DNA of 64,000 bases, from NCBI GenBank assembly GCA_903825105.1, contig CAIJZI010000009.1, positions 216 through 64,215 on the forward strand. The letters are read 5' to 3'. Both the position numbers and the translations under genes were made by a program. Source of the DNA: an uncultured bacterium. Lineage in GTDB: Bacteria > Patescibacteriota > Minisyncoccia > Phycocordibacterales > Phycocordibacteraceae. Positions 1-64,000 of this stretch are shown one piece after another. Below the pieces are notes generated by a model. The model was not told where the DNA came from. It searched no databases and worked only from the letters and a program-made list of their open reading frames with translations. Positions within the stretch are counted from its first letter, which is position 1; the number at the start of each line of letters is the position of its first letter.

Positions 1-246
1 ATTGACTGGCTCCTAGGCGGGAGTATTCTTGACACTCTTTTATATACGCGCGAGAGAAAAAATATGGATAAGCATTTTTCTGCACACGAATTAACCAACG
101 CCCTTTCTAAAAAAATCACACATCCCTTCTCTCGCAGTCAGCTCGATCACATTCTCGTTCCCTGTTCTTTTTCTATAAAAAACACTGGCGTTATTTCTGA
201 CCGACACGGCTCTGACCACTGCCCGGTGTGGATAGAAATCGGATAA
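1..246 (+). CDS. Partial CDS (5' end outside window): C-terminus of an exonuclease/endonuclease/phosphatase (EEP) family nuclease, ExoIII-like
   Basis: Open frame runs from nt 1; C-terminal motif SDHCPVWIEI matches the EEP-family catalytic SDHxPV motif. Confidence 0.5.
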   Translation: MDWLLGGSILDTLLYTRERKNMDKHFSAHELTNALSKKITHPFSRSQLDHILVPCSFSIKNTGVISDRHGSDHCPVWIEIG

Positions 247-285
247 CTGAACTTGACTATATATAGGTATCCGCGTTATGAGTGA

Positions 286-2715
286 ATGGATAACCTGCAA
301 ATGAAAAAACTTTTAATCGTCGAGTCGCCAACTAAGGCGCGCACTATAGGGAACTACTTAGGTAAGGACTACACCGTTCTCGCTTCGGTTGGTCATGTGC
401 GCGATCTGCCAAAGTCGAATAAAGATGCGGTGGATATCGAAGGCGGATTTATCCCGCGCTATGTTGTTTCTCCCGACAAGCATGAAGTGATAGAAAAAAT
501 AAAAAACGCAGTGGCGAAGGCTGATGAAGTGTATCTCGCGACCGACCCCGACCGCGAGGGCGAAGCGATCGCTTGGCATATTAAAGAGGTCGCACATTTA
601 AAGAATCCAAAGCGTGTCGCCTTTCACGAGATTACCAAGGATGCGATTGAAGAGGCGCTCGCTCACCCGAGACCAATCGACGAACATCTGCGCGCCGCGC
701 AGGAGGCGCGGCGCGTCTTGGATCGCATTGTCGGCTATGATCTCTCCGGGCTCATCTGGAAAAAGGTTCGCTACGGACTCTCAGCTGGGCGCGTACAGTC
801 GCCAGCGCTCCGCATCCTCGCCGAGCGCGAACGCGAGATAAAGGCTTTTATTCCTGAAATATATTTCGTACTCTCCGCACTCTTTAAATCTAAAGGTGGC
901 GAGATCTCTACCACCTGTTCAGAAAAGCCAAAGACAAAAGAAGAAGCCGATCGCATCGTGCGCGAAGGCCGTGGAGCAGTGTGGAGCGTCGCGAATGTGA
1001 CAGAAAAAGCAGAGGATCGTAATCCACGCCCTCCGTTTACCACCTCGACTCTCCAACAAGCGGCTTCGACTCGGCTCGGCTTCGCGCCCTCGCGCGCGAT
1101 GCGCGCTGCACAGAAGCTCTATGAAGCCGGGCACATTACCTATATGCGTACTGATTCGGTTAATCTCTCAAAAGAGGCTGTGGCGAAGATCGCGAGCGCA
1201 GTAGAAAAAGAGTTTGGAAAAGAATATCTCCAGGTACGCGCGTATAAAACAACAAGTAAGAATGCACAGGAGGCGCACGAAGCGATTCGTATCACCGATC
1301 CAAACAAGACCAGCGCGGGCGCAACACCCGATGAAGAAAGTCTGTATGAATTAATTCGTACTCGCACACTCGCTTCACAAATGGCAGCGGCGAAGATTAT
1401 GCGCACAGCGATCTCTGTAGAAGCAGACCCGCCTTCGCATGGCTCCGGCGAGGCAAGGGCAAATATTCCATTATTTACTGCGAATGGCTCGCGCACCCTA
1501 TTCCCCGGATGGCTCGCCCTCGATACAAAAGCTGCGGGCGAAGATGTTGAATTGCCAAAAGTTTTAATCGGCGAGAAACTCTCGCTCATCTCTCTTGGTG
1601 CAGAAGAGAAGCAGACGGAGCCGCCGAATCGCTATACTGAAGCGGGGCTTATTAAAGAATTGGAAAAGAGAGGCATCGGCAGACCATCGACCTATGCATC
1701 GATAATGAAGACGATTCAAGATCGTGGTTATGTTGAAAAACTCGCGCGTGCTTTGAAACCAACAGCGACCGGTATGGTCGTCTCGGGCTGGCTCGAAGAG
1801 CACTTCCCGAAGTATGTGAGCGACACATTCACCGCAGAGATGGAGAACGAGCTCGACGAGATCGCGCTCGGTGAACGCGGCTATACTGAAACACTTTCTG
1901 CATTTTATAAACCATTTGAAAAAGAAATACGCGCGAAAGATTCATTACCAAAAGCGACTTCGCTTGGTGCCGTGCCAAAAGAATTCACCTGTCCTCTGTG
2001 TGGCGGAGAAATGGAGTTTAAGCTCGGACGCGGCGGGATCTTTATGAGTTGTAAAAAATATCCTGACTGTACCGGCGCACGAACCGAAGAAGGCGCGGAA
2101 TTAAAAAATGATGAGCCGATTGGTATTCACCCAGAAACGGGCGCGCCGATTTTTATAAAAACGGGACGATTCGGGCCATATGTGGAGATGCCGACGAGCG
2201 AAGGCGAGGAGGTGCCGAGGTCAGCAGACCGAGGCGCTGAAGAAAAACCAAAGAAAAAAGCTACTCGAGGCAGACCAAAAGTCGCGGCTAAGAGAGCGAG
2301 CATTCCTGTTGGCACTGACCTTTCACAAGTGACGCTCGCTGACGCGGTGAAGTATCTCTCGCTCCCGCGCGAGTTGGGTATGCACCCATCAACCGGTAAA
2401 GCAGTGTTCGCTTCAACCGGTCGCTTCGGGCCATATGTCGGCAGCGATGGCGAATTCAGATCAATAAAGAAAAGTGATCCGTATAAAATTACACTCGATG
2501 AAGCGCTTGCCCTTCTCGCCGAGCCGAAGAAGCAATCGAGAGGCGTTGAGCTGGTAAAAGAAATCGGCGCTCACCCGCGCACCGGTAAAATGCTCTCGCT
2601 CTATAAATCGAAGCAAGGAATGTTTTTGAAAAAAGGATTGCGCCGCATTTATCTCCCCTCCTCCGTCTCTGCCGACACCATTTCTCCCGTCGAAGCCGCT
2701 GAGTATTTGAAGTGA
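286..2715 (+). CDS. topA: DNA topoisomerase I
   Basis: TOPRIM N-terminus LLIVESPTKARTIGNYLG; 809 aa with a C-terminal Zn-ribbon (CPLCGG...C) and repeated GRFGPYV modules. Confidence 0.95.
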   Translation: MDNLQMKKLLIVESPTKARTIGNYLGKDYTVLASVGHVRDLPKSNKDAVDIEGGFIPRYVVSPDKHEVIEKIKNAVAKADEVYLATDPDREGEAIAWHIKEVAHLKNPKRVAFHEITKDAIEEALAHPRPIDEHLRAAQEARRVLDRIVGYDLSGLIWKKVRYGLSAGRVQSPALRILAEREREIKAFIPEIYFVLSALFKSKGGEISTTCSEKPKTKEEADRIVREGRGAVWSVANVTEKAEDRNPRPPFTTSTLQQAASTRLGFAPSRAMRAAQKLYEAGHITYMRTDSVNLSKEAVAKIASAVEKEFGKEYLQVRAYKTTSKNAQEAHEAIRITDPNKTSAGATPDEESLYELIRTRTLASQMAAAKIMRTAISVEADPPSHGSGEARANIPLFTANGSRTLFPGWLALDTKAAGEDVELPKVLIGEKLSLISLGAEEKQTEPPNRYTEAGLIKELEKRGIGRPSTYASIMKTIQDRGYVEKLARALKPTATGMVVSGWLEEHFPKYVSDTFTAEMENELDEIALGERGYTETLSAFYKPFEKEIRAKDSLPKATSLGAVPKEFTCPLCGGEMEFKLGRGGIFMSCKKYPDCTGARTEEGAELKNDEPIGIHPETGAPIFIKTGRFGPYVEMPTSEGEEVPRSADRGAEEKPKKKATRGRPKVAAKRASIPVGTDLSQVTLADAVKYLSLPRELGMHPSTGKAVFASTGRFGPYVGSDGEFRSIKKSDPYKITLDEALALLAEPKKQSRGVELVKEIGAHPRTGKMLSLYKSKQGMFLKKGLRRIYLPSSVSADTISPVEAAEYLK

Positions 2716-2747
2716 ACAATTCCCGACTAGTGGTATAGTATGCTCCT

Positions 2748-4364
2748 ATGGCAACGGCAATCGTGACCACCAAGGAGATTATCGCCTCGATGGATCGTTC
2801 GTCCACTGAAGACGCGGCTTTTGTCGAGAAGGCATACGAATTCTCGAAGAAAGCGCACGAGGGCACGCTTCGCTATTCTGGCGATCCTTATTTCATTCAC
2901 CCAGCCGCGACGGCGAAGACACTCGCAGAATACGGCATGGACGCCGTCACAATAGCGGCAGGGCTCTTACACGACACCGTCGAAGATGGCTGCACCACGC
3001 GCGAAGAAGTTGAAAAAGAATTTGGCACTGAAACCCTTTTCCTCGTCGATGGAGTGACGAAGCTTGGTGAACACAAATATCGTGGCGCCGAACGACATGC
3101 AGAATCACTCCGCCGACTTCTTGTTGCGACTGCGAGCGACATTCGTGCACTGGTTGTGAAGCTCGCGGACAGAAAGCATAATCTCCAAACACTCGGGCAT
3201 GTGCCTGAAGAAAAGCGTCGCCGTATTGCACTCGAGACGCTCGAGATCTACGCGCCGATCGCCGATCGCCTTGGTATGGGGAAAATGAAAAGTCAGCTCG
3301 AGGATCTCGCCTTCCCCTTTGTTGATCCAGACTCTGCTGTACACACACAGGAGATGCGGAAGTTAAAGACACAAGAGTCTGAGGCGGGGCTCGCACAAGT
3401 TCAGAAAAAATTGGGGAAAGAGCTCGCGAGCAAAGGGTTAAAAAAATTCAAAACCGATATCAGAATGAAAGGCTTGTGGAGCCTGCACCAGAAATTAAAA
3501 AGAAAGCATGATGACATAAATCTCATTCACGATATCGCTGCGCTCCGTATTGTCGTTTCGACGGTTGAAGACTGCTACACCACGCTTGGCATCGTGCATT
3601 CGCTCTATAAGCCACTGCCGGGAGAGTTTAAAGACTATATCGCCTTCCCGAAGCCAAACGGTTATCAGTCGCTCCACACAACCGTTGTGACGCCAGAGGC
3701 TGGCATCGTAGAGATACAGATTCGCACCGAAGAGATGCATCTGCACGCACAGTTCGGTATCGCGTCGCATATGTCCTATAAACAACTGGGGAAAGATGTG
3801 AATAAATTGAGCTCCGATGCACAAAAAAGTAAATTCTCTTCGCTCTCCTTTTCATGGATTCGCTCTCTCGTGCCGTCGCTTATGAGAATGTCTAAAAAAG
3901 AAAATCACGATGAAAAAGCGCCCGCCAAAATACCGCCCTGGCTCGCTGAGCTCGCAGACGCGCACGCGGCGGTTACCGGTTCAAAAGAATTCGTCGATGG
4001 ATTAAAAGAGGATTTCTTTTCACACCGCGTTTTCGTCTTCACGCCCAATGGTGATGCGGTCGACCTCCCAACAGCATCAACGCCGATTGATTTTGCCTAT
4101 GCGATACACAGTGACCTCGGCAACCACCTCCAAGGCGTTAAAGTAAATGGGAAGCTCGTTTCTTTTGACACACCCCTTGATAACGGCGATGTGGTTGAAA
4201 TAATTCGTCGCGAGAATGCGCGCCCGTCACAAAAGTGGCTCGATATAGCGAAAACCTCGCTCGCTCGTCGGCACATCCGGGCGACCCTTGGTATGACCGA
4301 ACAGTCAAAAAAGCCTATTAAAATAGCGCGAAAAAGAAAAACGAAAAAGAAAGAAGAAAATTAA
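2748..4364 (+). CDS. relA/spoT: Bifunctional (p)ppGpp synthetase/hydrolase, short RelA/SpoT homolog with HD, synthetase and TGS domains and no ACT domain
   Basis: HD motif (IHPAATA...LLHDTVED), RelA/SpoT synthetase core and a TGS-like C-terminus; only 538 aa. Confidence 0.85.
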   Translation: MATAIVTTKEIIASMDRSSTEDAAFVEKAYEFSKKAHEGTLRYSGDPYFIHPAATAKTLAEYGMDAVTIAAGLLHDTVEDGCTTREEVEKEFGTETLFLVDGVTKLGEHKYRGAERHAESLRRLLVATASDIRALVVKLADRKHNLQTLGHVPEEKRRRIALETLEIYAPIADRLGMGKMKSQLEDLAFPFVDPDSAVHTQEMRKLKTQESEAGLAQVQKKLGKELASKGLKKFKTDIRMKGLWSLHQKLKRKHDDINLIHDIAALRIVVSTVEDCYTTLGIVHSLYKPLPGEFKDYIAFPKPNGYQSLHTTVVTPEAGIVEIQIRTEEMHLHAQFGIASHMSYKQLGKDVNKLSSDAQKSKFSSLSFSWIRSLVPSLMRMSKKENHDEKAPAKIPPWLAELADAHAAVTGSKEFVDGLKEDFFSHRVFVFTPNGDAVDLPTASTPIDFAYAIHSDLGNHLQGVKVNGKLVSFDTPLDNGDVVEIIRRENARPSQKWLDIAKTSLARRHIRATLGMTEQSKKPIKIARKRKTKKKEEN

Positions 4365-5356
4365 ACCGTAAAGTTAGTCACTGAATACATCTCGTCATCA
4401 AAAGGCTCGTCGGGAGCCGCGGGAATAATGGGATCAATTTCAGCTTCTGCCCCCTGTGTGTCAGAAGCTTCTTCTGGGGTGTGCTGTTCTTGTGCTGAAG
4501 CATTTTGTGCATTCGCTGTGCGAGCCGCGAGTGCATCGGCGAGCACGGACAGATCTTCTGGCGAGAAGAAGTCGATAAGGAGACGGCCGCCTTCGGCATT
4601 CGTCTCGATAATCACGCGTGTACCAAGTGTCTCGGTAAGCGACTTTTCAATCTCAACCATCTCCGGTGTCTTTCGGTGATACGAGCGCACGCGCTCCTGC
4701 GAGATCGAGCGTGCGATGCGCTCGACGGCGCGCACCGGCAATTTTTTCAAAACAATTTCTTTAAAAAGAGTTTCTAATTCTTCTGGCTTATCATTGAGCG
4801 CGAGCAGAGCGCGCGCGTGACCCTCGCTGATCTCTTTATTCACGACCGCATTCTGCATATGTTCAGGGAGAGAAAGTAGGCGCAATGAATTCGAAACATA
4901 CTCTCGGCTCTTCCCTATTTTTGCCGCGCATTCGGCGTGTGAGATACCAAATTCCTCAATCAGTTTTTTCAGTGCTTTGGCGCGATCGATCGCGTTTAAA
5001 TCTTCGCGCTGGAGATTCTCGATAATCGCGAGCTCAAGCTTCGTGAGGTTACTATCGCCGTGGCGAATCACCACGGGCACCTGCTTCAGCCCCGCGAGCT
5101 TCGACGCGCGAAGACGGCGCTCTCCGGCGATAAGCTCATACAGGCTCTCGAGACCTCCTTCTGGCTTTTCAACATCGGTACGACTCACCACGAGTGGTTG
5201 GAGCACGCCATATTGCCGGATGCTCTCGGCGAGCGAGGTGAGGCCCTCTTCGCTAAATTCGCGCCGCGGCTGATACGGGTTCGGCTGGATCCGCTCTACA
5301 TCAATCCAAAAAACGGAATCATATTTGGTCGGGACATACTTTGCATCTTCGTTCAT
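4361..5356 (-). CDS. parB: Chromosome partitioning protein ParB/Spo0J
   Basis: ParB box LQPLVV...YELIAGERRLRASKLAGL; start moved to internal Met (MNEDAKYVP) because the longer ORF runs into tRNA-Leu. Confidence 0.85.
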   Translation of the reverse strand: MNEDAKYVPTKYDSVFWIDVERIQPNPYQPRREFSEEGLTSLAESIRQYGVLQPLVVSRTDVEKPEGGLESLYELIAGERRLRASKLAGLKQVPVVIRHGDSNLTKLELAIIENLQREDLNAIDRAKALKKLIEEFGISHAECAAKIGKSREYVSNSLRLLSLPEHMQNAVVNKEISEGHARALLALNDKPEELETLFKEIVLKKLPVRAVERIARSISQERVRSYHRKTPEMVEIEKSLTETLGTRVIIETNAEGGRLLIDFFSPEDLSVLADALAARTANAQNASAQEQHTPEEASDTQGAEAEIDPIIPAAPDEPFDDEMYSVTNFTV

Positions 5357-5426
5357 GTAAAATATTTTAACATATGTTACTCTGCAATAGGCGACGCACG
5401 CTTTCGCTGAGGCTTCAGCGGGCAAG

Positions 5427-5508
5427 GCCGGGATGGCGGAATTGGTAGACGCGATGGATTCAAAACCCATTGTCGCAAGGCATGAGAGTTCGAGTCTCTC
5501 TCCCGGCA
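5427..5508 (+). tRNA. tRNA-Leu(CAA), type II with long variable arm
   Basis: Cloverleaf read by hand: acceptor GCCGGGA/TCCCGGC, anticodon loop TTCAAAA, T-arm GAGAG-TTCGAGT-CTCTC. Confidence 0.8.
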
Positions 5509-5515
5509 CAAAAAA

Positions 5516-6289
5516 TTATTCGATACTGACAAGCTTTTCTTTACCGAGCCCGTGCATTTTGGGAATGTTTATTCCTAACTCTGATTGCCAGAAGTTCTCG
5601 CTCGAGAGCAGTTCTATAATCCACGGCAGATGCCCATCTTGTGAAAAGAGCGCCCCGCCTTTTACCAAAGCGGGATAGAGATATACCAAACAAGTTTTTG
5701 TCGACGAGGCGAGGTCCACATCAATATACCCGACAATCACTGGCGTTTTGAATCCTGGCATCGTCTGATCAAAAAATCCTTTGATAAATTCGCAGTTTTT
5801 TATGCAACCATATTTCTCTACATTTTTCTTAACCTCTTCTAAAGAGCCACAATAACTCCCTTCGGGGAAATACGCGTCGCCTCCGAAGATATTCTTCCCA
5901 TGCGCCTCTTGATGATCGGGTATCCCTTCAAAAGAATCAAAGACGAGAAATTTTCTCCCCGCGATTTCAGCAGCCAAGCTTATTTTAGAAGTGCTCCCGC
6001 CCTTAAAAGAACCCGCTTCTACGATGACGCCATTCTTTTCATGCGGAATGGAAAAAATCTTATGCACGACCTCGAGCATTTCGCCTTCTCGATGCGGACA
6101 ATTTATGAAATATGATATTTTATAAAACCGTAAGATTAAAAATAATTTTTGGCGCAGGCTTATTCGCGTCTCTGGCTTTAATGCGATGAAGGTGATAATT
6201 CTCGGGAAATCATACGGGAGTGCGTTCAGCTTCCGATACAGATACAGCGCCGGCCACGGCATTTTCTTTCTTAAAAAATCTTTCATCAT
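5516..6289 (-). CDS. Class I SAM-dependent O-methyltransferase, TylF/MycF-like
   Basis: FDSFEG motif and overall TylF/MycF-like layout. Confidence 0.55.
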   Translation of the reverse strand: MMKDFLRKKMPWPALYLYRKLNALPYDFPRIITFIALKPETRISLRQKLFLILRFYKISYFINCPHREGEMLEVVHKIFSIPHEKNGVIVEAGSFKGGSTSKISLAAEIAGRKFLVFDSFEGIPDHQEAHGKNIFGGDAYFPEGSYCGSLEEVKKNVEKYGCIKNCEFIKGFFDQTMPGFKTPVIVGYIDVDLASSTKTCLVYLYPALVKGGALFSQDGHLPWIIELLSSENFWQSELGINIPKMHGLGKEKLVSIE

Positions 6290-6957
6290 TTTCGACGGAC
6301 AAGGATAAAAGGCGTCATCTCGTCGTCTTGACCCATCGGATTGTCGAGAAGCACGAGCCGAGCCGTCTTTTTATCAACGGGAGTGCCTTTACTCATCGCT
6401 ATTATTTTTATATTGATATTATTCCCGTCGATAATCACCGCGGGGACACCGAAAGTTTCTTCTATTTTAGAACAGACGACCTCCGGATCTTTGGGGGGCA
6501 AGATGGCGTATTCGGTATACGGGTACATCGCGTCGGGATTAAATCCGTCAATTTCTGAAACGCGATTCCCTGCCACGCGCCAGAAGATGCCTCTGATACC
6601 AATCAATTTTCCCAAAGTGCCCAAGAGTATAGCCGCCACGATTCTCGGAGTACCTGCCATATCGACAGCGACTTGCATCTTTTCTGCGAGTGAAAAGCCG
6701 ATATCGTCGGGATATTTTTTAACAAATTTAACAATGAGTTTCGCCAAAAAGCCCGCTTTAACCGTCGATATGTGGCGCGCATTATTTTGACAAACGGAAA
6801 CCACTTTTTCAGAAATCGCCAGCCAATCACCTTTTTGTATCTGCGGCGCGACCGAGTCGCGTATCGCTTCTAATAAATCATCATTAAAATGGAGCAAACT
6901 GGTCTTAACCGCTTGTCGTTCATAGGTAATGCCGTCGACTTCTTTAAAAGGATTCAT
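6286..6957 (-). CDS. CofE-like (F420-0:gamma-glutamyl ligase family) protein
   Basis: N-terminal GDWLAISEKVVS resembles the CofE GD.VV.SK.VS motif; size and glycine-rich core fit; 4-nt overlap with upstream gene. Confidence 0.4.
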   Translation of the reverse strand: MNPFKEVDGITYERQAVKTSLLHFNDDLLEAIRDSVAPQIQKGDWLAISEKVVSVCQNNARHISTVKAGFLAKLIVKFVKKYPDDIGFSLAEKMQVAVDMAGTPRIVAAILLGTLGKLIGIRGIFWRVAGNRVSEIDGFNPDAMYPYTEYAILPPKDPEVVCSKIEETFGVPAVIIDGNNINIKIIAMSKGTPVDKKTARLVLLDNPMGQDDEMTPFILVRRK

Positions 6958-6995
6958 ATATGAAGCAAATTATTCATCTATGATACCATCGCCTT

Positions 6996-7925
6996 ATGGC
7001 AACACAAATTCTCTGTATAGCCGGTCCCACTGCCTCGGGCAAGTCAGCTCGGGCGGTCGAAGAAGCGCTCATCCGAAGTGGTGAGATTATTTCTGTTGAC
7101 TCGCGACAGGTGTACCGCGGACTCGATATTGGGACAGAAAAAATAACAGCCGAAGAAATGCGTGGGGTGCCGCATCACCTTATCAATATCCGTGAGGTGG
7201 ATGAAAATTATTCTGCTGGCGATTTTGTTAAAGATGCTTCGCGACTGATTGAAGAAATTTATAGTCGCGGTAAATTGCCGATTCTGGTCGGCGGGACACA
7301 TTTTTATTTTGACGCACTCCTTAACGGTTTACCTGACGGCGTCGACGCAAATCCAGAACTCCGCGAAAAATTAGAAAAGGTAACGACAGAAGAATTGTAT
7401 GCGCAGGTCGTCGAACGCGATCCGCGCCGAGCAGAAGAATTGGATCCAAATAATCGCCGTCGACTTATCCGCGCGCTCGAGATTATCGAATCTTTTGGAC
7501 ATGTCCCACCACGTAGCTTACCTACGCCACCGTTTGATCCAAGGTTCAACCTTGGTAAATATAAGCGCTCTTTTAATCCAAGGTTCGACCTTGGAAAATA
7601 TGAGGTGGAATGGACCGTGATTGATCCGCCGAAAGAAGAATTAAGAAAAAGAATTGATGCGCGCCTCGCGGGCGCACTCGATCGCGGACTTATTGAAGAA
7701 GTAAAAAATGTGCGAGAAAAATTTGGCGACGCGCGACTAAACGAGCTCGGTCTCGAATATAAAATCGTCGGCGAATATCTATCCTGCTCCGCCAAGGCTA
7801 CGCAGGACGCAGAAAGTTTTCGGAATGAACTCCTCCGAAAACTTTCTGCGAAGCTCTGGCACTACGCCCGCCGTCAAAAGGCGTGGCTACGCAAATTATC
7901 ACTGAACGCCACGACACCTAAGTAA
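6996..7925 (+). CDS. miaA: tRNA dimethylallyltransferase
   Basis: P-loop ILCIAGPTASGKS and DSRQVYRGLDIGT; carries an internal tandem 13-aa repeat from a palindromic DNA insertion. Confidence 0.9.
   Translation: MATQILCIAGPTASGKSARAVEEALIRSGEIISVDSRQVYRGLDIGTEKITAEEMRGVPHHLINIREVDENYSAGDFVKDASRLIEEIYSRGKLPILVGGTHFYFDALLNGLPDGVDANPELREKLEKVTTEELYAQVVERDPRRAEELDPNNRRRLIRALEIIESFGHVPPRSLPTPPFDPRFNLGKYKRSFNPRFDLGKYEVEWTVIDPPKEELRKRIDARLAGALDRGLIEEVKNVREKFGDARLNELGLEYKIVGEYLSCSAKATQDAESFRNELLRKLSAKLWHYARRQKAWLRKLSLNATTPK
7536..7601. repeat. Tandem 39-nt palindromic repeat (2 copies, CCAAGGTTCRACCTTGG core) inserted in-frame within miaA
   Basis: Seen directly: ccaaggttcaaccttgg (7539-7555) and ccaaggttcgaccttgg (7578-7594); encodes DPRFNLGKYKRSF/NPRFDLGKYEVEW. 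Confidence 0.8.
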
Positions 7926-7928
7926 AAA

Positions 7929-8966
7929 TTAATTTCCGTATTTACCTTGGCAGATTGGCAGATAACGGTCTGTAGCATAAGCAGAAGAAAAACTTTGATG
8001 GCTTAATACACACACCGCGGCGGCGGCACTACAATGCACATCACCTGCAGCTTTTACGCATTTATTGAGAATTGTTGCATCACCACCAGCAGTAAATCCA
8101 CTTCCGTTTGGATTGAATCCTTTTTTACAATTCAGTGCAACACCTGGCGTTCCAACTGCTTCTTCGCATACAGGGATGTTATAGCAGTCGCTGTTACTCT
8201 GTAATAAAACCTGGTAGGCTCCTGCTGCGGTCGAAGCTTTTCCTGCATACTTACCACCAAGATCTTTATTCCAGAACTCATTTTCATTGTAATTGTCCTT
8301 ATTCGTTTTCCCGCAATCGCTCTCTCCTTTTGCTATACAGGCGAGCAAATTCGCAGTTTTTATCGAGACACCGGGCACAGCGTCGACAATAGTTTGAGGA
8401 TTACAAGCGTTGCCAGAAACATTGTTCACAGAAAAATCGAGCGTCTGCCCTGTCGCTGTAATACCCGTGATATCCGCCTCATTTAATTTATCTGTCGGTA
8501 AAGATCCTGCCTGCTTAAGACATAATTTGCCTTCGCCTTTTATAAGTGACGACCATGCGTCCCACCCTGGTACATCTGGGTGATATAAGGTCACCATCAC
8601 CGCATCGACAATAAGCCACGCTGAAACCGCGACGACGAGACCGATAACCGTATCCAAAATCGCTTTACCCTCTTTTGTTCTCACCGCTGGCGCGTCGGGA
8701 TGTGTGACGATATTAAAACCCGCGAAAGCGATGCGTATTGGCACGAGTAAAACAATGCCGAGAGTGAGGAGGAGTTGTATGACATTATTAACAACAGTAA
8801 TCAACATCGCCCAATTACCTGGACACAAATCAGAATCTGCAATACCCGAAGCACTCTCTGGAGGAATAATAGGCCCCCAGAACGGGATAGCAGCGTGTGC
8901 AGCTGCCGGCAATATGAGCGCGGTGGATATTAATAGAAAAAATAAAAGAAATGTGCGAGAACGCAT
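7929..8966 (-). CDS. Secreted/membrane protein with a VirB2/TrbC-like N-terminal module and a Cys-rich C-terminal domain, possibly lysozyme/transglycosylase-like
   Basis: Signal peptide, TM-KEGK-TM module like the 44.9-47.6 kb array, then many Cys and an ES...AYQ motif. Confidence 0.4.
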   Translation of the reverse strand: MRSRTFLLFFLLISTALILPAAAHAAIPFWGPIIPPESASGIADSDLCPGNWAMLITVVNNVIQLLLTLGIVLLVPIRIAFAGFNIVTHPDAPAVRTKEGKAILDTVIGLVVAVSAWLIVDAVMVTLYHPDVPGWDAWSSLIKGEGKLCLKQAGSLPTDKLNEADITGITATGQTLDFSVNNVSGNACNPQTIVDAVPGVSIKTANLLACIAKGESDCGKTNKDNYNENEFWNKDLGGKYAGKASTAAGAYQVLLQSNSDCYNIPVCEEAVGTPGVALNCKKGFNPNGSGFTAGGDATILNKCVKAAGDVHCSAAAAVCVLSHQSFSSAYATDRYLPICQGKYGN

Positions 8967-9041
8967 ATTTGTAGTATACCGCCTGAGGCTACATAGGCGA
9001 CGCCTTTTCCACTCTTTTTTATCGTGTTATCGTTACGCGAA

Positions 9042-9116
9042 GGGTCTATAGTTTCAATGGTAAAATGTCGGTCTCCAAAACCGAAGTTGCTGGTTCGAAT
9101 CCAGCTGGACCCGCCA
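9042..9116 (+). tRNA. tRNA-Trp(CCA), CCA encoded
   Basis: Acceptor GGGTCTA/TGGACCC, anticodon loop CTCCAAA, T-arm GCTGG-TTCGAAT-CCAGC. Confidence 0.85.
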
Positions 9117-9134
9117 AACGAAATAACCGCAGAA

Positions 9135-9683
9135 TTACTGAAACACGCAGAGGCTCGTGACGATCGGCTGCATAATCGCATAAATCCACCCGACGCAGAT
9201 GCCAGCGATAAGAAGATAGGCAGTACTGATAAAAATCTTTTGCACCACTCCCTTTCCTTTCCCAATTGCGACTAAACGCTCTTTCAGTGATTCGTAGAGA
9301 GCGCCAAAAAAGGTGAAAGCGATATAACAGAAGCTCACGAAGAGAAGACTGCGGAGCGCGCTGTCGCTCGAGAATGTCCGCCCTACAGAACTACAATATG
9401 ATTGTGAGAGAAATACGATAAGAGAAAGTTCTGCACTCACGAGGAAAAAAGCTTTAATAACAGTGAAGCCAACGCGAACCATTAAGATAACGAGCAGTGC
9501 GCCAACGGCGAGTAAAACGAGCGGCCACATCCCGTTGACGAACCACGCACGCAAATAACTCGAAGTAGCAATGATAATAGCACCAACAATAATCACCAGA
9601 CTGATCGGCACCACGCGCTCGATCTGATGGAGCGTCTCTCCGCCAAGTGAAATCGAATGATCTTTTTTCTGTTCTTCGTTCAT
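9135..9683 (-). CDS. Hypothetical multi-pass membrane protein
   Basis: Hydrophobic helices; start trimmed to an internal Met to avoid overlap with the ABC-F gene. Confidence 0.4.
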   Translation of the reverse strand: MNEEQKKDHSISLGGETLHQIERVVPISLVIIVGAIIIATSSYLRAWFVNGMWPLVLLAVGALLVILMVRVGFTVIKAFFLVSAELSLIVFLSQSYCSSVGRTFSSDSALRSLLFVSFCYIAFTFFGALYESLKERLVAIGKGKGVVQKIFISTAYLLIAGICVGWIYAIMQPIVTSLCVFQ

Positions 9684-9699
9684 TATTTTATTATCTCGC

Positions 9700-11160
9700 T
9701 TAGACGCCCAAATCCAAAATGTCATCGATGCGAATCTGCTCAACAAATTCTGGCACATGCGAGACGAGAATCATCGCACCGGTATATTGATCAAGCGCTT
9801 TGGCTATAATCGGCAAGTGACGGAAGTTGATATGGTTTGTCGGTTCGTCGAGAATAAGAAGCCCGGGTCGCTCGAGTACGAGCGAAGCGAAGGCGACAAG
9901 CCCTTTCTGCCCTTCTGATAAATTGCCTATTTTTGTCTGCATCACATTCGCCATCAGTAAGAAGCCAGCGGCGGTGGCACGCAATTTTTGTTCATCGGGC
10001 TGACCCATCGCTTTCATCAGTGCATCAAAAACGGTTTGATCGAAATCAAGTGTAGAAAAATCTTGGCGGTAATAACCAACCTTCACGCCCTCAGCTATCC
10101 CCGCGCCTTCGGCTGTGCCACGCGCGATGTGTTCAAGCAGGGTACTTTTCCCGATACCGTTTGGCCCGCGCAGGAGAAGATGATTATTTTTACGCAGAGA
10201 GATATTCACTTTTTTCTTCACCGGTTTTTTACCATTAAAAATACTGCAGGAAGTGAGAGCGAGCACTTCGCCACTTAACTTTTCTTGAGCAGGGATCGTG
10301 AACGGCCGAATCGGTGCATCTTCCTTTCGCACATCAACCTTCGATTCTTCCATTTCTTCAACCTCCGTACGCATCTTCTTCGCGACGAGACGCATCTTAC
10401 CGCCCTTCTGCGCGAAGAAGTTCGCTTTATCTTTATTCTCTTGAATTTTTTTCTCGAGCTGTGCGTTCTTCTTATTTTCTCGATCGATACGCGCGACAAT
10501 ATCGCGCTGTACATCGTTATAGTTCCCCGCATACTGCTCGATCTTGTGCGTGAAGACATCGAGATACAAAACACCCGTCGTAAATTTATTTAAGAAGTGT
10601 GCGTCGTGCGAGATCACGATGCAGGAATGTTGGTAATCGACGAGAAATTTTGTTAAATGCTCGATACCGGCGGTGTCGAGATTGTTCGTCGGTTCATCGA
10701 GAAGAAGAAGATCCGGGTCTTGAATCAGCGCTGAAGCGAGGAGAAGTCGCGCCTGTTGGCCACCAGAGAAGGTGCTCATCAATCGATCGTGCAGCTTCTC
10801 GTGATGTTTTAAATTCACTACTTCGAGCACCGCGTCGATTCTTGGGTCGATGTCATAAACCGGCTTATCAAAACATTTTAAGAAAAATTCGCGAACAGTG
10901 AGCGCGAGATCCGCGCGCGGGATAACCTGTGGAGCTGTCGCCACTCTCACACCACGCGACTGATGTATCTCTCCCGATTCTGGCTTTAAGACTCCTGCCA
11001 TCAAGTTGAAAAGCGTCGACTTCCCGGCACCGTTCTGACCCATTACCGCGAGCTTCATCCCGCTACGCACAGGGAAATCTACTTCGTCGAGTATTGGTTT
11101 ATTGTGCCCGTATCCAAACGAGACCCCTTCAAATCGTAAAATACTTTCTTCTCGACCCAT
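9700..11160 (-). CDS. ABC-F family ATPase (two tandem ABC domains, no TMD)
   Basis: Two Walker A sites (GQNGAGKST, GPNGIGKST), two signature motifs and a charged linker. Confidence 0.8.
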   Translation of the reverse strand: MGREESILRFEGVSFGYGHNKPILDEVDFPVRSGMKLAVMGQNGAGKSTLFNLMAGVLKPESGEIHQSRGVRVATAPQVIPRADLALTVREFFLKCFDKPVYDIDPRIDAVLEVVNLKHHEKLHDRLMSTFSGGQQARLLLASALIQDPDLLLLDEPTNNLDTAGIEHLTKFLVDYQHSCIVISHDAHFLNKFTTGVLYLDVFTHKIEQYAGNYNDVQRDIVARIDRENKKNAQLEKKIQENKDKANFFAQKGGKMRLVAKKMRTEVEEMEESKVDVRKEDAPIRPFTIPAQEKLSGEVLALTSCSIFNGKKPVKKKVNISLRKNNHLLLRGPNGIGKSTLLEHIARGTAEGAGIAEGVKVGYYRQDFSTLDFDQTVFDALMKAMGQPDEQKLRATAAGFLLMANVMQTKIGNLSEGQKGLVAFASLVLERPGLLILDEPTNHINFRHLPIIAKALDQYTGAMILVSHVPEFVEQIRIDDILDLGV

Positions 11161-11314
11161 AATTCTGTTTTATTAAATTTTAAAATAACATATTTTTCCA
11201 AAAAGCGCAACTCTGCCGCATATTCTAGCTGCGACGCCGCCGTAGTTGACAAATACAAGCGACTGTGCTTTTTTAGACTGATCTGAGAAGATCAGCAGAA
11301 AGAGAGTCCAGAAG

Positions 11315-11746
11315 ATGGCTGACACGATCTTTGACTTGGAGAAGTTTATCCTCGGTTCAGGAGAACTGGATCGGATGAAAAAATCAATCAACCTTGCTCT
11401 TGCGCATTTCTATGGATATTTCCGTCAGGTGTATGAGGCAGTTATGTCTGAGAAAGATCCTGGAGTGGAGTCATGTATCATTGTCAATCTCCGCATTCAG
11501 TACCATAAGACAATTGATTTTGTTGCCAAGAATCAGACATACAATATAATAGTTGGCGATAAGGTCATATCCACAGGGACACATGCCCTAGCGGAACACC
11601 TTTCGCCTGAAATTACGCTCCAGTGCTATCTTCGCTTTGGCGATTTCATGGAGAAGATGTTTCAAATCTATCCGCCGCACCAAGAACTTCTCGATCGTCT
11701 GGAGACCTTCTACGCCGCCGCGGAGCGCGCGAAGAAGCAGTCCTGA
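11315..11746 (+). CDS. Hypothetical protein
   Basis: ORF followed by an intrinsic terminator. Confidence 0.4.
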   Translation: MADTIFDLEKFILGSGELDRMKKSINLALAHFYGYFRQVYEAVMSEKDPGVESCIIVNLRIQYHKTIDFVAKNQTYNIIVGDKVISTGTHALAEHLSPEITLQCYLRFGDFMEKMFQIYPPHQELLDRLETFYAAAERAKKQS

Positions 11747-11763
11747 ACCAGCCAATTGTTCCC

Positions 11764-11796
11764 GAGGCCAAGCCCAGCGCTTGGCCTCATTTTTTA
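11764..11796 (+). terminator. Rho-independent terminator
   Basis: gaggccaagc-ccagc-gcttggcctc followed by TTTTTT. Confidence 0.7.
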
Positions 11797-11840
11797 TAAC
11801 AAGTTGAATAAATGTCGATTTTGAAGTATCGTTTGTAGAT

Positions 11841-11911
11841 TGCCAGATCGTCTAACGGTAGGACCTCAGACTCTGAATCTGAGTATCTTGGTTCGAATCC
11901 AAGTCTGGCAG
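11841..11911 (+). tRNA. tRNA-Gln(CTG)
   Basis: U1:A72 acceptor TGCCAGA/TCTGGCA, anticodon loop CTCTGAA, T-arm CTTGG-TTCGAAT-CCAAG. Confidence 0.7.
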
Positions 11912-11958
11912 CCGATTTTTAAGCGTAAAAATCGCGTCGAAATCAGCAGATTTCGACG

Positions 11959-12252
11959 ATGGTTATACTTCTTAAATTTATGTATTTCGTCTACATCCTC
12001 GAATGCGCCGACCAGACGCTTTATGTCGGCTGTACAAACAATTTAGAAAAGCGCTTAAAACAACACAACGATTCAAAATCGGGCGCACATTATACAAAGA
12101 TTCGTCGACCTGTTATTTTAAAATATAGCGAATCATTCCCCACCCTCCTCGAAGCCCGCGGCCGCGAAGCCCTCATAAAACGCTGGCAGCGAGAAAAGAA
12201 ATTGGATTTGATATACAATAAAATTTATGGAAAAGAAAACGATAAAATTTAA
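11959..12252 (+). CDS. GIY-YIG nuclease domain protein (UPF0213-like)
   Basis: FVYILECADQTLYVGCTNNLEKRLKQHN matches the GIY-YIG signature. Confidence 0.8.
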   Translation: MVILLKFMYFVYILECADQTLYVGCTNNLEKRLKQHNDSKSGAHYTKIRRPVILKYSESFPTLLEARGREALIKRWQREKKLDLIYNKIYGKENDKI

Positions 12253-12556
12253 AGACGAACTCGCGAAGCTTATTCTCGCTGGAGAAAAGACTCTTACTTG
12301 GCGACTGTTTGACGATAAAAATTTGTCTCAAGGCGATGATGTTGGTTTTATCAATTCAAATACTAAAGAAAAATTCGGCGAAGCGATTCTGACAAAAGTT
12401 TATGAAAAGAAATTATCTGAAGTTGAAGGCGAAGATTTTGATGGACATGAGAGATATTCAAGTGGAGAAGAAATGTACCAGACTTATCGAACTTATTATG
12501 GCGACAAAGTCGGTCCTGACACCATTGTAAAAATCATTCGTTTCGAGTTGAAATAA
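12227..12556 (+). CDS. ASCH domain protein
   Basis: N-terminal LILAGEKTLTWRL is the ASCH beta-barrel signature. Confidence 0.55.
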   Translation: MEKKTIKFKDELAKLILAGEKTLTWRLFDDKNLSQGDDVGFINSNTKEKFGEAILTKVYEKKLSEVEGEDFDGHERYSSGEEMYQTYRTYYGDKVGPDTIVKIIRFELK

Positions 12557-12574
12557 CCCCGCTAACCAATCAGG

Positions 12575-12976
12575 GTGTATACTTCCCTCATGTCTAAACA
12601 CGAAGGATTTCCAAGTCATTCAGAATCAGAAAAAGAACCGACACGAGGAGAAAAAATAATTGCATTAGCAAAAGAACTTTTTGAAAGCAATGAGACTTTC
12701 GCTTTTTTTGGTATTGACCTAGAGTCATATTTAAAAATGAAAGCGGGCGAAGCAGAAGATCCGGGCTACACGACTCCTATCGATGAGAATATCGAGAGAT
12801 TTGAAAATGAAGGAATGAAAGTCGTTCAAGGGAAAAATCCTCAAAGCGGGAATGTATATATTCTGCCAGCAGGAAGTACTGATATTGAAATGGATAGTAT
12901 TTCTCCCAGACAACTTAAGGTCAAGGAAGGAATGGATCCGAGACTTAAGGAATTAATTTTGCTTAGTAGAGGATAA
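12575..12976 (+). CDS. Hypothetical protein
   Basis: ORF in an AT-rich accessory stretch. Confidence 0.35.
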   Translation: MYTSLMSKHEGFPSHSESEKEPTRGEKIIALAKELFESNETFAFFGIDLESYLKMKAGEAEDPGYTTPIDENIERFENEGMKVVQGKNPQSGNVYILPAGSTDIEMDSISPRQLKVKEGMDPRLKELILLSRG

Positions 12977-13003
12977 AAAACATTTACCTATTCGGCAAAA
13001 AAG

Positions 13004-13207
13004 ATGTATCATACCATCATGAACCTATTCAAACCAACCACCTTTACTTGGAAAGAAATCGCGCTGTTAAAATGGAGCGTGTTACTTATCGGTATCGCGA
13101 TTGGCGCGGAGTGGGCGAACATTTTTTCGAATTATTTTCTCGTGCTCATTATTATTGGCCTTATTCTCTGCATCCCGCCCACCATCGCGTGGATTAAGGG
13201 GCATTAA
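13004..13207 (+). CDS. Small two-TM membrane protein
   Basis: 67 aa and hydrophobic; a second ~53-aa hydrophobic ORF follows at about 13216-13377. Confidence 0.3.
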   Translation: MYHTIMNLFKPTTFTWKEIALLKWSVLLIGIAIGAEWANIFSNYFLVLIIIGLILCIPPTIAWIKGH

Positions 13208-13397
13208 AAAATAATATGATAATAAAAGGAAACTTTATCGGTGCGGCGATTGTAGCGATAATTTATACAATCTACATTTTGTGGCATCCATTTCCGATGA
13301 AATGGCAGATGGCGTCAGCACTCGTGATTCTAAACGCTCTCACGATTATACTTTTATCTTTTGCTTTTAAGATATAAGACTCCAACGGTTTTCTATC

Positions 13398-14882
13398 TTA
13401 CTCAACATGCACCTGAATATCCGTGCGTTCATTTTTTAATTTCAAAAAGAGAATCGTGAACGCGCCAACAAAGACAATAATCGACGAAATTAAGAAAACG
13501 AATGCATACGCATCCACCTGCGCCTTAAGCGTAATGAGACTGACATAGGTTTGGATGTCAGAAGGAATATGGCTTGAGAGTTTACTGAAGCTGTTGATCG
13601 TGAGCACATTCGTCGTGATGCGATTGTTGAGAATCGTCGCGAAGATGGCGATACCGAACGCGCCGGCGATGTTGCGCACGAGCGCGAGAATCGACGAAGC
13701 GATACCGATCTCACTCTCCGGTACGACCGAGGCAACGATGTTGGTGCGTTGTGCCATACCGAGGCCCAGCCCAAACGCCATCACCGAAAGCGGGATAACG
13801 ATATCGAGGGCCGTCGAGCGCGGATCGAGCCCGGTAAAAAGATAAATGCCGACTGAAGCGATGATCGTGCTCCAGAATATGACATATTTTGATTTTACTT
13901 TTCCTGTCAATCTGCCACCGATCGGCGCGCCCACCATCATCATCACTGCCATTGGGATAAAGAGGTAGCCCGATTCAGTCGCGCTGTAGCCGAGAAAGGT
14001 TTGTGCGAAAACGGGAGTGAGAAAAACGCCGCCCATCATCCCCATAAAGACCACGAAGTTGTTCACGAGCGCATTCACGAATGCAGGAATCTTGAAGAAT
14101 TTTAAATCGACAATCGGCTCCGGCGCTTTGTGTTCAATTTTAATAAAGAGACCTAAGAAAATGACAATGGCGAAATAGCAGATAATGCTCGCGACTGACA
14201 ACCAACCCCAATCTGATCCGCGGTCGAGAACGAGTACAAGCGCCGAGAGCATACTGCCGAGCGTAAGTGCGCCCCACCAATCAAAAAATTTCGTTTCTAT
14301 TTTTGAACGCGACTCGTTGATGAATCGCAGTGCCATATAGACACCCAAAAGGCCTATCGGTAAATTAATAAGAAAGACTGATCGCCAACCGAAGTTGTCG
14401 ATGAGTGGTCCACCAAGCAAGGGGCCAAAGACTACTGCGGCGGCAAATGAAGAAGACCAGATACCGAGCGCCTGCGCGCGCTCTTTCCCCTGTTTAAAAG
14501 TAACGGCGATAATCGCCATCGCGGTTGGATAATCGGCAGAACCGGCGATCGCCTGAATAATGCGAAAAACAATCATCGACGAGAGATTCCACGAGAGTCC
14601 TGCGAGAACTGAACCAACGATAAAAATACTAAAACCAAGAATGTACACCTTCTTTCTGCCGATCGTGTCTCCCAATTTCCCCCAAATTGGCACAAAAACG
14701 GCATTTGCGAGAATATACGCCGTCGCGATCCATCCGGCAGCAGAGACCGTGATGCCGAAGTCGTTGATAATCTTCGGCAAAGCGAGATTAACGATCGTCT
14801 GGTCGAGACGGCCAAGGAATGTGCCGATAATAACGGTGAAGAGAATCCACCAGCGCAGATTATTTTTTGGCTCTGGTGACAT
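13398..14882 (-). CDS. emrB-like: MFS transporter, DHA2 (EmrB/QacA) family, 14 TMS
   Basis: N-terminal WILFTVIIGTFLGRLDQTIVNLALP and length are typical of DHA2. Confidence 0.85.
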   Translation of the reverse strand: MSPEPKNNLRWWILFTVIIGTFLGRLDQTIVNLALPKIINDFGITVSAAGWIATAYILANAVFVPIWGKLGDTIGRKKVYILGFSIFIVGSVLAGLSWNLSSMIVFRIIQAIAGSADYPTAMAIIAVTFKQGKERAQALGIWSSSFAAAVVFGPLLGGPLIDNFGWRSVFLINLPIGLLGVYMALRFINESRSKIETKFFDWWGALTLGSMLSALVLVLDRGSDWGWLSVASIICYFAIVIFLGLFIKIEHKAPEPIVDLKFFKIPAFVNALVNNFVVFMGMMGGVFLTPVFAQTFLGYSATESGYLFIPMAVMMMVGAPIGGRLTGKVKSKYVIFWSTIIASVGIYLFTGLDPRSTALDIVIPLSVMAFGLGLGMAQRTNIVASVVPESEIGIASSILALVRNIAGAFGIAIFATILNNRITTNVLTINSFSKLSSHIPSDIQTYVSLITLKAQVDAYAFVFLISSIIVFVGAFTILFLKLKNERTDIQVHVE

Positions 14883-14887
14883 ATTAA

Positions 14888-15529
14888 TTAATTCACATAC
14901 ACCGTGATTTTTGCAGACATACCATTCTTTAATTCTGGATATTTCGTCACATCAAATTTTATTTTCACATCAAATTTTTTCGTCGGTCGTTTATCAGAAA
15001 TAGAGAAGACAACACCTGTGTCGTCTGAAGTTTCGCTGACGCTCTCGACGGTGCCAACATAAGTCTTACTTCCAAATGCATCAACGGTAAAGGTCGCATT
15101 CTGCCCTGCCTTAATCTGATCGAGCCCTTTCGTCTCATCGATCGTTCCGACAACACGCATATCTTCAGGATGAATCATTGATACTACCGCCTGTCCGGGG
15201 GCAAAGAACGCGCCAATGCTATTTTCGATATGCGTAATCACTCCATTCTGTTTCGAAGTGACGGTGTTGGTGCCGACTAACGCAACCGGAGTGTCCGCAG
15301 CAATAACTTCATCTTCAGAAACATAGAGCGCGTTCAGTGTACCGGCAGTGTTTCCAGATAAATTTATAATGGGCGCATTCACATAGGAATTTTCTATAAA
15401 TATCGTACCGTTACTCGATTGCCAGAAGAGAAATCCGCCGAGTGCCAAGATAATAATCGCGATGCCGATACCGCTCTGCACCATCGTGTTTTTAAATATT
15501 TCTTTTTTATTGTTTTTTTCTTCGTTCAT
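14888..15529 (-). CDS. HlyD-family periplasmic adaptor (short: TM, lipoyl and beta-barrel)
   Basis: N-terminal TM, biotin/lipoyl-like and beta-barrel segments. Confidence 0.55.
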   Translation of the reverse strand: MNEEKNNKKEIFKNTMVQSGIGIAIIILALGGFLFWQSSNGTIFIENSYVNAPIINLSGNTAGTLNALYVSEDEVIAADTPVALVGTNTVTSKQNGVITHIENSIGAFFAPGQAVVSMIHPEDMRVVGTIDETKGLDQIKAGQNATFTVDAFGSKTYVGTVESVSETSDDTGVVFSISDKRPTKKFDVKIKFDVTKYPELKNGMSAKITVYVN

Positions 15530-15540
15530 ATGGATTTACA

Positions 15541-16665
15541 TTATTTTGATGACATCTCGATTGCTGTGGTATTCGCCGAGGCGATTTGTCCCGCAGTGAT
15601 AACAACAGAGAGTATTGTGCCGTTTACCGGTGCTGTGATAATCGTATTGTCATACGCGGCTTGTGCAATTTGTAGAGCCCCTTGAGTACTCTCAACTTGT
15701 GCCTTCGCGATGGCGAGATCCTCTGCGCGTGCAGGTGCCTGTTTTAATGCGAGAGCGGCATTTGCCTGATCAAGCGCCGCTTGTGCACTATTTACCATTT
15801 GTACATCGTTGGTAATTGTCGTGTACGCAGCATCAACGGCGGTCTTCGCGCTGATAACAGAATTTTGATACGCCGTTACCGTCGACTGATTTCCACTCGC
15901 AGAGATTTGTGTGTAGGAGGTTAATACACTCAAAATAGACGACAGATACGCTCTGGAGGTCACGATGTAGGAGGTTGTATTTTTTACTGTTTTAATAACC
16001 GTTCCTTGGTCAAGATCCGAGGTTTCGTCGCTCCACATCCTCAAAGCAGTATTCACTTCGACACGCTGATTATTAATATCAGAAACTAATTGCTGACTGG
16101 TTTGCATCGTTCCGGCGATATAAAATTGGGGTGATGCTGTTTCTGGATTTGAGAACATACCGTTCGTATTTGATAAAACGGCGGTATTGACATTGTTATA
16201 GGCGAGCGTGAGATCGCGAAGAAGATTCTGCTTCGCATTCGCGAGCGCGGTTGTCGCACTCGCGACCGCCGCTTGGCTTACCTCTTTATCTGGCGTTGAA
16301 GCGCCATTCACCAGTTTGTCATAGTTCGTTTGTGCGACCGTATACGCAGCTTCCGCTTGGTTGATTGAGCCAAGTGAGCTCCCTGCGTCAAGGCTCGCGA
16401 GAACCTGACCAGCGACTACTTGATCACCAATTTTAACCGAGACATTTTTAATACGCCCTCCGACAGGAAAAGCGAGTGTTAAATATTTTGACGATACCTC
16501 GCCGTTTACAGTGGTTGTCGCGACCGGCAACTGCTGTTGAAAAATATTTTTCAAAGTCTCTGTGTGTATCAAAGTGCTTACTCCGCCAATAGCGAGCGCA
16601 ATGATGCCCACAGCGGTAATTACCAGCTTTGGTTGTGAAAATATTTTTTTAAAAAAGTCAGCCAT
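15541..16665 (-). CDS. emrA-like: HlyD-family membrane-fusion protein with long coiled-coil
   Basis: TM anchor, lipoyl half-motifs (ITAPVNGTI) and an Ala/Gln-rich coiled-coil. Confidence 0.65.
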   Translation of the reverse strand: MADFFKKIFSQPKLVITAVGIIALAIGGVSTLIHTETLKNIFQQQLPVATTTVNGEVSSKYLTLAFPVGGRIKNVSVKIGDQVVAGQVLASLDAGSSLGSINQAEAAYTVAQTNYDKLVNGASTPDKEVSQAAVASATTALANAKQNLLRDLTLAYNNVNTAVLSNTNGMFSNPETASPQFYIAGTMQTSQQLVSDINNQRVEVNTALRMWSDETSDLDQGTVIKTVKNTTSYIVTSRAYLSSILSVLTSYTQISASGNQSTVTAYQNSVISAKTAVDAAYTTITNDVQMVNSAQAALDQANAALALKQAPARAEDLAIAKAQVESTQGALQIAQAAYDNTIITAPVNGTILSVVITAGQIASANTTAIEMSSK

Positions 16666-16666
16666 A

Positions 16667-17107
16667 TTATTCTTTGGTTACTATCGTGAGTATCTTGATA
16701 AGCTGTTTCCGTTCGGTCGCACGCAATTTTGAAAACATCTTTGTGAGAAGCGCGAACTTGCGCTCGTGAAAAGATTTAAGAAGTTTTAATGCGATTGGCG
16801 TGAGCGCGACGCGTATCGTTCTGCGATCGGCAGCATTCCCGGTGCGAGTGATTAGTTTTTTCTTCTGCATCGATTCGATAAGCACGGTCACTGACGGTGG
16901 AGTGATCTTGAGGTGAAGAGCAATATCTTTCATCGACGGATTTCCTTTTTCAGCGATGAATGACAATGCATCAATTTGAGACAGGGGGCAGCGCAGGCTC
17001 GCGGCCTCTTGACGCATCACTTCAACAAATTTCCTGCGAAAGGCAAAGAGCACTTCTTCAAGTGAATGGATATCTTTCTTCTGCGCGGAGGGGCAAGACA
17101 TGTTCAA
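16667..17107 (-). CDS. MarR-family transcriptional regulator
   Basis: Winged-HTH region LSQIDALSFIAEKGNPSMKDIALHL...DRRTIRVALT. Confidence 0.8.
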   Translation of the reverse strand: MNMSCPSAQKKDIHSLEEVLFAFRRKFVEVMRQEAASLRCPLSQIDALSFIAEKGNPSMKDIALHLKITPPSVTVLIESMQKKKLITRTGNAADRRTIRVALTPIALKLLKSFHERKFALLTKMFSKLRATERKQLIKILTIVTKE

Positions 17108-17212
17108 TTATCTAATAGTTAGATAGTCTAATGATATCACTCTATCAAATTTCGCGCAAGTATTTCCCCTTGGCACGCTTCTAGATAGCGAGTATCGCGC
17201 TATACTCATTAT

Positions 17213-17962
17213 ATGATTCGTAGCGTTGCTCGACCACAGGACACTGCTTGGCACCGTTCGCACCTCGCGCGACGCAGACGCACTTGGGTCATTATGACGG
17301 GCGTGATACTCGCCGCAGTGGTGCTCGCGCTCTTTGGCTATTTCGGCTCCGTCGGTTGGGGCGCGCTCGCTGAAGCGATTCTTCGCACCACCTATCGTCT
17401 CGCCTTCGCTTATTTCATCGCGCTCGTTATCGGTGTAATGGTCGCGCTTATCGTCGGTTGGCTCTCGCTCACCGACACACTTTTCCCTGTCTTCGATGTG
17501 CTCCAAAACATTCCTTCATTCGCCCTCATTCCCTTCTTTATTTATTTTCTCGGCTACACCGACCTGATGATTATTTTATTCTCGGTTACTTCTATTGTTT
17601 GGCCGATTCTCTTCGCCGTCCTCACCGCGATTAAGAGCGCACACCGCGATTTAAGCGACGCTGCCACCATTTTCGGCGCGCGAGGATTCCGCAGAGTTCC
17701 ATACTACCTCGCGCCTCTCTCTTACCCTTCAATAATTACGGGTTCTATTGTCGGTATCGCTATCGGCTGGGAGTCGATTATTGGTGCGGAGATTATCGCG
17801 AACACTTCTGGCTTCGGCGCATTTATAAAGACCGCGAGCGTCTCTGGGATAAATCAGGCAGCGATCGCGGGGATGTTCGTGATTCTTATTCTCGTCTTCG
17901 TGATTAATCGCCTTATCTGGGCTCCGCTTCTCGCGGAGAGCAGTCGTCGCTATGCAGAATAA
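17213..17962 (+). CDS. ABC transporter permease (binding-protein-dependent, TauC/SsuC-like)
   Basis: Six-TM permease with an EAA-like loop; start may be the internal Met near 17294. Confidence 0.7.
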   Translation: MIRSVARPQDTAWHRSHLARRRRTWVIMTGVILAAVVLALFGYFGSVGWGALAEAILRTTYRLAFAYFIALVIGVMVALIVGWLSLTDTLFPVFDVLQNIPSFALIPFFIYFLGYTDLMIILFSVTSIVWPILFAVLTAIKSAHRDLSDAATIFGARGFRRVPYYLAPLSYPSIITGSIVGIAIGWESIIGAEIIANTSGFGAFIKTASVSGINQAAIAGMFVILILVFVINRLIWAPLLAESSRRYAE

Positions 17963-18701
17963 CTCTACAAAAATCGCACTCGCCCTCTCGCGCGTTTCTG
18001 CGCGTTTTGAGGATGATAAAATGCGCGAAGTCCCGGTATTAAAAGAAATTTCTTTTTCTATCCCGACAGGAGGATTCGCCTCGATTATCGGCCCGTCGGG
18101 CGCGGGCAAATCGACTTTGATGCGCGTGGTCCTCGGCCTGATGAAAATAGAAAGTGGAACTATCGTTAGAAACTTCTCAAAGCCAGCAATGGTCTTCCAG
18201 AATTATGCGCTCTTCCCGTGGCTTTCTGCACTCGATAATGTCGCCTTTGGTCTTCGTATGAGTGGTGTGCCAAAAAAAGAGCGTGAAAAAATAGCGCGGG
18301 AAAAATTAAAAGAAGTTGGGCTCGAACATTTAGAGAAGCACTACCCAGCGGCGCTCTCGGGCGGTCAGCGTCAGCGCGTCGGGCTCGCACGCGCCCTCGC
18401 GATCTCGCCCGATCTCCTCATTATGGATGAACCATTTTCAAATCTCGACACTATCACCGCCGAAGCACTTAAAAAAGATTTATTAAAAATCTGGCGCGCC
18501 TATGGGATGACGATTTTAATGATTAATCACCTTATTCCCGACGCGATCGAACTCTCTGATCAGATTATAATAATGGGCGCTCGCCCTGGGAGCGTAAGAG
18601 AAATTATTTCTATAGACCTCCCGCGCCCGCGCGACACGCGCAGCGAGCGATTCTTTAAAGAAGTCGATTACTTAACGGGCGTCATCCGCGAGGTTTCCTG
18701 A
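17952..18701 (+). CDS. ABC transporter ATP-binding protein
   Basis: Walker A GPSGAGKST, signature LSGGQRQR, Walker B LLIMDEP. Confidence 0.85.
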   Translation: MQNNSTKIALALSRVSARFEDDKMREVPVLKEISFSIPTGGFASIIGPSGAGKSTLMRVVLGLMKIESGTIVRNFSKPAMVFQNYALFPWLSALDNVAFGLRMSGVPKKEREKIAREKLKEVGLEHLEKHYPAALSGGQRQRVGLARALAISPDLLIMDEPFSNLDTITAEALKKDLLKIWRAYGMTILMINHLIPDAIELSDQIIIMGARPGSVREIISIDLPRPRDTRSERFFKEVDYLTGVIREVS

Positions 18702-18762
18702 AAACAAAACAAGGTTAAACCTTAAATCCGAATTCCCCCAAGGTTTAACCTTGTTTTGTTTT
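18701..18762. terminator. Long inverted repeat between convergent genes, built from two AAGGTTWAACCTT palindromes; bidirectional terminator or REP-like element
   Basis: aaaacaaaacaaggttaaacctt ... aaggtttaaccttgttttgtttt: perfect 23-nt arms. Confidence 0.6.
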
Positions 18763-19542
18763 TTAAATTTCTATTTTAGAAAAGAAGTATGATCCGAGAC
18801 CTAGGAAGATCGCGGAGACCGCTAGGAGCACACCGATATCGAGCGCGAGAGGAAAGGCACTAACGCCAATGAGGAAATAACGCAGTGCGTCGATGCCGTA
18901 TGAAAGCGGGTCAAATCGCGCGACAAGCACCAACGCCGCTGGCGCGCTGTTGAGTGGGAAGAATGCTCCCGAGAGAAAGACGAGCGGCATAATAAGGAAG
19001 TTCATAATGAGCTGGAAGCCCTGCATATCCTTCAAAAGCGAGGCGACCATAATCCCAAGCGAGCTGAAGAGGAGTGCGACAAGAAGCATAATAATAATCG
19101 CCGGCGCGATACCCGCGAGAGAAAGGGGGCGGAATCCGGCGAGCGTCGCGATAAGAAGAACGAGAATACCTTGAGCGCTCGCGACCGTCGCTCCACCAAG
19201 CGTTCGACCAAACATAATCGAGAGGCGCGAAACTGGCACGACCATCGTCTCTTTTAAAAATCCAAATTGGCGATCCCAGATCACCTGCATCCCGTTAAAG
19301 ATGGCACTAAAGATAATCGACATACCGATAATCCCCGGCGCGATAAATTCTAGATAATTCCCCTGCCCCGCCTTCGCGAATACAGGTCCGAGCCCGTAGC
19401 CAAGCGCGACGAGAAAGAGAATCGGTTGGCCCAAAGAGCCGATGATACGACTCTTCGATCTGATAAATCGTTTTACTTCGCGCAGCCACATTTGATAGAT
19501 AACATTCATATATAAAAAAATTAATGACCTCTGCCGCGCCAC
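18763..19542 (-). CDS. ABC-2 family transporter permease
   Basis: Six-TM ABC-2 permease topology, overlapping the upstream ATPase gene. Confidence 0.7.
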   Translation of the reverse strand: MARQRSLIFLYMNVIYQMWLREVKRFIRSKSRIIGSLGQPILFLVALGYGLGPVFAKAGQGNYLEFIAPGIIGMSIIFSAIFNGMQVIWDRQFGFLKETMVVPVSRLSIMFGRTLGGATVASAQGILVLLIATLAGFRPLSLAGIAPAIIIMLLVALLFSSLGIMVASLLKDMQGFQLIMNFLIMPLVFLSGAFFPLNSAPAALVLVARFDPLSYGIDALRYFLIGVSAFPLALDIGVLLAVSAIFLGLGSYFFSKIEI

Positions 19543-20324
19543 ATGCCGCCATTTTGGCGCATACGGTCGACCGAGCTACTCGCCTCTTCACGAATAGTGC
19601 TCCCAGTTAATTTCAAAAACGCTTTTTCGAGTGTGTCGGTTCCTGTTTTCTCCTTCAATTCTTCACTTGTGCCTTCTGCAATAATCACGCCATGGTCGAT
19701 AATCGCGATACGCTTGGCAGTATTCTCCGCCTCCTCCATATAATGCGTCGTGAAGAAAACGGTCACGCCTTCTTCAGCATTTAACTTCTTTACATAATTC
19801 CAGAGGTGATTACGCGTCTGCGGGTCGAGACCGATCGTCGGCTCATCGAGGAAAATAATCTTTGGGTGATGCAATAATCCACGCGCGATTTCGAGGCGGC
19901 GCTTCATCCCGCCAGAAAAGTCGCGAACGAAATCATTTTTCCTATCCGCGAGCTCTACGAGCGCGAGGAGCTCATCGATGCGTGCATCGAGAATATTCTT
20001 CTCCACGCCATAGAGCGCACCGTGAAGTTTTAAATTCTCGAGAGCGGTCAAGTCTTCGTCGAGCGACGGATCTTGGAAGACGATGCCGAAGGAGTGTCGC
20101 GCGCCGTCAGAATTGGTCACCGGATTAAATCCGTTTATAAGAATAGTACCCGCAGTCGGGTGCGAGAGGGTGGTGAGCATCTTAATTGTCGTCGACTTCC
20201 CTGCGCCATTTGGCCCCAGGAATGCGAAAATCTCTCCTGCTTCAACAGAAAAAGAAATATCGTTCACGGCGACAAACTCGCCGAACTTCTTGGTGAGGTT
20301 CTTTACTTCAATAATATTCTGCAT
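19521..20324 (-). CDS. ABC transporter ATP-binding protein (ABC-2/DrrA-like)
   Basis: Walker A GPNGAGKST, signature SGGMKRR, Walker B IFLDEPT. Confidence 0.85.
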   Translation of the reverse strand: MQNIIEVKNLTKKFGEFVAVNDISFSVEAGEIFAFLGPNGAGKSTTIKMLTTLSHPTAGTILINGFNPVTNSDGARHSFGIVFQDPSLDEDLTALENLKLHGALYGVEKNILDARIDELLALVELADRKNDFVRDFSGGMKRRLEIARGLLHHPKIIFLDEPTIGLDPQTRNHLWNYVKKLNAEEGVTVFFTTHYMEEAENTAKRIAIIDHGVIIAEGTSEELKEKTGTDTLEKAFLKLTGSTIREEASSSVDRMRQNGGMWRGRGH

Positions 20325-20410
20325 GATTCACTCTTTAATACGCCCAGTATACCATTTTGTTTTGTGGACTAATAATTTACTGAGATAATCTAATGCTAAA
20401 ATAAGTGAAC

Positions 20411-20477
20411 GCCATCGGCTGGTGCGGAAATGGATTTGTCAACCTATTTTCTGAGGGTTCGATTCCCTCCGGTGGCT
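20411..20477 (+). other. tRNA-like minihelix (acceptor stem plus T-arm, no anticodon arm)
   Basis: gccatcg...gaggg-ttcgatt-ccctc-cggtggc: 7-bp acceptor with one GU and a canonical T-arm, but no anticodon stem and no CCA. Confidence 0.3.
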
Positions 20478-20510
20478 TGAAATGGTTATCCACAGCGTCG
20501 TTATAGATAC

Positions 20511-20538
20511 TTGACACGAATATGTGGTTCGATATACT
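20511..20538 (+). promoter_or_regulatory. Sigma70-like promoter (TTGACA-16-TATACT)
   Basis: Consensus hexamers seen directly. Confidence 0.55.
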
Positions 20539-20544
20539 TTCCAT

Positions 20545-20623
20545 ACGGGTTGACAAGTCCGTTTCCGAAGGTCGAACCTTCATACGCAAACCGCCGCTCG
20601 CAAGAGCGGCGGGTTGCTTTTTG
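20545..20623 (+). ncRNA. Candidate ~80-nt small RNA (promoter, three hairpins, intrinsic terminator)
   Basis: Promoter at 20511; ends in ccgccgctc-gcaa-gagcggcgg plus U-run; no ORF. Confidence 0.4.
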
Positions 20624-20689
20624 CGTGCCCCAAAACACGGCGTACCTATACCCTCTTTTAGGACAAGGTTAAACCTTGTTTAGGCTAAT

Positions 20690-22375
20690 TTATTTCTTCT
20701 TTCTAGTAATCGCTGCTTTGAGGAATTCGGTAAAGAGCGGGTGCGGAGCGAGCGGGCGAGCTTGAAGCTCGGGGTGGAATTGTGTCCCGAGCATAAAAGG
20801 GTGCACCGACTTCGGCAATTCAGCGATCTCCATAAGAATCGAGTCGGGCGAGGTGCCCGAGAAGACGAGCCCAGCGTCTTCGAGCTGTTTAATATATTTT
20901 GGATTTATCTCGTAGCGATGACGATGACGCTCTTCTACCAACTCTTTTTTATACGCCGCGCGCGCGGTCGTTCCCTTTTTTAAATAACACGGATACACGC
21001 CGAGGCGCATCGTGCCGCCATATTTATTATCAGCAATATGCTTTTTCTGTTCGAGCATCACATCAACGACCGGGTCAGCTGCAGTTTTTTTAATTTCTGT
21101 CGTGTGGGCATCTTTAATCCCGAGGACATTGCGCGCGTACTCGACGACCATCAGCTGCATGCCGTAGCAGAGGCCGAAATAGGGGATCTTCTTTTCGCGG
21201 GCTAACTGAATCGCCTTTATTTTCCCTTCGATACCCGTCTCGCCGAAGCCACCAGGGACGATGATGCCGTCGAATTTCGCGAGCGCCGCTGCGGCGCTCG
21301 CGCCTCCCTTTCTTCCGCCAGAGGCGGATCCGCCTTCGGCGGACAAATCCTTCGCATTCACCCACGAGATTTTTGGCTTACGATTTAACTTCGCGGCAGA
21401 GAATTTAATCGCTTCAATCACCGAGAGATAAGCGTCCGAGAGCACGAAGTCGCCGGTGTCAAAATATTTCCCTACGATGGCGATATGTACTTCTTTTGCT
21501 TTTACATTTGTCGCTGCGGTGACAAACTTCTTCCACGCTGCGAGCGTGCTCTTATTCTTTTCTGGCAAGCGAAGCGCGTCGAGCAGAAGCTTGTCGAGGT
21601 GTTCGCGTTCGAAGTTGAGCGGCACTTCATAAATACTCTTGATGTCTGGGGCGGCGATAATTCTGTCTGGACGAACGCTACAGGATATCGCCAATTTTTC
21701 TTTCCGCTTCTCATCAATCTCGTGCGTCGAGCGCGCGACGATAAAGTCTGGCTGAACGCCATACGAATTAAGCGCGCGCACCGCCGACTGTGTCGGTTTC
21801 GTCTTCATCTCGCCAAGCGTCCCTGGCACAGGCAGATATGAGACCATCACGAAGAGGACATCGTCTGGCCTTTGCATCTTCAGCACACGCGCCGCTTCGA
21901 TAAAAAGGGCGTTTTGGAAATCGCCCACCGTACCGCCGATTTCAATAATAGAGACTCGGCTGTCGTTACCGACAGCCGAGGCCTCAATTCTATTTAAAAT
22001 TTCGTCGCGCACATGCGGAATCGTCTCAACGCATTTCCCGCCGTAGCCGAGCGCGCGCTCACGCTCGATCACCGAGCGATACACCATTCCGCTCGTCATA
22101 TAATCCTGATTGCTCAAATCGCGATTCAAAAATCGTTCATAATTCCCCATATCCTGATCGGTCTCGAGCCCACTGCGCAGGACGAAAGTCTCGCCGTGCT
22201 CGGTCGGGTTCATCGTCCCCGCGTCGACATTTAAATACGGATCTATTTTTACCAAGTTTACCGGATACCCTTTTTGTTGAAGCAGGAGCCCGATCGAACT
22301 CGCGACAACACCCTTACCAACGCCACTCATCACGCCTCCAAGGACGAATATATATTTATGATCTTCTCTACCCAT
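20690..22375 (-). CDS. pyrG: CTP synthase
   Basis: N-terminal synthetase motif IFVLGGVMSGVGKG and a C-terminal glutamine amidotransferase domain with catalytic Cys (GLCYGMQ). Confidence 0.95.
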   Translation of the reverse strand: MGREDHKYIFVLGGVMSGVGKGVVASSIGLLLQQKGYPVNLVKIDPYLNVDAGTMNPTEHGETFVLRSGLETDQDMGNYERFLNRDLSNQDYMTSGMVYRSVIERERALGYGGKCVETIPHVRDEILNRIEASAVGNDSRVSIIEIGGTVGDFQNALFIEAARVLKMQRPDDVLFVMVSYLPVPGTLGEMKTKPTQSAVRALNSYGVQPDFIVARSTHEIDEKRKEKLAISCSVRPDRIIAAPDIKSIYEVPLNFEREHLDKLLLDALRLPEKNKSTLAAWKKFVTAATNVKAKEVHIAIVGKYFDTGDFVLSDAYLSVIEAIKFSAAKLNRKPKISWVNAKDLSAEGGSASGGRKGGASAAAALAKFDGIIVPGGFGETGIEGKIKAIQLAREKKIPYFGLCYGMQLMVVEYARNVLGIKDAHTTEIKKTAADPVVDVMLEQKKHIADNKYGGTMRLGVYPCYLKKGTTARAAYKKELVEERHRHRYEINPKYIKQLEDAGLVFSGTSPDSILMEIAELPKSVHPFMLGTQFHPELQARPLAPHPLFTEFLKAAITRKKK

Positions 22376-22376
22376 A

Positions 22377-23306
22377 TCAAATCGTTAAATATTTTCTAAT
22401 CGCTAACAATGACGCCGCCCCGCCGAGCACAATTCCCGAGACAAGCAGAATGATGAATATGAGGAAGAAGTGATCGGTATAATAGTTCGAGACATTAAAG
22501 CCGCCGAGCCAGCCCGATGTTTTCATTCCAGCATACCAGGTCGCTGGCCAGAGGATAAATAAAACAAGAATCGTCGCAATGATGCCATTAATAATACCCG
22601 CGACGATAAACGGCCCGCGGATGTAGGAGTTACTCGCGCCAACGAGCCGCATCACCGCGATTTCATCTTTCGCCGTATAGATAGCGAGGCGAATCGTCGC
22701 GAATGCGATAAGAATCGAAGCGAGTGCGAAGAGGACAACAATCGCGAAGCCAATTTCTTTTGTCGCTTGCATCGCGAGCGAGAGACGATCGATCACTTCT
22801 TTATTTTGTTGATAATTAATACGGTCAATGAGAGAAGAACCGCCTGCTGATAAGGCTGGTGAGGCCTCGAGGAAGCTCACGATACTGTCATATTCTGACG
22901 GATCTTTTGCACGCACTTCAAGAGAAGCATCAAGAGGGTTCCCACCGAGTTCATCGAGCGCCTGAAGCGTTAATTGGTCAGTCGCGTGACGAGCGCGAAA
23001 TGCTGTAAGAGCCTCGTCAGCAGAGGTGTACGAAACATTCTCGACTTGAGGTAATTTCTCGAGTTGGCTCTTTACAGAGAGAATGCCGCTCTCGCTCGCT
23101 GTTGTGACGAAATAAACGGAGACATCAACCTTATCCTTAATCGCATCGAGCGTGAATGACAATAATGCCGAGAGGAAAATGAGCGAACCGATAATCGCGA
23201 GCGTCACCGTCATAATAATGACCGTTGCAGCAGAAACAGCTCCGCCACGAATAAAATTTTTCCCTCCGCTCACGAGCACTCTTTTTATCGCCATCCAGTT
23301 GTTCAT
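22377..23306 (-). CDS. ftsX: Cell division ABC transporter permease FtsX
   Basis: FtsX topology; immediately downstream of ftsE. Confidence 0.8.
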   Translation of the reverse strand: MNNWMAIKRVLVSGGKNFIRGGAVSAATVIIMTVTLAIIGSLIFLSALLSFTLDAIKDKVDVSVYFVTTASESGILSVKSQLEKLPQVENVSYTSADEALTAFRARHATDQLTLQALDELGGNPLDASLEVRAKDPSEYDSIVSFLEASPALSAGGSSLIDRINYQQNKEVIDRLSLAMQATKEIGFAIVVLFALASILIAFATIRLAIYTAKDEIAVMRLVGASNSYIRGPFIVAGIINGIIATILVLFILWPATWYAGMKTSGWLGGFNVSNYYTDHFFLIFIILLVSGIVLGGAASLLAIRKYLTI

Positions 23307-23330
23307 AAGTTTATTGTATCAGACGCCATT

Positions 23331-24008
23331 TCATAAGATATATTTCCCGTCTGCGTCATCACGCACGAGGCGGCCGCGGTCCATCGTGACCACGCGTCTG
23401 CCGATCGCGTCAACGACGCCCTTGTTGTGCGTCGTGATAAGTACCGTCGTGCCGAGCTCGTTAATCTTTTTCAAAATTTCGACGATTTCATAGGTATTGA
23501 TAGGGTCGAGATTGCCAGTTGGCTCGTCGGCGATGATGAGCTCGGGCTGATTAATAATCGCTCTGCCAATCGCCACACGCTGTTTCTCGCCGCCAGAGAG
23601 CTGATCGGGGAAATGCGAGGCTTTATCTGAAAGATTCACGAGTTCGAGGATGTAGGGCACATCGCTCGCGATCTCTGAATCGGTTCTGCCAGCCGCTTCC
23701 ATCGCGAAGGCGATATTCTCATATGCGGTCTTATTTGGAATGAGGCGAAAATCTTGGAAGACCATCCCGATCTTTCGGCGATAGTGGTGAAGCGCCGAAC
23801 TCGGCAAGTCATTAACATTCACGGATTGAAAAAATACTGAGCCTTCAGTTGGGGACTCTTCGGCGAGAAGCAATTTAAGAAGCGTCGTCTTCCCTGCGCC
23901 CGAGTGTCCGACAATCGAGACGAATTCTTTTGGGGCGATAGATAGAGTAACCTCTTCAAGCGCGGCGGCATTCCCATATTTCTTCGTCACCTTGTCGAAG
24001 TAAATCAT
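23331..24008 (-). CDS. ftsE: Cell division ATP-binding protein FtsE
   Basis: GHSGAGKTTLLK and LSGGEKQRVAIGRA. Confidence 0.9.
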   Translation of the reverse strand: MIYFDKVTKKYGNAAALEEVTLSIAPKEFVSIVGHSGAGKTTLLKLLLAEESPTEGSVFFQSVNVNDLPSSALHHYRRKIGMVFQDFRLIPNKTAYENIAFAMEAAGRTDSEIASDVPYILELVNLSDKASHFPDQLSGGEKQRVAIGRAIINQPELIIADEPTGNLDPINTYEIVEILKKINELGTTVLITTHNKGVVDAIGRRVVTMDRGRLVRDDADGKYIL

Positions 24009-24017
24009 TGTCGCCTT

Positions 24018-24914
24018 TTATTGTACCTCATCCGCGCGCGTTCCGTCGAGTGTGGACGCAGCGTCGATAAATTCGTCGAGATCGCCCTCGAGAACTTTGT
24101 CCGGATTACCCGATTCGTGACCGGTACGGTGGTCCTTCACCATTTTATAGGGGTGGAGAACATAGGAACGGATCTGACTGCCCCACTCGTTCGCTGTTGT
24201 CGCCGCGATACTTCTCCCCTTCGCCTCTGCGTCGCGTTCTGCTTCTTCTTTTTTAAATATTTTTGCTTTTAAGAGTTCAAGTGCTTTTTCTTTATTTGCT
24301 AATTGGCTGCGTTCGCTCGAAATATGCACAGAGATATTGGTCGGCTTATGGAGAATGCGTACCGCCGTCTCGCGTTTATTCACATTCTGTCCTCCTGCGC
24401 CGCCACTGCGTGCGAATTGGATTTCTAAATCGTCTGGCTTCAATTCAATTTTGTCAGTCGCGACAAGCGTCGGCAGAACTTCAACCAGTGCAAAAGAAGT
24501 TTGGCGCTTCGCGTTGGCATTAAAGGGCGATTGACGCACGAGCCTGTGCACGCCCGATTCGTGCTTGAGCCGACCATAAACGCCAGCACCCGAAATTTCT
24601 AATAAAAAGTTTCTATACCCACCGTGATCATTCTCGTTCGCGTGGAGCTCGTGTACACGCCAACCTTTTTTACTCGCATAGCCTTCATACATTCTGCGCA
24701 GCATCCGCGCGAAGTCTTCAGCGTCGTCGCCGCCAGCGCCAGCGAGAATCGCGAGGGTCGCATTACCAGAATCGTGCCCGTCGCCAGAATTATTCTCTTT
24801 TAACGACTGGTATTCCTGCACGAGCGCCTGTGCCTTCTCTTTATCCAACCAGAAGTCGGGCGATGACATCATCGCTTCAAGTTCTCGCATTCGTTCTTCT
24901 CTTTCTTTCTCCAT
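24018..24914 (-). CDS. prfB: Peptide chain release factor 2 (short, no programmed frameshift detected)
   Basis: GGQ motif ([13 protein letters not shown]) and SPF tripeptide (RQSPFNA); no CTT TGA C site upstream. Confidence 0.9.
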
Positions 24915-24945
24915 AAGCTTTAGTATATCAAATTTTCAAGGGTAC

Positions 24946-24973
24946 TTGACAGGATAGCCAAGAGGTGTATAAT
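24946..24973 (+). promoter_or_regulatory. Sigma70 consensus promoter (TTGACA-16-TATAAT)
   Basis: Perfect hexamers, then GAAGGAGGT RBS and ATG at 24995. Confidence 0.7.
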
Positions 24974-24994
24974 AGAGGGCAGAAGGAGGTGCTT

Positions 24995-25432
24995 ATGAGC
25001 ACCCAAGGAGTTCTTGTTGACCTGGGGGCGGTAATGACTTATATCGTGTCCCCGACGCGGACTGTTCTCGTAAAGGACATGTCCAAAAAAAATCCGCTGT
25101 TCAAACTCCCAGGCGGAGGAATCGAGGAGGGAGAAGATGTCGTAGCGACCGCCATCCGCGAAGTCGCTGAGGAAACAGGGATCAAACTCTCGCCCTCTGA
25201 AATCGAGTGGTGGTATCCGGAAGAGCGGGAAAACGGTCGCTATCTTCCCCACTTCTGCGTGGCGAGAATCTCGGAAGAGAAACTCGACACCTACACAAAA
25301 ATCGGTGACGAGGATGGGGTGCCGATAAAGGTGGAAGTCTTCGACCGCGCCGAAGTATCCGAGCTCGGAAATGACTCGGTGCTCTCGAAACACCTGCGTC
25401 TCATTCTAGACGCAGAAAGCAAGATTAACTAA
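24995..25432 (+). CDS. NUDIX hydrolase
   Basis: Nudix box GGIEEGEDVVATAIREVAEETGI; start set at the Met with a strong GGAGG RBS. Confidence 0.8.
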   Translation: MSTQGVLVDLGAVMTYIVSPTRTVLVKDMSKKNPLFKLPGGGIEEGEDVVATAIREVAEETGIKLSPSEIEWWYPEERENGRYLPHFCVARISEEKLDTYTKIGDEDGVPIKVEVFDRAEVSELGNDSVLSKHLRLILDAESKIN

Positions 25433-25434
25433 CA

Positions 25435-25485
25435 CAGGCTCGGAATCACCTTAAGTTTAGGTGGCTCCGAGCCTGTTTTCTTTTT
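25435..25485 (+). terminator. Rho-independent terminator
   Basis: 10-bp stem caggctcgga/tccgagcctg followed by TTTTCTTTTT. Confidence 0.75.
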
Positions 25486-25510
25486 CTATTTTTTCTTTTT
25501 CTATTTTCTG

Positions 25511-25583
25511 AGCCACCCCGGAGAATCGGACTCCGGACCTTCGCGTTACGAATGCGATGCTCTACCAACTGAGCTAGGGTGGC
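25511..25583 (-). tRNA. tRNA-Thr(CGT), atypical T-loop TCCGATT
   Basis: Acceptor GCCACCC/GGGTGGC, D-arm GCTCAGTTGGTAGAGC, anticodon loop TTCGTAA; A31:C39 mismatch and C at position 55. Confidence 0.7.
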
Positions 25584-25629
25584 ACAAGAAGAGAATAACA
25601 CACGCTTTCACGAACGAGAATCTTTTTTG

Positions 25630-25882
25630 AGCCGAGAGTCGGGATTGAACCGACGACCTCATCCTTCGCTTATACCTCATCTTCTAAGCCACATAATGAG
25701 GGCTAGACTGTATCTTTTCGCTTTTGAGCGAACCCTTGTCAGTCGTTCGGGCGCTTGGGCGCCACGGTCTTGGCTTGTGGAGCTATTAACCGTTATTCGG
25801 GATTCACGATCCTCTCTCGAGAACCGTGGGCAGGATTTTGCGACCCACCATGGATGTGCTCTACCAACTGAGCTATCTCGGC
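25630..25882 (-). tRNA. tRNA-Thr(GGT) interrupted by a ~180-nt intron in the anticodon loop
   Basis: 5' half GCCGAGA-TA-GCTCAGTTGGTAGAGC-A-CATCC-ATGGT and 3' half AA-GGATG-AGGTC-GTCGG-TTCAATC-CCGAC-TCTCGGC are 180 nt apart; spliced loop is ATGGTAA. Confidence 0.6.
25667..25846 (-). ncRNA. Group I-like self-splicing intron (candidate) inside tRNA-Thr(GGT)
   Basis: 5' exon ends in U and intron ends in G; AAGATACAGTCT resembles the group I S element (AAGATATAGTCC), pairing with an upstream GACTG (R/P7-like). Confidence 0.5.
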
Positions 25883-26063
25883 GAAGTGAGGAAGAAAGCG
25901 TGTATGTCTGCATATACACTTTCTTTCCGAACGAGCCGAGGAAAACTTTTTCGAGTCTTCGAGAAACAAGTTTATCGCGGCAATCATCCTCCTATCGCAC
26001 CATTTGAGTCTACGCTATTTCTCTTCCCTTTTCAAAGCCGACGCTTCGGTCGGCTCTCCGCCT

Positions 26064-26303
26064 TCATACGGCGGAGTACACTAATATACCAATCACTAAT
26101 ATCAAATCGAAGATCACGACGAGGGTGTTGGCGAAGAATAGTTGTTTATCTTTATGAATCGCGCCATAGATCATCCACAAAATGTTGAAGAAGGTAATGA
26201 GCACCCAAGTCATCAGCGAGACGCCAGCAGTGTTTTTTGTAATATAAATATCTCTAATCTGCGGGAAGAGCGACACCGGCCCGATAAAGCCAGCGACATA
26301 CAT
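26064..26303 (-). CDS. SemiSWEET / PQ-loop family small sugar transporter (3 TM)
   Basis: PQ motif (SLFPQIRDI) in TM1 and ~80 aa; start trimmed to the internal Met. Confidence 0.5.
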   Translation of the reverse strand: MYVAGFIGPVSLFPQIRDIYITKNTAGVSLMTWVLITFFNILWMIYGAIHKDKQLFFANTLVVIFDLILVIGILVYSAV

Positions 26304-26410
26304 CAGGTAGTCAAAGTATCTCTCGAGCGTCTTTTCTGATGGAAATGGTTTTAGATTATTTCGCATGCGCGCGCGGATATGGTGGAAACCAGTCATGCTA
26401 TAGTTATAGC

Positions 26411-26764
26411 ATGGAAGGACTCACTAATTATGAAAAAACAGAGCGCCCGTGGGGAAACTTCGAGCGCTTCACGCTCAATGAATCGTCAACGGTAAAAATA
26501 ATTTCTGTAAAAGGTGGCGAGGAGTTAAGCCTGCAAATGCATTTTCACCGCGACGAGTTTGGAAAAATATTAAAAGGTAATGGCACTCTGCAAGTTGGAG
26601 AAAGTGAACGAGAAGTAAAAGAGGGCGACTCATTTTTTATCCCGCGAGAAACAAAGCACCGGGTGACCGCGGGCGCGAGCGGTATCGATTATCTCGAAAT
26701 CGCCTTTGGCGAATTCGATGAGGAGGACGAGACGCGCATCGAAGACGATTACGGGAGGATTTAG
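26411..26764 (+). CDS. Cupin-domain protein (mannose-6-phosphate isomerase type II C-terminal-like)
   Basis: ERPWG...H.H...E cupin metal-site pattern; start at internal Met. Confidence 0.5.
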   Translation: MEGLTNYEKTERPWGNFERFTLNESSTVKIISVKGGEELSLQMHFHRDEFGKILKGNGTLQVGESEREVKEGDSFFIPRETKHRVTAGASGIDYLEIAFGEFDEEDETRIEDDYGRI

Positions 26765-26825
26765 ACAAAAAGAACCCCGCACACCTCTCGCTTAAAAAGC
26801 GATTGATATGCGGGATCCGTGCCCA

Positions 26826-27299
26826 CTAGTTAAGCTGCTGGAATCCCATCAGAGAATAAACCCGTTGATGGACCCCGTTGTATACAACCGGACACAACCT
26901 CGTGCCTTTTGTCGGACAATTCAAGAGACACACTCGTGCATCCCACCCATTGGCAATTACTCTCGAACCGAGCGCTATGACGGCAGCCCTCCCATCCTCC
27001 GAAGGAAAAACGTCCTTATGGAAAGAGAAGGCGAGATGCCAAGCGGTCGGAAGATTCCAACCAGCAGACACGATGGCGTCCTGCTCTTCTTCCCAATCGG
27101 GAGAGAACAGGTGGCCATTTGTCTTATGAAAGAGGATCCCTTCGAACTTGAAGGTTTTTCTAATTCCGCAATCAGTCTTGACCTGGTCAGCGATGTCATC
27201 GCAGACACCCAAAGGGCGGCCAGTTTTCTTCTCGATAAGCGACCGAAACTTTGAGTGATATGTACCTTCGAAACGGAAAGGCTTTCCTTTTGTGAACAT
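26826..27299 (-). CDS. Hypothetical protein
   Basis: Minus ORF with a GGGGAG RBS before Met 27299; a competing plus-strand ORF exists. Confidence 0.3.
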   Translation of the reverse strand: MFTKGKPFRFEGTYHSKFRSLIEKKTGRPLGVCDDIADQVKTDCGIRKTFKFEGILFHKTNGHLFSPDWEEEQDAIVSAGWNLPTAWHLAFSFHKDVFPSEDGRAAVIALGSRVIANGWDARVCLLNCPTKGTRLCPVVYNGVHQRVYSLMGFQQLN

Positions 27300-27387
27300 T
27301 GTTCTCCCCGATTTACAAGATTTTGAAAAAGAGCAGATACGCTCCACGGGCAGTATATACCGCCTTGATTTATTAGCAATGCTTCGC

Positions 27388-27420
27388 ATAAAAACGGGCG
27401 CCCACTGAGGTGAGCGCCCG
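27388..27420 (-). terminator. Rho-independent terminator
   Basis: cgggcgc...gcgcccg hairpin followed on the minus strand by UUUUU. Confidence 0.65.
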
Positions 27421-27429
27421 ATCAAACGA

Positions 27430-27654
27430 TCAACCTGCTTCATCAAAACCGATTTTGAGCTGACCGTACAATTCAAGCTGTTTGTGTTTCGGGATTTCTC
27501 CGATCAAGAGCTCCAAGGAGGTGAGAAAATCCTCAATGTCACTCTTGAGATCTTGGCTCGTTGAACATTTTGTCCTGAACAAGGCGACGAGAAGTTTCAT
27601 TCTCGTTGAAAGACTTTTGTCGAGAGTCAGTGCCTCTTGCGCTGCGATCGTCAT
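27430..27654 (-). CDS. Small acidic protein (74 aa) co-transcribed downstream of the radical SAM gene
   Basis: Start at internal Met MTIAAQEAL with a GAGG RBS; the longer annotated ORF overlaps the rSAM gene. Confidence 0.4.
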   Translation of the reverse strand: MTIAAQEALTLDKSLSTRMKLLVALFRTKCSTSQDLKSDIEDFLTSLELLIGEIPKHKQLELYGQLKIGFDEAG

Positions 27655-27761
27655 TTTAATACCTCGCTCGAATCCGTTTGAACTGTACTCCTCAACAAAA
27701 TAGAAAGCAATATTTAGAAAAACCCGCCGGCGGAGCCGGCGGGGATCGATTAGAGAAAGAA

Positions 27762-28634
27762 CTATTTCATACAGAGTGCACCTTCTTTGATCCACGAATA
27801 CGCGACCGTCCCGTTCTGAAAGACGACGAGCTGACGCACGAAGTCTTTGTGCGGGTCGTGCTTCGTCACATAGTCGGTGAGACGCAGGATCGCGCCGTTG
27901 TAGTCGTAGACGCCGCCACCCCACACATGTCCGTGGCAGAGCTTCGTATTCTTGCGAAGCCACCAGCGAATAGAGAGAATGCCGAGCCGCGATGGGGTGA
28001 ATTCACTGCGCGATCCGTCCGGATTCCCGACCGGCCACGAAGTGATGTTATCGACGCCGTAGTCGTTGATGAGTCTGCTCACCGCTGATTCGTATGATTC
28101 TGCGTTATCGACGCCGCCACGCCGCAGAAGGAGCGTGCCGCGCACACCGACACCAAACTTCCTGATGTCCTCGAATATTTTTCGAAACTCAGGATATCTG
28201 GGAAGTCGGTATGCAGCAGCCTGTTCGGCCTGATCAACTGAATGAATTGAGATGGCGATGTTCGTGAGTCCAAGTTCCCTCCAGCGAGGCAGCCACCGTT
28301 CGCAGAATGATTCATTCGCGAAGAGTATGCCGTTTGTAAAGAGATTCACATTTGGGAAGTACGCGCCCTGATCCGCACATTTTTTGTACACTTCGAGCGC
28401 TTTGGTCACCGCAGACGGGCTACAGGTTGGCTCGCCGCTGCTCGTTAAAGAGAGCGACCAGCCGCCATAGCGAGCACAAAGCTTAATCGCCGCCTCATAA
28501 TTCTTCCAATAAAGCGGGTTGTCTATCTCCGCATCCGGGCGAAGATATTTGCCAGCGCAGAATGCACAATTGCCATTACACGCGCCACTCCCGACAAGCG
28601 CCGAAACGCTGTAGATTTTTTCAATGCACGCCAT
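27762..28634 (-). CDS. Radical SAM enzyme (activase-like, single 4Fe-4S cluster; family unresolved)
   Basis: CNGNCAFC (CX3CX2C) at residues 19-26, glycine-rich SAM motif LTSSGEP, TNG and AISxxS motifs; no SPASM or second cluster. Confidence 0.75.
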   Translation of the reverse strand: MACIEKIYSVSALVGSGACNGNCAFCAGKYLRPDAEIDNPLYWKNYEAAIKLCARYGGWSLSLTSSGEPTCSPSAVTKALEVYKKCADQGAYFPNVNLFTNGILFANESFCERWLPRWRELGLTNIAISIHSVDQAEQAAAYRLPRYPEFRKIFEDIRKFGVGVRGTLLLRRGGVDNAESYESAVSRLINDYGVDNITSWPVGNPDGSRSEFTPSRLGILSIRWWLRKNTKLCHGHVWGGGVYDYNGAILRLTDYVTKHDPHKDFVRQLVVFQNGTVAYSWIKEGALCMK

Positions 28635-28701
28635 AGTTCCTCCTTATCAAAAAACCGCTCTCCGTTTATGAGTATGCGGGTGATAGAAAAGATTAAAATG
28701 G

Positions 28702-28756
28702 CTATATGTTGTGCTTTTTTAATATAAATATGCTTGCTTATGACTATATATTGTCG
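28702..28756. promoter_or_regulatory. Divergent promoter region with NrdR-box-like AT palindromes
   Basis: gACTATATATTGTc (28742-28755) is one mismatch from the NrdR box core ACTATATATAGT; a weaker copy gCTATATGTTGTG lies at 28701-28713. Confidence 0.35.
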
Positions 28757-28768
28757 TATGATGTGCTT

Positions 28769-29224
28769 ATGAAATGCATTTACTGTCAGCAGAGCGGGAC
28801 CGAGGTGGCGAACTCGCGTTCGGTAGCGCGCGATACGAGCATCTGGCGACGCAGGCACTGTTCTTCTTGTGGAAAGACATTTACCACACGCGAAACATCG
28901 GTTGGCGATAATTTATTTGTGATAAAAAGAAATGGATCACGACAACGATTTGTATATGAAAAGTTTTTTGCTTCGATTTATTTCGTCTTACATACCGGCA
29001 AAAAGAGCGACAGCGGCGATTCTGCAAAGATGGCAAAAGAGGTCACCCTCGCGGTACTCGAACAAGTGTTTTTGAATAATAAAGGAAAGGAGGTGCGGAC
29101 AAGTAAGCTTATAGAGCTCACTTATAAAGAATTACGAAAGATTAATCGTTCGGTCGCCTTCGCCTACGGCACCTATTCTGAATATCGCTCTAAAAAGCTC
29201 ATACAAATGGGCTTTATGGTGTAG
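28769..29224 (+). CDS. nrdR: Transcriptional repressor NrdR
   Basis: MKCIYCQ...CSSCGKTFTTRE zinc ribbon and an ATP-cone. Confidence 0.9.
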   Translation: MKCIYCQQSGTEVANSRSVARDTSIWRRRHCSSCGKTFTTRETSVGDNLFVIKRNGSRQRFVYEKFFASIYFVLHTGKKSDSGDSAKMAKEVTLAVLEQVFLNNKGKEVRTSKLIELTYKELRKINRSVAFAYGTYSEYRSKKLIQMGFMV

Positions 29225-29292
29225 AATCGCCAGTACTTGCATTTATTATTATATGGGTTAGGATACTCGCACGGGAAATTGGAGCCCGTAAG

Positions 29293-29640
29293 ATGAAGAG
29301 ACTGCTCTTTCTGCTCAGTTTTGCGGCCATTTTGGCCACTATTACCGCCCTGCCGGCCAACGCAGCCATCCCGGCCAATACCGTCACTTCCACCATCTCG
29401 ACCTCGACGACCACCGCCTTTGTCCCGACCCCGCCGCCGGCAACGGCACGGCCCAGCGATGCGCTGATGCTGCCAGGATTGACGGCCACGGACAAGCCGC
29501 AGCCAGCGCAGCGACTCACGGCATTCTTGCCGATGCCGCCGCCTCCTCCTCCGGACCTTCCGCCGCCACCGCCGGACCCGAACGCGCCTCCTCCGAGGTG
29601 TGAGTATCTCATCGACCTTCTGAACCCTGCGTGCTGGTAG
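29293..29640 (+). CDS. Secreted proline-rich protein
   Basis: Signal peptide, PPPPPPDLPPPPPDPNAPPP, C-terminal Cys pair. Confidence 0.5.
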   Translation: MKRLLFLLSFAAILATITALPANAAIPANTVTSTISTSTTTAFVPTPPPATARPSDALMLPGLTATDKPQPAQRLTAFLPMPPPPPPDLPPPPPDPNAPPPRCEYLIDLLNPACW

Positions 29641-29646
29641 CACCGC

Positions 29647-29685
29647 CCCCGAAGCGAGTTTCTCGCTTCGGGGATTCTTTTTTTA
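29647..29685 (+). terminator. Rho-independent terminator
   Basis: ccccgaagcgag-ttt-ctcgcttcgggg followed by T8. Confidence 0.8.
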
Positions 29686-29710
29686 TAAACAATCGTCTGT
29701 TCCCCACGCG

Positions 29711-29750
29711 CAAAACAAAAAACGCCTTTGGGAGGGCGTTTTTTGTTTTG
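29711..29750. terminator. Bidirectional terminator (A-run, hairpin, T-run) serving tRNA-Asp
   Basis: aaaacaaaaaacgcc-tttgggag-ggcgttttttgtttt. Confidence 0.7.
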
Positions 29751-29824
29751 CGCGGTCGACCGGACTTGAACCGGCAACCTTCCGCGTGACAGGCGGATGC
29801 TCTAACCAGTTGAGCTACGACCGC
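29751..29824 (-). tRNA. tRNA-Asp(GTC)
   Basis: Acceptor GCGGTCG/CGACCGC, anticodon loop CTGTCAC, T-arm GCCGG-TTCAAGT-CCGGT. Confidence 0.85.
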
Positions 29825-30106
29825 AAATGAGAAGCAATATGACTGTCCTTAGTTATATTCTTCGAATTTGCGAGGCGTATGAGTTTTGCTCATACGACCG
29901 CAGAGCGAAGAACCAAAGTGAAAATGAATTTTCACTTTTTCTGAGCGATGCGGTCGAAAGCCCGTAGGGCTTACAACCGCATTTCCATACTACCAAATTT
30001 CTTAAAATTTTGTTAGTGTTGAGATACAGCTGGTGTATGATTACATACATTCAGCTCGTTCGGAGAACACAAATGTTCGAAGACGCACATTTGTGTTTCT
30101 TCACTC

Positions 30107-30180
30107 GCTGGTGTAGCTCAGGTAGTTAGAGCATGGCACTCATAAAGCCAAGGTCGAAGGTGCAAGTCCTTCCACCAGCA
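30107..30180 (+). tRNA. tRNA-Met(CAT) (could be Ile-lysidine), atypical D- and T-loops
   Basis: Acceptor GCTGGTG/CACCAGC, anticodon loop CTCATAA; D-loop AGGTAGTTAG lacks GG and T-loop is TGCAAGT (G55). Confidence 0.65.
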
Positions 30181-30185
30181 CAAAA

Positions 30186-31979
30186 TTAGTCGTTTGATAT
30201 AAACCCTCCCGCCTGAATCTCCCAGAGTTTTTTATAGAGATTACTTTCTTTCGCGAGGAGCTCGCTGTGCGTACCCGAGACCGCGACTTTCCCCTCTTCC
30301 ATAATAATCAGGCGATCCATATGCATCACCGTCGAGAGGCGGTGCGCGATCACGATAACCGTCTTCCCTTCCATCAAGACTTTCAGCGAATCTTGAATAA
30401 ACTTTTCTGATTCAGAATCGAGACTTGAGGTCGCTTCGTCGAGGACAAGTATCGGCGCATCTTTTAAAATCGCGCGCGCAATCGCGACGCGCTGACGCTC
30501 GCCGCCCGAGAGCTTCACGCCGCGCTCGCCAACCATCGTATTAAACTTTTCTGGATAGCGATCGATAAATTCGTAGCAGTGTGCCTCCTTCGCTGCTTCA
30601 ATCACCTCTTCGTCGGTCGCGCTTTGGCGGCCATAACGAATATTCTCCATAAGCGAGCGGTGAAAGAGTATCGGCTCCTGCGAGACGAAGGCGATCGAGG
30701 TGCGTAAGCTCTCTTGTGTCACTTTTGAAATATCCTGGCTGTCTATCTCTATCGCGCCACTATTTATATTGTACAAACGAAGAAGGAGTTTAACGAGTGT
30801 CGACTTCCCTGCGCCTGAAGAGCCAACAATCGCGACCTTTTCGCGCGGCGCGATATCGAGAGAGAAATGTTCAAGCACTTCGCGATTTTTTTCATCATAA
30901 TGAAAGTTCACTTCGCTAAATGAAATCGCGCCTTCGGTAACCTGAAGAGGCGGAGCATTTGGAACATCCTGAATCCCGTGTGGCAGCTCCATAATGTCGA
31001 ACATCTCGGTTGCATCGGCGAATGCACTGTAGAGCTGATTCATACTTCTCCCAATACCCCAGACGCGATCGATAATGCCAAGAATATAGACCTGAATAAG
31101 CACAATGTCTCCCACTGTCACGACTCCCTTTCCCCACAAGACTACTGCGCCACCAAGAAGGGCTAATTCTATAAAAATAGCCATCAGTCCTTGTATGCTC
31201 GTAATACGCATACTTGCATTCCACGCGCGTCTCGTCGCCACATACCACTGATTAATCAATTTCCCAAACTGCGAACTTTCATACTGAGCTGAAGCAAATG
31301 CGGTTATGGTGGTGTGATTACTTATCGAATCTGAAATGTGCCCAGTGAGCGCGCTGTCTTCTGCTGTCCGAGCTGCGCGCAATACCTGGAACGAGCGCAT
31401 CATGCGAAACTGAATATAGATAAAAACAACTGCCCAGATAAAAAGACCGGCACCAAGCCACACGCTACGAAGCGAAAGTATCCAGACAACACCAACCACA
31501 AAGAGGAGTGTCGGCAGGAAATTGTAAGTAGCAATATCAAACACTTGTTCAAAAGAAGTCGAGTAGCGTGTCGCCCGGCGCGTTAAGGTGCCGGTAAAAT
31601 TGGAGATGAAAAATTCGTGCGCGTGACCAAGCAGCTTATCGTACGCATTTTTATAGAGATCGGTCATTACTTTTGATTCGACCTGTTGACTTGCCAGCGT
31701 ACCCACTCTATCGCCAATCCAGCTCACGAGATTCATCACACCAAACAAAATAAGCGCTACGAAAATTGCTGTCACGACAGTAGCAGAAGGTGTACCTGTC
31801 GAGAGGAGGTTCACGAATTGGCGGAGATAAAGTGGAGCGAATATTCCGGCCACTTGCGCGATTATTATTCCAACAACAGTGGCGGTTAATGCCCACGGGT
31901 AGACAAAAGTCGCTTTGCCATAAGCACGAAGCACGGGCCAAACACGCGCTGGTTTTTTATCTTTTGGAGCTGATTCCAT
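30186..31979 (-). CDS. ABC exporter, fused permease-ATPase (MsbA-like)
   Basis: Six-TM N-terminal domain then a C-terminal NBD (GSSGAGKST, LSGGERQR, LVLDEATS). Confidence 0.9.
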   Translation of the reverse strand: MESAPKDKKPARVWPVLRAYGKATFVYPWALTATVVGIIIAQVAGIFAPLYLRQFVNLLSTGTPSATVVTAIFVALILFGVMNLVSWIGDRVGTLASQQVESKVMTDLYKNAYDKLLGHAHEFFISNFTGTLTRRATRYSTSFEQVFDIATYNFLPTLLFVVGVVWILSLRSVWLGAGLFIWAVVFIYIQFRMMRSFQVLRAARTAEDSALTGHISDSISNHTTITAFASAQYESSQFGKLINQWYVATRRAWNASMRITSIQGLMAIFIELALLGGAVVLWGKGVVTVGDIVLIQVYILGIIDRVWGIGRSMNQLYSAFADATEMFDIMELPHGIQDVPNAPPLQVTEGAISFSEVNFHYDEKNREVLEHFSLDIAPREKVAIVGSSGAGKSTLVKLLLRLYNINSGAIEIDSQDISKVTQESLRTSIAFVSQEPILFHRSLMENIRYGRQSATDEEVIEAAKEAHCYEFIDRYPEKFNTMVGERGVKLSGGERQRVAIARAILKDAPILVLDEATSSLDSESEKFIQDSLKVLMEGKTVIVIAHRLSTVMHMDRLIIMEEGKVAVSGTHSELLAKESNLYKKLWEIQAGGFISND

Positions 31980-32014
31980 AAAATTATTCTAACATTTTTT
32001 GTTATACTGGCTCT

Positions 32015-33313
32015 ATGAATAGAACGATACAGAACTTTGAGGAGTTGGCTAAAAATGATTTGCGAAATGACGCGCTTTTAATCGCTGAAGCTGGATATGA
32101 AGCGATACAGGTCGGCAATGCATTAAAAAATAAATTACATATTGAAAACGGCGAGCTGACGGTCGGCGACAAAAAATATGCGCTTCTGAACCGGCGCATA
32201 TTTTTTGTCGGTGTTGGTAAGTGTGCGTTTGTCGCCGCTCACGCGGCGGAGGAATTATTTGAAGATTTTCTTACCAGCGGCATCGCACTCGATGTTTCAG
32301 ATGATGAAAAAAATTCTCTGAAAAAAATAGAAAAAAGTGTCGGCACCCACCCCCTCCCTAGCGAAGAAAATGTACAAGCAACAAGGAAAATTCTTGAACT
32401 TCTTTCGAATCTCACCCCTGATGATCTGGTTATTATGATCATTTCTGGCGGTGGTTCTACCCTCCTCTGCCAGCCGCCCGAAAAAATGACTTATGAAGAC
32501 GAGATCGCGATTTTTAAAGCACTCACCGCGCAGGGCGCGCCGATTCAAGAATTAAATGTCGTGCGTAAGCATTTGTCGCTCGCGCGCGGCGGCAATCTAG
32601 CAAAAGCTGCGTATCCGGCTGAAGTGCTTTCGCTCGTCGTCTCTGATGTGCCGGGAAATGATATTGAGTTTATTTCTTCAGGGCCGACCGTACTCGACTC
32701 GTCGACCATAGACGATGCAAAAAAGATTTTAGAAAAATATGCGGTCAATTCTGAAAAAATAGTTCTCCTCGAAACGCCCAAAGAAGAAAAGTATTTTGAA
32801 CGCGTATCGACACTTTTATTTTTATCGAGTCGCGACGCGCTTCTCTCGATGCTCCGGGAAGCGATTAAGCGAGGCTACGCTGCGCAGATAATTGATGAGA
32901 AATTTAAAGGTGAGGCGCGCGAGATTGGTAGATTGGTAACAGAAAAACTTCACGAGGCGACGCCTCGTGGTGTGATGCTTTACGCAGGCGAGAGCACCGT
33001 CACTTTTACTGAGGTTCAACCTCCGGAAAGTAAAGGTGGCAGAAATCAAGAAATAGCACTTTCTGCACTCGAGCATATAAAAGAAGACGAGATCGTCATC
33101 CCCTTTGCATCAGACGGGCACGACAACACCGACCACGCGGGCGCGATCGCAGATTCTACGACGCTTTTACATGCACAAGAAAAAAATCTTTCTCTTTCTG
33201 ACTATCTCGAGGCACACAATTCATATGAATTCTTTTCCACAACGAATGATGCGCTTATTACAGGCTATACTGGAAGCAATGTGGCAGATCTTATTATCGC
33301 GATTAAAAAATAA
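32015..33313 (+). CDS. Glycerate 2-kinase, MOFRL family (TtuD-like)
   Basis: DUF4147 plus MOFRL architecture (FVGVGKCA...ISGGGSTLL...ASDGHDNTDHAGA). Confidence 0.75.
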   Translation: MNRTIQNFEELAKNDLRNDALLIAEAGYEAIQVGNALKNKLHIENGELTVGDKKYALLNRRIFFVGVGKCAFVAAHAAEELFEDFLTSGIALDVSDDEKNSLKKIEKSVGTHPLPSEENVQATRKILELLSNLTPDDLVIMIISGGGSTLLCQPPEKMTYEDEIAIFKALTAQGAPIQELNVVRKHLSLARGGNLAKAAYPAEVLSLVVSDVPGNDIEFISSGPTVLDSSTIDDAKKILEKYAVNSEKIVLLETPKEEKYFERVSTLLFLSSRDALLSMLREAIKRGYAAQIIDEKFKGEAREIGRLVTEKLHEATPRGVMLYAGESTVTFTEVQPPESKGGRNQEIALSALEHIKEDEIVIPFASDGHDNTDHAGAIADSTTLLHAQEKNLSLSDYLEAHNSYEFFSTTNDALITGYTGSNVADLIIAIKK

Positions 33314-33325
33314 TTAAAAAATAAT

Positions 33326-35746
33326 ATGGCAAAACCATTTATTCTTTGGTTCGAAGAAATCAGTATGAAGGATGTCGGCCAAGTCGGCGGGAAGAACGCT
33401 TCGCTTGGCGAGATGGTACGCGACCTCGAGCCAAAGGGCGTGAAGATTCCGCACGGCTTCGCGATTACTGCTGAAGCCTATTATTACTTTTTAAAACAAA
33501 CCGGTCTCGATGATTTTATAGAGAAGACGCTGAATAAATTGAATACAAAAAATCTAAAAGAGCTCTCGCGCTGTGCGAAGCTAGTGCGCGATGCGATTCG
33601 CTCGACGCCACTCCCCGAGGGTCTCGCCAAAGAAATTAAAGAAGCGTACGCAAAGATGGAAAAAGAATACGGCAGAAATGTCGATGTCGCTGTGCGTTCA
33701 AGCGCGACTGCTGAAGACTTGCCTGGCGCGTCGTTCGCGGGCGAACAAGAGACCTATCTGAACATTCGTGGCGGCGACGCAGTCGTGCACGCTGCTATTT
33801 GGACGATGGCGTCCCTCTTCACCGACCGCGCGATCTCCTATCGCGCCGACAAAGGATTCGATCATATGAAGGTCGCTCTCTCGGTTGGAGTACAGAAGAT
33901 GGTGCGGAGCGACAAGGGCGCGTCAGGCGTTATGTTCACCGTCGATACTGAAAGTGGTTTTAAAGATCTGGTGCTTATTAACGCAGTTTGGGGCTTGGGC
34001 GAGATGATTGTGCAGGGGCATGTCACGCCAGATGAGTATTTGGTGATGAAATCGAAAATTGGAAAAGTAAAAAACCCTATCATTGCGAAAAAGCTCGGGG
34101 TGAAAAACTTGAAGATGCTCTACGCGCTCGGTAAGACAGGGATTAAACAAACAAAAGTGGTAAAAACTTCTCCTACGGAGCAATCGCATTTCGTTTTAGA
34201 AGAACGCGAGGTGCAGAAGCTCGCCGTATGGGCAGCGCTTATCGAAGAACATTATTCGACACGAGCAAAGGTCTGGACACCGATGGATATGGAATGGGCG
34301 AAGGATGGTGCGAGTGGCGAACTCTTTATCGTGCAGGCGCGCCCAGAAACGGTGCAGGCAGAACGCGACTTCTCAAAAATTGTTGAATACAAAGTCTCTG
34401 GTCAAGGTAAGGTGCTCGCTGAAGGAATCTCAGTTGGTTCGAAGGTCGCTTCGGGCGCTGTGCATGTGATTATGAGCACGAAACAGATTAAAGAATTTAA
34501 GAAGGGTGAAATACTCGTGACAACTATGACCGACCCCGACTGGGAGCCGATTATGAAAATGGCATCGGCGATTATTACTGACAAGGGTGGGCGCACGAGT
34601 CACGCCGCAATTGTCTCACGAGAGCTCGGGCTACCGGCGATCGTTGGCGCAGGGAACGCCACAAAAGTTTTGAAAACGGGAACGCTCGTGACCGTTGATG
34701 CGTCGGGAAGCGTCGGGATGATTACTGCGGGCAAAGCGAAGATCACGATGCGCGAGCATATCTTAAAGTCATTGCCAAAAACGAAGACAAAAATAATGGT
34801 GAATATCGCATCGCCAGATATTGCATTTGAAAATTCGTTTTTGCCGGTCTCGGGCGTCGGACTCGCGCGAGAAGAATTTATTATCGCGTCGAACATCGGC
34901 GTACACCCGCTCGCGATTCTTAATTATAAAAGGCTCACACCAAAATTGCGCAAAGCAATTTCTAAAAAGATGGCTGGCTGGAAAGATCCGGTTGATTATT
35001 ATGTCGACAATCTCGCCTACGGCATCGCTAAAATCGCCGCAGCCTTTTCTCCACGACCAGTCGTTGTTCGATTCTCTGACTTCAAGACCAATGAATACGC
35101 GACGCTGCTCGGCGGAGAAGCCTATGAACCAAAAGAAGAAAACCCGATGCTCGGTTGGCGCGGTGCTTCTCGCTACTACGATCCAAAGTTTAAAAATGCG
35201 TTCGCACTCGAATGCCGCGCCTTCGTCAAAGCGCGCGAAGAAATGGGGCTCGACAACATTATCCCGATGATTCCCTTCTGTCGTACTATTGGCGAAGCAG
35301 AACAAGTCTTAAAAGTGATGGCAGAGAACGGCCTCGTCGCGAATTCGCTCGCGAAGAATGGGCGAAAAGGCGTACCGGTGTATGTGATGTGCGAGATCCC
35401 ATCGAACATTCTTCTCGCCGAAGAATTCTTGGATCTCTTTGACGGTATGTCGATTGGCTCAAACGATTTGACTCAACTCACCCTCGGCCTCGACCGCGAT
35501 TCTGGAATCGTGACGCATATCAGTAATGAAAATGATGAAGCGGTGCGCGCGCTTATTAGTACGATTATTCGAAAGTGTAAAGCGCGCGGGAAATATCTCG
35601 GCATCTGCGGTCAAGGGCCTTCTGACCTTCCCGACTTCGCCGAGTTCTTGGTCAAAGAAGGCATCCCGAGCATGTCGCTCAACCCTGACTCCGTTATCAA
35701 AACGCTCGAGAATATTGCTGAGATTGAGGAAAAACACGAGCGTTGA
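33326..35746 (+). CDS. ppsA: Phosphoenolpyruvate synthase (pyruvate, water dikinase)
   Basis: N-terminal ATP-grasp (VGGKNASLGEM), phosphohistidine domain (GGRTSHAAIVSRELG) and a PEP-utilising TIM barrel. Confidence 0.9.
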   Translation: MAKPFILWFEEISMKDVGQVGGKNASLGEMVRDLEPKGVKIPHGFAITAEAYYYFLKQTGLDDFIEKTLNKLNTKNLKELSRCAKLVRDAIRSTPLPEGLAKEIKEAYAKMEKEYGRNVDVAVRSSATAEDLPGASFAGEQETYLNIRGGDAVVHAAIWTMASLFTDRAISYRADKGFDHMKVALSVGVQKMVRSDKGASGVMFTVDTESGFKDLVLINAVWGLGEMIVQGHVTPDEYLVMKSKIGKVKNPIIAKKLGVKNLKMLYALGKTGIKQTKVVKTSPTEQSHFVLEEREVQKLAVWAALIEEHYSTRAKVWTPMDMEWAKDGASGELFIVQARPETVQAERDFSKIVEYKVSGQGKVLAEGISVGSKVASGAVHVIMSTKQIKEFKKGEILVTTMTDPDWEPIMKMASAIITDKGGRTSHAAIVSRELGLPAIVGAGNATKVLKTGTLVTVDASGSVGMITAGKAKITMREHILKSLPKTKTKIMVNIASPDIAFENSFLPVSGVGLAREEFIIASNIGVHPLAILNYKRLTPKLRKAISKKMAGWKDPVDYYVDNLAYGIAKIAAAFSPRPVVVRFSDFKTNEYATLLGGEAYEPKEENPMLGWRGASRYYDPKFKNAFALECRAFVKAREEMGLDNIIPMIPFCRTIGEAEQVLKVMAENGLVANSLAKNGRKGVPVYVMCEIPSNILLAEEFLDLFDGMSIGSNDLTQLTLGLDRDSGIVTHISNENDEAVRALISTIIRKCKARGKYLGICGQGPSDLPDFAEFLVKEGIPSMSLNPDSVIKTLENIAEIEEKHER

Positions 35747-36132
35747 TTATGAATAAGGATTTCGACAAGTGGAACGAGATCAAAAAGAAGACAGAGACTG
35801 AAAGACCTCGTTTTTACACTGTGCGCGAAATCTGGTGGTGTCGAATTGGAGTAAATGTTGGCACGGAACAAGATGGCAATTCAGAAAATTTCGTCCGCCC
35901 AGCCCTTATTATTCTTGGGCTTGGAAGAAATGCGTGTGTCATTGTTCCACTTACCACTTCGAAACGAGAACACCCGCTCCGCATACCAGTCGGCATAATT
36001 GAAGGCCGCGAGGCGCGAGCAAATATCTCGCAATTGCGCGTTATCGATACGCGTCGACTAGGAGAAAAAATCTGTTTCCTCGATAAGGAGCATTTTACCA
36101 ATATACGAAAAGCCGTCAGGGATATGTTCTGA
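35743..36132 (+). CDS. mazF-like: MazF/PemK-family endoribonuclease toxin (no cognate antitoxin seen)
   Basis: REIWWCRIGVNVGTEQDG...RPALII...VIVPLTTS...QLRVIDTRR is the PemK/MazF fold signature; ATG overlaps the ppsA stop (ATGA). Confidence 0.7.
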   Translation: MIMNKDFDKWNEIKKKTETERPRFYTVREIWWCRIGVNVGTEQDGNSENFVRPALIILGLGRNACVIVPLTTSKREHPLRIPVGIIEGREARANISQLRVIDTRRLGEKICFLDKEHFTNIRKAVRDMF

Positions 36133-36141
36133 CGGCTTTTC
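36112..36141 (+). terminator. Rho-independent terminator overlapping the mazF stop
   Basis: gccgtcag-ggatatgtt-ctgacggc followed by TTTT. Confidence 0.65.
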
Positions 36142-36451
36142 GAACTTATTTCCCTCTCGCGAGGGTGAGGCCGAAGCCAACTGTTCTAACAGTGTATATC
36201 CGACGAGATCTGTGTCAATAGCTAATAGTGGATAACGCATTATTCCTTCGCGCGCCAGTTTATTTCGAAAGAAATTGAATATTTGCCTGCAATCTTCCAT
36301 TTAGAAAATCTGAGGAAAAATAACTGAAATTTGTTTTCAGAAATCTTCCCGAATCCAAACCTGTTAAGTGTTAATTCTATGTCTATGACCATATCTGAGA
36401 TTATACACCCCTAAAATTTCTGTTGTATACTTAAATTTAAGTAATCTAATT

Positions 36452-37654
36452 ATGCGCATTGATCACCTTGAAGCCAGAGCGATTCTTGATACACGCAAGA
36501 AGCCGACCTTAGAGACGACGATTTCTGCGAACACTTTTACCGCCACAGCGTCGGTGCCATCGGGGAAAAGCACCGGCAGTCATGAAGCATGTGAACTGCG
36601 CGATAGTGACGGGAGCGTCGCGAGTGCGATTAAAAATGTAAATGAAGAAATCGCAGAAGCGATTATCGGCAAGCGTTTTGAATCGCTCGACGAGCTCGAT
36701 TCATTTCTTATCGAACTCGACGGCACGCCGAACAAGTCGCGCCTCGGCGCGAATGCGATTCTTTCTGTTTCTATTGCCGCAATGCGCCTCTCGGCGATGT
36801 TAAAAGATGTGCCACTCTGGAAAGCTATTTCAGAGCGAGCCGGAACGAAACCTCAGGCCCCGCGATTGTTTGTAAATGTAATGAATGGTGGAGTCCACGC
36901 AGATTTTAAATTGCCTTTCCAAGAATATATGCTCGTCGTTGAAGGAAAGACGAGCGAAGCACTGCCTATTGTCCAAGAAATTTTCGCGAAACTCGGCGAA
37001 CGACTTGGCGATGTGCCAATGGGCGACGAAGGCGGCTACGCGCCGACATTCGACACGATAGAAAAGCCATTTGAAATTCTCACTGATCTTATAAAAGAGT
37101 ATCCGAGCGTATCGATCGCGATCGACGCCGCCGCGAGTGAATTATTTCACAACGGTTCGTACGAATTGCTTAATAAAACATATGCGCCAGAAGAACTCAC
37201 TTCCATATATGGAAGTATCGTAAGTCAGTTCCCTATCCACTCGATCGAAGATCCTTTTTCTGAAAACTCTGGCGAAGATTTTGCGAAGTTAATGGCACAA
37301 TTAAACAGCCCCTCGACCAGACTCGGGGCGACCACGATTCTCGTGGTCGGCGACGATCTCACTGTGACAAATCCTGCCCGTATTAAAACAGCGACAGAAA
37401 ATAAAGAACTAAATGCAGTTTTAATTAAGCCGAATCAAATCGGCACGGTGAAAGAAGCGATTGAAGCTGTCCAGGCGACATATGCCGCAGGGTTCCAAGC
37501 TATCGCGTCGCATCGCTCGGGCGAAACGATGGACACTTTCATAGCTGACTTCGCCTACGGCGTCGGCGCGCACGGCATCAAAGCCGGTGGCTTGGGCCAA
37601 AAGGAGCGTCTCGAGAAATATAAACGCCTGCTCGAAATAGAGAAAGAAGCATAA
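36452..37654 (+). CDS. eno: Enolase
   Basis: Enolase N- and C-domains (SVPSGKSTGSHEA...; catalytic loop residues conserved). Confidence 0.95.
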   Translation: MRIDHLEARAILDTRKKPTLETTISANTFTATASVPSGKSTGSHEACELRDSDGSVASAIKNVNEEIAEAIIGKRFESLDELDSFLIELDGTPNKSRLGANAILSVSIAAMRLSAMLKDVPLWKAISERAGTKPQAPRLFVNVMNGGVHADFKLPFQEYMLVVEGKTSEALPIVQEIFAKLGERLGDVPMGDEGGYAPTFDTIEKPFEILTDLIKEYPSVSIAIDAAASELFHNGSYELLNKTYAPEELTSIYGSIVSQFPIHSIEDPFSENSGEDFAKLMAQLNSPSTRLGATTILVVGDDLTVTNPARIKTATENKELNAVLIKPNQIGTVKEAIEAVQATYAAGFQAIASHRSGETMDTFIADFAYGVGAHGIKAGGLGQKERLEKYKRLLEIEKEA

Positions 37655-37672
37655 ACAATGTAAAATAAACAC

Positions 37673-38677
37673 ATGAAAATTCATTACTTTTCGAGCGAGG
37701 GGTGGGAGGAGGACTTTATAAAAAATAAATTACCAAATGATGAAATTATTTTTCATCTTGGCTCTATTGCTGATTTCCAAGATGTGAGCGACTCTGAAGC
37801 AGAAGCCATTTGTACTTTTGTGGAAACAAAAATTGGCGAGATAGAAATGTCACGCTTCCCTGCTCTGAAACTTATCGCGACGCGTTCGACCGGCTTCGAT
37901 CACATTGATCTCGCTGCAGCGAAAGCGCGCGGAATCGCCGTCGTGAATGTTCCTTTTTATGGCGAGAACACCGTCGCAGAATTCGCCTTCGCGCTTCTGC
38001 TCGCATTGTCGCGTCGAATCGTTGAGGCGGACGAGCGCGTTAAAGAAACGGGAACATTTTCTACAAAAGATCTTCGCGGTTTTGACTTGGCTGGGAAAAC
38101 ACTCGGTGTCATCGGCACCGGCCACATCGGCGCGCACATTATTGCGATGGCGAACGGATTCGGCATGAAGGTGGTCGGCTTCGACGCGTACCCTAATAGC
38201 GAGCTCGCCGAGAAACTTGATTTCAACTATATCTCACTAGAAGAATTGCTCGCCACTTCAGACATCATCACGATTCACACGCCGTATAATCCACAAACGC
38301 ATCATCTGATTAATAAAGAAAATATAAATAAAATTAAAAAAGGTGCGTACCTGATCAACACCGCGCGTGGCGCTATCGTTGAAACCGAGGCGCTCGTCGA
38401 AGCATTAAAAAATGGCACTCTCACGGGCGCCGGCCTCGATGTTCTCGAAGAAGAGGGCGATATGAATGACGAGCTCGCACTTCTCACTGCCTCACATCCA
38501 AAAGAAGATGAATTAAAAATCGCGCTCGAGAACCATTACCTCATTAATCACCCGCGAGTCATCGTCACGCCGCACAATGCCTTCAATACGAGCGAAGCGG
38601 TCGAGCGAATCCTCACTACAACCATCGAAAATATAAAAGCATTTTCTGCTGGCTCTGCGACAAATGTCGTTTCTTAA
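37673..38677 (+). CDS. D-isomer-specific 2-hydroxyacid dehydrogenase (D-lactate/glycerate DH-like)
   Basis: NAD-binding GVIGTGHIGAHIIAMANGFGMKVVGFD and the catalytic R/E/H triad region. Confidence 0.85.
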   Translation: MKIHYFSSEGWEEDFIKNKLPNDEIIFHLGSIADFQDVSDSEAEAICTFVETKIGEIEMSRFPALKLIATRSTGFDHIDLAAAKARGIAVVNVPFYGENTVAEFAFALLLALSRRIVEADERVKETGTFSTKDLRGFDLAGKTLGVIGTGHIGAHIIAMANGFGMKVVGFDAYPNSELAEKLDFNYISLEELLATSDIITIHTPYNPQTHHLINKENINKIKKGAYLINTARGAIVETEALVEALKNGTLTGAGLDVLEEEGDMNDELALLTASHPKEDELKIALENHYLINHPRVIVTPHNAFNTSEAVERILTTTIENIKAFSAGSATNVVS

Positions 38678-38764
38678 CACAAAATAGCTATCCACAGAAC
38701 TCAAAACTACTTATTGACTTATCAGTCTTCCTGGCATAAGATATGACTGTATTTCTATGGAGGG

Positions 38765-38806
38765 GCACTGCTTAGGGTTTCGTCCTTAAGCGGTGCTTTT
38801 CTTTTT
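38765..38806 (+). terminator. Rho-independent terminator (overlaps the 3' end of the convergent NYN gene)
   Basis: gcactgcttagg-gtttcgt-ccttaagcggtgc followed by TTTTCTTTTT. Confidence 0.6.
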
Positions 38807-39289
38807 ATATGCTAACTTATCTTGGAGTTCGTTCATAAACCATATCTTTTCTTTAGAGGTTTGTCTGAGCAGACTTGAACAATTTTCAATATCCGGACTT
38901 AATACTATCTTTAGTTTGTTATTTTCGTATAGATACTGTACAAGCGAATAAAAATCGCCATCGCTCGAAACAATAACTGCCTTATCGTACTCGCTTAATT
39001 CAAGCGCGGCTTTTAATACAAGATCCGCATCAATGTTTCCTTTAATTTTGCCGTCAGCATCTGGTATTGTTGGCTTGAATTTCAAAATAAAACCTGATTC
39101 TTGAAGATTGTCGTAGAGCGACTGGTTGAGCGCTACAAAACCAATAAACAAATATGCTTTTTTGACTCCGTATTTTTCTGCGAGATACACTCTGAATTTT
39201 TTATAATCCAACTTCCAGCCCAATTTCTGGATTCCCAGATTCAGATTTTGACTATCAATAAAAGCATAATTATTTTCTTTCTTCTTCAT
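38786..39289 (-). CDS. NYN-domain (LabA/PIN-like) predicted RNase
   Basis: AFIDSQNL, acidic D...D and VIVSSDGDF motifs typical of NYN/LabA; lies in an AT-rich island. Confidence 0.65.
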   Translation of the reverse strand: MKKKENNYAFIDSQNLNLGIQKLGWKLDYKKFRVYLAEKYGVKKAYLFIGFVALNQSLYDNLQESGFILKFKPTIPDADGKIKGNIDADLVLKAALELSEYDKAVIVSSDGDFYSLVQYLYENNKLKIVLSPDIENCSSLLRQTSKEKIWFMNELQDKLAYKKKSTA

Positions 39290-39392
39290 ACCTTTTGCAG
39301 GTATATCTTACACCATATTCAACACCAAAAATATCCGACGATTTTTCATCGATTCACCGAAAAATATTATTCCTCGAAATTTTTATCAGCTA

Positions 39393-40232
39393 CTATCCGT
39401 TTAGAACACTTACGAGTAATCTGTCTGAAAAATTAGAAGTGATTATTGTCAGTTCTTTATCCTCCTTCTTTGCAAAAAGACCAAAGAAAAGATCGCCGGT
39501 CACTTCAAAACCCAATTCTCCGTAATACGAGACGATGATTGCTTCTAATTCTTCATTACTCACACGCTCTTTTCCACGCATATCAATAGAGAAATCCTCT
39601 AAATTACCAGAGTTAAATGTTGCTAGTGTAGCCAACATCTGTGCTTCAGGAGATTGTAGTGCTGTGTCGAAACTATAAGGATATGTGGCTTCTAGACCCA
39701 ATTTCTCGCATACACACTGCTCTAGAGTTTTGCCAACTGGCTTTTCAATTTTAGCTTCAAGGAAATCCTCTATATCTTTCTTTTGACTATCATCTAATTT
39801 TTGGAAGAGTGTTGCTGCCTTCATAGTTTCATTGAGATAGACGGACATATCGGGCATATCAAGTTTTATCCTTTCGCCGAGTTTGTGCGTCAATGTTAGT
39901 ACTTCTGACATATAAGCATCGCTCTCGAGTTCACTACTTAATTTCAATAGAGCTTTTAGAGTTCTCGCCACTCTTTGCTGTAGTTCTGGCTGAAAAGAAA
40001 GGTCGCTTTCAATATGTTTTTTGATATATCCAACAGTACCTCCTTCTCTCTCGCCCACAACCAATCCGGCTTCCATTGCTTTTTGCAGGTGCTCATATTG
40101 TTCAGAGGTAATTTTGAGTTCTCCATAAACTACCTCTGCCCCTCCTTCTACGAGTTCTTTATCACTTACTTTTCTTTGTTCCTGCATATCGACTATTTCC
40201 TCTGGCGAATATCTATCTGGTGATTTTGGCAT
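39393..40232 (-). CDS. Hypothetical 279-aa protein (AT-rich island, partner of the NYN gene)
   Basis: No recognisable motif; composition differs from neighbours. Confidence 0.4.
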   Translation of the reverse strand: MPKSPDRYSPEEIVDMQEQRKVSDKELVEGGAEVVYGELKITSEQYEHLQKAMEAGLVVGEREGGTVGYIKKHIESDLSFQPELQQRVARTLKALLKLSSELESDAYMSEVLTLTHKLGERIKLDMPDMSVYLNETMKAATLFQKLDDSQKKDIEDFLEAKIEKPVGKTLEQCVCEKLGLEATYPYSFDTALQSPEAQMLATLATFNSGNLEDFSIDMRGKERVSNEELEAIIVSYYGELGFEVTGDLFFGLFAKKEDKELTIITSNFSDRLLVSVLNG

Positions 40233-40283
40233 AATTTTATGGTTAATTTATTTACTCTTAAATAATAACAAACCTGCTTATGA

Positions 40284-40312
40284 TTGCAATTTCTCGGTTT
40301 TTGTGATGAAAT
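40284..40312 (+). promoter_or_regulatory. Putative promoter (TTGCAA-17-TGAAAT) giving a near-leaderless infB mRNA
   Basis: Hexamers read directly; ATG is 9 nt after the -10. Confidence 0.35.
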
Positions 40313-40320
40313 AGAGATAT

Positions 40321-41790
40321 ATGGCAAAGGGAGCACGACCGCCCATCATCGCGGTGATGGGTCACATAGACCACGGAAAGTCGTCACTATTGGATTATAT
40401 CCGCAAGGCGAATGTGGTCGCTGGCGAAGCAGGTGGCATCACCCAGCATGTTTCTGCATACATCGCTCTCCACAATGACCGCGCGATCACCTTCCTCGAT
40501 ACACCTGGTCACGAAGCGTTTAAAGCGCTCCGCACACGCGGCGCTGCTGCTGCTGACATCGCTATTCTTGTTGTCGCTGCCGACGAAGGCGTGATGCCAC
40601 AGACGCTCGATGCACTTAACGCGATTAAAGAGGCGAGCATTCCTTTTATTGTCGCCATCACGAAGATTGATAAAAATAATGCCGACATCGAACGCACGAA
40701 GATATCACTTCTCGAACACGGTATTTTCCTCGAGGGCATGGGCGGAGAAATCGCCTTTATGCCTATTTCTTCAAAATCGGGTAGCGGCATTCCGGAACTG
40801 CTCGATCTTGTTGTGCTCGCTACAGATCTTTCAGAAATTACTGCCGACCCAGACGCTCCTGCAGAAGGATTCGTCCTCGAATCGACTCAAGACCCGAAGC
40901 GCGGCGCTTCTGCGACGCTGATTATTAAAAATGGCTCACTCGAGACCGGTTGCTTCGTCGTCGCTGGAGACGCCTACGCGCCTGTTCGTTTTATCGAAGA
41001 CTTCAGAGGTTCTCGTATAGAGAAGGCATTACCTTCAGAGCCAGTGCGTATCTCTGGATTTAATTCCCTTCCACCTTCTGGAGCACTTTTTAGTGTTGTG
41101 GGGAGTAAAAAGGAGGCAGAAAAACTCACTAAAGAAAACGCTGCAAAATCTGTAATCCCTTCTTCTCAATCTGTCTCGACAGAAGGAATTACCGAGCTCC
41201 CACTCGTGATAAAAGCAGATGTCGCCGGTTCTCTCGATGCGATTATCCACGAATTGTCGAAGATAACGCACGAGCGCGGGTGTCTGCGCATTATTTCAAC
41301 TGGCGTCGGTACCGTCTCAGAAAACGATGTGAAGACGGCGATTGCTTCAGGCGGGATTATTGTCTCATTTAATGTGGGCACCGACGGCGTCGCTTCAGAA
41401 CTCGCCGACCGTAACAATATTTCTATTCTTAATTTCTCAATTATTTACGAACTTTCTGAAAAGATTACCGAGCGCCTCACCTCTCATGTCCCCGTGGTCA
41501 CAGTCGAAAAAGAGACGGGCAAAGCGCTCGTTTTAAAGTCGTTTTCTTCAAGTGGTAAGAAACAGGTACTCGGCGCGCGATTTATCTCAGGAACTTTTTC
41601 TGTCGGGAATAAAATAAAAATAATACGAGGCACAGAAGAGATCTCCCGTGGAAAGATAATCAATCTCCAACAAGCGCGCGCTGACATAAAAGAGATAAAA
41701 ACAGAAGGAGACTTCGGTATCGAGATAGAAGCGAAGACTCCGCTTATTTATGGCGACACTCTTATTGAATTTACTACGACCGAATCATGA
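40321..41790 (+). CDS. infB: Translation initiation factor IF-2 (short form, no N-terminal extension)
   Basis: G-domain AVMGHIDHGKSSLLD, DTPGHEAF, domain II and the C-terminal beta-barrels. Confidence 0.9.
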   Translation: MAKGARPPIIAVMGHIDHGKSSLLDYIRKANVVAGEAGGITQHVSAYIALHNDRAITFLDTPGHEAFKALRTRGAAAADIAILVVAADEGVMPQTLDALNAIKEASIPFIVAITKIDKNNADIERTKISLLEHGIFLEGMGGEIAFMPISSKSGSGIPELLDLVVLATDLSEITADPDAPAEGFVLESTQDPKRGASATLIIKNGSLETGCFVVAGDAYAPVRFIEDFRGSRIEKALPSEPVRISGFNSLPPSGALFSVVGSKKEAEKLTKENAAKSVIPSSQSVSTEGITELPLVIKADVAGSLDAIIHELSKITHERGCLRIISTGVGTVSENDVKTAIASGGIIVSFNVGTDGVASELADRNNISILNFSIIYELSEKITERLTSHVPVVTVEKETGKALVLKSFSSSGKKQVLGARFISGTFSVGNKIKIIRGTEEISRGKIINLQQARADIKEIKTEGDFGIEIEAKTPLIYGDTLIEFTTTES

Positions 41791-42098
41791 AAACCGAAAA
41801 AAGACCTGATGCAAAAAGGCACGGCGATCGTGTGATCGAACTCATCGCGCACGAAGCCGCGAACTTTATCGGGCGCGAAGCGAGTACAGAATCATTTATC
41901 ACCGTCATTCGCGCTGTGCCACTCTCGCACGGCGAACGGGTCGCTGTTTTTGTGAGCATCTTCCCTGAAGAGAAGATCCGTCCTGCACTCGCCTTTCTCG
42001 AGCGACAGCGTGAGGCCTTTTCAGATTATTTAAAAAAGAAAACGCGGCTCTCGCCGCTCCCGAGAATCGACTTTCTTCTCGATAACGGAGAAGCTTGA
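41787..42098 (+). CDS. rbfA: Ribosome-binding factor A
   Basis: KH-like RbfA pattern (RVIELIAHEAANFI...ITVIRAV); canonical position after infB with a 4-nt overlap. Confidence 0.65.
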   Translation: MKTEKRPDAKRHGDRVIELIAHEAANFIGREASTESFITVIRAVPLSHGERVAVFVSIFPEEKIRPALAFLERQREAFSDYLKKKTRLSPLPRIDFLLDNGEA

Positions 42099-42163
42099 CA
42101 GAAATCGCGTTTCGTGTATACTTATATTTATCCAAGGGCGTAAAGCCTTTGAGGGGAGGATTC

Positions 42164-42364
42164 GTGAGAAACTCGATTGCACTTTTTTTCGTTCTTTCGG
42201 CTTCGGTGGCATTCGCGCAGCCCGCCGCCGTGAAGCCGGTACTTCCGCCGGTGCAGACGGTGACGCCGCCGATAATCAACAGCACGGTCAAACCGGCACT
42301 TCCGCCGGTGCAGACAGCGACCTTGTCAAAGGCCGCTGGGGCCGTCAAGCCGGCGCTGAAGTAG
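42164..42364 (+). CDS. Small secreted repeat protein (KPxLPPVQT repeats)
   Basis: GTG start with a GGGGAGG RBS, signal peptide, two VKPxLPPVQTxT repeats. Confidence 0.4.
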   Translation: MRNSIALFFVLSASVAFAQPAAVKPVLPPVQTVTPPIINSTVKPALPPVQTATLSKAAGAVKPALK

Positions 42365-42404
42365 CGCCATAAACAAAATCAAAAGGAGCCCTAACCGGCT
42401 CCTT

Positions 42405-42476
42405 TAACCTTTTGAGGCCAGGGCGGGAATTGAACCCGCGCATGTCGCTTTTGCAGAGCGATGTGTTACCACTTCA
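42405..42476 (-). tRNA. tRNA-Cys(GCA)
   Basis: Acceptor GGCCAGG/CCTGGCC, anticodon loop CTGCAAA, T-arm GCGGG-TTCAATT-CCCGC. Confidence 0.85.
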
Positions 42477-42535
42477 CCACCTGGCCGTTTATTAAGAATA
42501 GCAGAAGTGATAGGATAATACAGTGCTTTGTTATA

Positions 42536-42624
42536 GCCGAGGTGGCGGAATGGTAGACGCACAGGGCTTAAAACCCTGAGAGGTCCTAAAAATCCTCGTG
42601 TGGGTTCGAGTCCCACCCTCGGTA
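42536..42624 (+). tRNA. tRNA-Leu(TAA), type II
   Basis: Anticodon arm CAGGG-CTTAAAA-CCCTG, long variable arm, T-arm GTGGG-TTCGAGT-CCCAC. Confidence 0.85.
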
Positions 42625-42666
42625 CAAGGAAAACAGATATGCCGCGGGCCTGGAGGCTCGCGGCGT

Positions 42667-42849
42667 TTATTTGTATTTGAGTAAGTTCTTTAAAAAATCT
42701 GGAATGTAAATAAACCAGAAAATTATTGTGGGAACACCGAGAAGAATTATAGTTTCCCAATTTTTCTTTTTTGGGAAGAAAATAAAACCTGCTAGCACGG
42801 CGGACAAGATAATGCCGGCGCAGCCGAATAGAATCATTCTTAACGGCAT
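42667..42849 (-). CDS. Small membrane protein (60 aa)
   Basis: Two hydrophobic helices. Confidence 0.3.
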   Translation of the reverse strand: MPLRMILFGCAGIILSAVLAGFIFFPKKKNWETIILLGVPTIIFWFIYIPDFLKNLLKYK

Positions 42850-42898
42850 ATCAGTCCTCCCTCTCTCACATCCAAAAGCAGAATACCAGATTCGGTGA

Positions 42899-43819
42899 TT
42901 ATTTCAAAACCGTTAGGAGACGCGTATATTTAGGATCTCTGCCGTGCAGAATCTCTTGATACTTTTTCTGAAGTGACTTTGTTATTTTACCTGTTTCGCC
43001 ATTTTTAATAATTCGTTTATCTATCTCTCGCACCGGCGTCGCGAGGGCTGAAGTGCCCGAGGCGAAGACTTCGTCAGCGATGTAGAGCTCGGTGAGATCA
43101 ACCTTCCGTTCAACAACAGGGATCTTCATACCGCGCGCGAGCTCGATAATCGTCCTGCGCGTTATCCCTTCGAGAATATCGCTCGCGGTGTCGGGAGTGA
43201 TAAGCACGCCATCGCGCACGAAGAAAATATTCGCCGCGCTGAGTTCACAGACATGTCCGTCAGCATCTAAAAAAATACAGTCATCGTAGCCGCTATCGAG
43301 AGCATCCTGCTTCGCGAGGACAGAATTCACATACGCGCCATTCACCTTCGCCCTCGAAGGTATCGCATAGTCGGGCACACGCCGCCACACACTCGTCTTC
43401 AAGCTCGCGCCGCCTTCGGGCAGGACTTTATAATCGCCATAGGCGAACATACTCACCGTCGTGTGGAGCCCGCGCGACCGCGTCCCTGGCAGGAGCTCGT
43501 CGACATGCACCGTCGCACGCACGAGCACATCTTCTTTTATCTTATTCGCTTTTATTAATTCTGTAATCGCTTTGGTAAATTTATTTTCATTCCATTCTTT
43601 TTCAAAAGTATCGATGCCGATAATTTTAGCTGAGTCGATTAACCTTTTAAAATGATCTTTTAATCTAAAAGCGACGATTCCCTTTTTTGTTATACATACC
43701 GGGAAGACCGTGTAGACGCTCAGGCCGTAGAGAACCGCCGAACTCGCGATACTTAAAGAAGCTTCTTTTACCGGTACTATTTTTGAACCAAAAAATGCTT
43801 TGTTATAAATGCGTGCCAT
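42899..43819 (-). CDS. ilvE-like: Branched-chain amino acid / class IV aminotransferase
   Basis: Fold-type IV PLP enzyme pattern (YGLSVYTVFPV...lysine region...EVFASGTSA); start trimmed to avoid tRNA-Lys. Confidence 0.8.
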   Translation of the reverse strand: MARIYNKAFFGSKIVPVKEASLSIASSAVLYGLSVYTVFPVCITKKGIVAFRLKDHFKRLIDSAKIIGIDTFEKEWNENKFTKAITELIKANKIKEDVLVRATVHVDELLPGTRSRGLHTTVSMFAYGDYKVLPEGGASLKTSVWRRVPDYAIPSRAKVNGAYVNSVLAKQDALDSGYDDCIFLDADGHVCELSAANIFFVRDGVLITPDTASDILEGITRRTIIELARGMKIPVVERKVDLTELYIADEVFASGTSALATPVREIDKRIIKNGETGKITKSLQKKYQEILHGRDPKYTRLLTVLK

Positions 43820-43821
43820 TG

Positions 43822-43894
43822 TGCGCCCACCAGGGCTCGAACCTGGGACCCACTGCTTAAGAGGCAGTTGCTCTACCAACTGAGCTATGGGCGC
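43822..43894 (-). tRNA. tRNA-Lys(CTT)
   Basis: Acceptor GCGCCCA/TGGGCGC, anticodon arm ACTGC-CTCTTAA-GCAGT, T-arm CCAGG-TTCGAGC-CCTGG. Confidence 0.85.
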
Positions 43895-44013
43895 TGAGTG
43901 AGGAAGAAACGAATGATTGTCCTCAATTATTCTTTCTCTCCGAACGAGCGTTCATATGCCTACATATGGGCGCTGAGTGAGGAAGAACCCAAAAAGATAT
44001 GGGCGCTTCACTT
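43862..44013. repeat. Three tandem copies of the tRNA-Lys 5' end plus leader (atatgggcgctgagtgaggaagaa / atatgggcgcttcac)
   Basis: Direct repeats at 43881-43914, 43962-43990 and 43998-44013. Confidence 0.6.
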
Positions 44014-44080
44014 TAGAATATAGCAGAATGTAGTATGATTTGGAAATCGCCCTACTTCGCGTAAAGCTACGAGGGGCAAA

Positions 44081-44166
44081 GCTGGGGTGGCGAAATTGGT
44101 AGACGCATTAGCCTTAGGAGCTAACGGAGCAATCCATTGGAGGTTCGAGTCCTCTCCCCAGCACCA
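44081..44166 (+). tRNA. tRNA-Leu(TAG), type II, CCA encoded
   Basis: Acceptor GCTGGGG/CCCCAGC, anticodon arm TTAGC-CTTAGGA-GCTAA, long variable arm. Confidence 0.85.
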
Positions 44167-44263
44167 CTTCACTAAAGCTACACAGTGCACAGAACTTGAC
44201 TTTATAGCCGTTTCGTGTATTATAGATAGCGGAGAGCCGATTCTTCGGCTTAAGGAGCTTGAA

Positions 44264-44893
44264 ATGGCATTTTGGAATTGGGTAAGAAATAACCAGAGAA
44301 CGGTTTGGAATATCGTCCTCGGGTTCGTGTGGATCGTTCTCCTCTTCAACGCCTGCTCCGCGGTTTCCGTCGTTAATGTCGGGCAAATCGGAAGTTGGAG
44401 TTGGGCGAACGCGATCCCGTTCGCGGCATTCTTCGTGATCGGGTTCATCCTGATCGCTGTGAACGCTAGAACCATCGGCGCGCCGACTGCGCGAGTCCTC
44501 CGTATCGCACTCGGGACGGTTATTGTCATCCTCTTTTTGGCAATGCCGTTCGAGGAGCGTGTCCGCGGGGTGTTTAACCCGCAGCAGTCTCACAACTCGC
44601 TGCAAGCGCCGGCGACATCACAGCCGGCACTTGCTATCGGGGTCTGCCCCGACGCGAGCAAGAACGAGACACGGCAGTGCCTCGTCGGGTCTGACTGGTC
44701 CAACTGGATCGGTCTGGCAGAAGGTACTGCTGACAACGGCCTCCACTTCTGCTCCAACGCTGGCGGAGAGCGCGAGCAGTCCCCAGACGAGAGCGAAACA
44801 ATGTTTCGCTTTAAGTCAAAAGACGGCGGGAATCTCGTAAAAAAGTACCGCCTCTTCGCGACTAGCGAAGAATGCGAGGAAGCAACTATCTGA
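44264..44893 (+). CDS. Hypothetical membrane protein with a Cys-containing extracytoplasmic tail
   Basis: Start set at internal Met (MAFWNW) downstream of tRNA-Leu; four TM helices. Confidence 0.4.
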   Translation: MAFWNWVRNNQRTVWNIVLGFVWIVLLFNACSAVSVVNVGQIGSWSWANAIPFAAFFVIGFILIAVNARTIGAPTARVLRIALGTVIVILFLAMPFEERVRGVFNPQQSHNSLQAPATSQPALAIGVCPDASKNETRQCLVGSDWSNWIGLAEGTADNGLHFCSNAGGEREQSPDESETMFRFKSKDGGNLVKKYRLFATSEECEEATI

Positions 44894-44946
44894 AGCTCTT
44901 TCAAAAAGGCCGCGCCAACAAGCGCGGCCTTTCATTTTTTTATTCT

Positions 44947-45237
44947 CTATTTAGAAGCAGGAACGAAAGTGTTGTTCACATAATTCCCCACCCCGGGGAA
45001 AATGCCAAGCACTGTATTCATAATCCCATACGCGCCGAAGATGACGACGAGCCCTACAATGCCCCACATAATCGCTTGCCTCCCTTCCTTTCTCTTCGTT
45101 TCATTACCCGCATTGCGCACAAACTCGAACACACCCCAGAGAAATACGACAAAGGCACAGGCAGAGAGCAGCAGAATAATCGGATTAACGATCTGCACGA
45201 GTACCTTGCCGAGGAATTGGTTTAGAACTTCGGTCAT
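44947..45237 (-). CDS. VirB2/TrbC-like small membrane protein (array member 6)
   Basis: TM1, ETKRKEGRQAIMWGIVGL, TM2; paralogous to neighbours. Confidence 0.5.
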   Translation of the reverse strand: MTEVLNQFLGKVLVQIVNPIILLLSACAFVVFLWGVFEFVRNAGNETKRKEGRQAIMWGIVGLVVIFGAYGIMNTVLGIFPGVGNYVNNTFVPASK

Positions 45238-45244
45238 CTAGCGA

Positions 45245-45622
45245 TTAATGAATCTGTAGTCCGGATGTTGGCGCACCGCCTGCTGGGCCAGAATTATTAC
45301 CGAAACTGAAGGTGCCGGTGAGAATATTCACGAGTCCCCAGACCGAGACCATCACGAAGAAGCCGACAAGCCCCCAGAGCATCAGGTTCTTACCCTTCTC
45401 TTTTACATCATCTCCACCGGACGCCCCGAGAATGAAGGTGTTAAAAGCGCCCCAAAGGAATACGATAAAGGCGATCGCGAAGATAATCGGAACGAGAATA
45501 TTATTAATCGTGCTGATGATAAACGAACCGACATCATTAAGATTGTTAATAGCAGCAGCTGATGAGACGAGCGGTAGCGCGAGCAGAGTGACAAGTGAGG
45601 AAATGGTAAGGGCTTTTTTCAT
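45245..45622 (-). CDS. VirB2/TrbC-like small membrane protein (array member 5)
   Basis: Signal peptide, ILVPIIFAIAFIVFLWGAF, DVKEKGKNLMLWGLVGF, then a Gly-rich tail. Confidence 0.5.
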   Translation of the reverse strand: MKKALTISSLVTLLALPLVSSAAAINNLNDVGSFIISTINNILVPIIFAIAFIVFLWGAFNTFILGASGGDDVKEKGKNLMLWGLVGFFVMVSVWGLVNILTGTFSFGNNSGPAGGAPTSGLQIH

Positions 45623-45704
45623 AAAATAAGTAATCTAATAACAGGTTAATTGTAGCTTTTATAAGAGACTGGTCAATGCGGTTTTTATCTATTTGTGGAT
45701 ATTA

Positions 45705-46253
45705 CTAGTTTGTACAACTGTCCGTACTTACACCGTCTGGACAAGTTCTACCATTGGGACAATAACAATCATTGTTCAGTATTATCCCGCGAGGAGTCTC
45801 AGTCACCGGCGGCTCAGCACAGGTATCTGTACTTGGATCACAGTATCCGCTACTGCACAAAATGTCATTGTAATTACACTTCACCCCATTCTGCAGATTG
45901 CCTGAAGCGCTCGAGGCAGGGCTGCCAGCAGCAGGAGTTTGGGTATTAGAATTTGTTGCCCCAGTATTAATAGTTGGGAACGCGGGGACATTGGTCGAGG
46001 TGAGCCCAAGCGTGCCCATAAATATCTGCACGATGCCCCAGACAGAGAAGAGAAGGACGAAGCCGACGATACCGTAAATGGCGAAGGTCTTCCCTTCTTT
46101 TTCTGCTTTATCTGAATCGTGAATAAAATACTTGTAAATCCCCCAGACGAATACTAAGAATGCGACCGAGATCAGAGCCGGTATTAAAATGCCGTTGATA
46201 ACCCCGACGACACTGCTCGCATATCCTTGAATATAAGTCGCATTTATTCCCAT
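45705..46253 (-). CDS. VirB2/TrbC-like membrane protein with Cys-rich C-terminal domain (array member 4)
   Basis: Conserved TM-KAEKEGK-TM core, then a Thr/Ser-rich linker and eight Cys. Confidence 0.5.
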   Translation of the reverse strand: MGINATYIQGYASSVVGVINGILIPALISVAFLVFVWGIYKYFIHDSDKAEKEGKTFAIYGIVGFVLLFSVWGIVQIFMGTLGLTSTNVPAFPTINTGATNSNTQTPAAGSPASSASGNLQNGVKCNYNDILCSSGYCDPSTDTCAEPPVTETPRGIILNNDCYCPNGRTCPDGVSTDSCTN

Positions 46254-46268
46254 AGAATGTTGTTATTT

Positions 46269-46619
46269 TTAAAATCTAAGCTGAATACTCGTGCCAGGTA
46301 TCGCGCTCGGCATCATCGGAGCTCCGTAGCCAGCGAGACCGAAGGTGTTCGCGACGACATTCACGAGCCCCCAAAGCGAGAGCATAATAGCGAAGCCAAC
46401 AATGCCCCAGAGCACGAGCTTATGGCCAGCTGCAACTGCTTTTTCATCGCCATTTGAATAAATGTATGCTTTATACACACCATAAATAAAAACGATAAAA
46501 GCGAGCGCGAAGATAACGGGAACTAAAATATAATTAATGACATATAAAATCTGATTGCCGAGATAACAGATATACCCGGTGCAGCCGTTCCCGATCGAGA
46601 CGCCAAAAGAAATGTTCAT
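46269..46619 (-). CDS. VirB2/TrbC-like small membrane protein (array member 3)
   Basis: ILVPVIFALAFIVFIYGVY...KLVLWGIVGF core. Confidence 0.5.
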   Translation of the reverse strand: MNISFGVSIGNGCTGYICYLGNQILYVINYILVPVIFALAFIVFIYGVYKAYIYSNGDEKAVAAGHKLVLWGIVGFAIMLSLWGLVNVVANTFGLAGYGAPMMPSAIPGTSIQLRF

Positions 46620-46638
46620 AAAATTAAGTATAGCCGAA

Positions 46639-46899
46639 TTAAGAGCCCGGGTTGATGCCGAGCGTGGATAACAAGAGATTCACGAAGCCCCAGACCGAGA
46701 AGAGTACGACCATGCCGAGAATGCCCCAGAAGGCGAAATCCTTCCCTTCTTTCATTTTTCCCTCATCGCCTTTATTGTTGAAGAAAAAATATTTTAAAAT
46801 CCCGTATAAGAACGAGAAGAATGCGAGTGTAGCGATAAAAGGTACGACAATCGTGTTCACGATCACGATGAGCTGATTAACGGTTTCAGCAAAGGTCAT
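46639..46899 (-). CDS. VirB2/TrbC-like small membrane protein (array member 2)
   Basis: Start at internal Met MTFAETV; core TIVVPFIATLAFF...KMKEGKDFAFWGILGM. Confidence 0.45.
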   Translation of the reverse strand: MTFAETVNQLIVIVNTIVVPFIATLAFFSFLYGILKYFFFNNKGDEGKMKEGKDFAFWGILGMVVLFSVWGFVNLLLSTLGINPGS

Positions 46900-46901
46900 A
46901 A

Positions 46902-47654
46902 TTATTGTTGTACCGTACTCGCGCCTGGGAAATAAGGGTTCGTGCCGCTTGGCACAGACGAGGTAGTGTCCCCGCCGGTCGAGAGCGAATTCACCGTCGC
47001 TTGGATCCCTATCGAGATCACCTGCGCGCCGAGGAGAATAAGCCCGCCGATGACGGTCCAGAGCAGAGCTTGACGAGCCTTTGTGATGTCTCCGGGAACA
47101 CCTTGTGCCTTCACGAACATCCACCCGACCCAGATCAACATAAAGACAACAACCATCGCGCCGATCTTCACGACGAATCCAAGAACTTCACTCACGAGTT
47201 TCGGGAGATCTGTTTTTGAACCAAGGGGATTGATGAGGGTGATTTTATCTCCAGACGGAACTGAAGCAGCATCAGTAGATTGATTGCCTTTAGTACCCAC
47301 AGCGTCGCTTGATTGATTGCCGCTCGTATTGGTAGCCCCAGATTTGACACAAACATTTTTGACGCAAGAAAGGCCGTTCGAGCAGGTGTCCTCGCACGCA
47401 TTTCCTTCATAAGCAGCTATACTACAAGCGCCTTTCACACACTGTGCACAACCAGAGATGCTTCCTTTGTTAGCAGAGGTGCACGCTATCCCGCAAGAAG
47501 AATTGTTTACACAAGTAAGGTCGTGGCCATTATACTGACCGGTACAAGGTTTACTCGCCGAACAGGCATCGCCTGGTTTTGAATCCGCAAATGCTATTGG
47601 CAGAAAAGAAAAGAATCCGACGATGATTACTAATGCGATAAAATATTTTTTCAT
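46902..47654 (-). CDS. Secreted Cys-rich protein with a C-terminal VirB2/TrbC-like TM module (array member 1)
   Basis: Signal peptide, ~20-Cys domain, Ser/Thr linker, then VVVFMLIWVGW...DITKARQALLWTVIGG and a Ser/Thr tail. Confidence 0.5.
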   Translation of the reverse strand: MKKYFIALVIIVGFFSFLPIAFADSKPGDACSASKPCTGQYNGHDLTCVNNSSCGIACTSANKGSISGCAQCVKGACSIAAYEGNACEDTCSNGLSCVKNVCVKSGATNTSGNQSSDAVGTKGNQSTDAASVPSGDKITLINPLGSKTDLPKLVSEVLGFVVKIGAMVVVFMLIWVGWMFVKAQGVPGDITKARQALLWTVIGGLILLGAQVISIGIQATVNSLSTGGDTTSSVPSGTNPYFPGASTVQQ

Positions 47655-48949
47655 TGTAAGAGGGCGCGAAGGGCGCTTTCGGCGCTCGAGAGCGCCATGG
47701 TTACCGAATATTTCCCGCTCACCACGCTGTTAATCATACTCGAGAAAACAGAATCAACATTTGTTCCTGATGGAGACAGCCAACCTTTGGTGTAGAGGGC
47801 TTCTGAATATGCCACTGCCAAGATAGGGTCAGAGGGCGTCTTCGCGAGCTGGCCTAGATTCGCGGGAGCGAGACCGGTCAGAGACGCTGAAGGGCCCTGC
47901 GCGTCGCTACTCGCGAAGAGCGTCGCGACTTGATATGCCCCAGAAGGGTTCTTCGCGCCGCGCGAAATCATAAATGAATAAAGTAGCCCATACGCGTTTT
48001 TAGTAGACCCCGTGAGCGGCTGCGGGAGTGGCGAGACCGCGAAGTCGAGATTTGGATTCGCTTTTTTAAAGTACACAGCTTCTGAAGCATATCCGATATA
48101 AAGCGCAAGATCGCCCGACAAAAACGATTGTTGCGAATCGGGGAGTGATGTATTCCAGGTGTAAGAAACCTTCGACGGGTCAGCGAATTGTGTGTAGAAA
48201 TTAAGCACTGCCTGCCCCGGCGGAGTTCCGCTCGAAGAATTCATACCGAGATCTGCGGTCATCAGTCCATTTGAAGCGTACGAAGAAATCGGCACGCCCG
48301 TTTGTAGAAATAACGACGAGACAATCGCGCGCGCGTTGCGCACATTGTCGTAGGCTCCAAGAGCGATAAGTCCGCGCGAGATCTGGCGAGAAGAAGTGAG
48401 AAGAGCGACATTCGGTACGAGGCCGGTTAGCGCTTCCCAAGAAGCGGGTGGTCGCGCGATACCATCTGATGAGAGGATTGCGCGATTCGAGAAGAGAACG
48501 AGTGGGTCAACGAGAAATGGCACACCATAATAACCGTCAGAAGCGGCAAGAAGACTTCCCTCATTCACAAAAGCGCTCGAGAAGGTTGACGCAGGGAGCG
48601 TCGCAGACGGTATTGGGGTAATAAACTTCGCGAGAGAAAATAAGTTTTCCTGCGAATCGAGAATGAGGTCTGGCGAATTCCCGGTCGCTATTGCTGATGC
48701 GAGCTCTGCGGGGAGTGTCGCTGGGTCTTTTTGTACATACGAAACATTCTTCAATTCTTTATTTGACTGCGTGGTAGTGGCGAGAACGGCGTCCATACTA
48801 CTACTCGGCAAGGTTCCCCAGATAACCACCGTCCCTATCGCATTACTGCTCGTACTTTTCCCCGAATAAGTAGCGAATACGAAGAGACCGATAAGTGCAC
48901 AGAGTCCGAACACACCGAGTAAAATACCTTGGAAGAGGGAAATTTTCAT
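47651..48949 (-). CDS. Extracellular solute-binding protein, family 1 (ABC-type sugar SBP-like)
   Basis: Signal anchor; VVIWGT and YYGVPF motifs resemble MalE-type SBPs; 4-nt overlap with the first array gene. Confidence 0.55.
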   Translation of the reverse strand: MKISLFQGILLGVFGLCALIGLFVFATYSGKSTSSNAIGTVVIWGTLPSSSMDAVLATTTQSNKELKNVSYVQKDPATLPAELASAIATGNSPDLILDSQENLFSLAKFITPIPSATLPASTFSSAFVNEGSLLAASDGYYGVPFLVDPLVLFSNRAILSSDGIARPPASWEALTGLVPNVALLTSSRQISRGLIALGAYDNVRNARAIVSSLFLQTGVPISSYASNGLMTADLGMNSSSGTPPGQAVLNFYTQFADPSKVSYTWNTSLPDSQQSFLSGDLALYIGYASEAVYFKKANPNLDFAVSPLPQPLTGSTKNAYGLLYSFMISRGAKNPSGAYQVATLFASSDAQGPSASLTGLAPANLGQLAKTPSDPILAVAYSEALYTKGWLSPSGTNVDSVFSSMINSVVSGKYSVTMALSSAESALRALLQ

Positions 48950-48953
48950 AAAA

Positions 48954-49490
48954 TCATGGTGCGTTAAATAATATACCGTAATGATGCGGGCCCGCGCGGA
49001 ATGACTTCACCTTATGAAATCCTCCATTTATAAAGAGCGCTTCTGCTTCGTGCTCGGTCACAACCTTTTTAGCATCAGGGCCCATACCGCTATAGCTCCC
49101 CGCCCAATCGATCATTATGAATTTTCCTTCGGGCTTTAACACGCGGCGAATCTCTGCGAGAAGTCCATAGCGATTCTCGATTTGGAAAAGAGTGTTGGAC
49201 AAGATAACTGCGTCGAGTGAGGCGTCGCGCAGGTGTGTCCCGCCAAGTTTCTCGATGTCACCCCAAACCGTGTCGATGGTGCTCTGATGCTTCGCGTGTG
49301 TATTTAATTTTAAATGTTTCAAGACATCTTCTTGAATATCGATCGCGTAGACCTTCCCCGTGTCGCCGACAATCGCTGCAGCCGCGCGCGCGTAGTGGCC
49401 ACTCCCGGTGCCGAAGTCGCCGACCTTCATCCCCTCGCGTAATCCTAAATGCAAGATGTTTTCTCGCGGCTCGCTAAATGTTCCTGCCAT
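48954..49490 (-). CDS. Class I SAM-dependent methyltransferase
   Basis: Motif I VGDFGTGSGHY and motif post-I AIDI; start chosen at the Met just after an upstream terminator. Confidence 0.7.
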   Translation of the reverse strand: MAGTFSEPRENILHLGLREGMKVGDFGTGSGHYARAAAAIVGDTGKVYAIDIQEDVLKHLKLNTHAKHQSTIDTVWGDIEKLGGTHLRDASLDAVILSNTLFQIENRYGLLAEIRRVLKPEGKFIMIDWAGSYSGMGPDAKKVVTEHEAEALFINGGFHKVKSFRAGPHHYGILFNAP

Positions 49491-49690
49491 ATATATAAAA
49501 ATAGCACGCCAAGAAGGCGTGCGGTGTGCAATCAACAGAAATTAGAGCCGTAGGGAGAGAATGATGGAATGACCAGCAATCTCTCCCTTTTTGCAGTCCT
49601 CGGCGCCAGGACTTACATACGGCACCCGCTTTCGGAAAATTGAGCAATTAGTGCCCAAGCGGTGATGCCCGATATGGGCTGGTACCCATG
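49491..49690 (-). promoter_or_regulatory. Structured ~200-nt 5' leader ending in an intrinsic terminator abutting the MTase start codon (riboswitch/attenuator-like)
   Basis: Putative promoter TTGCAT-16-TATTCT (49724-49697), several hairpins, terminator gcacgcc-ttctt-ggcgtgc plus U-run at 49493-49522. Confidence 0.35.
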
Positions 49691-49809
49691 ATGGGCAGAA
49701 TATCACACAACAAAAAATATGCAACCTTTAAACGAGGTTATAGTAAAAAGGTTTAACCTTACTTTTACTGAGGTTCAACCTTGTTAAAATTCCTTGTTAA
49801 CATGACTAA

Positions 49810-49918
49810 AAATAAAAACCGCGAGGGGTTGATTCCTCGCGGTGGCTCGTATTTCTCCACATGTCCCGTTCCCTCGCCTTTATCGCGTGAGAAAAGCAGA
49901 AGTCAGCCACTCTCCTGC
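49810..49918 (-). ncRNA. Candidate ~110-nt small RNA downstream of gyrA
   Basis: Own promoter TTGTACA-17-TATTATAAT (49957-49925); ends ccgcgagg-aatcaacc-cctcgcgg plus U11; no ORF. Confidence 0.45.
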
Positions 49919-49988
49919 TCGTTCATTATAATAACCACAGATCTGCCTAATGTACAAGATTAAACCTTTTTTAACAGCGGCGGGAAAT

Positions 49989-50040
49989 AAAAAATCGCGA
50001 GGAGAGAAGCGGGCCTCGGGGAGGGGCGGGGGCTTCTCTC
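49989..50040 (-). terminator. Rho-independent terminator of gyrA
   Basis: gagagaagc...gcttctctc stem with a GC-rich inner hairpin, followed by UUUUUU. Confidence 0.65.
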
Positions 50041-50161
50041 GCACGCGATCGGGGTCGGCTGTCGTCAATAGAGGGAGAACAGGCAAATGTTTCCTCGGTG
50101 ACGGATATCCAAACCCGTCTGAGTATCATAGCACAACCCCCTAAAAAATGCAAGCCCTAAA

Positions 50162-52630
50162 TTACAAAGCCACCATTGAGGCAATAGAGTCGCCCGGGTA
50201 GAGACGCATCACGCGGACGCCCTGCGTCGCGCGCGAGAGCGAAGGAATTTCTGCCACGCCAGTGCGAATCACCTGCCCTTTTTTAGAAATGACGACGAGC
50301 TCTTCTTCTTCGAGATTGCCCGCAACAATCTTCGCACCGATAATCTCACCCGTCTTCGGCGTCACTGCCGCTGTTTTAATCCCCGAGCCGCCGCGACCCT
50401 GCACTTTGTATTCAGAAATTTTTGTTCTCTTGCCGTATCCCTTACTCATCACGACAAGAAGCGACGCGTCTTTAGCGGCGGCAGAGATCACTTCTGCCGA
50501 GACAACCTTGTCGCCTTTTTTCACGCTCATACCGCGCACGCCGCCAGCGGTGCGACCCATCTCGCGTACATCCTCGGCGTCAAATCGAATCGACTGCCCT
50601 TTTGAAGTGACAATCGAGACGGTGTCGCCTTCTCCGGCGTGATTGGCAGAAACGAGTCGGTCTCCTGATTTCAAATTAATCGCGATGATGCCCGAGCGGC
50701 GCACATCGGAGAATGACTTCGCCGCAACACGCTTCACTACACCCTCTTCAGTAACAAATACGATTGACGAAGCGTCGAGGGCAGCACCCTTCGGCACCGG
50801 CAATATCGAAGTCACCTTTTCATCACCCGCGAGCGCGAGGAAGTTCATAATGCTCTTCCCCTTCGTCGCGCGCTTGCCTTCTGGGATTTCATACATCTTC
50901 AGTTGATATGCTTTGCCGAAGTCGGTGAAGAAGAGGAGGTCACTGTGTGCATTCGTCACGAGGAAATTTGTCACAATGTCTTCTTCTTTTGTCGCGATAT
51001 CAACAACGCCGACGCCGCCGCGCTTCTGCTTTTTATATTCAGTCGGATTTGTTCTCTTCACATACCCGCCTTGGGTCAAAACGAGCATCGACTCTTCGTC
51101 CGGTACCATATCTTCAACAGAAATATTCTGCACGCCGCCTCTCACGATACGCGTGCGACGATCATCGCCATACTTCTCTGCCAATTCTTCTAATTCCCTT
51201 TTCACAACAGCGAGAATCTTCTTCGGCGAGGAGAGAATATCTTTCAACTTCGCGATAATAGCCTGCACTTCAGCGAGTTCATCCTCAAGTTTCTTTCTTT
51301 CAAGCCCCGCGAGTTTCGAGAGGCGCATCTCGAGAATCGCCGTCGCTTGGAGAATTGAAAAGCCAAATTTCTTTTGAAGCGCAAGTGATGCAGAAGGAAT
51401 ATCCACCGCCTTTTTAATAATCGCGATAACTTCGTCGATGTGATCAAGCGCTTTACAGAGCCCGAAGAGAATGTGCTCACGCGCTTCTGCTTGGCGGAGA
51501 TCAAACTCCGTTCGACGCTTCACCACCTCCTGACGATGCGAAACAAAGTGCCCGAGCATCCCGACAAGCGAGAGCATTTCTGGCACACCATCGACGAGGG
51601 CGAGCATATTGTAGTGGAAGGTGCTCTCGAGCTCGGTGTGTTTATAGAGTGCATTCAAAACAGCCTGAGGATGTGCCGAACCTTTAAGCTCAACCACGAC
51701 ACGGATATCGGTCGTCGACTCATCGCGCAAGTCGCGAATGCCTTCGAGCTTTTTTTCTTGTACTAAATCGGCAATGCGAGAAATAAGTTCGCTCTTATTC
51801 ACACGATACGGAATCGAGGTGATAATAATGCTCGAATCTTTTTTCCCATCATCAACAATCTCGGCTTCGCCGCGCACCACGACCGGCCCTTTGCCCGAGC
51901 TGTACGCGTGTTTAATATCTGCCTGATTAAAGGCGACACCACCAAGTGGGAAATCTGGGCCTTTCACAAATTGGAGAAGGTCGTCGGTCGTCGCGTCAGG
52001 ATTTTCGATAAGATGCACAGCGGCGGTAACCACTTCGCGCAAGTTGTGTGGCGGGATATTCGTCGCCATACCGACCGCGATGCCGAGCGTTCCGTTTAAA
52101 AGAAGGTTCGGGAGAGCTGACGGAAGAACATGTGGCTCTTCGCGCGTCGCGTCATAGTTCGGATTCCATTTCACCGTCTCTTTTTCAAGATCATTTAACA
52201 GTGATTCGCCGATACGCGACATCTTCGCTTCGGTATAACGCATCGCGGCTGGAGAATCGCCGTCGATCGAACCGAAGTTACCTTGACCGATTACGAGCGG
52301 ATAGCGATAGGAGAACTCCTGCGCCATCTTCGCCATCGAGTCGTACACCGCGGTATCGCCGTGCGGATGATATTTACCGAGCACTTCGCCGACGACCGTT
52401 GCCGACTTTCGGAACTTCCCTCCCGGCACAAGCCCCATATCCTTCATCGCGTAGAGAATTCTGCGATGTACCGGCTTCAACCCGTCGCGCACATCAGGCA
52501 AAGCGCGTGCAGTAATAACGGTCATCGCGTAGTCGATATACGACTTCCGCATCTCAGCGACAATCGGCTGATTAATCACATTCGCCGCTATCGCAGTCAC
52601 TACTTCAGGATTTTTATCTTTCGAAGCCAT
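50162..52630 (-). CDS. gyrA: DNA gyrase subunit A
   Basis: Active-site region AMRYTEAKM (Tyr) and QRDR-like [13 protein letters not shown]; 822 aa with C-terminal beta-pinwheel repeats. Confidence 0.95.
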
Positions 52631-52645
52631 ATCAAATTATCAAAA

Positions 52646-52990
52646 CTAAAACGGAATGACGGTTGGCTCCGCCTTTTTCTTTGTGCTTGTTGCTGGCGAT
52701 GAGTCGATTATCTCGATATGTGCAGGAGCATTTTTATCTGATTCAAGCGCCGCTCCTGCTCCAGCAATACCGGTATTTGATGCTCCACCCGTCACAACTG
52801 AAGACTCTGCTCCGGTACTCTCAGCAAAGTTACTCCCCTGAATAGCGAAAGTCCCCGATGAAAGTGTCCCCGCAAACCAAATTAGAGCAACAACAGCGGT
52901 GAGACATCCGGCAGTCGCGAAGACAATTTTTTTACGGATATGATGCGGCTTTCCTTTTATATATTCGATATGATCAAAAATAGTTTTCAT
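52646..52990 (-). CDS. Membrane-anchored hypothetical protein (Gly/Ala/Ser-rich)
   Basis: N-terminal TM helix then a low-complexity tail. Confidence 0.35.
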   Translation of the reverse strand: MKTIFDHIEYIKGKPHHIRKKIVFATAGCLTAVVALIWFAGTLSSGTFAIQGSNFAESTGAESSVVTGGASNTGIAGAGAALESDKNAPAHIEIIDSSPATSTKKKAEPTVIPF

Positions 52991-52991
52991 A

Positions 52992-53627
52992 TTATTTACC
53001 AGCGGGCGTTATCACTAGTATACTCCCGTCGCGACCAATAAGATCCTTTTTCTTCAGAGTAAGTTTATCAACACTCTCGCTCCCATTGCCCGATTCTTTT
53101 AAGAAAAGCCCGAGCGACTTGTCGTCATAATGCATCGGGACAATAATCTTCGGCTCGAGCGAGACCGCGAGCTCGTGCGCTTTAGCTGGAGAGAGAACAC
53201 CGTCGCCACCAATCGGCACAAAGAGCACATCGATCTCTCCGATATTTTCTCTCGCGTCTTTTGAAAGTTCGGTATCAGAAAGTGCACCGAGATGCACAAG
53301 AATCATATCTTCTAATTGAACGGAGTAGATAGTATTAACTGCTTCTTCTTCACCTTTAACACCGTATTTACTCTTCGACAAAAATCCTTGAATCACGACG
53401 CCTTGTCGCTCGTATTCTCCCGGGCCCGTTATCGCGAATGGCTCCTTATCGCCATAAGTCACTTCTTCGACGCCGTTCATATCAGCGTGATCGCGCGAGA
53501 CGAGCGCGACATCAGCGCCGAAGCGTACAGCCGGTAGTGACGAGCCTTTTGAAATAGGGTCGAAGACGAGCGTGAGGTCGCCGAAAGTGACTTTAAAACA
53601 TTGCCCGCCGTGGTGAGTGATAACCAT
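52992..53627 (-). CDS. MBL-fold metallo-hydrolase (UPF0173-like)
   Basis: ITHHGGQCF...HADMNG...GDG pattern of the metallo-beta-lactamase fold. Confidence 0.7.
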   Translation of the reverse strand: MVITHHGGQCFKVTFGDLTLVFDPISKGSSLPAVRFGADVALVSRDHADMNGVEEVTYGDKEPFAITGPGEYERQGVVIQGFLSKSKYGVKGEEEAVNTIYSVQLEDMILVHLGALSDTELSKDARENIGEIDVLFVPIGGDGVLSPAKAHELAVSLEPKIIVPMHYDDKSLGLFLKESGNGSESVDKLTLKKKDLIGRDGSILVITPAGK

Positions 53628-53685
53628 ATTAAGTACTTATATTCTATCATAAAATCTGTCGCGGCGATAGCTGTTTATGAGCCAC

Positions 53686-53905
53686 TTGACAATAAAATAG
53701 GGCTGTGATAACTTACCAATAAGCCTGTTGTTTGGGCAAATTCAAACCGTCAGGAGAACATTTGAAAAAAATGAAATTTTCGGATAATTTGAACTAACCC
53801 GGCGGCGGCCAGCTCGAGGTGTTGCGACATTTCGAGCCCTGGTGCAAAGAAGCCGTTCGTCACCCATCAGCGGGTACGAGCGGCTTTTTCTTTTTCGCCC
53901 ATTTC
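53686..53905 (+). ncRNA. Noncoding module 1: promoter (TTGACA...TGTGATAAC), ~190-nt RNA, bipartite intrinsic terminator
   Basis: Only an 8-codon ORF (MKFSDNLN); terminator gccgttcg-tcACCCATCAGCGGGTAc-gagcggc plus T-run. Confidence 0.45.
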
Positions 53906-53978
53906 ATTTCGTGCCTTGATTTTATGGCTTATTTGCTTGATTTTTTGTACTTCACCACGCGCCATTTTGTAAAAGTGC

Positions 53979-54445
53979 TTGACAAATAAAATCGAGTGTG
54001 ATAGGTTTAAGTCAGATCAGCCTGTACATTTCCAACAAAGGTTGGCCCACCCTCGGCAACTTCGCCGGCGGCTAGCCCTTCGGCCTGGGCGTTGCGCGTC
54101 GGGCCCGGCGCGAGCGGCTGACCACTTTTTTGGTTAGCATCGCTCGCCGCCAATGGCCACGCGCACGAAGGGCGATTGCATCAAGTGATGCAGTCGCCCT
54201 GTATGGGGGACGGCAGCGAGCAACTCCGTGAGTTGCCGTCGCGCGGGACCTTCCCACCGTTCCCCAGTCAACGGGCGGGCGCGCTCTAGGCGCGCCCGGC
54301 CCAATCGGCCCACCTCCGAGTCAGGCGACTCGGCGCACCTCCTCAGTGGCATGGTGCCACAGGAGCTCTTAGATCTTTTTCAAAAAAAGGCCGCTTGCCT
54401 TCTCTACCCGTCAGCGGGTACTGAGGACAAGCGGCTTTTCTATTT
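53979..54445 (+). ncRNA. Noncoding module 2: paralogous promoter, ~125-nt module-1-like segment, ~300-nt GC-rich (~70% GC) structured core, homologous terminator
   Basis: Promoter identical over TTGACA.aTAAAAT.G.G.TGTGATA; shares CCGGCGGC..AGC and GTTGCG..CGAGCGGCT..TTTTT with module 1; terminator loop ACCCGTCAGCGGGTAC; no credible ORF. Confidence 0.45.
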
Positions 54446-54570
54446 CCCTTCTCATTTTTTATACCCTGTGATAGAATGCCCGAGTTGCGTGAGGAGAAGT
54501 ATAGATCAGCTAACCCTCGATGCCGAAAGGCATGAGTACTGATTTTGAAAATCTGCACGACTTTTAAAGT

Positions 54571-55641
54571 ATGAATGAAGAGAACCCGATGTTTTCTCTG
54601 CTTGAAACAATCCCGACACCGCCCGGAGCTGGCGACATTGTTGAAGGGACGATTATCGCCATCGAGAGAGGGCGTGTTTATATTGACCTCCCGCCATTTG
54701 GTACAGGGATTATTTATGGTCGCGAATACCTCAACGCCGCTGATGTATTGCGCAAGGCGAATAAAGGCGACATTATAAGTGCGAAGGTTGTCGACCCAGC
54801 TGGTCGCGATGGCTATATCGAACTCTCGCTTAAAGAAGCTCGACAAGCAGCGATCTGGGGCGAAGCCGAAGCGGCCATTCTCTCGGGAACGCCGTATTCA
54901 CTCAATGTTGAAGATGCGAACAAAGGCGGACTCATCCTCTCGTGGCAGGGTATCCCTGGCTTCTTGCCAGCGTCACAACTCTCGAAGGAGCATTATCCGC
55001 GCGTACCAGAGGGAGACAAAGATCGCATTCTTGGAGAACTGATGGCATTTGTCGGACACCCGATTTCTGTCCGCATCATTACTGCTGATGCAAAGGAAGG
55101 AAAATTAATTTTCTCTGAACGAACCGGCAATGAGGCTGAAGAGAAGGCGTCGCTTATCGATAAGTATCAGGTGGGTGATGTCGCAGAAGGCGAAGTGACG
55201 GGCATCGTCGACTTCGGTGTCTTCGTGAAGATTGAACAAGGGCTCGAAGGATTGGTGCATATCAGCGAGCTCGATTGGGGCCTCGTCGAAGATCCTCACA
55301 CACTCTTTAATGTTGGTGACCGTGTGAAAGTAAAGATTATCGAGATCAAAGATGGGAAGGTCTCCCTCTCGATTAAAGCGTTGAAAGAAAATCCTTGGCA
55401 CTCTGCCTCTGCGCGCTACACCAAGGGAATGGAAGTGCCGGGCGTTGTGATCAAATATAACAAGCACGGTGCGCTCGCTTCGATCGAAGAAGGCGTCGCG
55501 GGGCTTGTGCATGTGAGCGACTTCGCTTCGCCTCTCGAACTACGCGAGAAGCTCGAACTTGGGAAGACCTATCCGTTTACCATTTCTCTCTTTGAACCAA
55601 AGGACCAGCGAATGACGCTCGTCTTGGTTGGGAAGAAATAA
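54571..55641 (+). CDS. rpsA: 30S ribosomal protein S1 (short, four S1 domains)
   Basis: Repeated S1 OB-fold modules (GDIVEGTI..., VGDVAEGEVTGIVDFGVFVK..., GMEVPGVVIKYN...). Confidence 0.9.
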   Translation: MNEENPMFSLLETIPTPPGAGDIVEGTIIAIERGRVYIDLPPFGTGIIYGREYLNAADVLRKANKGDIISAKVVDPAGRDGYIELSLKEARQAAIWGEAEAAILSGTPYSLNVEDANKGGLILSWQGIPGFLPASQLSKEHYPRVPEGDKDRILGELMAFVGHPISVRIITADAKEGKLIFSERTGNEAEEKASLIDKYQVGDVAEGEVTGIVDFGVFVKIEQGLEGLVHISELDWGLVEDPHTLFNVGDRVKVKIIEIKDGKVSLSIKALKENPWHSASARYTKGMEVPGVVIKYNKHGALASIEEGVAGLVHVSDFASPLELREKLELGKTYPFTISLFEPKDQRMTLVLVGKK

Positions 55642-55670
55642 TCGGTAGAAATTCAAAAAACAAAACACCA

Positions 55671-55710
55671 AAAACACGCGGCGCCAAGGGCGCCGCGTGT
55701 TTTGTTTTTT
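55671..55710. terminator. Bidirectional Rho-independent terminator between rpsA and pth
   Basis: aaaacacgcggcgcc-aag-ggcgccgcgtgtttt flanked by A- and T-runs. Confidence 0.8.
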
Positions 55711-55745
55711 AGAATTCACCAATCCCCGGTTTCCATAAAAATAAA

Positions 55746-56348
55746 TTAGCGGGTGTTGGCGAACTGGGTCGCGACTTCGATTCCTTCAGCCGCGTAGAGG
55801 CGTACTGCCTCTGCAGCTTTTTTCAAAACTTTTTTTACCGCAATTTCTTCTGCTGGCTTCCACTTCCCTATGACTTGTTTAATTACTTTTTCTTCTCCAA
55901 CCACTTTCTTCGCTCTGTTTTTCTTACCAAGCGCGCTAATGCCGATGCGCAGTCGCGCGAAATCTTGTGTCTTCACGGCACGCATCACGCTCTCGACGCC
56001 TTTGTGTCCGCCGCTCCCGCGCGCGAAGACCATTTTCATCGTGCCGAGCGGCAGGTCGAGGTCGTCGTGAATCACGAGCAAGTTTTTTGCCGCTTTTACT
56101 GATTTTACGAGTTGGCAAACAGCCTTGCCAGAATTATTCATCATCGTTTCTGGCAAGACGAGTGTGACACCCTCCTTCCCTATCTCGCCTTTAGTGATAA
56201 GGGCATTTACTTTTTTATTAAAAATAAAATCTTCGAATTTTTCATTCTTTGCGACAAGCTCGACAGCATTTCTGCCAGCATTGTGACGCGTCTTTTCATA
56301 CTCCTTTCCCGGATTCCCGAGCCCAACAATTATGGTGGTCATATACAA
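55746..56348 (-). CDS. pth: Peptidyl-tRNA hydrolase
   Basis: IVGLGNPGKEY...RHNAG and the catalytic His region. Confidence 0.9.
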   Translation of the reverse strand: MYMTTIIVGLGNPGKEYEKTRHNAGRNAVELVAKNEKFEDFIFNKKVNALITKGEIGKEGVTLVLPETMMNNSGKAVCQLVKSVKAAKNLLVIHDDLDLPLGTMKMVFARGSGGHKGVESVMRAVKTQDFARLRIGISALGKKNRAKKVVGEEKVIKQVIGKWKPAEEIAVKKVLKKAAEAVRLYAAEGIEVATQFANTR

Positions 56349-56445
56349 ATAATATCACAACCGCATACCGCTCGAAGACTCGCGGTACCTTCGGCGATTA
56401 CGCCTACGGCTTGCATCGAAAAAAATAGGCGCGTACAATACTGTT

Positions 56446-57027
56446 ATGAATGAAACTTGGAAAGGTCTTCTGAAGGATCTTTTCACTCTTGCGCTCCTCA
56501 TTGTTGTTGTCGTTATTCCTATTCGCATCTTTGTCATCTCGCCGTTCATTGTTGATGGCGAATCGATGCATCCGACCTTCGAAAATCTCGATTATCTCGT
56601 TGTTGACGAGATTGTTTACGACTTCCACGCCCCAGCGCGTGGCGATGTTATCGTATTCCGCTATCCAAACGATCCTTCACTCTTTTATATCAAGCGTATT
56701 ATCGGTCTCCCGGGCGAAACAGTCTCTATAAATAAAGGAGTGGTCACCATTACGACGGTGGGTGGAAATAAAATAACCCTTTCAGAGCCATACACAGTAA
56801 ATGAAGATGCGACCTATACAAAAAATGTGACATTGAGCGCGAACGATTATTTCGTTATGGGTGACAATCGCCCAAACAGTTCTGATAGTCGCGTGTGGGG
56901 ACCATTACCAAAGAGCGATATTGTCGGTCGTGTTGACCTACGCCTATTGCCAGCCAGCGAAATGGGATTCTTCCCTGGCGGAGCCTCTTATTCGAAAAAA
57001 ACTTCTTCAACAACAGTAAATATATGA
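56446..57027 (+). CDS. lepB: Signal peptidase I
   Basis: GESMHPTF (Ser box), RGDVIVF, GLPGETV, VMGDNRPNSSDSR. Confidence 0.9.
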   Translation: MNETWKGLLKDLFTLALLIVVVVIPIRIFVISPFIVDGESMHPTFENLDYLVVDEIVYDFHAPARGDVIVFRYPNDPSLFYIKRIIGLPGETVSINKGVVTITTVGGNKITLSEPYTVNEDATYTKNVTLSANDYFVMGDNRPNSSDSRVWGPLPKSDIVGRVDLRLLPASEMGFFPGGASYSKKTSSTTVNI

Positions 57028-58184
57028 TTCGCGACAGGATAAAAGGGGAAGAAATTTTACAAAAAGCGTCGACAATTGGACAGTATTATGGATTTACTCC
57101 ACTCTCGCTCCTTACTGCCGCGCCACGCCTAGCGGGCGCGAAGTCTAAAGCGGAGCCACCGAAACTCGATTTTAAAAATGATCCAAACGCTGAGACGATC
57201 TTCGGTTTTTTAAAACAATTTAAAAGTACTGGCTTGCCGCCCTCTTCACGACAACCTATGTTTGTCTGGCATACCAACATCGCTCCGGGTCGCCCGTTAC
57301 AAAAAAAAGTTACGGTACAATTCCACGCGCTCGGCACCGATCGCGCGATCGCGGACACAATTGTTATACGCGCGCTCGTTGCACTCGCGCGCGACCTCTT
57401 CCACGAAGAACCGACCGTTCGCATCAATTCAATGGGGGATAAAGAAACCCGCGCGCGCTACGCGCGCGAGCTCGGCGTCTTCTTTAGAAAGCGCGCCTGC
57501 GCACTCTCTGAAGAATGTCTTAATTTCGCTAAAAGTGATGTATTCCTCGCGGCAGAACACGCCATCAACAACGGCTACGCCGAAGAACTCCCTTCGCCAA
57601 CAGAACATCTCTCTGATGCGAGCCGAAAGCGTTTTGAAGACTTGCTCGAATATCTCGAAATGACCGAGACGCCCTACGAGCTCGCCCGACACCTGATGAG
57701 CCGCGGTGGCGTCTGGAGCGATATTTGTTTTGAAATAGTCGTTGGCGACAAACGCGTCGCGTGGGGCTCGCGTTATACCGATCTGGTCAAAACTTTTTTT
57801 AACAGTGGATCATTCCCTGCGACCGGCGCCGTCTTCCAGATCTCTGGATTGTCGACAGAAGAGAATAAAGAGATCGTGGTGAAGAAAGTGCCCCAATCGC
57901 GCTTACGATTTTCGTTTGTACATATCGGCGACGAAGCGAAACGCCTCTCGATACAACTCGCCGAGAACTTTAGAAAAGAGCGTGTGCCTTTAATGCAACA
58001 TATCGGCATCGAGTCTCTCACCGAGCAGCTCCATCTCGCTGAAAAACAGAATAGCCCGTACCTTCTCATAATGGGGCGCAAGGAGGCGTTAGAAAAAACG
58101 GCGATCGTGCGCAACTGCCAAACGCGCGAAGAAACCGTCATTCCGCTCGAAGGCATCATCGAGCGCCTACGCGCGTTTGTGTAG
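57024..58184 (+). CDS. hisS-like: Histidine--tRNA ligase-like protein (class II aaRS fold, divergent motif 2)
   Basis: Layout matches HisRS/HisZ (motif 3 GSRYTDL, C-terminal anticodon-binding LLIMGRKE), but motif 2 reads QPMFVWHTN...QFHALG instead of GPMFRYERPQ...QFHQFG. Confidence 0.55.
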   Translation: MIRDRIKGEEILQKASTIGQYYGFTPLSLLTAAPRLAGAKSKAEPPKLDFKNDPNAETIFGFLKQFKSTGLPPSSRQPMFVWHTNIAPGRPLQKKVTVQFHALGTDRAIADTIVIRALVALARDLFHEEPTVRINSMGDKETRARYARELGVFFRKRACALSEECLNFAKSDVFLAAEHAINNGYAEELPSPTEHLSDASRKRFEDLLEYLEMTETPYELARHLMSRGGVWSDICFEIVVGDKRVAWGSRYTDLVKTFFNSGSFPATGAVFQISGLSTEENKEIVVKKVPQSRLRFSFVHIGDEAKRLSIQLAENFRKERVPLMQHIGIESLTEQLHLAEKQNSPYLLIMGRKEALEKTAIVRNCQTREETVIPLEGIIERLRAFV

Positions 58185-58220
58185 ACAACTAATGCCTCGG
58201 TGTGCTAGAGTGCTTTCATT

Positions 58221-58484
58221 ATGACAGCAGGAACAAGAATAGAAGTCGCGCGCGGAAAGAACGAGAGTTCGACTGCGCTTATTCGCCGATTTACCCGCCG
58301 TGCGCAGGGTCTCGGCCTCGTGCGCGAGATTCGTAACAATCGCTACTGGCAGCGCACCGTATCGAAGAATGTTGAGCACAAGCGCGCCCTTATCACCAAG
58401 TCCCGCCGCGAGAATTACAACGAGCTCGTCAAACTCGGTAAGATAGACCCCGCAGCCAAGAAGAATGCCCGCGGCAAAAAATAA
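58221..58484 (+). CDS. rpsU: 30S ribosomal protein S21
   Basis: ALIRRFTRRAQGLGLVREIRNNRYWQR matches the S21 ALRRFKR...G...E.RRR.YE.P pattern. Confidence 0.65.
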   Translation: MTAGTRIEVARGKNESSTALIRRFTRRAQGLGLVREIRNNRYWQRTVSKNVEHKRALITKSRRENYNELVKLGKIDPAAKKNARGKK

Positions 58485-58881
58485 AGAAGCGCGTCTTTCG
58501 ATTAAGAATCTCACTCGTCACGATGTGACGAGTTTGCCGTTTAAAAAAATCGCTCGCGATATCGCTCTGGGATGGGAAATTTCTCTTGTTTTTGTGGGGC
58601 CAAAAAAAGCGCGAGAATTAAATAAAAAGTTGCGCAATAAAGAGTACATTCCAAATGTGCTTTCTTATACTGTTGGTAAAAAGTCAGGCGAGATTTTCAT
58701 CTGCCCAAGTGAGGCAAAAAAGCAGGCTGCCAACTTTAACCTTACACCTTCCACCTTTACCCTTCTGCTATTTATTCACGGTGTATTACACATACAAGGA
58801 TGGGATCATGGTGTTAAAATGGAACAATGCGAGAAAAAAATTCTAAAACGCTATGTCGCGAAGGATAGCGACCGGCATTGA
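58465..58881 (+). CDS. ybeY: rRNA maturation endoribonuclease YbeY
   Basis: HGVLHIQGWDH zinc-binding H3xH5xH motif. Confidence 0.85.
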   Translation: MPAAKNKEARLSIKNLTRHDVTSLPFKKIARDIALGWEISLVFVGPKKARELNKKLRNKEYIPNVLSYTVGKKSGEIFICPSEAKKQAANFNLTPSTFTLLLFIHGVLHIQGWDHGVKMEQCEKKILKRYVAKDSDRH

Positions 58882-60013
58882 TATCGGCACCTACCAGATA
58901 AAGGTAGTCGTCGTCGAAGAAATTATAGATAAACCGAGTGGCGCTCGGCGGTTGCGTATTATTGGTACGGGCCTCGCCGAGTCAAAAGGCTTGCGCCACG
59001 GCTACATTGTTAATAAAGAAGAGGTCACTTCATGTATTCTTAAAGCGAAGCAGCAGGCAGAAACATCTGCACATATCCAGATCCGCACAGGATTCCTCGC
59101 TGTGGGAGGCATCTCTCTCGACGAGTCACGCGCGACCGGCTTCGCGATTATCTCTCGCGCTGATCAAGAAATAACCGCCATCGATCTAGAAAAAGCCGGT
59201 AAAACAGCGCGAGAAGCCGCAGCCCCTGGATTTATAAATCGCCATGTTCTGCACAGCATTCCGCTCGAATACCGCATCGACGGCACCAAGGTCTTGGGGT
59301 ATCCACTCGGTATGAAAGGTATTCGTCTTGAAGCTGATTACCTTTTTGTCACCTGTCTATCACAACACGAGGAGACGCTTCTTAAAGCAGTCGAGGACGC
59401 CGATATCGAGATTGTCGACCAGATGGCTTCCCCACTCGCCGGCTCCTATGTCCTCCTCGATGGCGACCAGAAGATGAAAGGCTGCGTGCTCGCCAACATT
59501 GGCGCGGAGACTATTTCTATAGTTGTCTATGATGAGGGCATTCCTGTTTCGGTAAAAGTATTCCCGATGGGTTCGAGCCATGTAACAGACGACATCGCGC
59601 TCGGCCTTCGTATTTCTCTTGAAGAAGCGGAGAGGATAAAAATCGGCAGACTATCGGGGCAGATGTATCCGCGTAAAAAAATCGACGACATTATCGGCAG
59701 CCGGTTGTCTCTTATGTTCGCTCTTATTGACAAACATTTGAAATCACTCGGACGACGCGGCCCATTGCCTGCAGGCATAATTATTTCTGGAGGCGGAGCT
59801 GGTATCGGGACGATTAGTGATGTGGCGAAGGGCTCACTTAAACTCCCTGCGCGACTCGCAGAGTCTAAGATCTCTACTGATACAAAAATCCGCGACGCCA
59901 CCTGGGCAGTCGCTTACGGTCTCGCTCTTTGGGGTCTCACCGGTGATACCACTATTCAGAAAAAAAGCATCACTTCTCAAATCGGAAAGTTTTTCCACCA
60001 GTTTTTACCGTAG
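58853..60013 (+). CDS. ftsA-like: Actin-like ATPase, FtsA-like cell division protein (PilM not excluded)
   Basis: N-terminal phosphate-1 motif GIDIGTYQIKVVVVE and ASKHA-fold layout; near ftsZ. Confidence 0.55.
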   Translation: MSRRIATGIDIGTYQIKVVVVEEIIDKPSGARRLRIIGTGLAESKGLRHGYIVNKEEVTSCILKAKQQAETSAHIQIRTGFLAVGGISLDESRATGFAIISRADQEITAIDLEKAGKTAREAAAPGFINRHVLHSIPLEYRIDGTKVLGYPLGMKGIRLEADYLFVTCLSQHEETLLKAVEDADIEIVDQMASPLAGSYVLLDGDQKMKGCVLANIGAETISIVVYDEGIPVSVKVFPMGSSHVTDDIALGLRISLEEAERIKIGRLSGQMYPRKKIDDIIGSRLSLMFALIDKHLKSLGRRGPLPAGIIISGGGAGIGTISDVAKGSLKLPARLAESKISTDTKIRDATWAVAYGLALWGLTGDTTIQKKSITSQIGKFFHQFLP

Positions 60014-60015
60014 GC

Positions 60016-60375
60016 ATGAGCTCAATCAAGCATATAGAATTTTGGGTTTCAAATTTAAAAATTTCTTTGGATTTTTATACAGAATTATTTTCAATAATCG
60101 GTTGGTCTCATGTGGATGAGAATGGTTTTTCTTGTGACGGTACAAAAATCTATTTTTATGAAAAACAAGAATTGGACATACATACAAAAGTTCCTGGCCC
60201 GCGACACATTTGTTTTCAAGTCGGCGGTAAAGATATTGTTGATTTAGTTTCAAATTCGCCAATTATAAAAAATGGAATTTTACACGGACCAGATGTACTT
60301 CACGAGAACGGTAGTTATATGCTTGTGTTTAAAGATCCTGATAATTATATTTTAGAGGTGGCATATAAATCTTAA
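60016..60375 (+). CDS. VOC-family (glyoxalase/bleomycin-resistance fold) protein
   Basis: IKHIEFWVSNLKISLDFY beta-alpha-beta-beta-beta module. Confidence 0.65.
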   Translation: MSSIKHIEFWVSNLKISLDFYTELFSIIGWSHVDENGFSCDGTKIYFYEKQELDIHTKVPGPRHICFQVGGKDIVDLVSNSPIIKNGILHGPDVLHENGSYMLVFKDPDNYILEVAYKS

Positions 60376-60409
60376 TTTAAGAAAGAAAATCGAGTAATCC
60401 ACAGCTCCA

Positions 60410-60437
60410 TTGAAAATTAATATTGATTTGATATAGT
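60410..60437 (+). promoter_or_regulatory. Sigma70-like promoter (TTGAAA-16-TATAGT) for the 60444 small RNA
   Basis: Hexamers and spacing read directly; the predicted TSS coincides with the first base of the RNA P1 helix. Confidence 0.6.
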
Positions 60438-60443
60438 GATCTT

Positions 60444-60535
60444 GTGCCTGCGGGCGCAAGCCCCTTATCGGCTAAGGATTACCTAAGCTGAAGGCAGGCA
60501 CATCAGAGGAACCGCCTTTATTGGCGGTTTTTCTG
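60444..60535 (+). ncRNA. Candidate 92-nt small RNA: three-way junction plus intrinsic terminator
   Basis: P1 GUGCCUGC/GCAGGCAC encloses GGGC-GCAA-GCCC and GCUAAGG-AUUA-CCUAAGC; terminator aaccgcc-tttatt-ggcggtt plus U5; no ORF; next gene is on the opposite strand. Confidence 0.5.
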
Positions 60536-60538
60536 ATT

Positions 60539-61021
60539 TTAATCTTCTGCCTCATTTCTATAAAGTTTCTGCTTCCCTATTTTCCCAATCGGCATAACAC
60601 TCCAAAAATGTAATTTTCCATCCCCGATTTTTCTTACAATTACTCGTACCAAAATCATTGACTCTTCACCGACAATGTCGTGGAAGCCCCAATACTCAAC
60701 TTGTTTGGTTTTACTAAATCCATCTTTCCCAGGCTCTCCCCATTTTTCGAGAGTATTTCTATATTCCTGAACCGTCCCAGCATTACGGAGAATATGCAGT
60801 GCTGGTTTTAACAATCTGAGTTTCAGTCGTTGTTCTTGAATATTTCTTGGTTGTCTGTTTGGTTTATTCAACAAATGATTAAAACCGTCAGAAGTAAGGG
60901 AGATATTTAATTTGAAATACGGACAGAAAATTTCTGGGGTCGATTCATACAACTCTCGCGATGTTTCTATAAGTTTATGATAGTCGCGAATAGTTCTTTC
61001 TATATCAATCTTCTGTTCCAT
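60539..61021 (-). CDS. Hypothetical protein (160 aa)
   Basis: ORF with AT-rich codon usage; no recognisable motif. Confidence 0.35.
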   Translation of the reverse strand: MEQKIDIERTIRDYHKLIETSRELYESTPEIFCPYFKLNISLTSDGFNHLLNKPNRQPRNIQEQRLKLRLLKPALHILRNAGTVQEYRNTLEKWGEPGKDGFSKTKQVEYWGFHDIVGEESMILVRVIVRKIGDGKLHFWSVMPIGKIGKQKLYRNEAED

Positions 61022-61113
61022 TCGTCAATTTTAGCATCTCATATCTCTCTATTGTCAATATTTGCATTCGTCACCGTTCTGCTATCATAACGGGAGCCAT
61101 TATTTATACATAT

Positions 61114-62370
61114 ATGTCAAAAAGAATTGAACCTGAAATTGAGACATTCGCGCGGATTCGTGTCGTCGGTGTTGGTGGTTCTGGGAAAAATGCGATTAAT
61201 CACATGATTAATTCGAAGGTGCGCGGTGTTGAATTCGTGGCAGTTAATTCTGACGCCCAAGATCTCCACCGTTCTCTCGCGAAGCGTAAGATTCATATTG
61301 GAAAAAATTTGACGCGCGGTCTCGGCACTGGGATGAACCCAGAGCTCGGTCGCAGAGCGGCTGAAGAGACGCGTCAAGAAATCCAAGAGGCTCTTTCAGG
61401 GAGCGATATGGTCTTTATCACCTGCGGACTTGGCGGAGGTACCGGTACAGGAGCGTCATCCGTTGTCGCTAAGATAGCCAAAGAAGTTGGGGCGCTCGTG
61501 ATCGCTGTCGTGACCAAGCCATTTTCATTTGAGGGAGCACAGCGACGCGATATTGCTGAACAAGGACTCGTCGAACTTAAAAAAGAAGTCGACGCTTTTA
61601 TTATCATTCCAAATGATAAACTGCTCGCGATAGTCGATACAAAGACTTCTGCGAAGAACGCATTCGCGATGTGCGACGAGATCCTGCGACAAGCGGTTGA
61701 GGGCGTCTCTGACATCATCACCACTCCGGGAGAAATCAACACCGACTTCAACGATATTAAAGCGATTATGGAAGGCGCGGGCCCTGCTCTTATGGGCATT
61801 GGTATCGCCGAGGGCGACGAGCGCGCGAAAGAGGCTGCACATCAGGCAGTCAATTCCCCTCTCCTCGATGTCTCGATTAGTGGTGCGAGAGGCATTCTCT
61901 TCGTTGTTGCTGGTAGCGAAGATTTGAGTCTTATCGAAGTTCAGGAAGCCGCGAAGGTTATCAACGAATCGGTTGATAAGAACGCGAAGGTTATCTTCGG
62001 TATTATGCGCGATGAGAAATTGAAGAAGGGTCAGGTACGCATTATCGTTATCGCGACCGGGTTCCCTGACGCATTAAATTCTGGACACTCTGGCTCGATA
62101 CTCGAGCGATCACTCTTCTCTATGCCAGCAGAAAAGCGTGTTGAAGAGCGTGGGCATATCTATCATGAAGTTTTAAAACGCGATGATAAAGTTGAAGAAA
62201 AAGTGAAAGCTACAGAGATAAAAGATGAGCCGATTATTACTCCAGTTGAGAAGGATGAACCAATCGTGACGGCGAAGCCGCACAAGCGCGAAGAGGCTCC
62301 AGCAGTCGTCCCAGAAGATGATGAATCGTGGGGCGCGATCCCGGCGTTTTTGCGTCGCCATAAGAAATGA
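61114..62370 (+). CDS. ftsZ: Cell division protein FtsZ
   Basis: Tubulin signature GGGTGTG (CGLGGGTGTGASSV) and a C-terminal variable tail. Confidence 0.95.
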   Translation: MSKRIEPEIETFARIRVVGVGGSGKNAINHMINSKVRGVEFVAVNSDAQDLHRSLAKRKIHIGKNLTRGLGTGMNPELGRRAAEETRQEIQEALSGSDMVFITCGLGGGTGTGASSVVAKIAKEVGALVIAVVTKPFSFEGAQRRDIAEQGLVELKKEVDAFIIIPNDKLLAIVDTKTSAKNAFAMCDEILRQAVEGVSDIITTPGEINTDFNDIKAIMEGAGPALMGIGIAEGDERAKEAAHQAVNSPLLDVSISGARGILFVVAGSEDLSLIEVQEAAKVINESVDKNAKVIFGIMRDEKLKKGQVRIIVIATGFPDALNSGHSGSILERSLFSMPAEKRVEERGHIYHEVLKRDDKVEEKVKATEIKDEPIITPVEKDEPIVTAKPHKREEAPAVVPEDDESWGAIPAFLRRHKK

Positions 62371-62480
62371 TTCTTCGAATCATTTCTTTCTCCCTGCACT
62401 CGTTCGAAAGAATAAAATAAGAATTTCATTCTTTACTCACTCGTTTGGTAGTAAGAAGTAGGTTGTAGAAAAACAGAAAA

Positions 62481-62509
62481 ACGCGGCGACCTTCGGTCAC
62501 CGCGTTTTG
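62481..62509 (+). terminator. Rho-independent terminator of ftsZ
   Basis: acgcggcgacc-ttcg-ggtcaccgcgt followed by TTTT. Confidence 0.7.
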
Positions 62510-62529
62510 ATTGATGAAGTAATGAACAA

Positions 62530-62763
62530 TTATTGCACAAGGGTTCTGATTTCTGATTTTTCTAACAATTTCGATGGACACATCGTGTATGCCAAATACT
62601 GGCGAGCTCCCGTGTACAAGCCTTTACAACTCGGGCATTTCGCAGGGCTGTATTTAATGGGAAATGAAACATTTGTGATGAACCTAATGAGTAGGACACC
62701 GCAATAAATACATTTACCATTTGGAGGAACGGCATTACCGTCGGTCTGGCTGAACACTGGCAT
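62530..62763 (-). CDS. Small zinc-ribbon-like protein (CxxC...CxxC, 77 aa)
   Basis: CIYCG ... CPSC pairs; strong GGGGAGG RBS 5 nt upstream of the ATG. Confidence 0.4.
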   Translation of the reverse strand: MPVFSQTDGNAVPPNGKCIYCGVLLIRFITNVSFPIKYSPAKCPSCKGLYTGARQYLAYTMCPSKLLEKSEIRTLVQ

Positions 62764-62856
62764 GAAGACCTCCCCGCATCCTTCTTAAGCATAATCTTAT
62801 CTGCACAATGGTCAACTGCAGATTTTACTGAAGTATTTTGTTATACTATTCGCACT

Positions 62857-63801
62857 ATGCACGACCTTATAATCATCGGTGGAGGGCCAGCGGGAGTGGC
62901 AGCAGGTATTTATGCCGCACGAAAGAAATTAAAAACGGTTTTAATCGCTGAAGAGATCGGTGGGCAATCTGTTGTTTCTGATGGTATTGAAAATTGGATC
63001 GGCACGCCCAAAATTAGTGGAGCCGACCTCGCGAAGTCGCTTCGCGCGCATCTTGATGCGGTCAAAAATGACATGGTCGAACTCGCCCTCGGCGAACGCG
63101 TCGTCTCGCTCGAAACCGCTAGCGGCGAAACACCTAAGCTGCTTAGGTATTTCGCCGCTAAGTTAGCATCAGGGAAGCTTTTTGAAGCGAAGGCGGTGCT
63201 TGTCGCCTCGGGCGCCGGCCGTAGAAAGCTCGCGATCCTTGGCGCAGAAAAATTCGAGAACAAAGGCATCAGCTACTGTGCTTCCTGCGACGGACTCCTC
63301 TTCGCGGGTCAAGATGTCGCTGTTATCGGCGGAGGAAATGCCGGTTTCGAGACAGCGCTCCAGCTCCTCGCCTACGCGAAGTCAGTCACGCTCATTCATC
63401 GTCACGCCGAATTTAAGGCTGACGCAACGACCGTAGAAAAGGCGCTCGCGCACCCAAATATGCGCGTGATAAAAAACGCCGAGCCAATTGAAATTGTTGG
63501 CGATAAGTTTGTGAGTGGATTGAAATATAAAGATAAAGATTCTGGCGAAGTAGCGGAAATCGCTGTAACGGGCATATTCGTCGAGGCAGGCGTTTTGCCG
63601 AACACTGATTTTATAGAAAAAATTGTCGCCTGCGACGAGACAAAGAGAGTTAAAATTAATCCTCACAATCAGCGCACGAGTGTTGACGGGATCTGGGCTG
63701 CAGGCGACTGTACCGACGAGCTCTACCACCAGAACAATATCGCCGCCGGCGACGCTGTCAAAGCGCTTGAGGATATTTATTTTTGGATTAAGAAACAGTA
63801 A
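62857..63801 (+). CDS. trxB: Thioredoxin reductase
   Basis: FAD motif IIIGGGPAGVAAGIYAARK, redox-active CASCDG, NADPH motif AVIGGGNAGFETA. Confidence 0.9.
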   Translation: MHDLIIIGGGPAGVAAGIYAARKKLKTVLIAEEIGGQSVVSDGIENWIGTPKISGADLAKSLRAHLDAVKNDMVELALGERVVSLETASGETPKLLRYFAAKLASGKLFEAKAVLVASGAGRRKLAILGAEKFENKGISYCASCDGLLFAGQDVAVIGGGNAGFETALQLLAYAKSVTLIHRHAEFKADATTVEKALAHPNMRVIKNAEPIEIVGDKFVSGLKYKDKDSGEVAEIAVTGIFVEAGVLPNTDFIEKIVACDETKRVKINPHNQRTSVDGIWAAGDCTDELYHQNNIAAGDAVKALEDIYFWIKKQ

Positions 63802-64000
63802 TTAACTGTCGCGAACATCGGTATATTCTTTGGTAAATGGCTTACCGCGCAGAAGCGTGTGGAAATGATTTATCATATAGCGCCAGCCTGTTTTTATCAC
63901 ACCTTCTTTTTTTAATCGTCTGCCCGAGGTGTACATCGGCAATTTAAAAGTCCACTTCACCCTCCCCACCTTACTAATCCGCTTCGCGATGTCGGTGTCT
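63802..64000 (-). CDS. Partial CDS (3' end only; gene continues beyond the window), unknown function
   Basis: Open frame on the minus strand from the window edge to a stop at 63802-63804. Confidence 0.3.
   Translation of the reverse strand, partial: DTDIAKRISKVGRVKWTFKLPMYTSGRRLKKEGVIKTGWRYMINHFHTLLRGKPFTKEYTDVRDS

Follow-up and report, generated by a model that had tools for sequence, protein, structure and literature searches.

In type III toxin-antitoxin systems the antitoxin is an RNA, encoded as tandem direct repeats that precede the toxin gene in the same orientation with a terminator in between, and it binds and neutralises the toxin. In type I systems the toxin is a small hydrophobic peptide (under ~60 amino acids) and the antitoxin is antisense to its mRNA; bsrG/SR4 and txpA/RatA of B. 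subtilis are type I pairs with 3'-overlapping antisense RNAs. A third point of comparison is the class of terminator-ended small RNAs that comprises DUF3800-I, drum, skipping-rope and FuFi-1, which part of the published description (PMC5737381) presents as rarely located in 5' UTRs, associated with one nearby protein family and rich in UAA, and for which our literature search found no function published since 2017 (DUF3800-I, drum and skipping-rope). Finally, large polyvalent protein-associated domain 3 (LPD3) occurs in conflict proteins of phages and conjugative elements (Iyer et al. 2017, PMC5512222), and the literature search likewise found no published function for it.

The window referred to below is the whole stretch of 64,000 nucleotides that was analysed. 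On its + strand, positions 60410-60541 hold a near-consensus promoter, then a three-way junction of 58 nt and lastly an intrinsic terminator that abuts and overlaps the stop codon of a convergent gene, which we call p160. The features of the region are as follows.

60016..60375, + strand: VOC/glyoxalase-family gene (Pfam Glyoxalase, E = 5e-4), the upstream neighbour, outside the cassette.
60395..60403, + strand: DnaA-box-like motif TAATCCACA (consensus TTATCCACA, 1 mismatch), 6 nt 5' of the -35 box.
60410..60437, + strand: sigma-70-type promoter, with the -35 box TTGAAA at 60410-60415, a 16-nt spacer and the extended -10 TGaTATAGT at 60429-60437 (TG at 60429-60430, TATAGT at 60432-60437).
60444..60501, + strand: core of the small RNA (sRNA), a three-way junction of 58 nt, supported by fold, covariance model and base-pair conservation.
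60444-60451 GUGCCUGC / 60494-60501 GCAGGCAC, + strand: helix P1, 8 bp, GC-rich.
60452-60455/60460-60463, + strand: helix P2, GGGC-GCAA-GCCC, with the GNRA loop GCAA at 60456-60459.
60464-60468, + strand: junction strand J2/3, CUUAU.
60469-60477/60482-60490, + strand: helix P3, GCUAAGG-AUUA-CCUAAGC, with the loop AUUA at 60478-60481; 9 bp with an A.A mismatch at 60474/60485.
60491-60493, + strand: junction strand J3/1, AAG.
60502..60541, + strand: intrinsic terminator, stem 60502-60537 (core AACCGCC/GGCGGTT, 6-nt loop), then a T run.
60539..61021, - strand: p160, the convergent partner gene, encoding a 160-aa basic protein with invariant H49 and R59, a distant relative of Pfam LPD3 (PF18798).
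61028..61058, - strand: probable p160 promoter, -35 TTGACA at 61053-61058 and TGcTAAAAT with the -10 at 61028-33, as read from the sequence.

An earlier note on this DNA had recognised the promoter as TTGAAA-16-TATAGT and had placed the transcription start at the first G of an 8-bp P1. The promoter is present in that form, and the predicted start is G60444, the opening base of P1, 7 nt past the -10 box. A promoter scan of positions 58000-63000 scored the promoter 10/12 with the TG, and this was the sole site there pairing such a score with an upstream TG; since the scan found 10 promoter-like sites against 8.1 expected in these 5 kb, however, a single promoter-like match is in itself no evidence, and it is the conservation of the family (its copies, the -10 register, the terminator and the pairing) that raises the sRNA promoter above chance. 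Among the matches listed, 99 distinct members have upstream regions in which the -10 box keeps a fixed register to the first P1 base in 94-95 cases, with T at -12 in 94, A at -11 in 95 and T at -7 in 94; TTG recurs at -35 to -33 and the spacer sequence is unconserved. The motif TTATCCACA, in either orientation, occurs at about -53 to -45 in 36 of these 99 promoters (again among the matches listed) versus 1% of background windows. Unrelated promoters in the window have it upstream too, so the motif is no special feature of the sRNA and looks like a general promoter-proximal element; DnaA-specific control of the sRNA was rejected for this reason.

On the + strand, no ORF of at least 30 amino acids starts within the sRNA, nor is there a gene downstream of it. 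Family-wide evidence bears out the view of the earlier note that the transcript is a free-standing small RNA and not a leader. The same note had treated both neighbouring genes as scenery. This was right for the VOC gene, an incidental neighbour missing in the closest relative (L005) and at almost every other RNA locus, and wrong for the convergent 160-aa gene, which turned out to be a constant partner. A terminator scan found no terminator between the VOC gene and the sRNA, so read-through transcripts could also stop at the sRNA terminator.

The minimum-free-energy fold of the window RNA is the three-way junction listed above, at -53.3 kcal/mol compared with -28.5 +/- 3.3 in 200 shuffles (z = -7.5), none of which was as stable. 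The closing helix and the two hairpins proposed in the earlier note are thus in the sequence and in the fold alike, with the correction that P3 has 9 bp. The covariance model R1 finds one copy in the window, with scores of 83 bits (+ strand) and 15 bits (- strand). In line with the search for homologues and covariation suggested in the same note, a pattern scan of metagenomes yielded at least 117 further true copies of the sRNA. The places where copies occur include Hainich and Lac Pavin. Predicted RNA length in the family is 86-96 nt with a median of 89 (99 distinct members among the matches listed), in agreement with the 92 nt given in the earlier note, and the hairpin and T run of the terminator, described there as clean, are found in 92 of these 99.

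In 87 sequences among the matches listed, 100% of 1739 helix positions are paired; across sets the figure is 98.5-100%, and compensatory changes affect 12/20 pairs in the wider sequence set. Judged from these alignments, all three helices are backed by covariation, most weakly P2. Helices and junctions are near-invariant in sequence and helix lengths are fixed. The 87 copies have U.G at the last P1 pair in 79 cases, J3/1 as AAG in 85 and J2/3 as CGUU in 67 (otherwise CUUAU or CUUUU), with 0 nt between P1 and P2. Throughout the family, P2 has 4 bp and an NNAA loop that is mostly GNRA (83 of the same 87 listed copies; GCAA 37, GAAA 26, GUAA 19). On the 3' strand of P3, CCUAAG faces UAAGG at a height that suits a 4-bp P2, and in distant family members this motif is replaced by other A-rich internal loops. 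Mean column identity is 89% in the RNA core versus 45% in the p160 protein alignment. The terminator stems covary freely, and the sequences of the terminator and of the promoter spacer drift. The sRNA is a real structured RNA gene, of ~90 nt, of candidate phyla radiation (CPR) bacteria.

The family is apparently uncatalogued. At the gathering thresholds of Rfam 15 only tRNAs are reached in the window and the sRNA locus is without a match; at E <= 10 the locus returns only terminator-driven matches, such as RNAI with 23.9 bits versus 47, as does the majority variant in L086, and 15 other copies gave no match. The Rfam scan advised in the earlier note therefore connects the locus, the other copies and the L086 variant with no family, and searches of the literature by sequence string and by topic found no earlier description of the sRNA. 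SRP RNA, tmRNA, 6S RNA and RNase P RNA were rejected as identities, with no Rfam match on the locus and no tRNA-like domain in the window RNA; ARAGORN found no tmRNA in any RNA locus.

The note had also seen a resemblance to small ribozymes or aptamers, which gained no computed support: no Rfam ribozyme or riboswitch appears at E <= 10. As for the hammerhead, a three-way junction whose parallel stems are held by a loop contact, its core has CUGANGA joining stems I and II, GAAA joining stems II and III, and H17 left unpaired where cleavage takes place. The sRNA shares with it a three-way junction, a similar size and a possible tertiary contact between two hairpin arms, but the core is absent (J2/3 is CGUU or CUUAU, J3/1 is AAG), P1 adjoins P2 directly with no unpaired nucleotide left for a cleavage site, and no hammerhead model matches at E <= 10. 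The negative verdict of the note on hammerhead, purine riboswitch and SRP RNA holds, no Rfam model fitting the locus. A classical riboswitch was rejected because the same strand has no gene downstream and nothing pairs alternatively with the terminator; with the terminator placed directly after the GC-rich 8-bp P1 and drifting in sequence, no conserved anti-terminator pairing is possible. The 11-nt GNRA tetraloop receptor, CCUAAG...UAUGG, is known from group I introns and some riboswitches. The sRNA resembles this pair in having a GNRA loop on P2 and CCUAAG on the 3' strand of P3, but opposite CCUAAG it has UAAGG in place of UAUGG, in a symmetric 7 on 7 arrangement that the canonical 6/5 register does not fit. 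GCAA, GAAA and GUAA loops occur in comparable numbers, a poor fit to a strict GAAA/11-nt receptor pair.

In 12/12 independent p160 homologues examined, with 37-100% amino-acid identity, the RNA lies directly behind the stop codon; p160 is always convergent to the RNA, with its stop codon ~40 nt from the RNA core. Since the RNA stands beside every p160 gene examined, it is most likely the partner of p160. Conversely, 91 distinct RNA loci with enough room (among the matches listed) include 69 with a full-length p160, 7 with a truncated remnant and 15 with none. Among the genes examined p160 is thus never without the RNA but the RNA does occur without p160, an asymmetry that a toxin and its antidote would be expected to show. 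Where p160 is missing, the convergent gene encodes DUF3800 at two loci and NYN, HigB-like and zincin proteins at one each. RNAs without p160 keep the structure, P2 in L100 being compensated (GAGU/GCUC); copies without p160 are also found in viral contigs, and a phage tmRNA in L220 contains a miniature version of this junction.

With p160, the RNA forms a two-gene, island-like cassette that is probably mobile. In the window and in L005 the cassette occupies the spacer between ftsA and ftsZ, genes that are adjacent in 70/76 related Kaiserbacteria; the other 74 Kaiserbacteria ftsA loci have no copy of the RNA, and in other relatives the same spacer is taken by MazF or restriction-modification cassettes, with a MazF toxin in L071 and a DNA methylase and a second ORF in L078. 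The genes near RNA loci include serine and tyrosine recombinases (near ~10 loci), MazEF, TraG/ParB-like genes and tRNA genes, the last directly upstream of the RNA in L082, L097 and L210, and clustering of the neighbours revealed no conserved third gene beside the RNA. A mobile element with terminal repeats was considered and rejected, no convincing flanking direct or inverted repeats being found; the sole pair of 30-nt repeats, 70% identical, lies inside the coding ends of p160 and is probably due to chance.

Across the wider p160 family H49 and R59 are invariant, and the median pI is 9.6. Searches of Pfam, PADLOC, PHROGs, NCBIfam and PDB sequences and Foldseek against the PDB gave no match for p160; Pfam, PADLOC and NCBIfam also gave none when three homologues were included, and none of the endoribonuclease families ToxN/AbiQ, CptN or TenpN was found. 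The protein matches no known toxin, nuclease or defence family, an observation that counts against the restraint model described below. Its AlphaFold2 model (pLDDT 88.6) is a confident prediction in which no fold or function is recognisable, and Foldseek gave weak matches to polyvalent phage proteins (TM ~0.4). The p160 of the window has itself no LPD3 match in Pfam. LPD3 is matched at E <= 1 by 7/60 close relatives (best 0.0022) and at E <= 0.01 by 29/109 distant relatives (best E = 6.4e-7), and no other family recurs; individual matches span the whole profile, with 23.9, 23.3 and 18.3 bits, below the curated cut-off of 27. Close homologues of p160 are rare, amounting to ~100 clusters of which ~14 have an NCBI source label, and no p160 relatives were found on viral contigs. 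The -10 box of p160 ends 6 nt before its ATG, and the mRNA is therefore probably leaderless; by eye, many of 67 distinct p160 upstream regions lack a Shine-Dalgarno sequence and have a -10-like box 6-10 nt 5' of the ATG.

Taking these data together, our leading interpretation, held tentatively and with rather less than even confidence, is that the RNA binds and restrains p160 in the manner of an antitoxin within an island-like two-gene cassette, the contact between the two being what their linkage suggests. The strong sRNA promoter would keep the RNA in excess over p160. P2 would stack on P1, and its loop would dock into the A-rich internal loop of P3 with CCUAAG, half of the classical receptor; such docking, as read from the nucleotide sequence, would give a rigid and compact fold that could serve as a specific ligand of p160. 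The invariant His and Arg of p160 and its basic surface are suggestive of an RNA-directed enzyme, and the RNA would then act like an RNA antitoxin or an immunity factor in a selfish or defence cassette. In addition, the shared terminator would make the 3' ends of both transcripts complementary over ~35 nt and could add antisense control. A more specific version, in which the cassette is a novel RNA-protein toxin-antitoxin or defence module whose single-copy, tertiary-folded and convergent sRNA neutralises an LPD3-family enzyme attacking a conserved cellular RNA, possibly by substrate mimicry, seems doubtful as a whole.

The strongest competitor, although unlikely, is that the RNA has a biochemical job of its own, be it catalysis, ligand binding or attachment to a conserved cellular machine, and that p160 is an accessory or a frequent neighbour. 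Near-invariance of the RNA alongside p160 sequences that fall to 37% identity is explained no less well by a partner that is highly conserved, such as the ribosome, a tRNA or a metabolite, than by co-evolution with p160. The fixed helix lengths and the possible tetraloop/receptor pair point the same way, as do the intact copies without p160, beside DUF3800 genes and in viral contigs; the 15/91 loci (among the matches listed) with an intact RNA and no p160, together with the miniature junction in tmRNA, indicate that the fold can function without an adjoining p160. A terminator-ended, UAA-rich RNA would also agree with the class as part of its published account portrays it (PMC5737381). However, the linkage to p160 is tighter and more stereotyped than that of a casual neighbour, the lack of a same-strand downstream gene and of any terminator-competing pairing excludes a classical riboswitch, and no ribozyme model matches.

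It is improbable that the RNA is instead a type I-like antisense regulator, acting on p160 through the ~35-nt 3' complementarity (for example by way of RNase III) with a junction that merely stabilises it. The two genes are convergent and in nearly every locus the terminator hairpin immediately follows the p160 stop codon, an architecture like that of bsrG/SR4 and txpA/RatA; in most loci an A-rich linker (ACAAAGA) precedes the hairpin, so that the opposite strand would read as a hairpin with a U-rich tail and the terminator, by eye, would be bidirectional. Yet a stabilising 5' structure needs neither 89% identity nor fixed helices and a conserved internal loop, the terminator, which would be the working part, shows the least conservation within the RNA, p160 is basic, soluble-looking and 160 aa long, unlike a small hydrophobic peptide, and the partnerless RNAs would have no target. 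Antisense action on the 5' UTR of p160 was rejected, as the apparently leaderless mRNA leaves no 5' UTR to be controlled.

A lineage-specific housekeeping RNA, whose gene is an integration hot spot with p160 and the other convergent genes as cargo, is very improbable. It would account for the variety of convergent genes (p160, DUF3800, NYN, HigB-like, integrase), for the recombinases near ~10 loci and the tRNA genes upstream in L082, L097 and L210, and for a strong, conserved promoter. Against it, the RNA and p160 are jointly an insertion relative to the 70/76 sister genomes with ftsA next to ftsZ, no copy is present at the 74 remaining ftsA loci of Kaiserbacteria, close p160 homologues are rare and the whole pair recurs in unrelated contexts. 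That there is no RNA gene at all, but a palindromic recombination or replication site acting as DNA, or the 3' UTR and terminator of the VOC gene, is hardly credible: two imperfect palindromes, the adjoining DnaA-box-like motif and the missing terminator after the VOC gene would fit, but pairing is strand-specific (common G.U pairs would be C.A mismatches on the other strand; 83 vs 15 bits), promoter register and terminator are kept in ~95% of copies, hardly any other locus has the VOC gene and the DnaA-box-like motif also precedes unrelated promoters.

CPR bacteria are almost unexplored for non-coding RNA, and the 58-nt family, which lends itself to experiments, adds more than 100 natural variants that are absent from Rfam. 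If the RNA is an inhibitor of p160, as we tentatively prefer, or its cofactor, it would represent a new architecture of RNA-protein toxin-antitoxin or defence system. The p160 protein is distant kin of LPD3, a domain injected by phages and conjugative elements as part of polyvalent conflict proteins, and the same result would assign a function to LPD3, the first for that domain, together with its first RNA ligand. It could also serve as a model, and suggest a rationale, for the protein-linked, terminator-ended sRNAs of the DUF3800-I, drum and skipping-rope kind. If the RNA is an aptamer or a ribozyme, it would be a new class of either.

Compared with LPD3 as described, p160 differs in being a stand-alone domain of bacterial genomes that has an RNA for a partner. 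Like the type III systems ToxIN, CptIN and TenpIN, the cassette joins a structured RNA to a small basic protein in island-like contexts, and among the genes examined the RNA is never missing where p160 is present; it differs in a single-copy sRNA encoded on the opposite strand and in a protein that matches no ToxN/AbiQ-type family. A type III assignment was rejected, as there are no tandem repeats in 59900-61300 and the RNA is convergent with p160; because protein-binding RNA antitoxins known to date are same-strand tandem repeats, the single opposite-strand copy also counts against the restraint model. With bsrG/SR4 and txpA/RatA the pair shares convergent genes whose transcripts overlap at their 3' ends, whereas here the overlap is ~35 nt and involves the terminator only, the conserved part of the RNA lies outside it and p160 is not a short membrane peptide. 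The pair is not type I by definition, since p160 is basic and 160 aa long and the overlap is confined to the terminator.

The closest likeness is to DUF3800-I, drum, skipping-rope and FuFi-1: the sRNA is compact, conserved, terminator-ended, located outside 5' UTRs and linked to a protein, it contains conserved UAA trinucleotides, and two of its copies adjoin DUF3800 genes. It has the features of this terminator-ended, protein-associated class and is a member of the kind, but of none of the named families. [quoted passage not shown]

The small RNA gene described in the earlier note, in which a TTGAAA-16-TATAGT promoter starts transcription at the first G of an 8-bp closing helix that encloses two hairpins and is followed by an intrinsic terminator, was confirmed at the window locus with the following features.

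58853-60013, ftsA, flanking the insertion in the window
60395-60403 (+), DnaA-box-like motif TAATCCACA, read from the sequence
60410-60415 (+), -35 box TTGAAA, followed by a 16-nt spacer
60429-60437 (+), extended -10 element TGaTATAGT, read from the sequence
60444 (+), G, first base of P1, 7 nt past the -10 box (sequence)
P1 (+), 8 bp, GUGCCUGC/GCAGGCAC, enclosing the hairpins P2 and P3 (sequence and MFE fold)
P2 (+), hairpin GGGC-GCAA-GCCC (sequence and MFE fold)
P3 (+), CGGCUAAGG/CCUAAGCUG, 9 bp including a single A.A mismatch, loop AUUA (sequence and MFE fold)
Junction strands (+), 0 nt from P1 to P2, CUUAU from P2 to P3 (J2/3) and AAG from P3 to P1 (J3/1)
60502-60537 (+), long terminator hairpin, then a T run that overlaps the p160 stop codon
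60539-61021 (-), p160, a 160-aa ORF convergent to the sRNA
61028-61058 (-), p160 upstream region with a -10-like box, judged by eye
61114-62370, ftsZ, flanking the insertion in the window

The MFE fold of the window RNA is identical to this structure (-53.3 kcal/mol, z = -7.5) and none of 200 shuffles reached equal stability, in agreement with the closing helix and the two hairpins, although P3, present as claimed, is a longer helix than had been stated. The promoter scored 10/12 and is the sole site in 58000-63000 that pairs such a score with an upstream TG; since the same scan returned 10 promoter-like sites against 8.1 expected by chance, a single promoter match is no proof alone. Downstream of the RNA its strand carries no gene, which supports the reading as a free-standing sRNA and not a leader.

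A metagenome scan, whose pattern was drawn from P3 and the first bases of the P1 3' strand alone, retrieved at least 120 loci, at least 117 of them true family members, and because variants that escape the pattern exist (e.g., CCAAAGC in P3), the family is larger than the scan shows. When 99 distinct upstream regions from the matches listed were anchored at the first P1 base, the -10 box kept a fixed register (T at -12 in 94/99, A at -11 in 95/99 and T at -7 in 94/99), with TG common at -15/-14, TTG common at -35 to -33 and the remaining positions unconserved. This register places the transcription start at the first P1 base, which is always a purine among the 87 distinct cores of the matches listed (G in 79, A in 8). 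A terminator, with hairpin and trailing T run, was found in 92 of the 99 copies among the matches listed, and the predicted RNA length over these 99 is 86-96 nt.

The 87 distinct pattern-derived cores among the matches listed have standard pairs at 1739 of 1739 helix positions, with compensatory double changes in three pairs, and pairing falls to 30-45% when partners are slid by one to three columns. Additionally, we assembled a wider set that includes copies found via p160 or via a P2/junction pattern, in which P1 and P3 are unconstrained; here 12 of 20 pairs changed on both sides (P1 7/8, P2 1/4, P3 4/8), 98.5% of positions pair and 0/500 shuffles reach any of five measures, in an alignment that was fitted to the model and so somewhat favours structure. 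Clear compensatory cases are provided by P1 of loci L208 (GUGUUCGU/ACGAACAC) and L221 (GUGAAACAC/GUGUUUCAC). Frequent G.U pairs in the family, together with the score of the covariance model of the RNA core in the window (83 bits on the forward strand vs 15 bits on the reverse), indicate that the constraint acts on the forward-strand RNA and not on DNA. Both the homologues and the covariation that the earlier note proposed to look for exist, and the evidence points to a separately transcribed, tightly folded RNA.

Allowing one mismatch to the DnaA-box consensus TTATCCACA, the window holds 21 sites against 10.3 expected, a number reached by 0/100 shuffles (20486-20494 (+), 36227-36235 (-), 38688-38696 (+), 45694-45702 (-), 60395-60403 (+) and 16 more). 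Several copies lie 6-17 nt upstream of the TTGAC -35 boxes of unrelated promoters, and the motif occupies positions -53 to -45 in 36/99 sRNA-family promoters among the matches listed vs 1% of background windows. In this lineage the motif resembles a promoter-proximal element, through which DnaA as a global regulator, or some other factor, might act.

In the 87 cores among the matches listed, P2 is invariably 4 bp long and its loop is GNRA in 83 (GCAA 37, GAAA 26, GUAA 19, GUGA 1) and NCAA in the others, J2/3 reads CGUU in 67 and CUUAU, CUUUU or CUUCU in 19, and J3/1 reads AAG in 85. P3 retains its first four pairs in every member and carries above them an A-rich element, canonically UAA opposite UAA with a 3' strand reading CCUAAG; distant members have different A-rich internal loops at the same height, and the distal part and loop vary freely. 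Since the fixed 4-bp P2 would set its loop level with this element, P2 may dock on P3 to produce a compact fold. In the classical 11-nt receptor of the GAAA tetraloop, CCUAAG makes up one strand; the strand opposite it is UAUGG there and UAAGG in the RNA, and the mixed P2 loop sequences argue against a strict GAAA/11-nt receptor pair.

Related cores were also observed on viral contigs. One contig (L220) encodes a phage tmRNA (771-1121; Rfam 49.5 bits, E = 1e-18) with a 46-nt miniature of the junction at 986-1031, GAGGU-GGGCGCAAGCCC-CGUU-CAG..CUG-AAGA-ACCUC, in the usual region of tmRNA pseudoknots 3 and 4, so the junction module is not limited to the p160 cassette. In L221, a 43.6-kb viral contig, a divergent core (112-173) precedes by 150 nt a tRNA array of 16 genes (323-1715); it lacks both terminator and p160, its P1 is fully replaced via compensatory changes, its P2 and junction are those of the family majority (loop GAAA, J2/3 CGUU), and it could belong to a larger structured RNA. 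A predicted viral contig, L222, carries at 488-549 a canonical RNA with a good promoter and neither a recognisable terminator nor p160, where a longer transcript may have its 5' end.

The earlier note had treated both neighbouring genes as scenery, and this held for one of them: the VOC gene is absent from almost all other loci and incidental, whereas p160 is a constant partner, and the convergent p160 gene is the key to the locus. The RNA is convergent and right behind the stop codon in 12/12 independent p160 genes (all fetched contexts, window included), from 86% down to 37% protein identity, and no p160 gene in this set lacks it. Among the matches listed, 91 distinct RNA loci have at least 600 nt of downstream room: 69 contain a full-length convergent p160 (median distance between its stop codon and the end of the search pattern, 41 nt), 7 contain only a truncated remnant and 15 lack it. 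Where p160 is lacking, the convergent gene is DUF3800 (two loci), NYN, HigB-like or zincin (one each), and in L157 the RNA adjoins ftsZ with p160 undetected. The structure is still maintained beside decayed or absent p160, with a compensated P2 in L100, and constraint is much stronger on the RNA than on its partner (89% mean column identity vs 45% for the protein).

Searches of Pfam, PADLOC, PHROGs, NCBIfam and PDB sequences with p160 gave no match, and its approximately 100 close homologues are all unnamed or hypothetical, bar one evidently wrong "ribosomal protein L28" label, their sources being named, where given, as CPR or plain "bacterium". AlphaFold2 produced a confident model (pLDDT 88.6) with a long N-terminal helix, a beta hairpin, three helices and a four-stranded antiparallel sheet, for which Foldseek found no match in the PDB and only weak ones in BFVD (TM about 0.4), including "large polyvalent protein" entries. 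Among 1.8 billion cluster representatives, a profile search recovered 1264 relatives at E <= 1e-3, most of them, among the matches listed, stand-alone proteins of 130-165 aa. The polyvalent-protein domain LPD3 (PF18798) was matched by 29 of 109 distant relatives (best E = 6.4e-7), with no other recurrent family; as the individual bit scores inspected fall under the Pfam cut-off, p160 is probably, and distantly, related to LPD3. This domain is one of 40 uncharacterised domains of phage and conjugative-element polyvalent proteins used in host conflicts, and in Helicobacter prophage proteins it is found together with predicted RNase (PBECR) domains (PMC5512222). Two residues alone, a His and an Arg (H49 and R59 of the window protein), are invariant across the wide family; one Tyr, one Ser and some positions with Gly, Pro or Phe are nearly so, and the family is basic (median pI 9.6), features that would fit an enzyme or binder acting on nucleic acid. 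As judged by eye in 67 distinct upstream regions, many loci have a -10-like box whose end lies 6-10 nt ahead of the ATG, and no Shine-Dalgarno sequence is visible, so the p160 mRNA is probably leaderless. A 30-nt direct repeat, 70% identical, flanks the coding sequence of p160 at its stop and start ends (60527-60556 and 60993-61022); its shared CAGAAGATT is read in different frames and the repeat is probably due to chance.

An FtsA query yielded 76 loci from species-representative genomes (Candidatus Kaiserbacteria, Paceibacterota and other Patescibacteria MAGs, some with differing GenBank labels), and ftsA and ftsZ are spaced by about 80-100 nt in 70 of them. The window spacer has gained three elements, the VOC/glyoxalase gene, the RNA and p160, and that of the closest relative, L005 (86% FtsA identity), only the RNA and p160. 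These two 58-nt cores differ by a C-G pair changed to U.G and a GCAA loop changed to GUAA, whereas promoter spacer and terminator diverged freely, the terminator stem with compensatory changes. Other spacers contain a MazF/PemK toxin gene (L071, 1899-2222), a D12 DNA methylase with a 283-aa ORF that is possibly a restriction enzyme (L078, 5266-7303), or unknown ORFs (L007 5278-6039, L025 5240-5686, L062 5280-5753). Given these varied contents, the Kaiserbacteria ftsA-ftsZ spacer is an insertion hot spot for selfish and defence cassettes, occupied by the RNA-p160 pair in the window, L005 and a few other loci. Comparison across loci found no conserved neighbour other than p160; the contexts are island-like and variable, with serine/tyrosine recombinases, MazEF, TraG/ParB-like genes, a DpnII-type restriction gene, an HTH_17 gene plus integrase, and tRNA genes.

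In L097 and L210 the sRNA is immediately preceded by tRNA genes, and in L082 a group I intron (3720-3977 (-), Rfam 73 bits) is directly upstream of the sRNA promoter and adjoins an apparent tRNA 3' end (GGTTCGATCCC...CCA). Twice, in unrelated settings and on opposite sides, the cassette has a VOC/glyoxalase-family gene as neighbour: in the window (60016-60375 (+)) it precedes the RNA, and in L213/L214 (894-1271 (-)) it is divergent from p160. This may be coincidence.

p160 is never seen without the RNA and the RNA is sometimes seen without p160, which is the main argument for a model in which the RNA would be a specific ligand of p160 and would restrain it in the manner of an antitoxin or immunity RNA, with 3'-end antisense pairing through the shared terminator possibly adding a second layer. 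We propose this partnership tentatively, as a possibility somewhat short of probable. The chief point against it is that a near-invariant RNA beside a fast-evolving protein suggests contact also, or instead, with a highly conserved partner; the two arguments might be reconciled if the RNA mimics a conserved cellular RNA targeted by p160. The proposed biology is credible but unproven.

The ribozyme or aptamer resemblance raised in the earlier note appears unsupported. The Rfam scan it suggested returned no known family at threshold, sub-threshold matches being caused by the terminator. A classical riboswitch was rejected since the RNA has no gene after it on its strand, the terminator starts straight after a very stable P1, and the unconserved terminator sequence makes a conserved anti-terminator impossible. 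We also rejected a hammerhead, since the RNA has neither its core nucleotides nor an unpaired nucleotide at the cleavage site. Further rejected readings are a type III antitoxin array, as the RNA is single copy without tandem repeats, and a mere 3' UTR of the VOC gene, which is absent at almost all other loci.

Compared with type III and type I toxin-antitoxin systems, the RNA-p160 pair is at most "like" them, failing the defining features of both. A published class comprises complex terminator-ended RNAs, rarely in 5' UTRs and each tied to one nearby protein family, in which UAA is recurrent, three tested members did not self-cleave and no functional hypothesis was offered (PMC5737381); our literature search found no later functional work on it. 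The RNA answers the description of this class without being a member of any of its families, and differs in its partner, p160, and in its layout, which is fixed, convergent and shares the terminator. In a poorly explored phylum it represents an apparently new RNA family and, together with p160, a new RNA-protein pairing.
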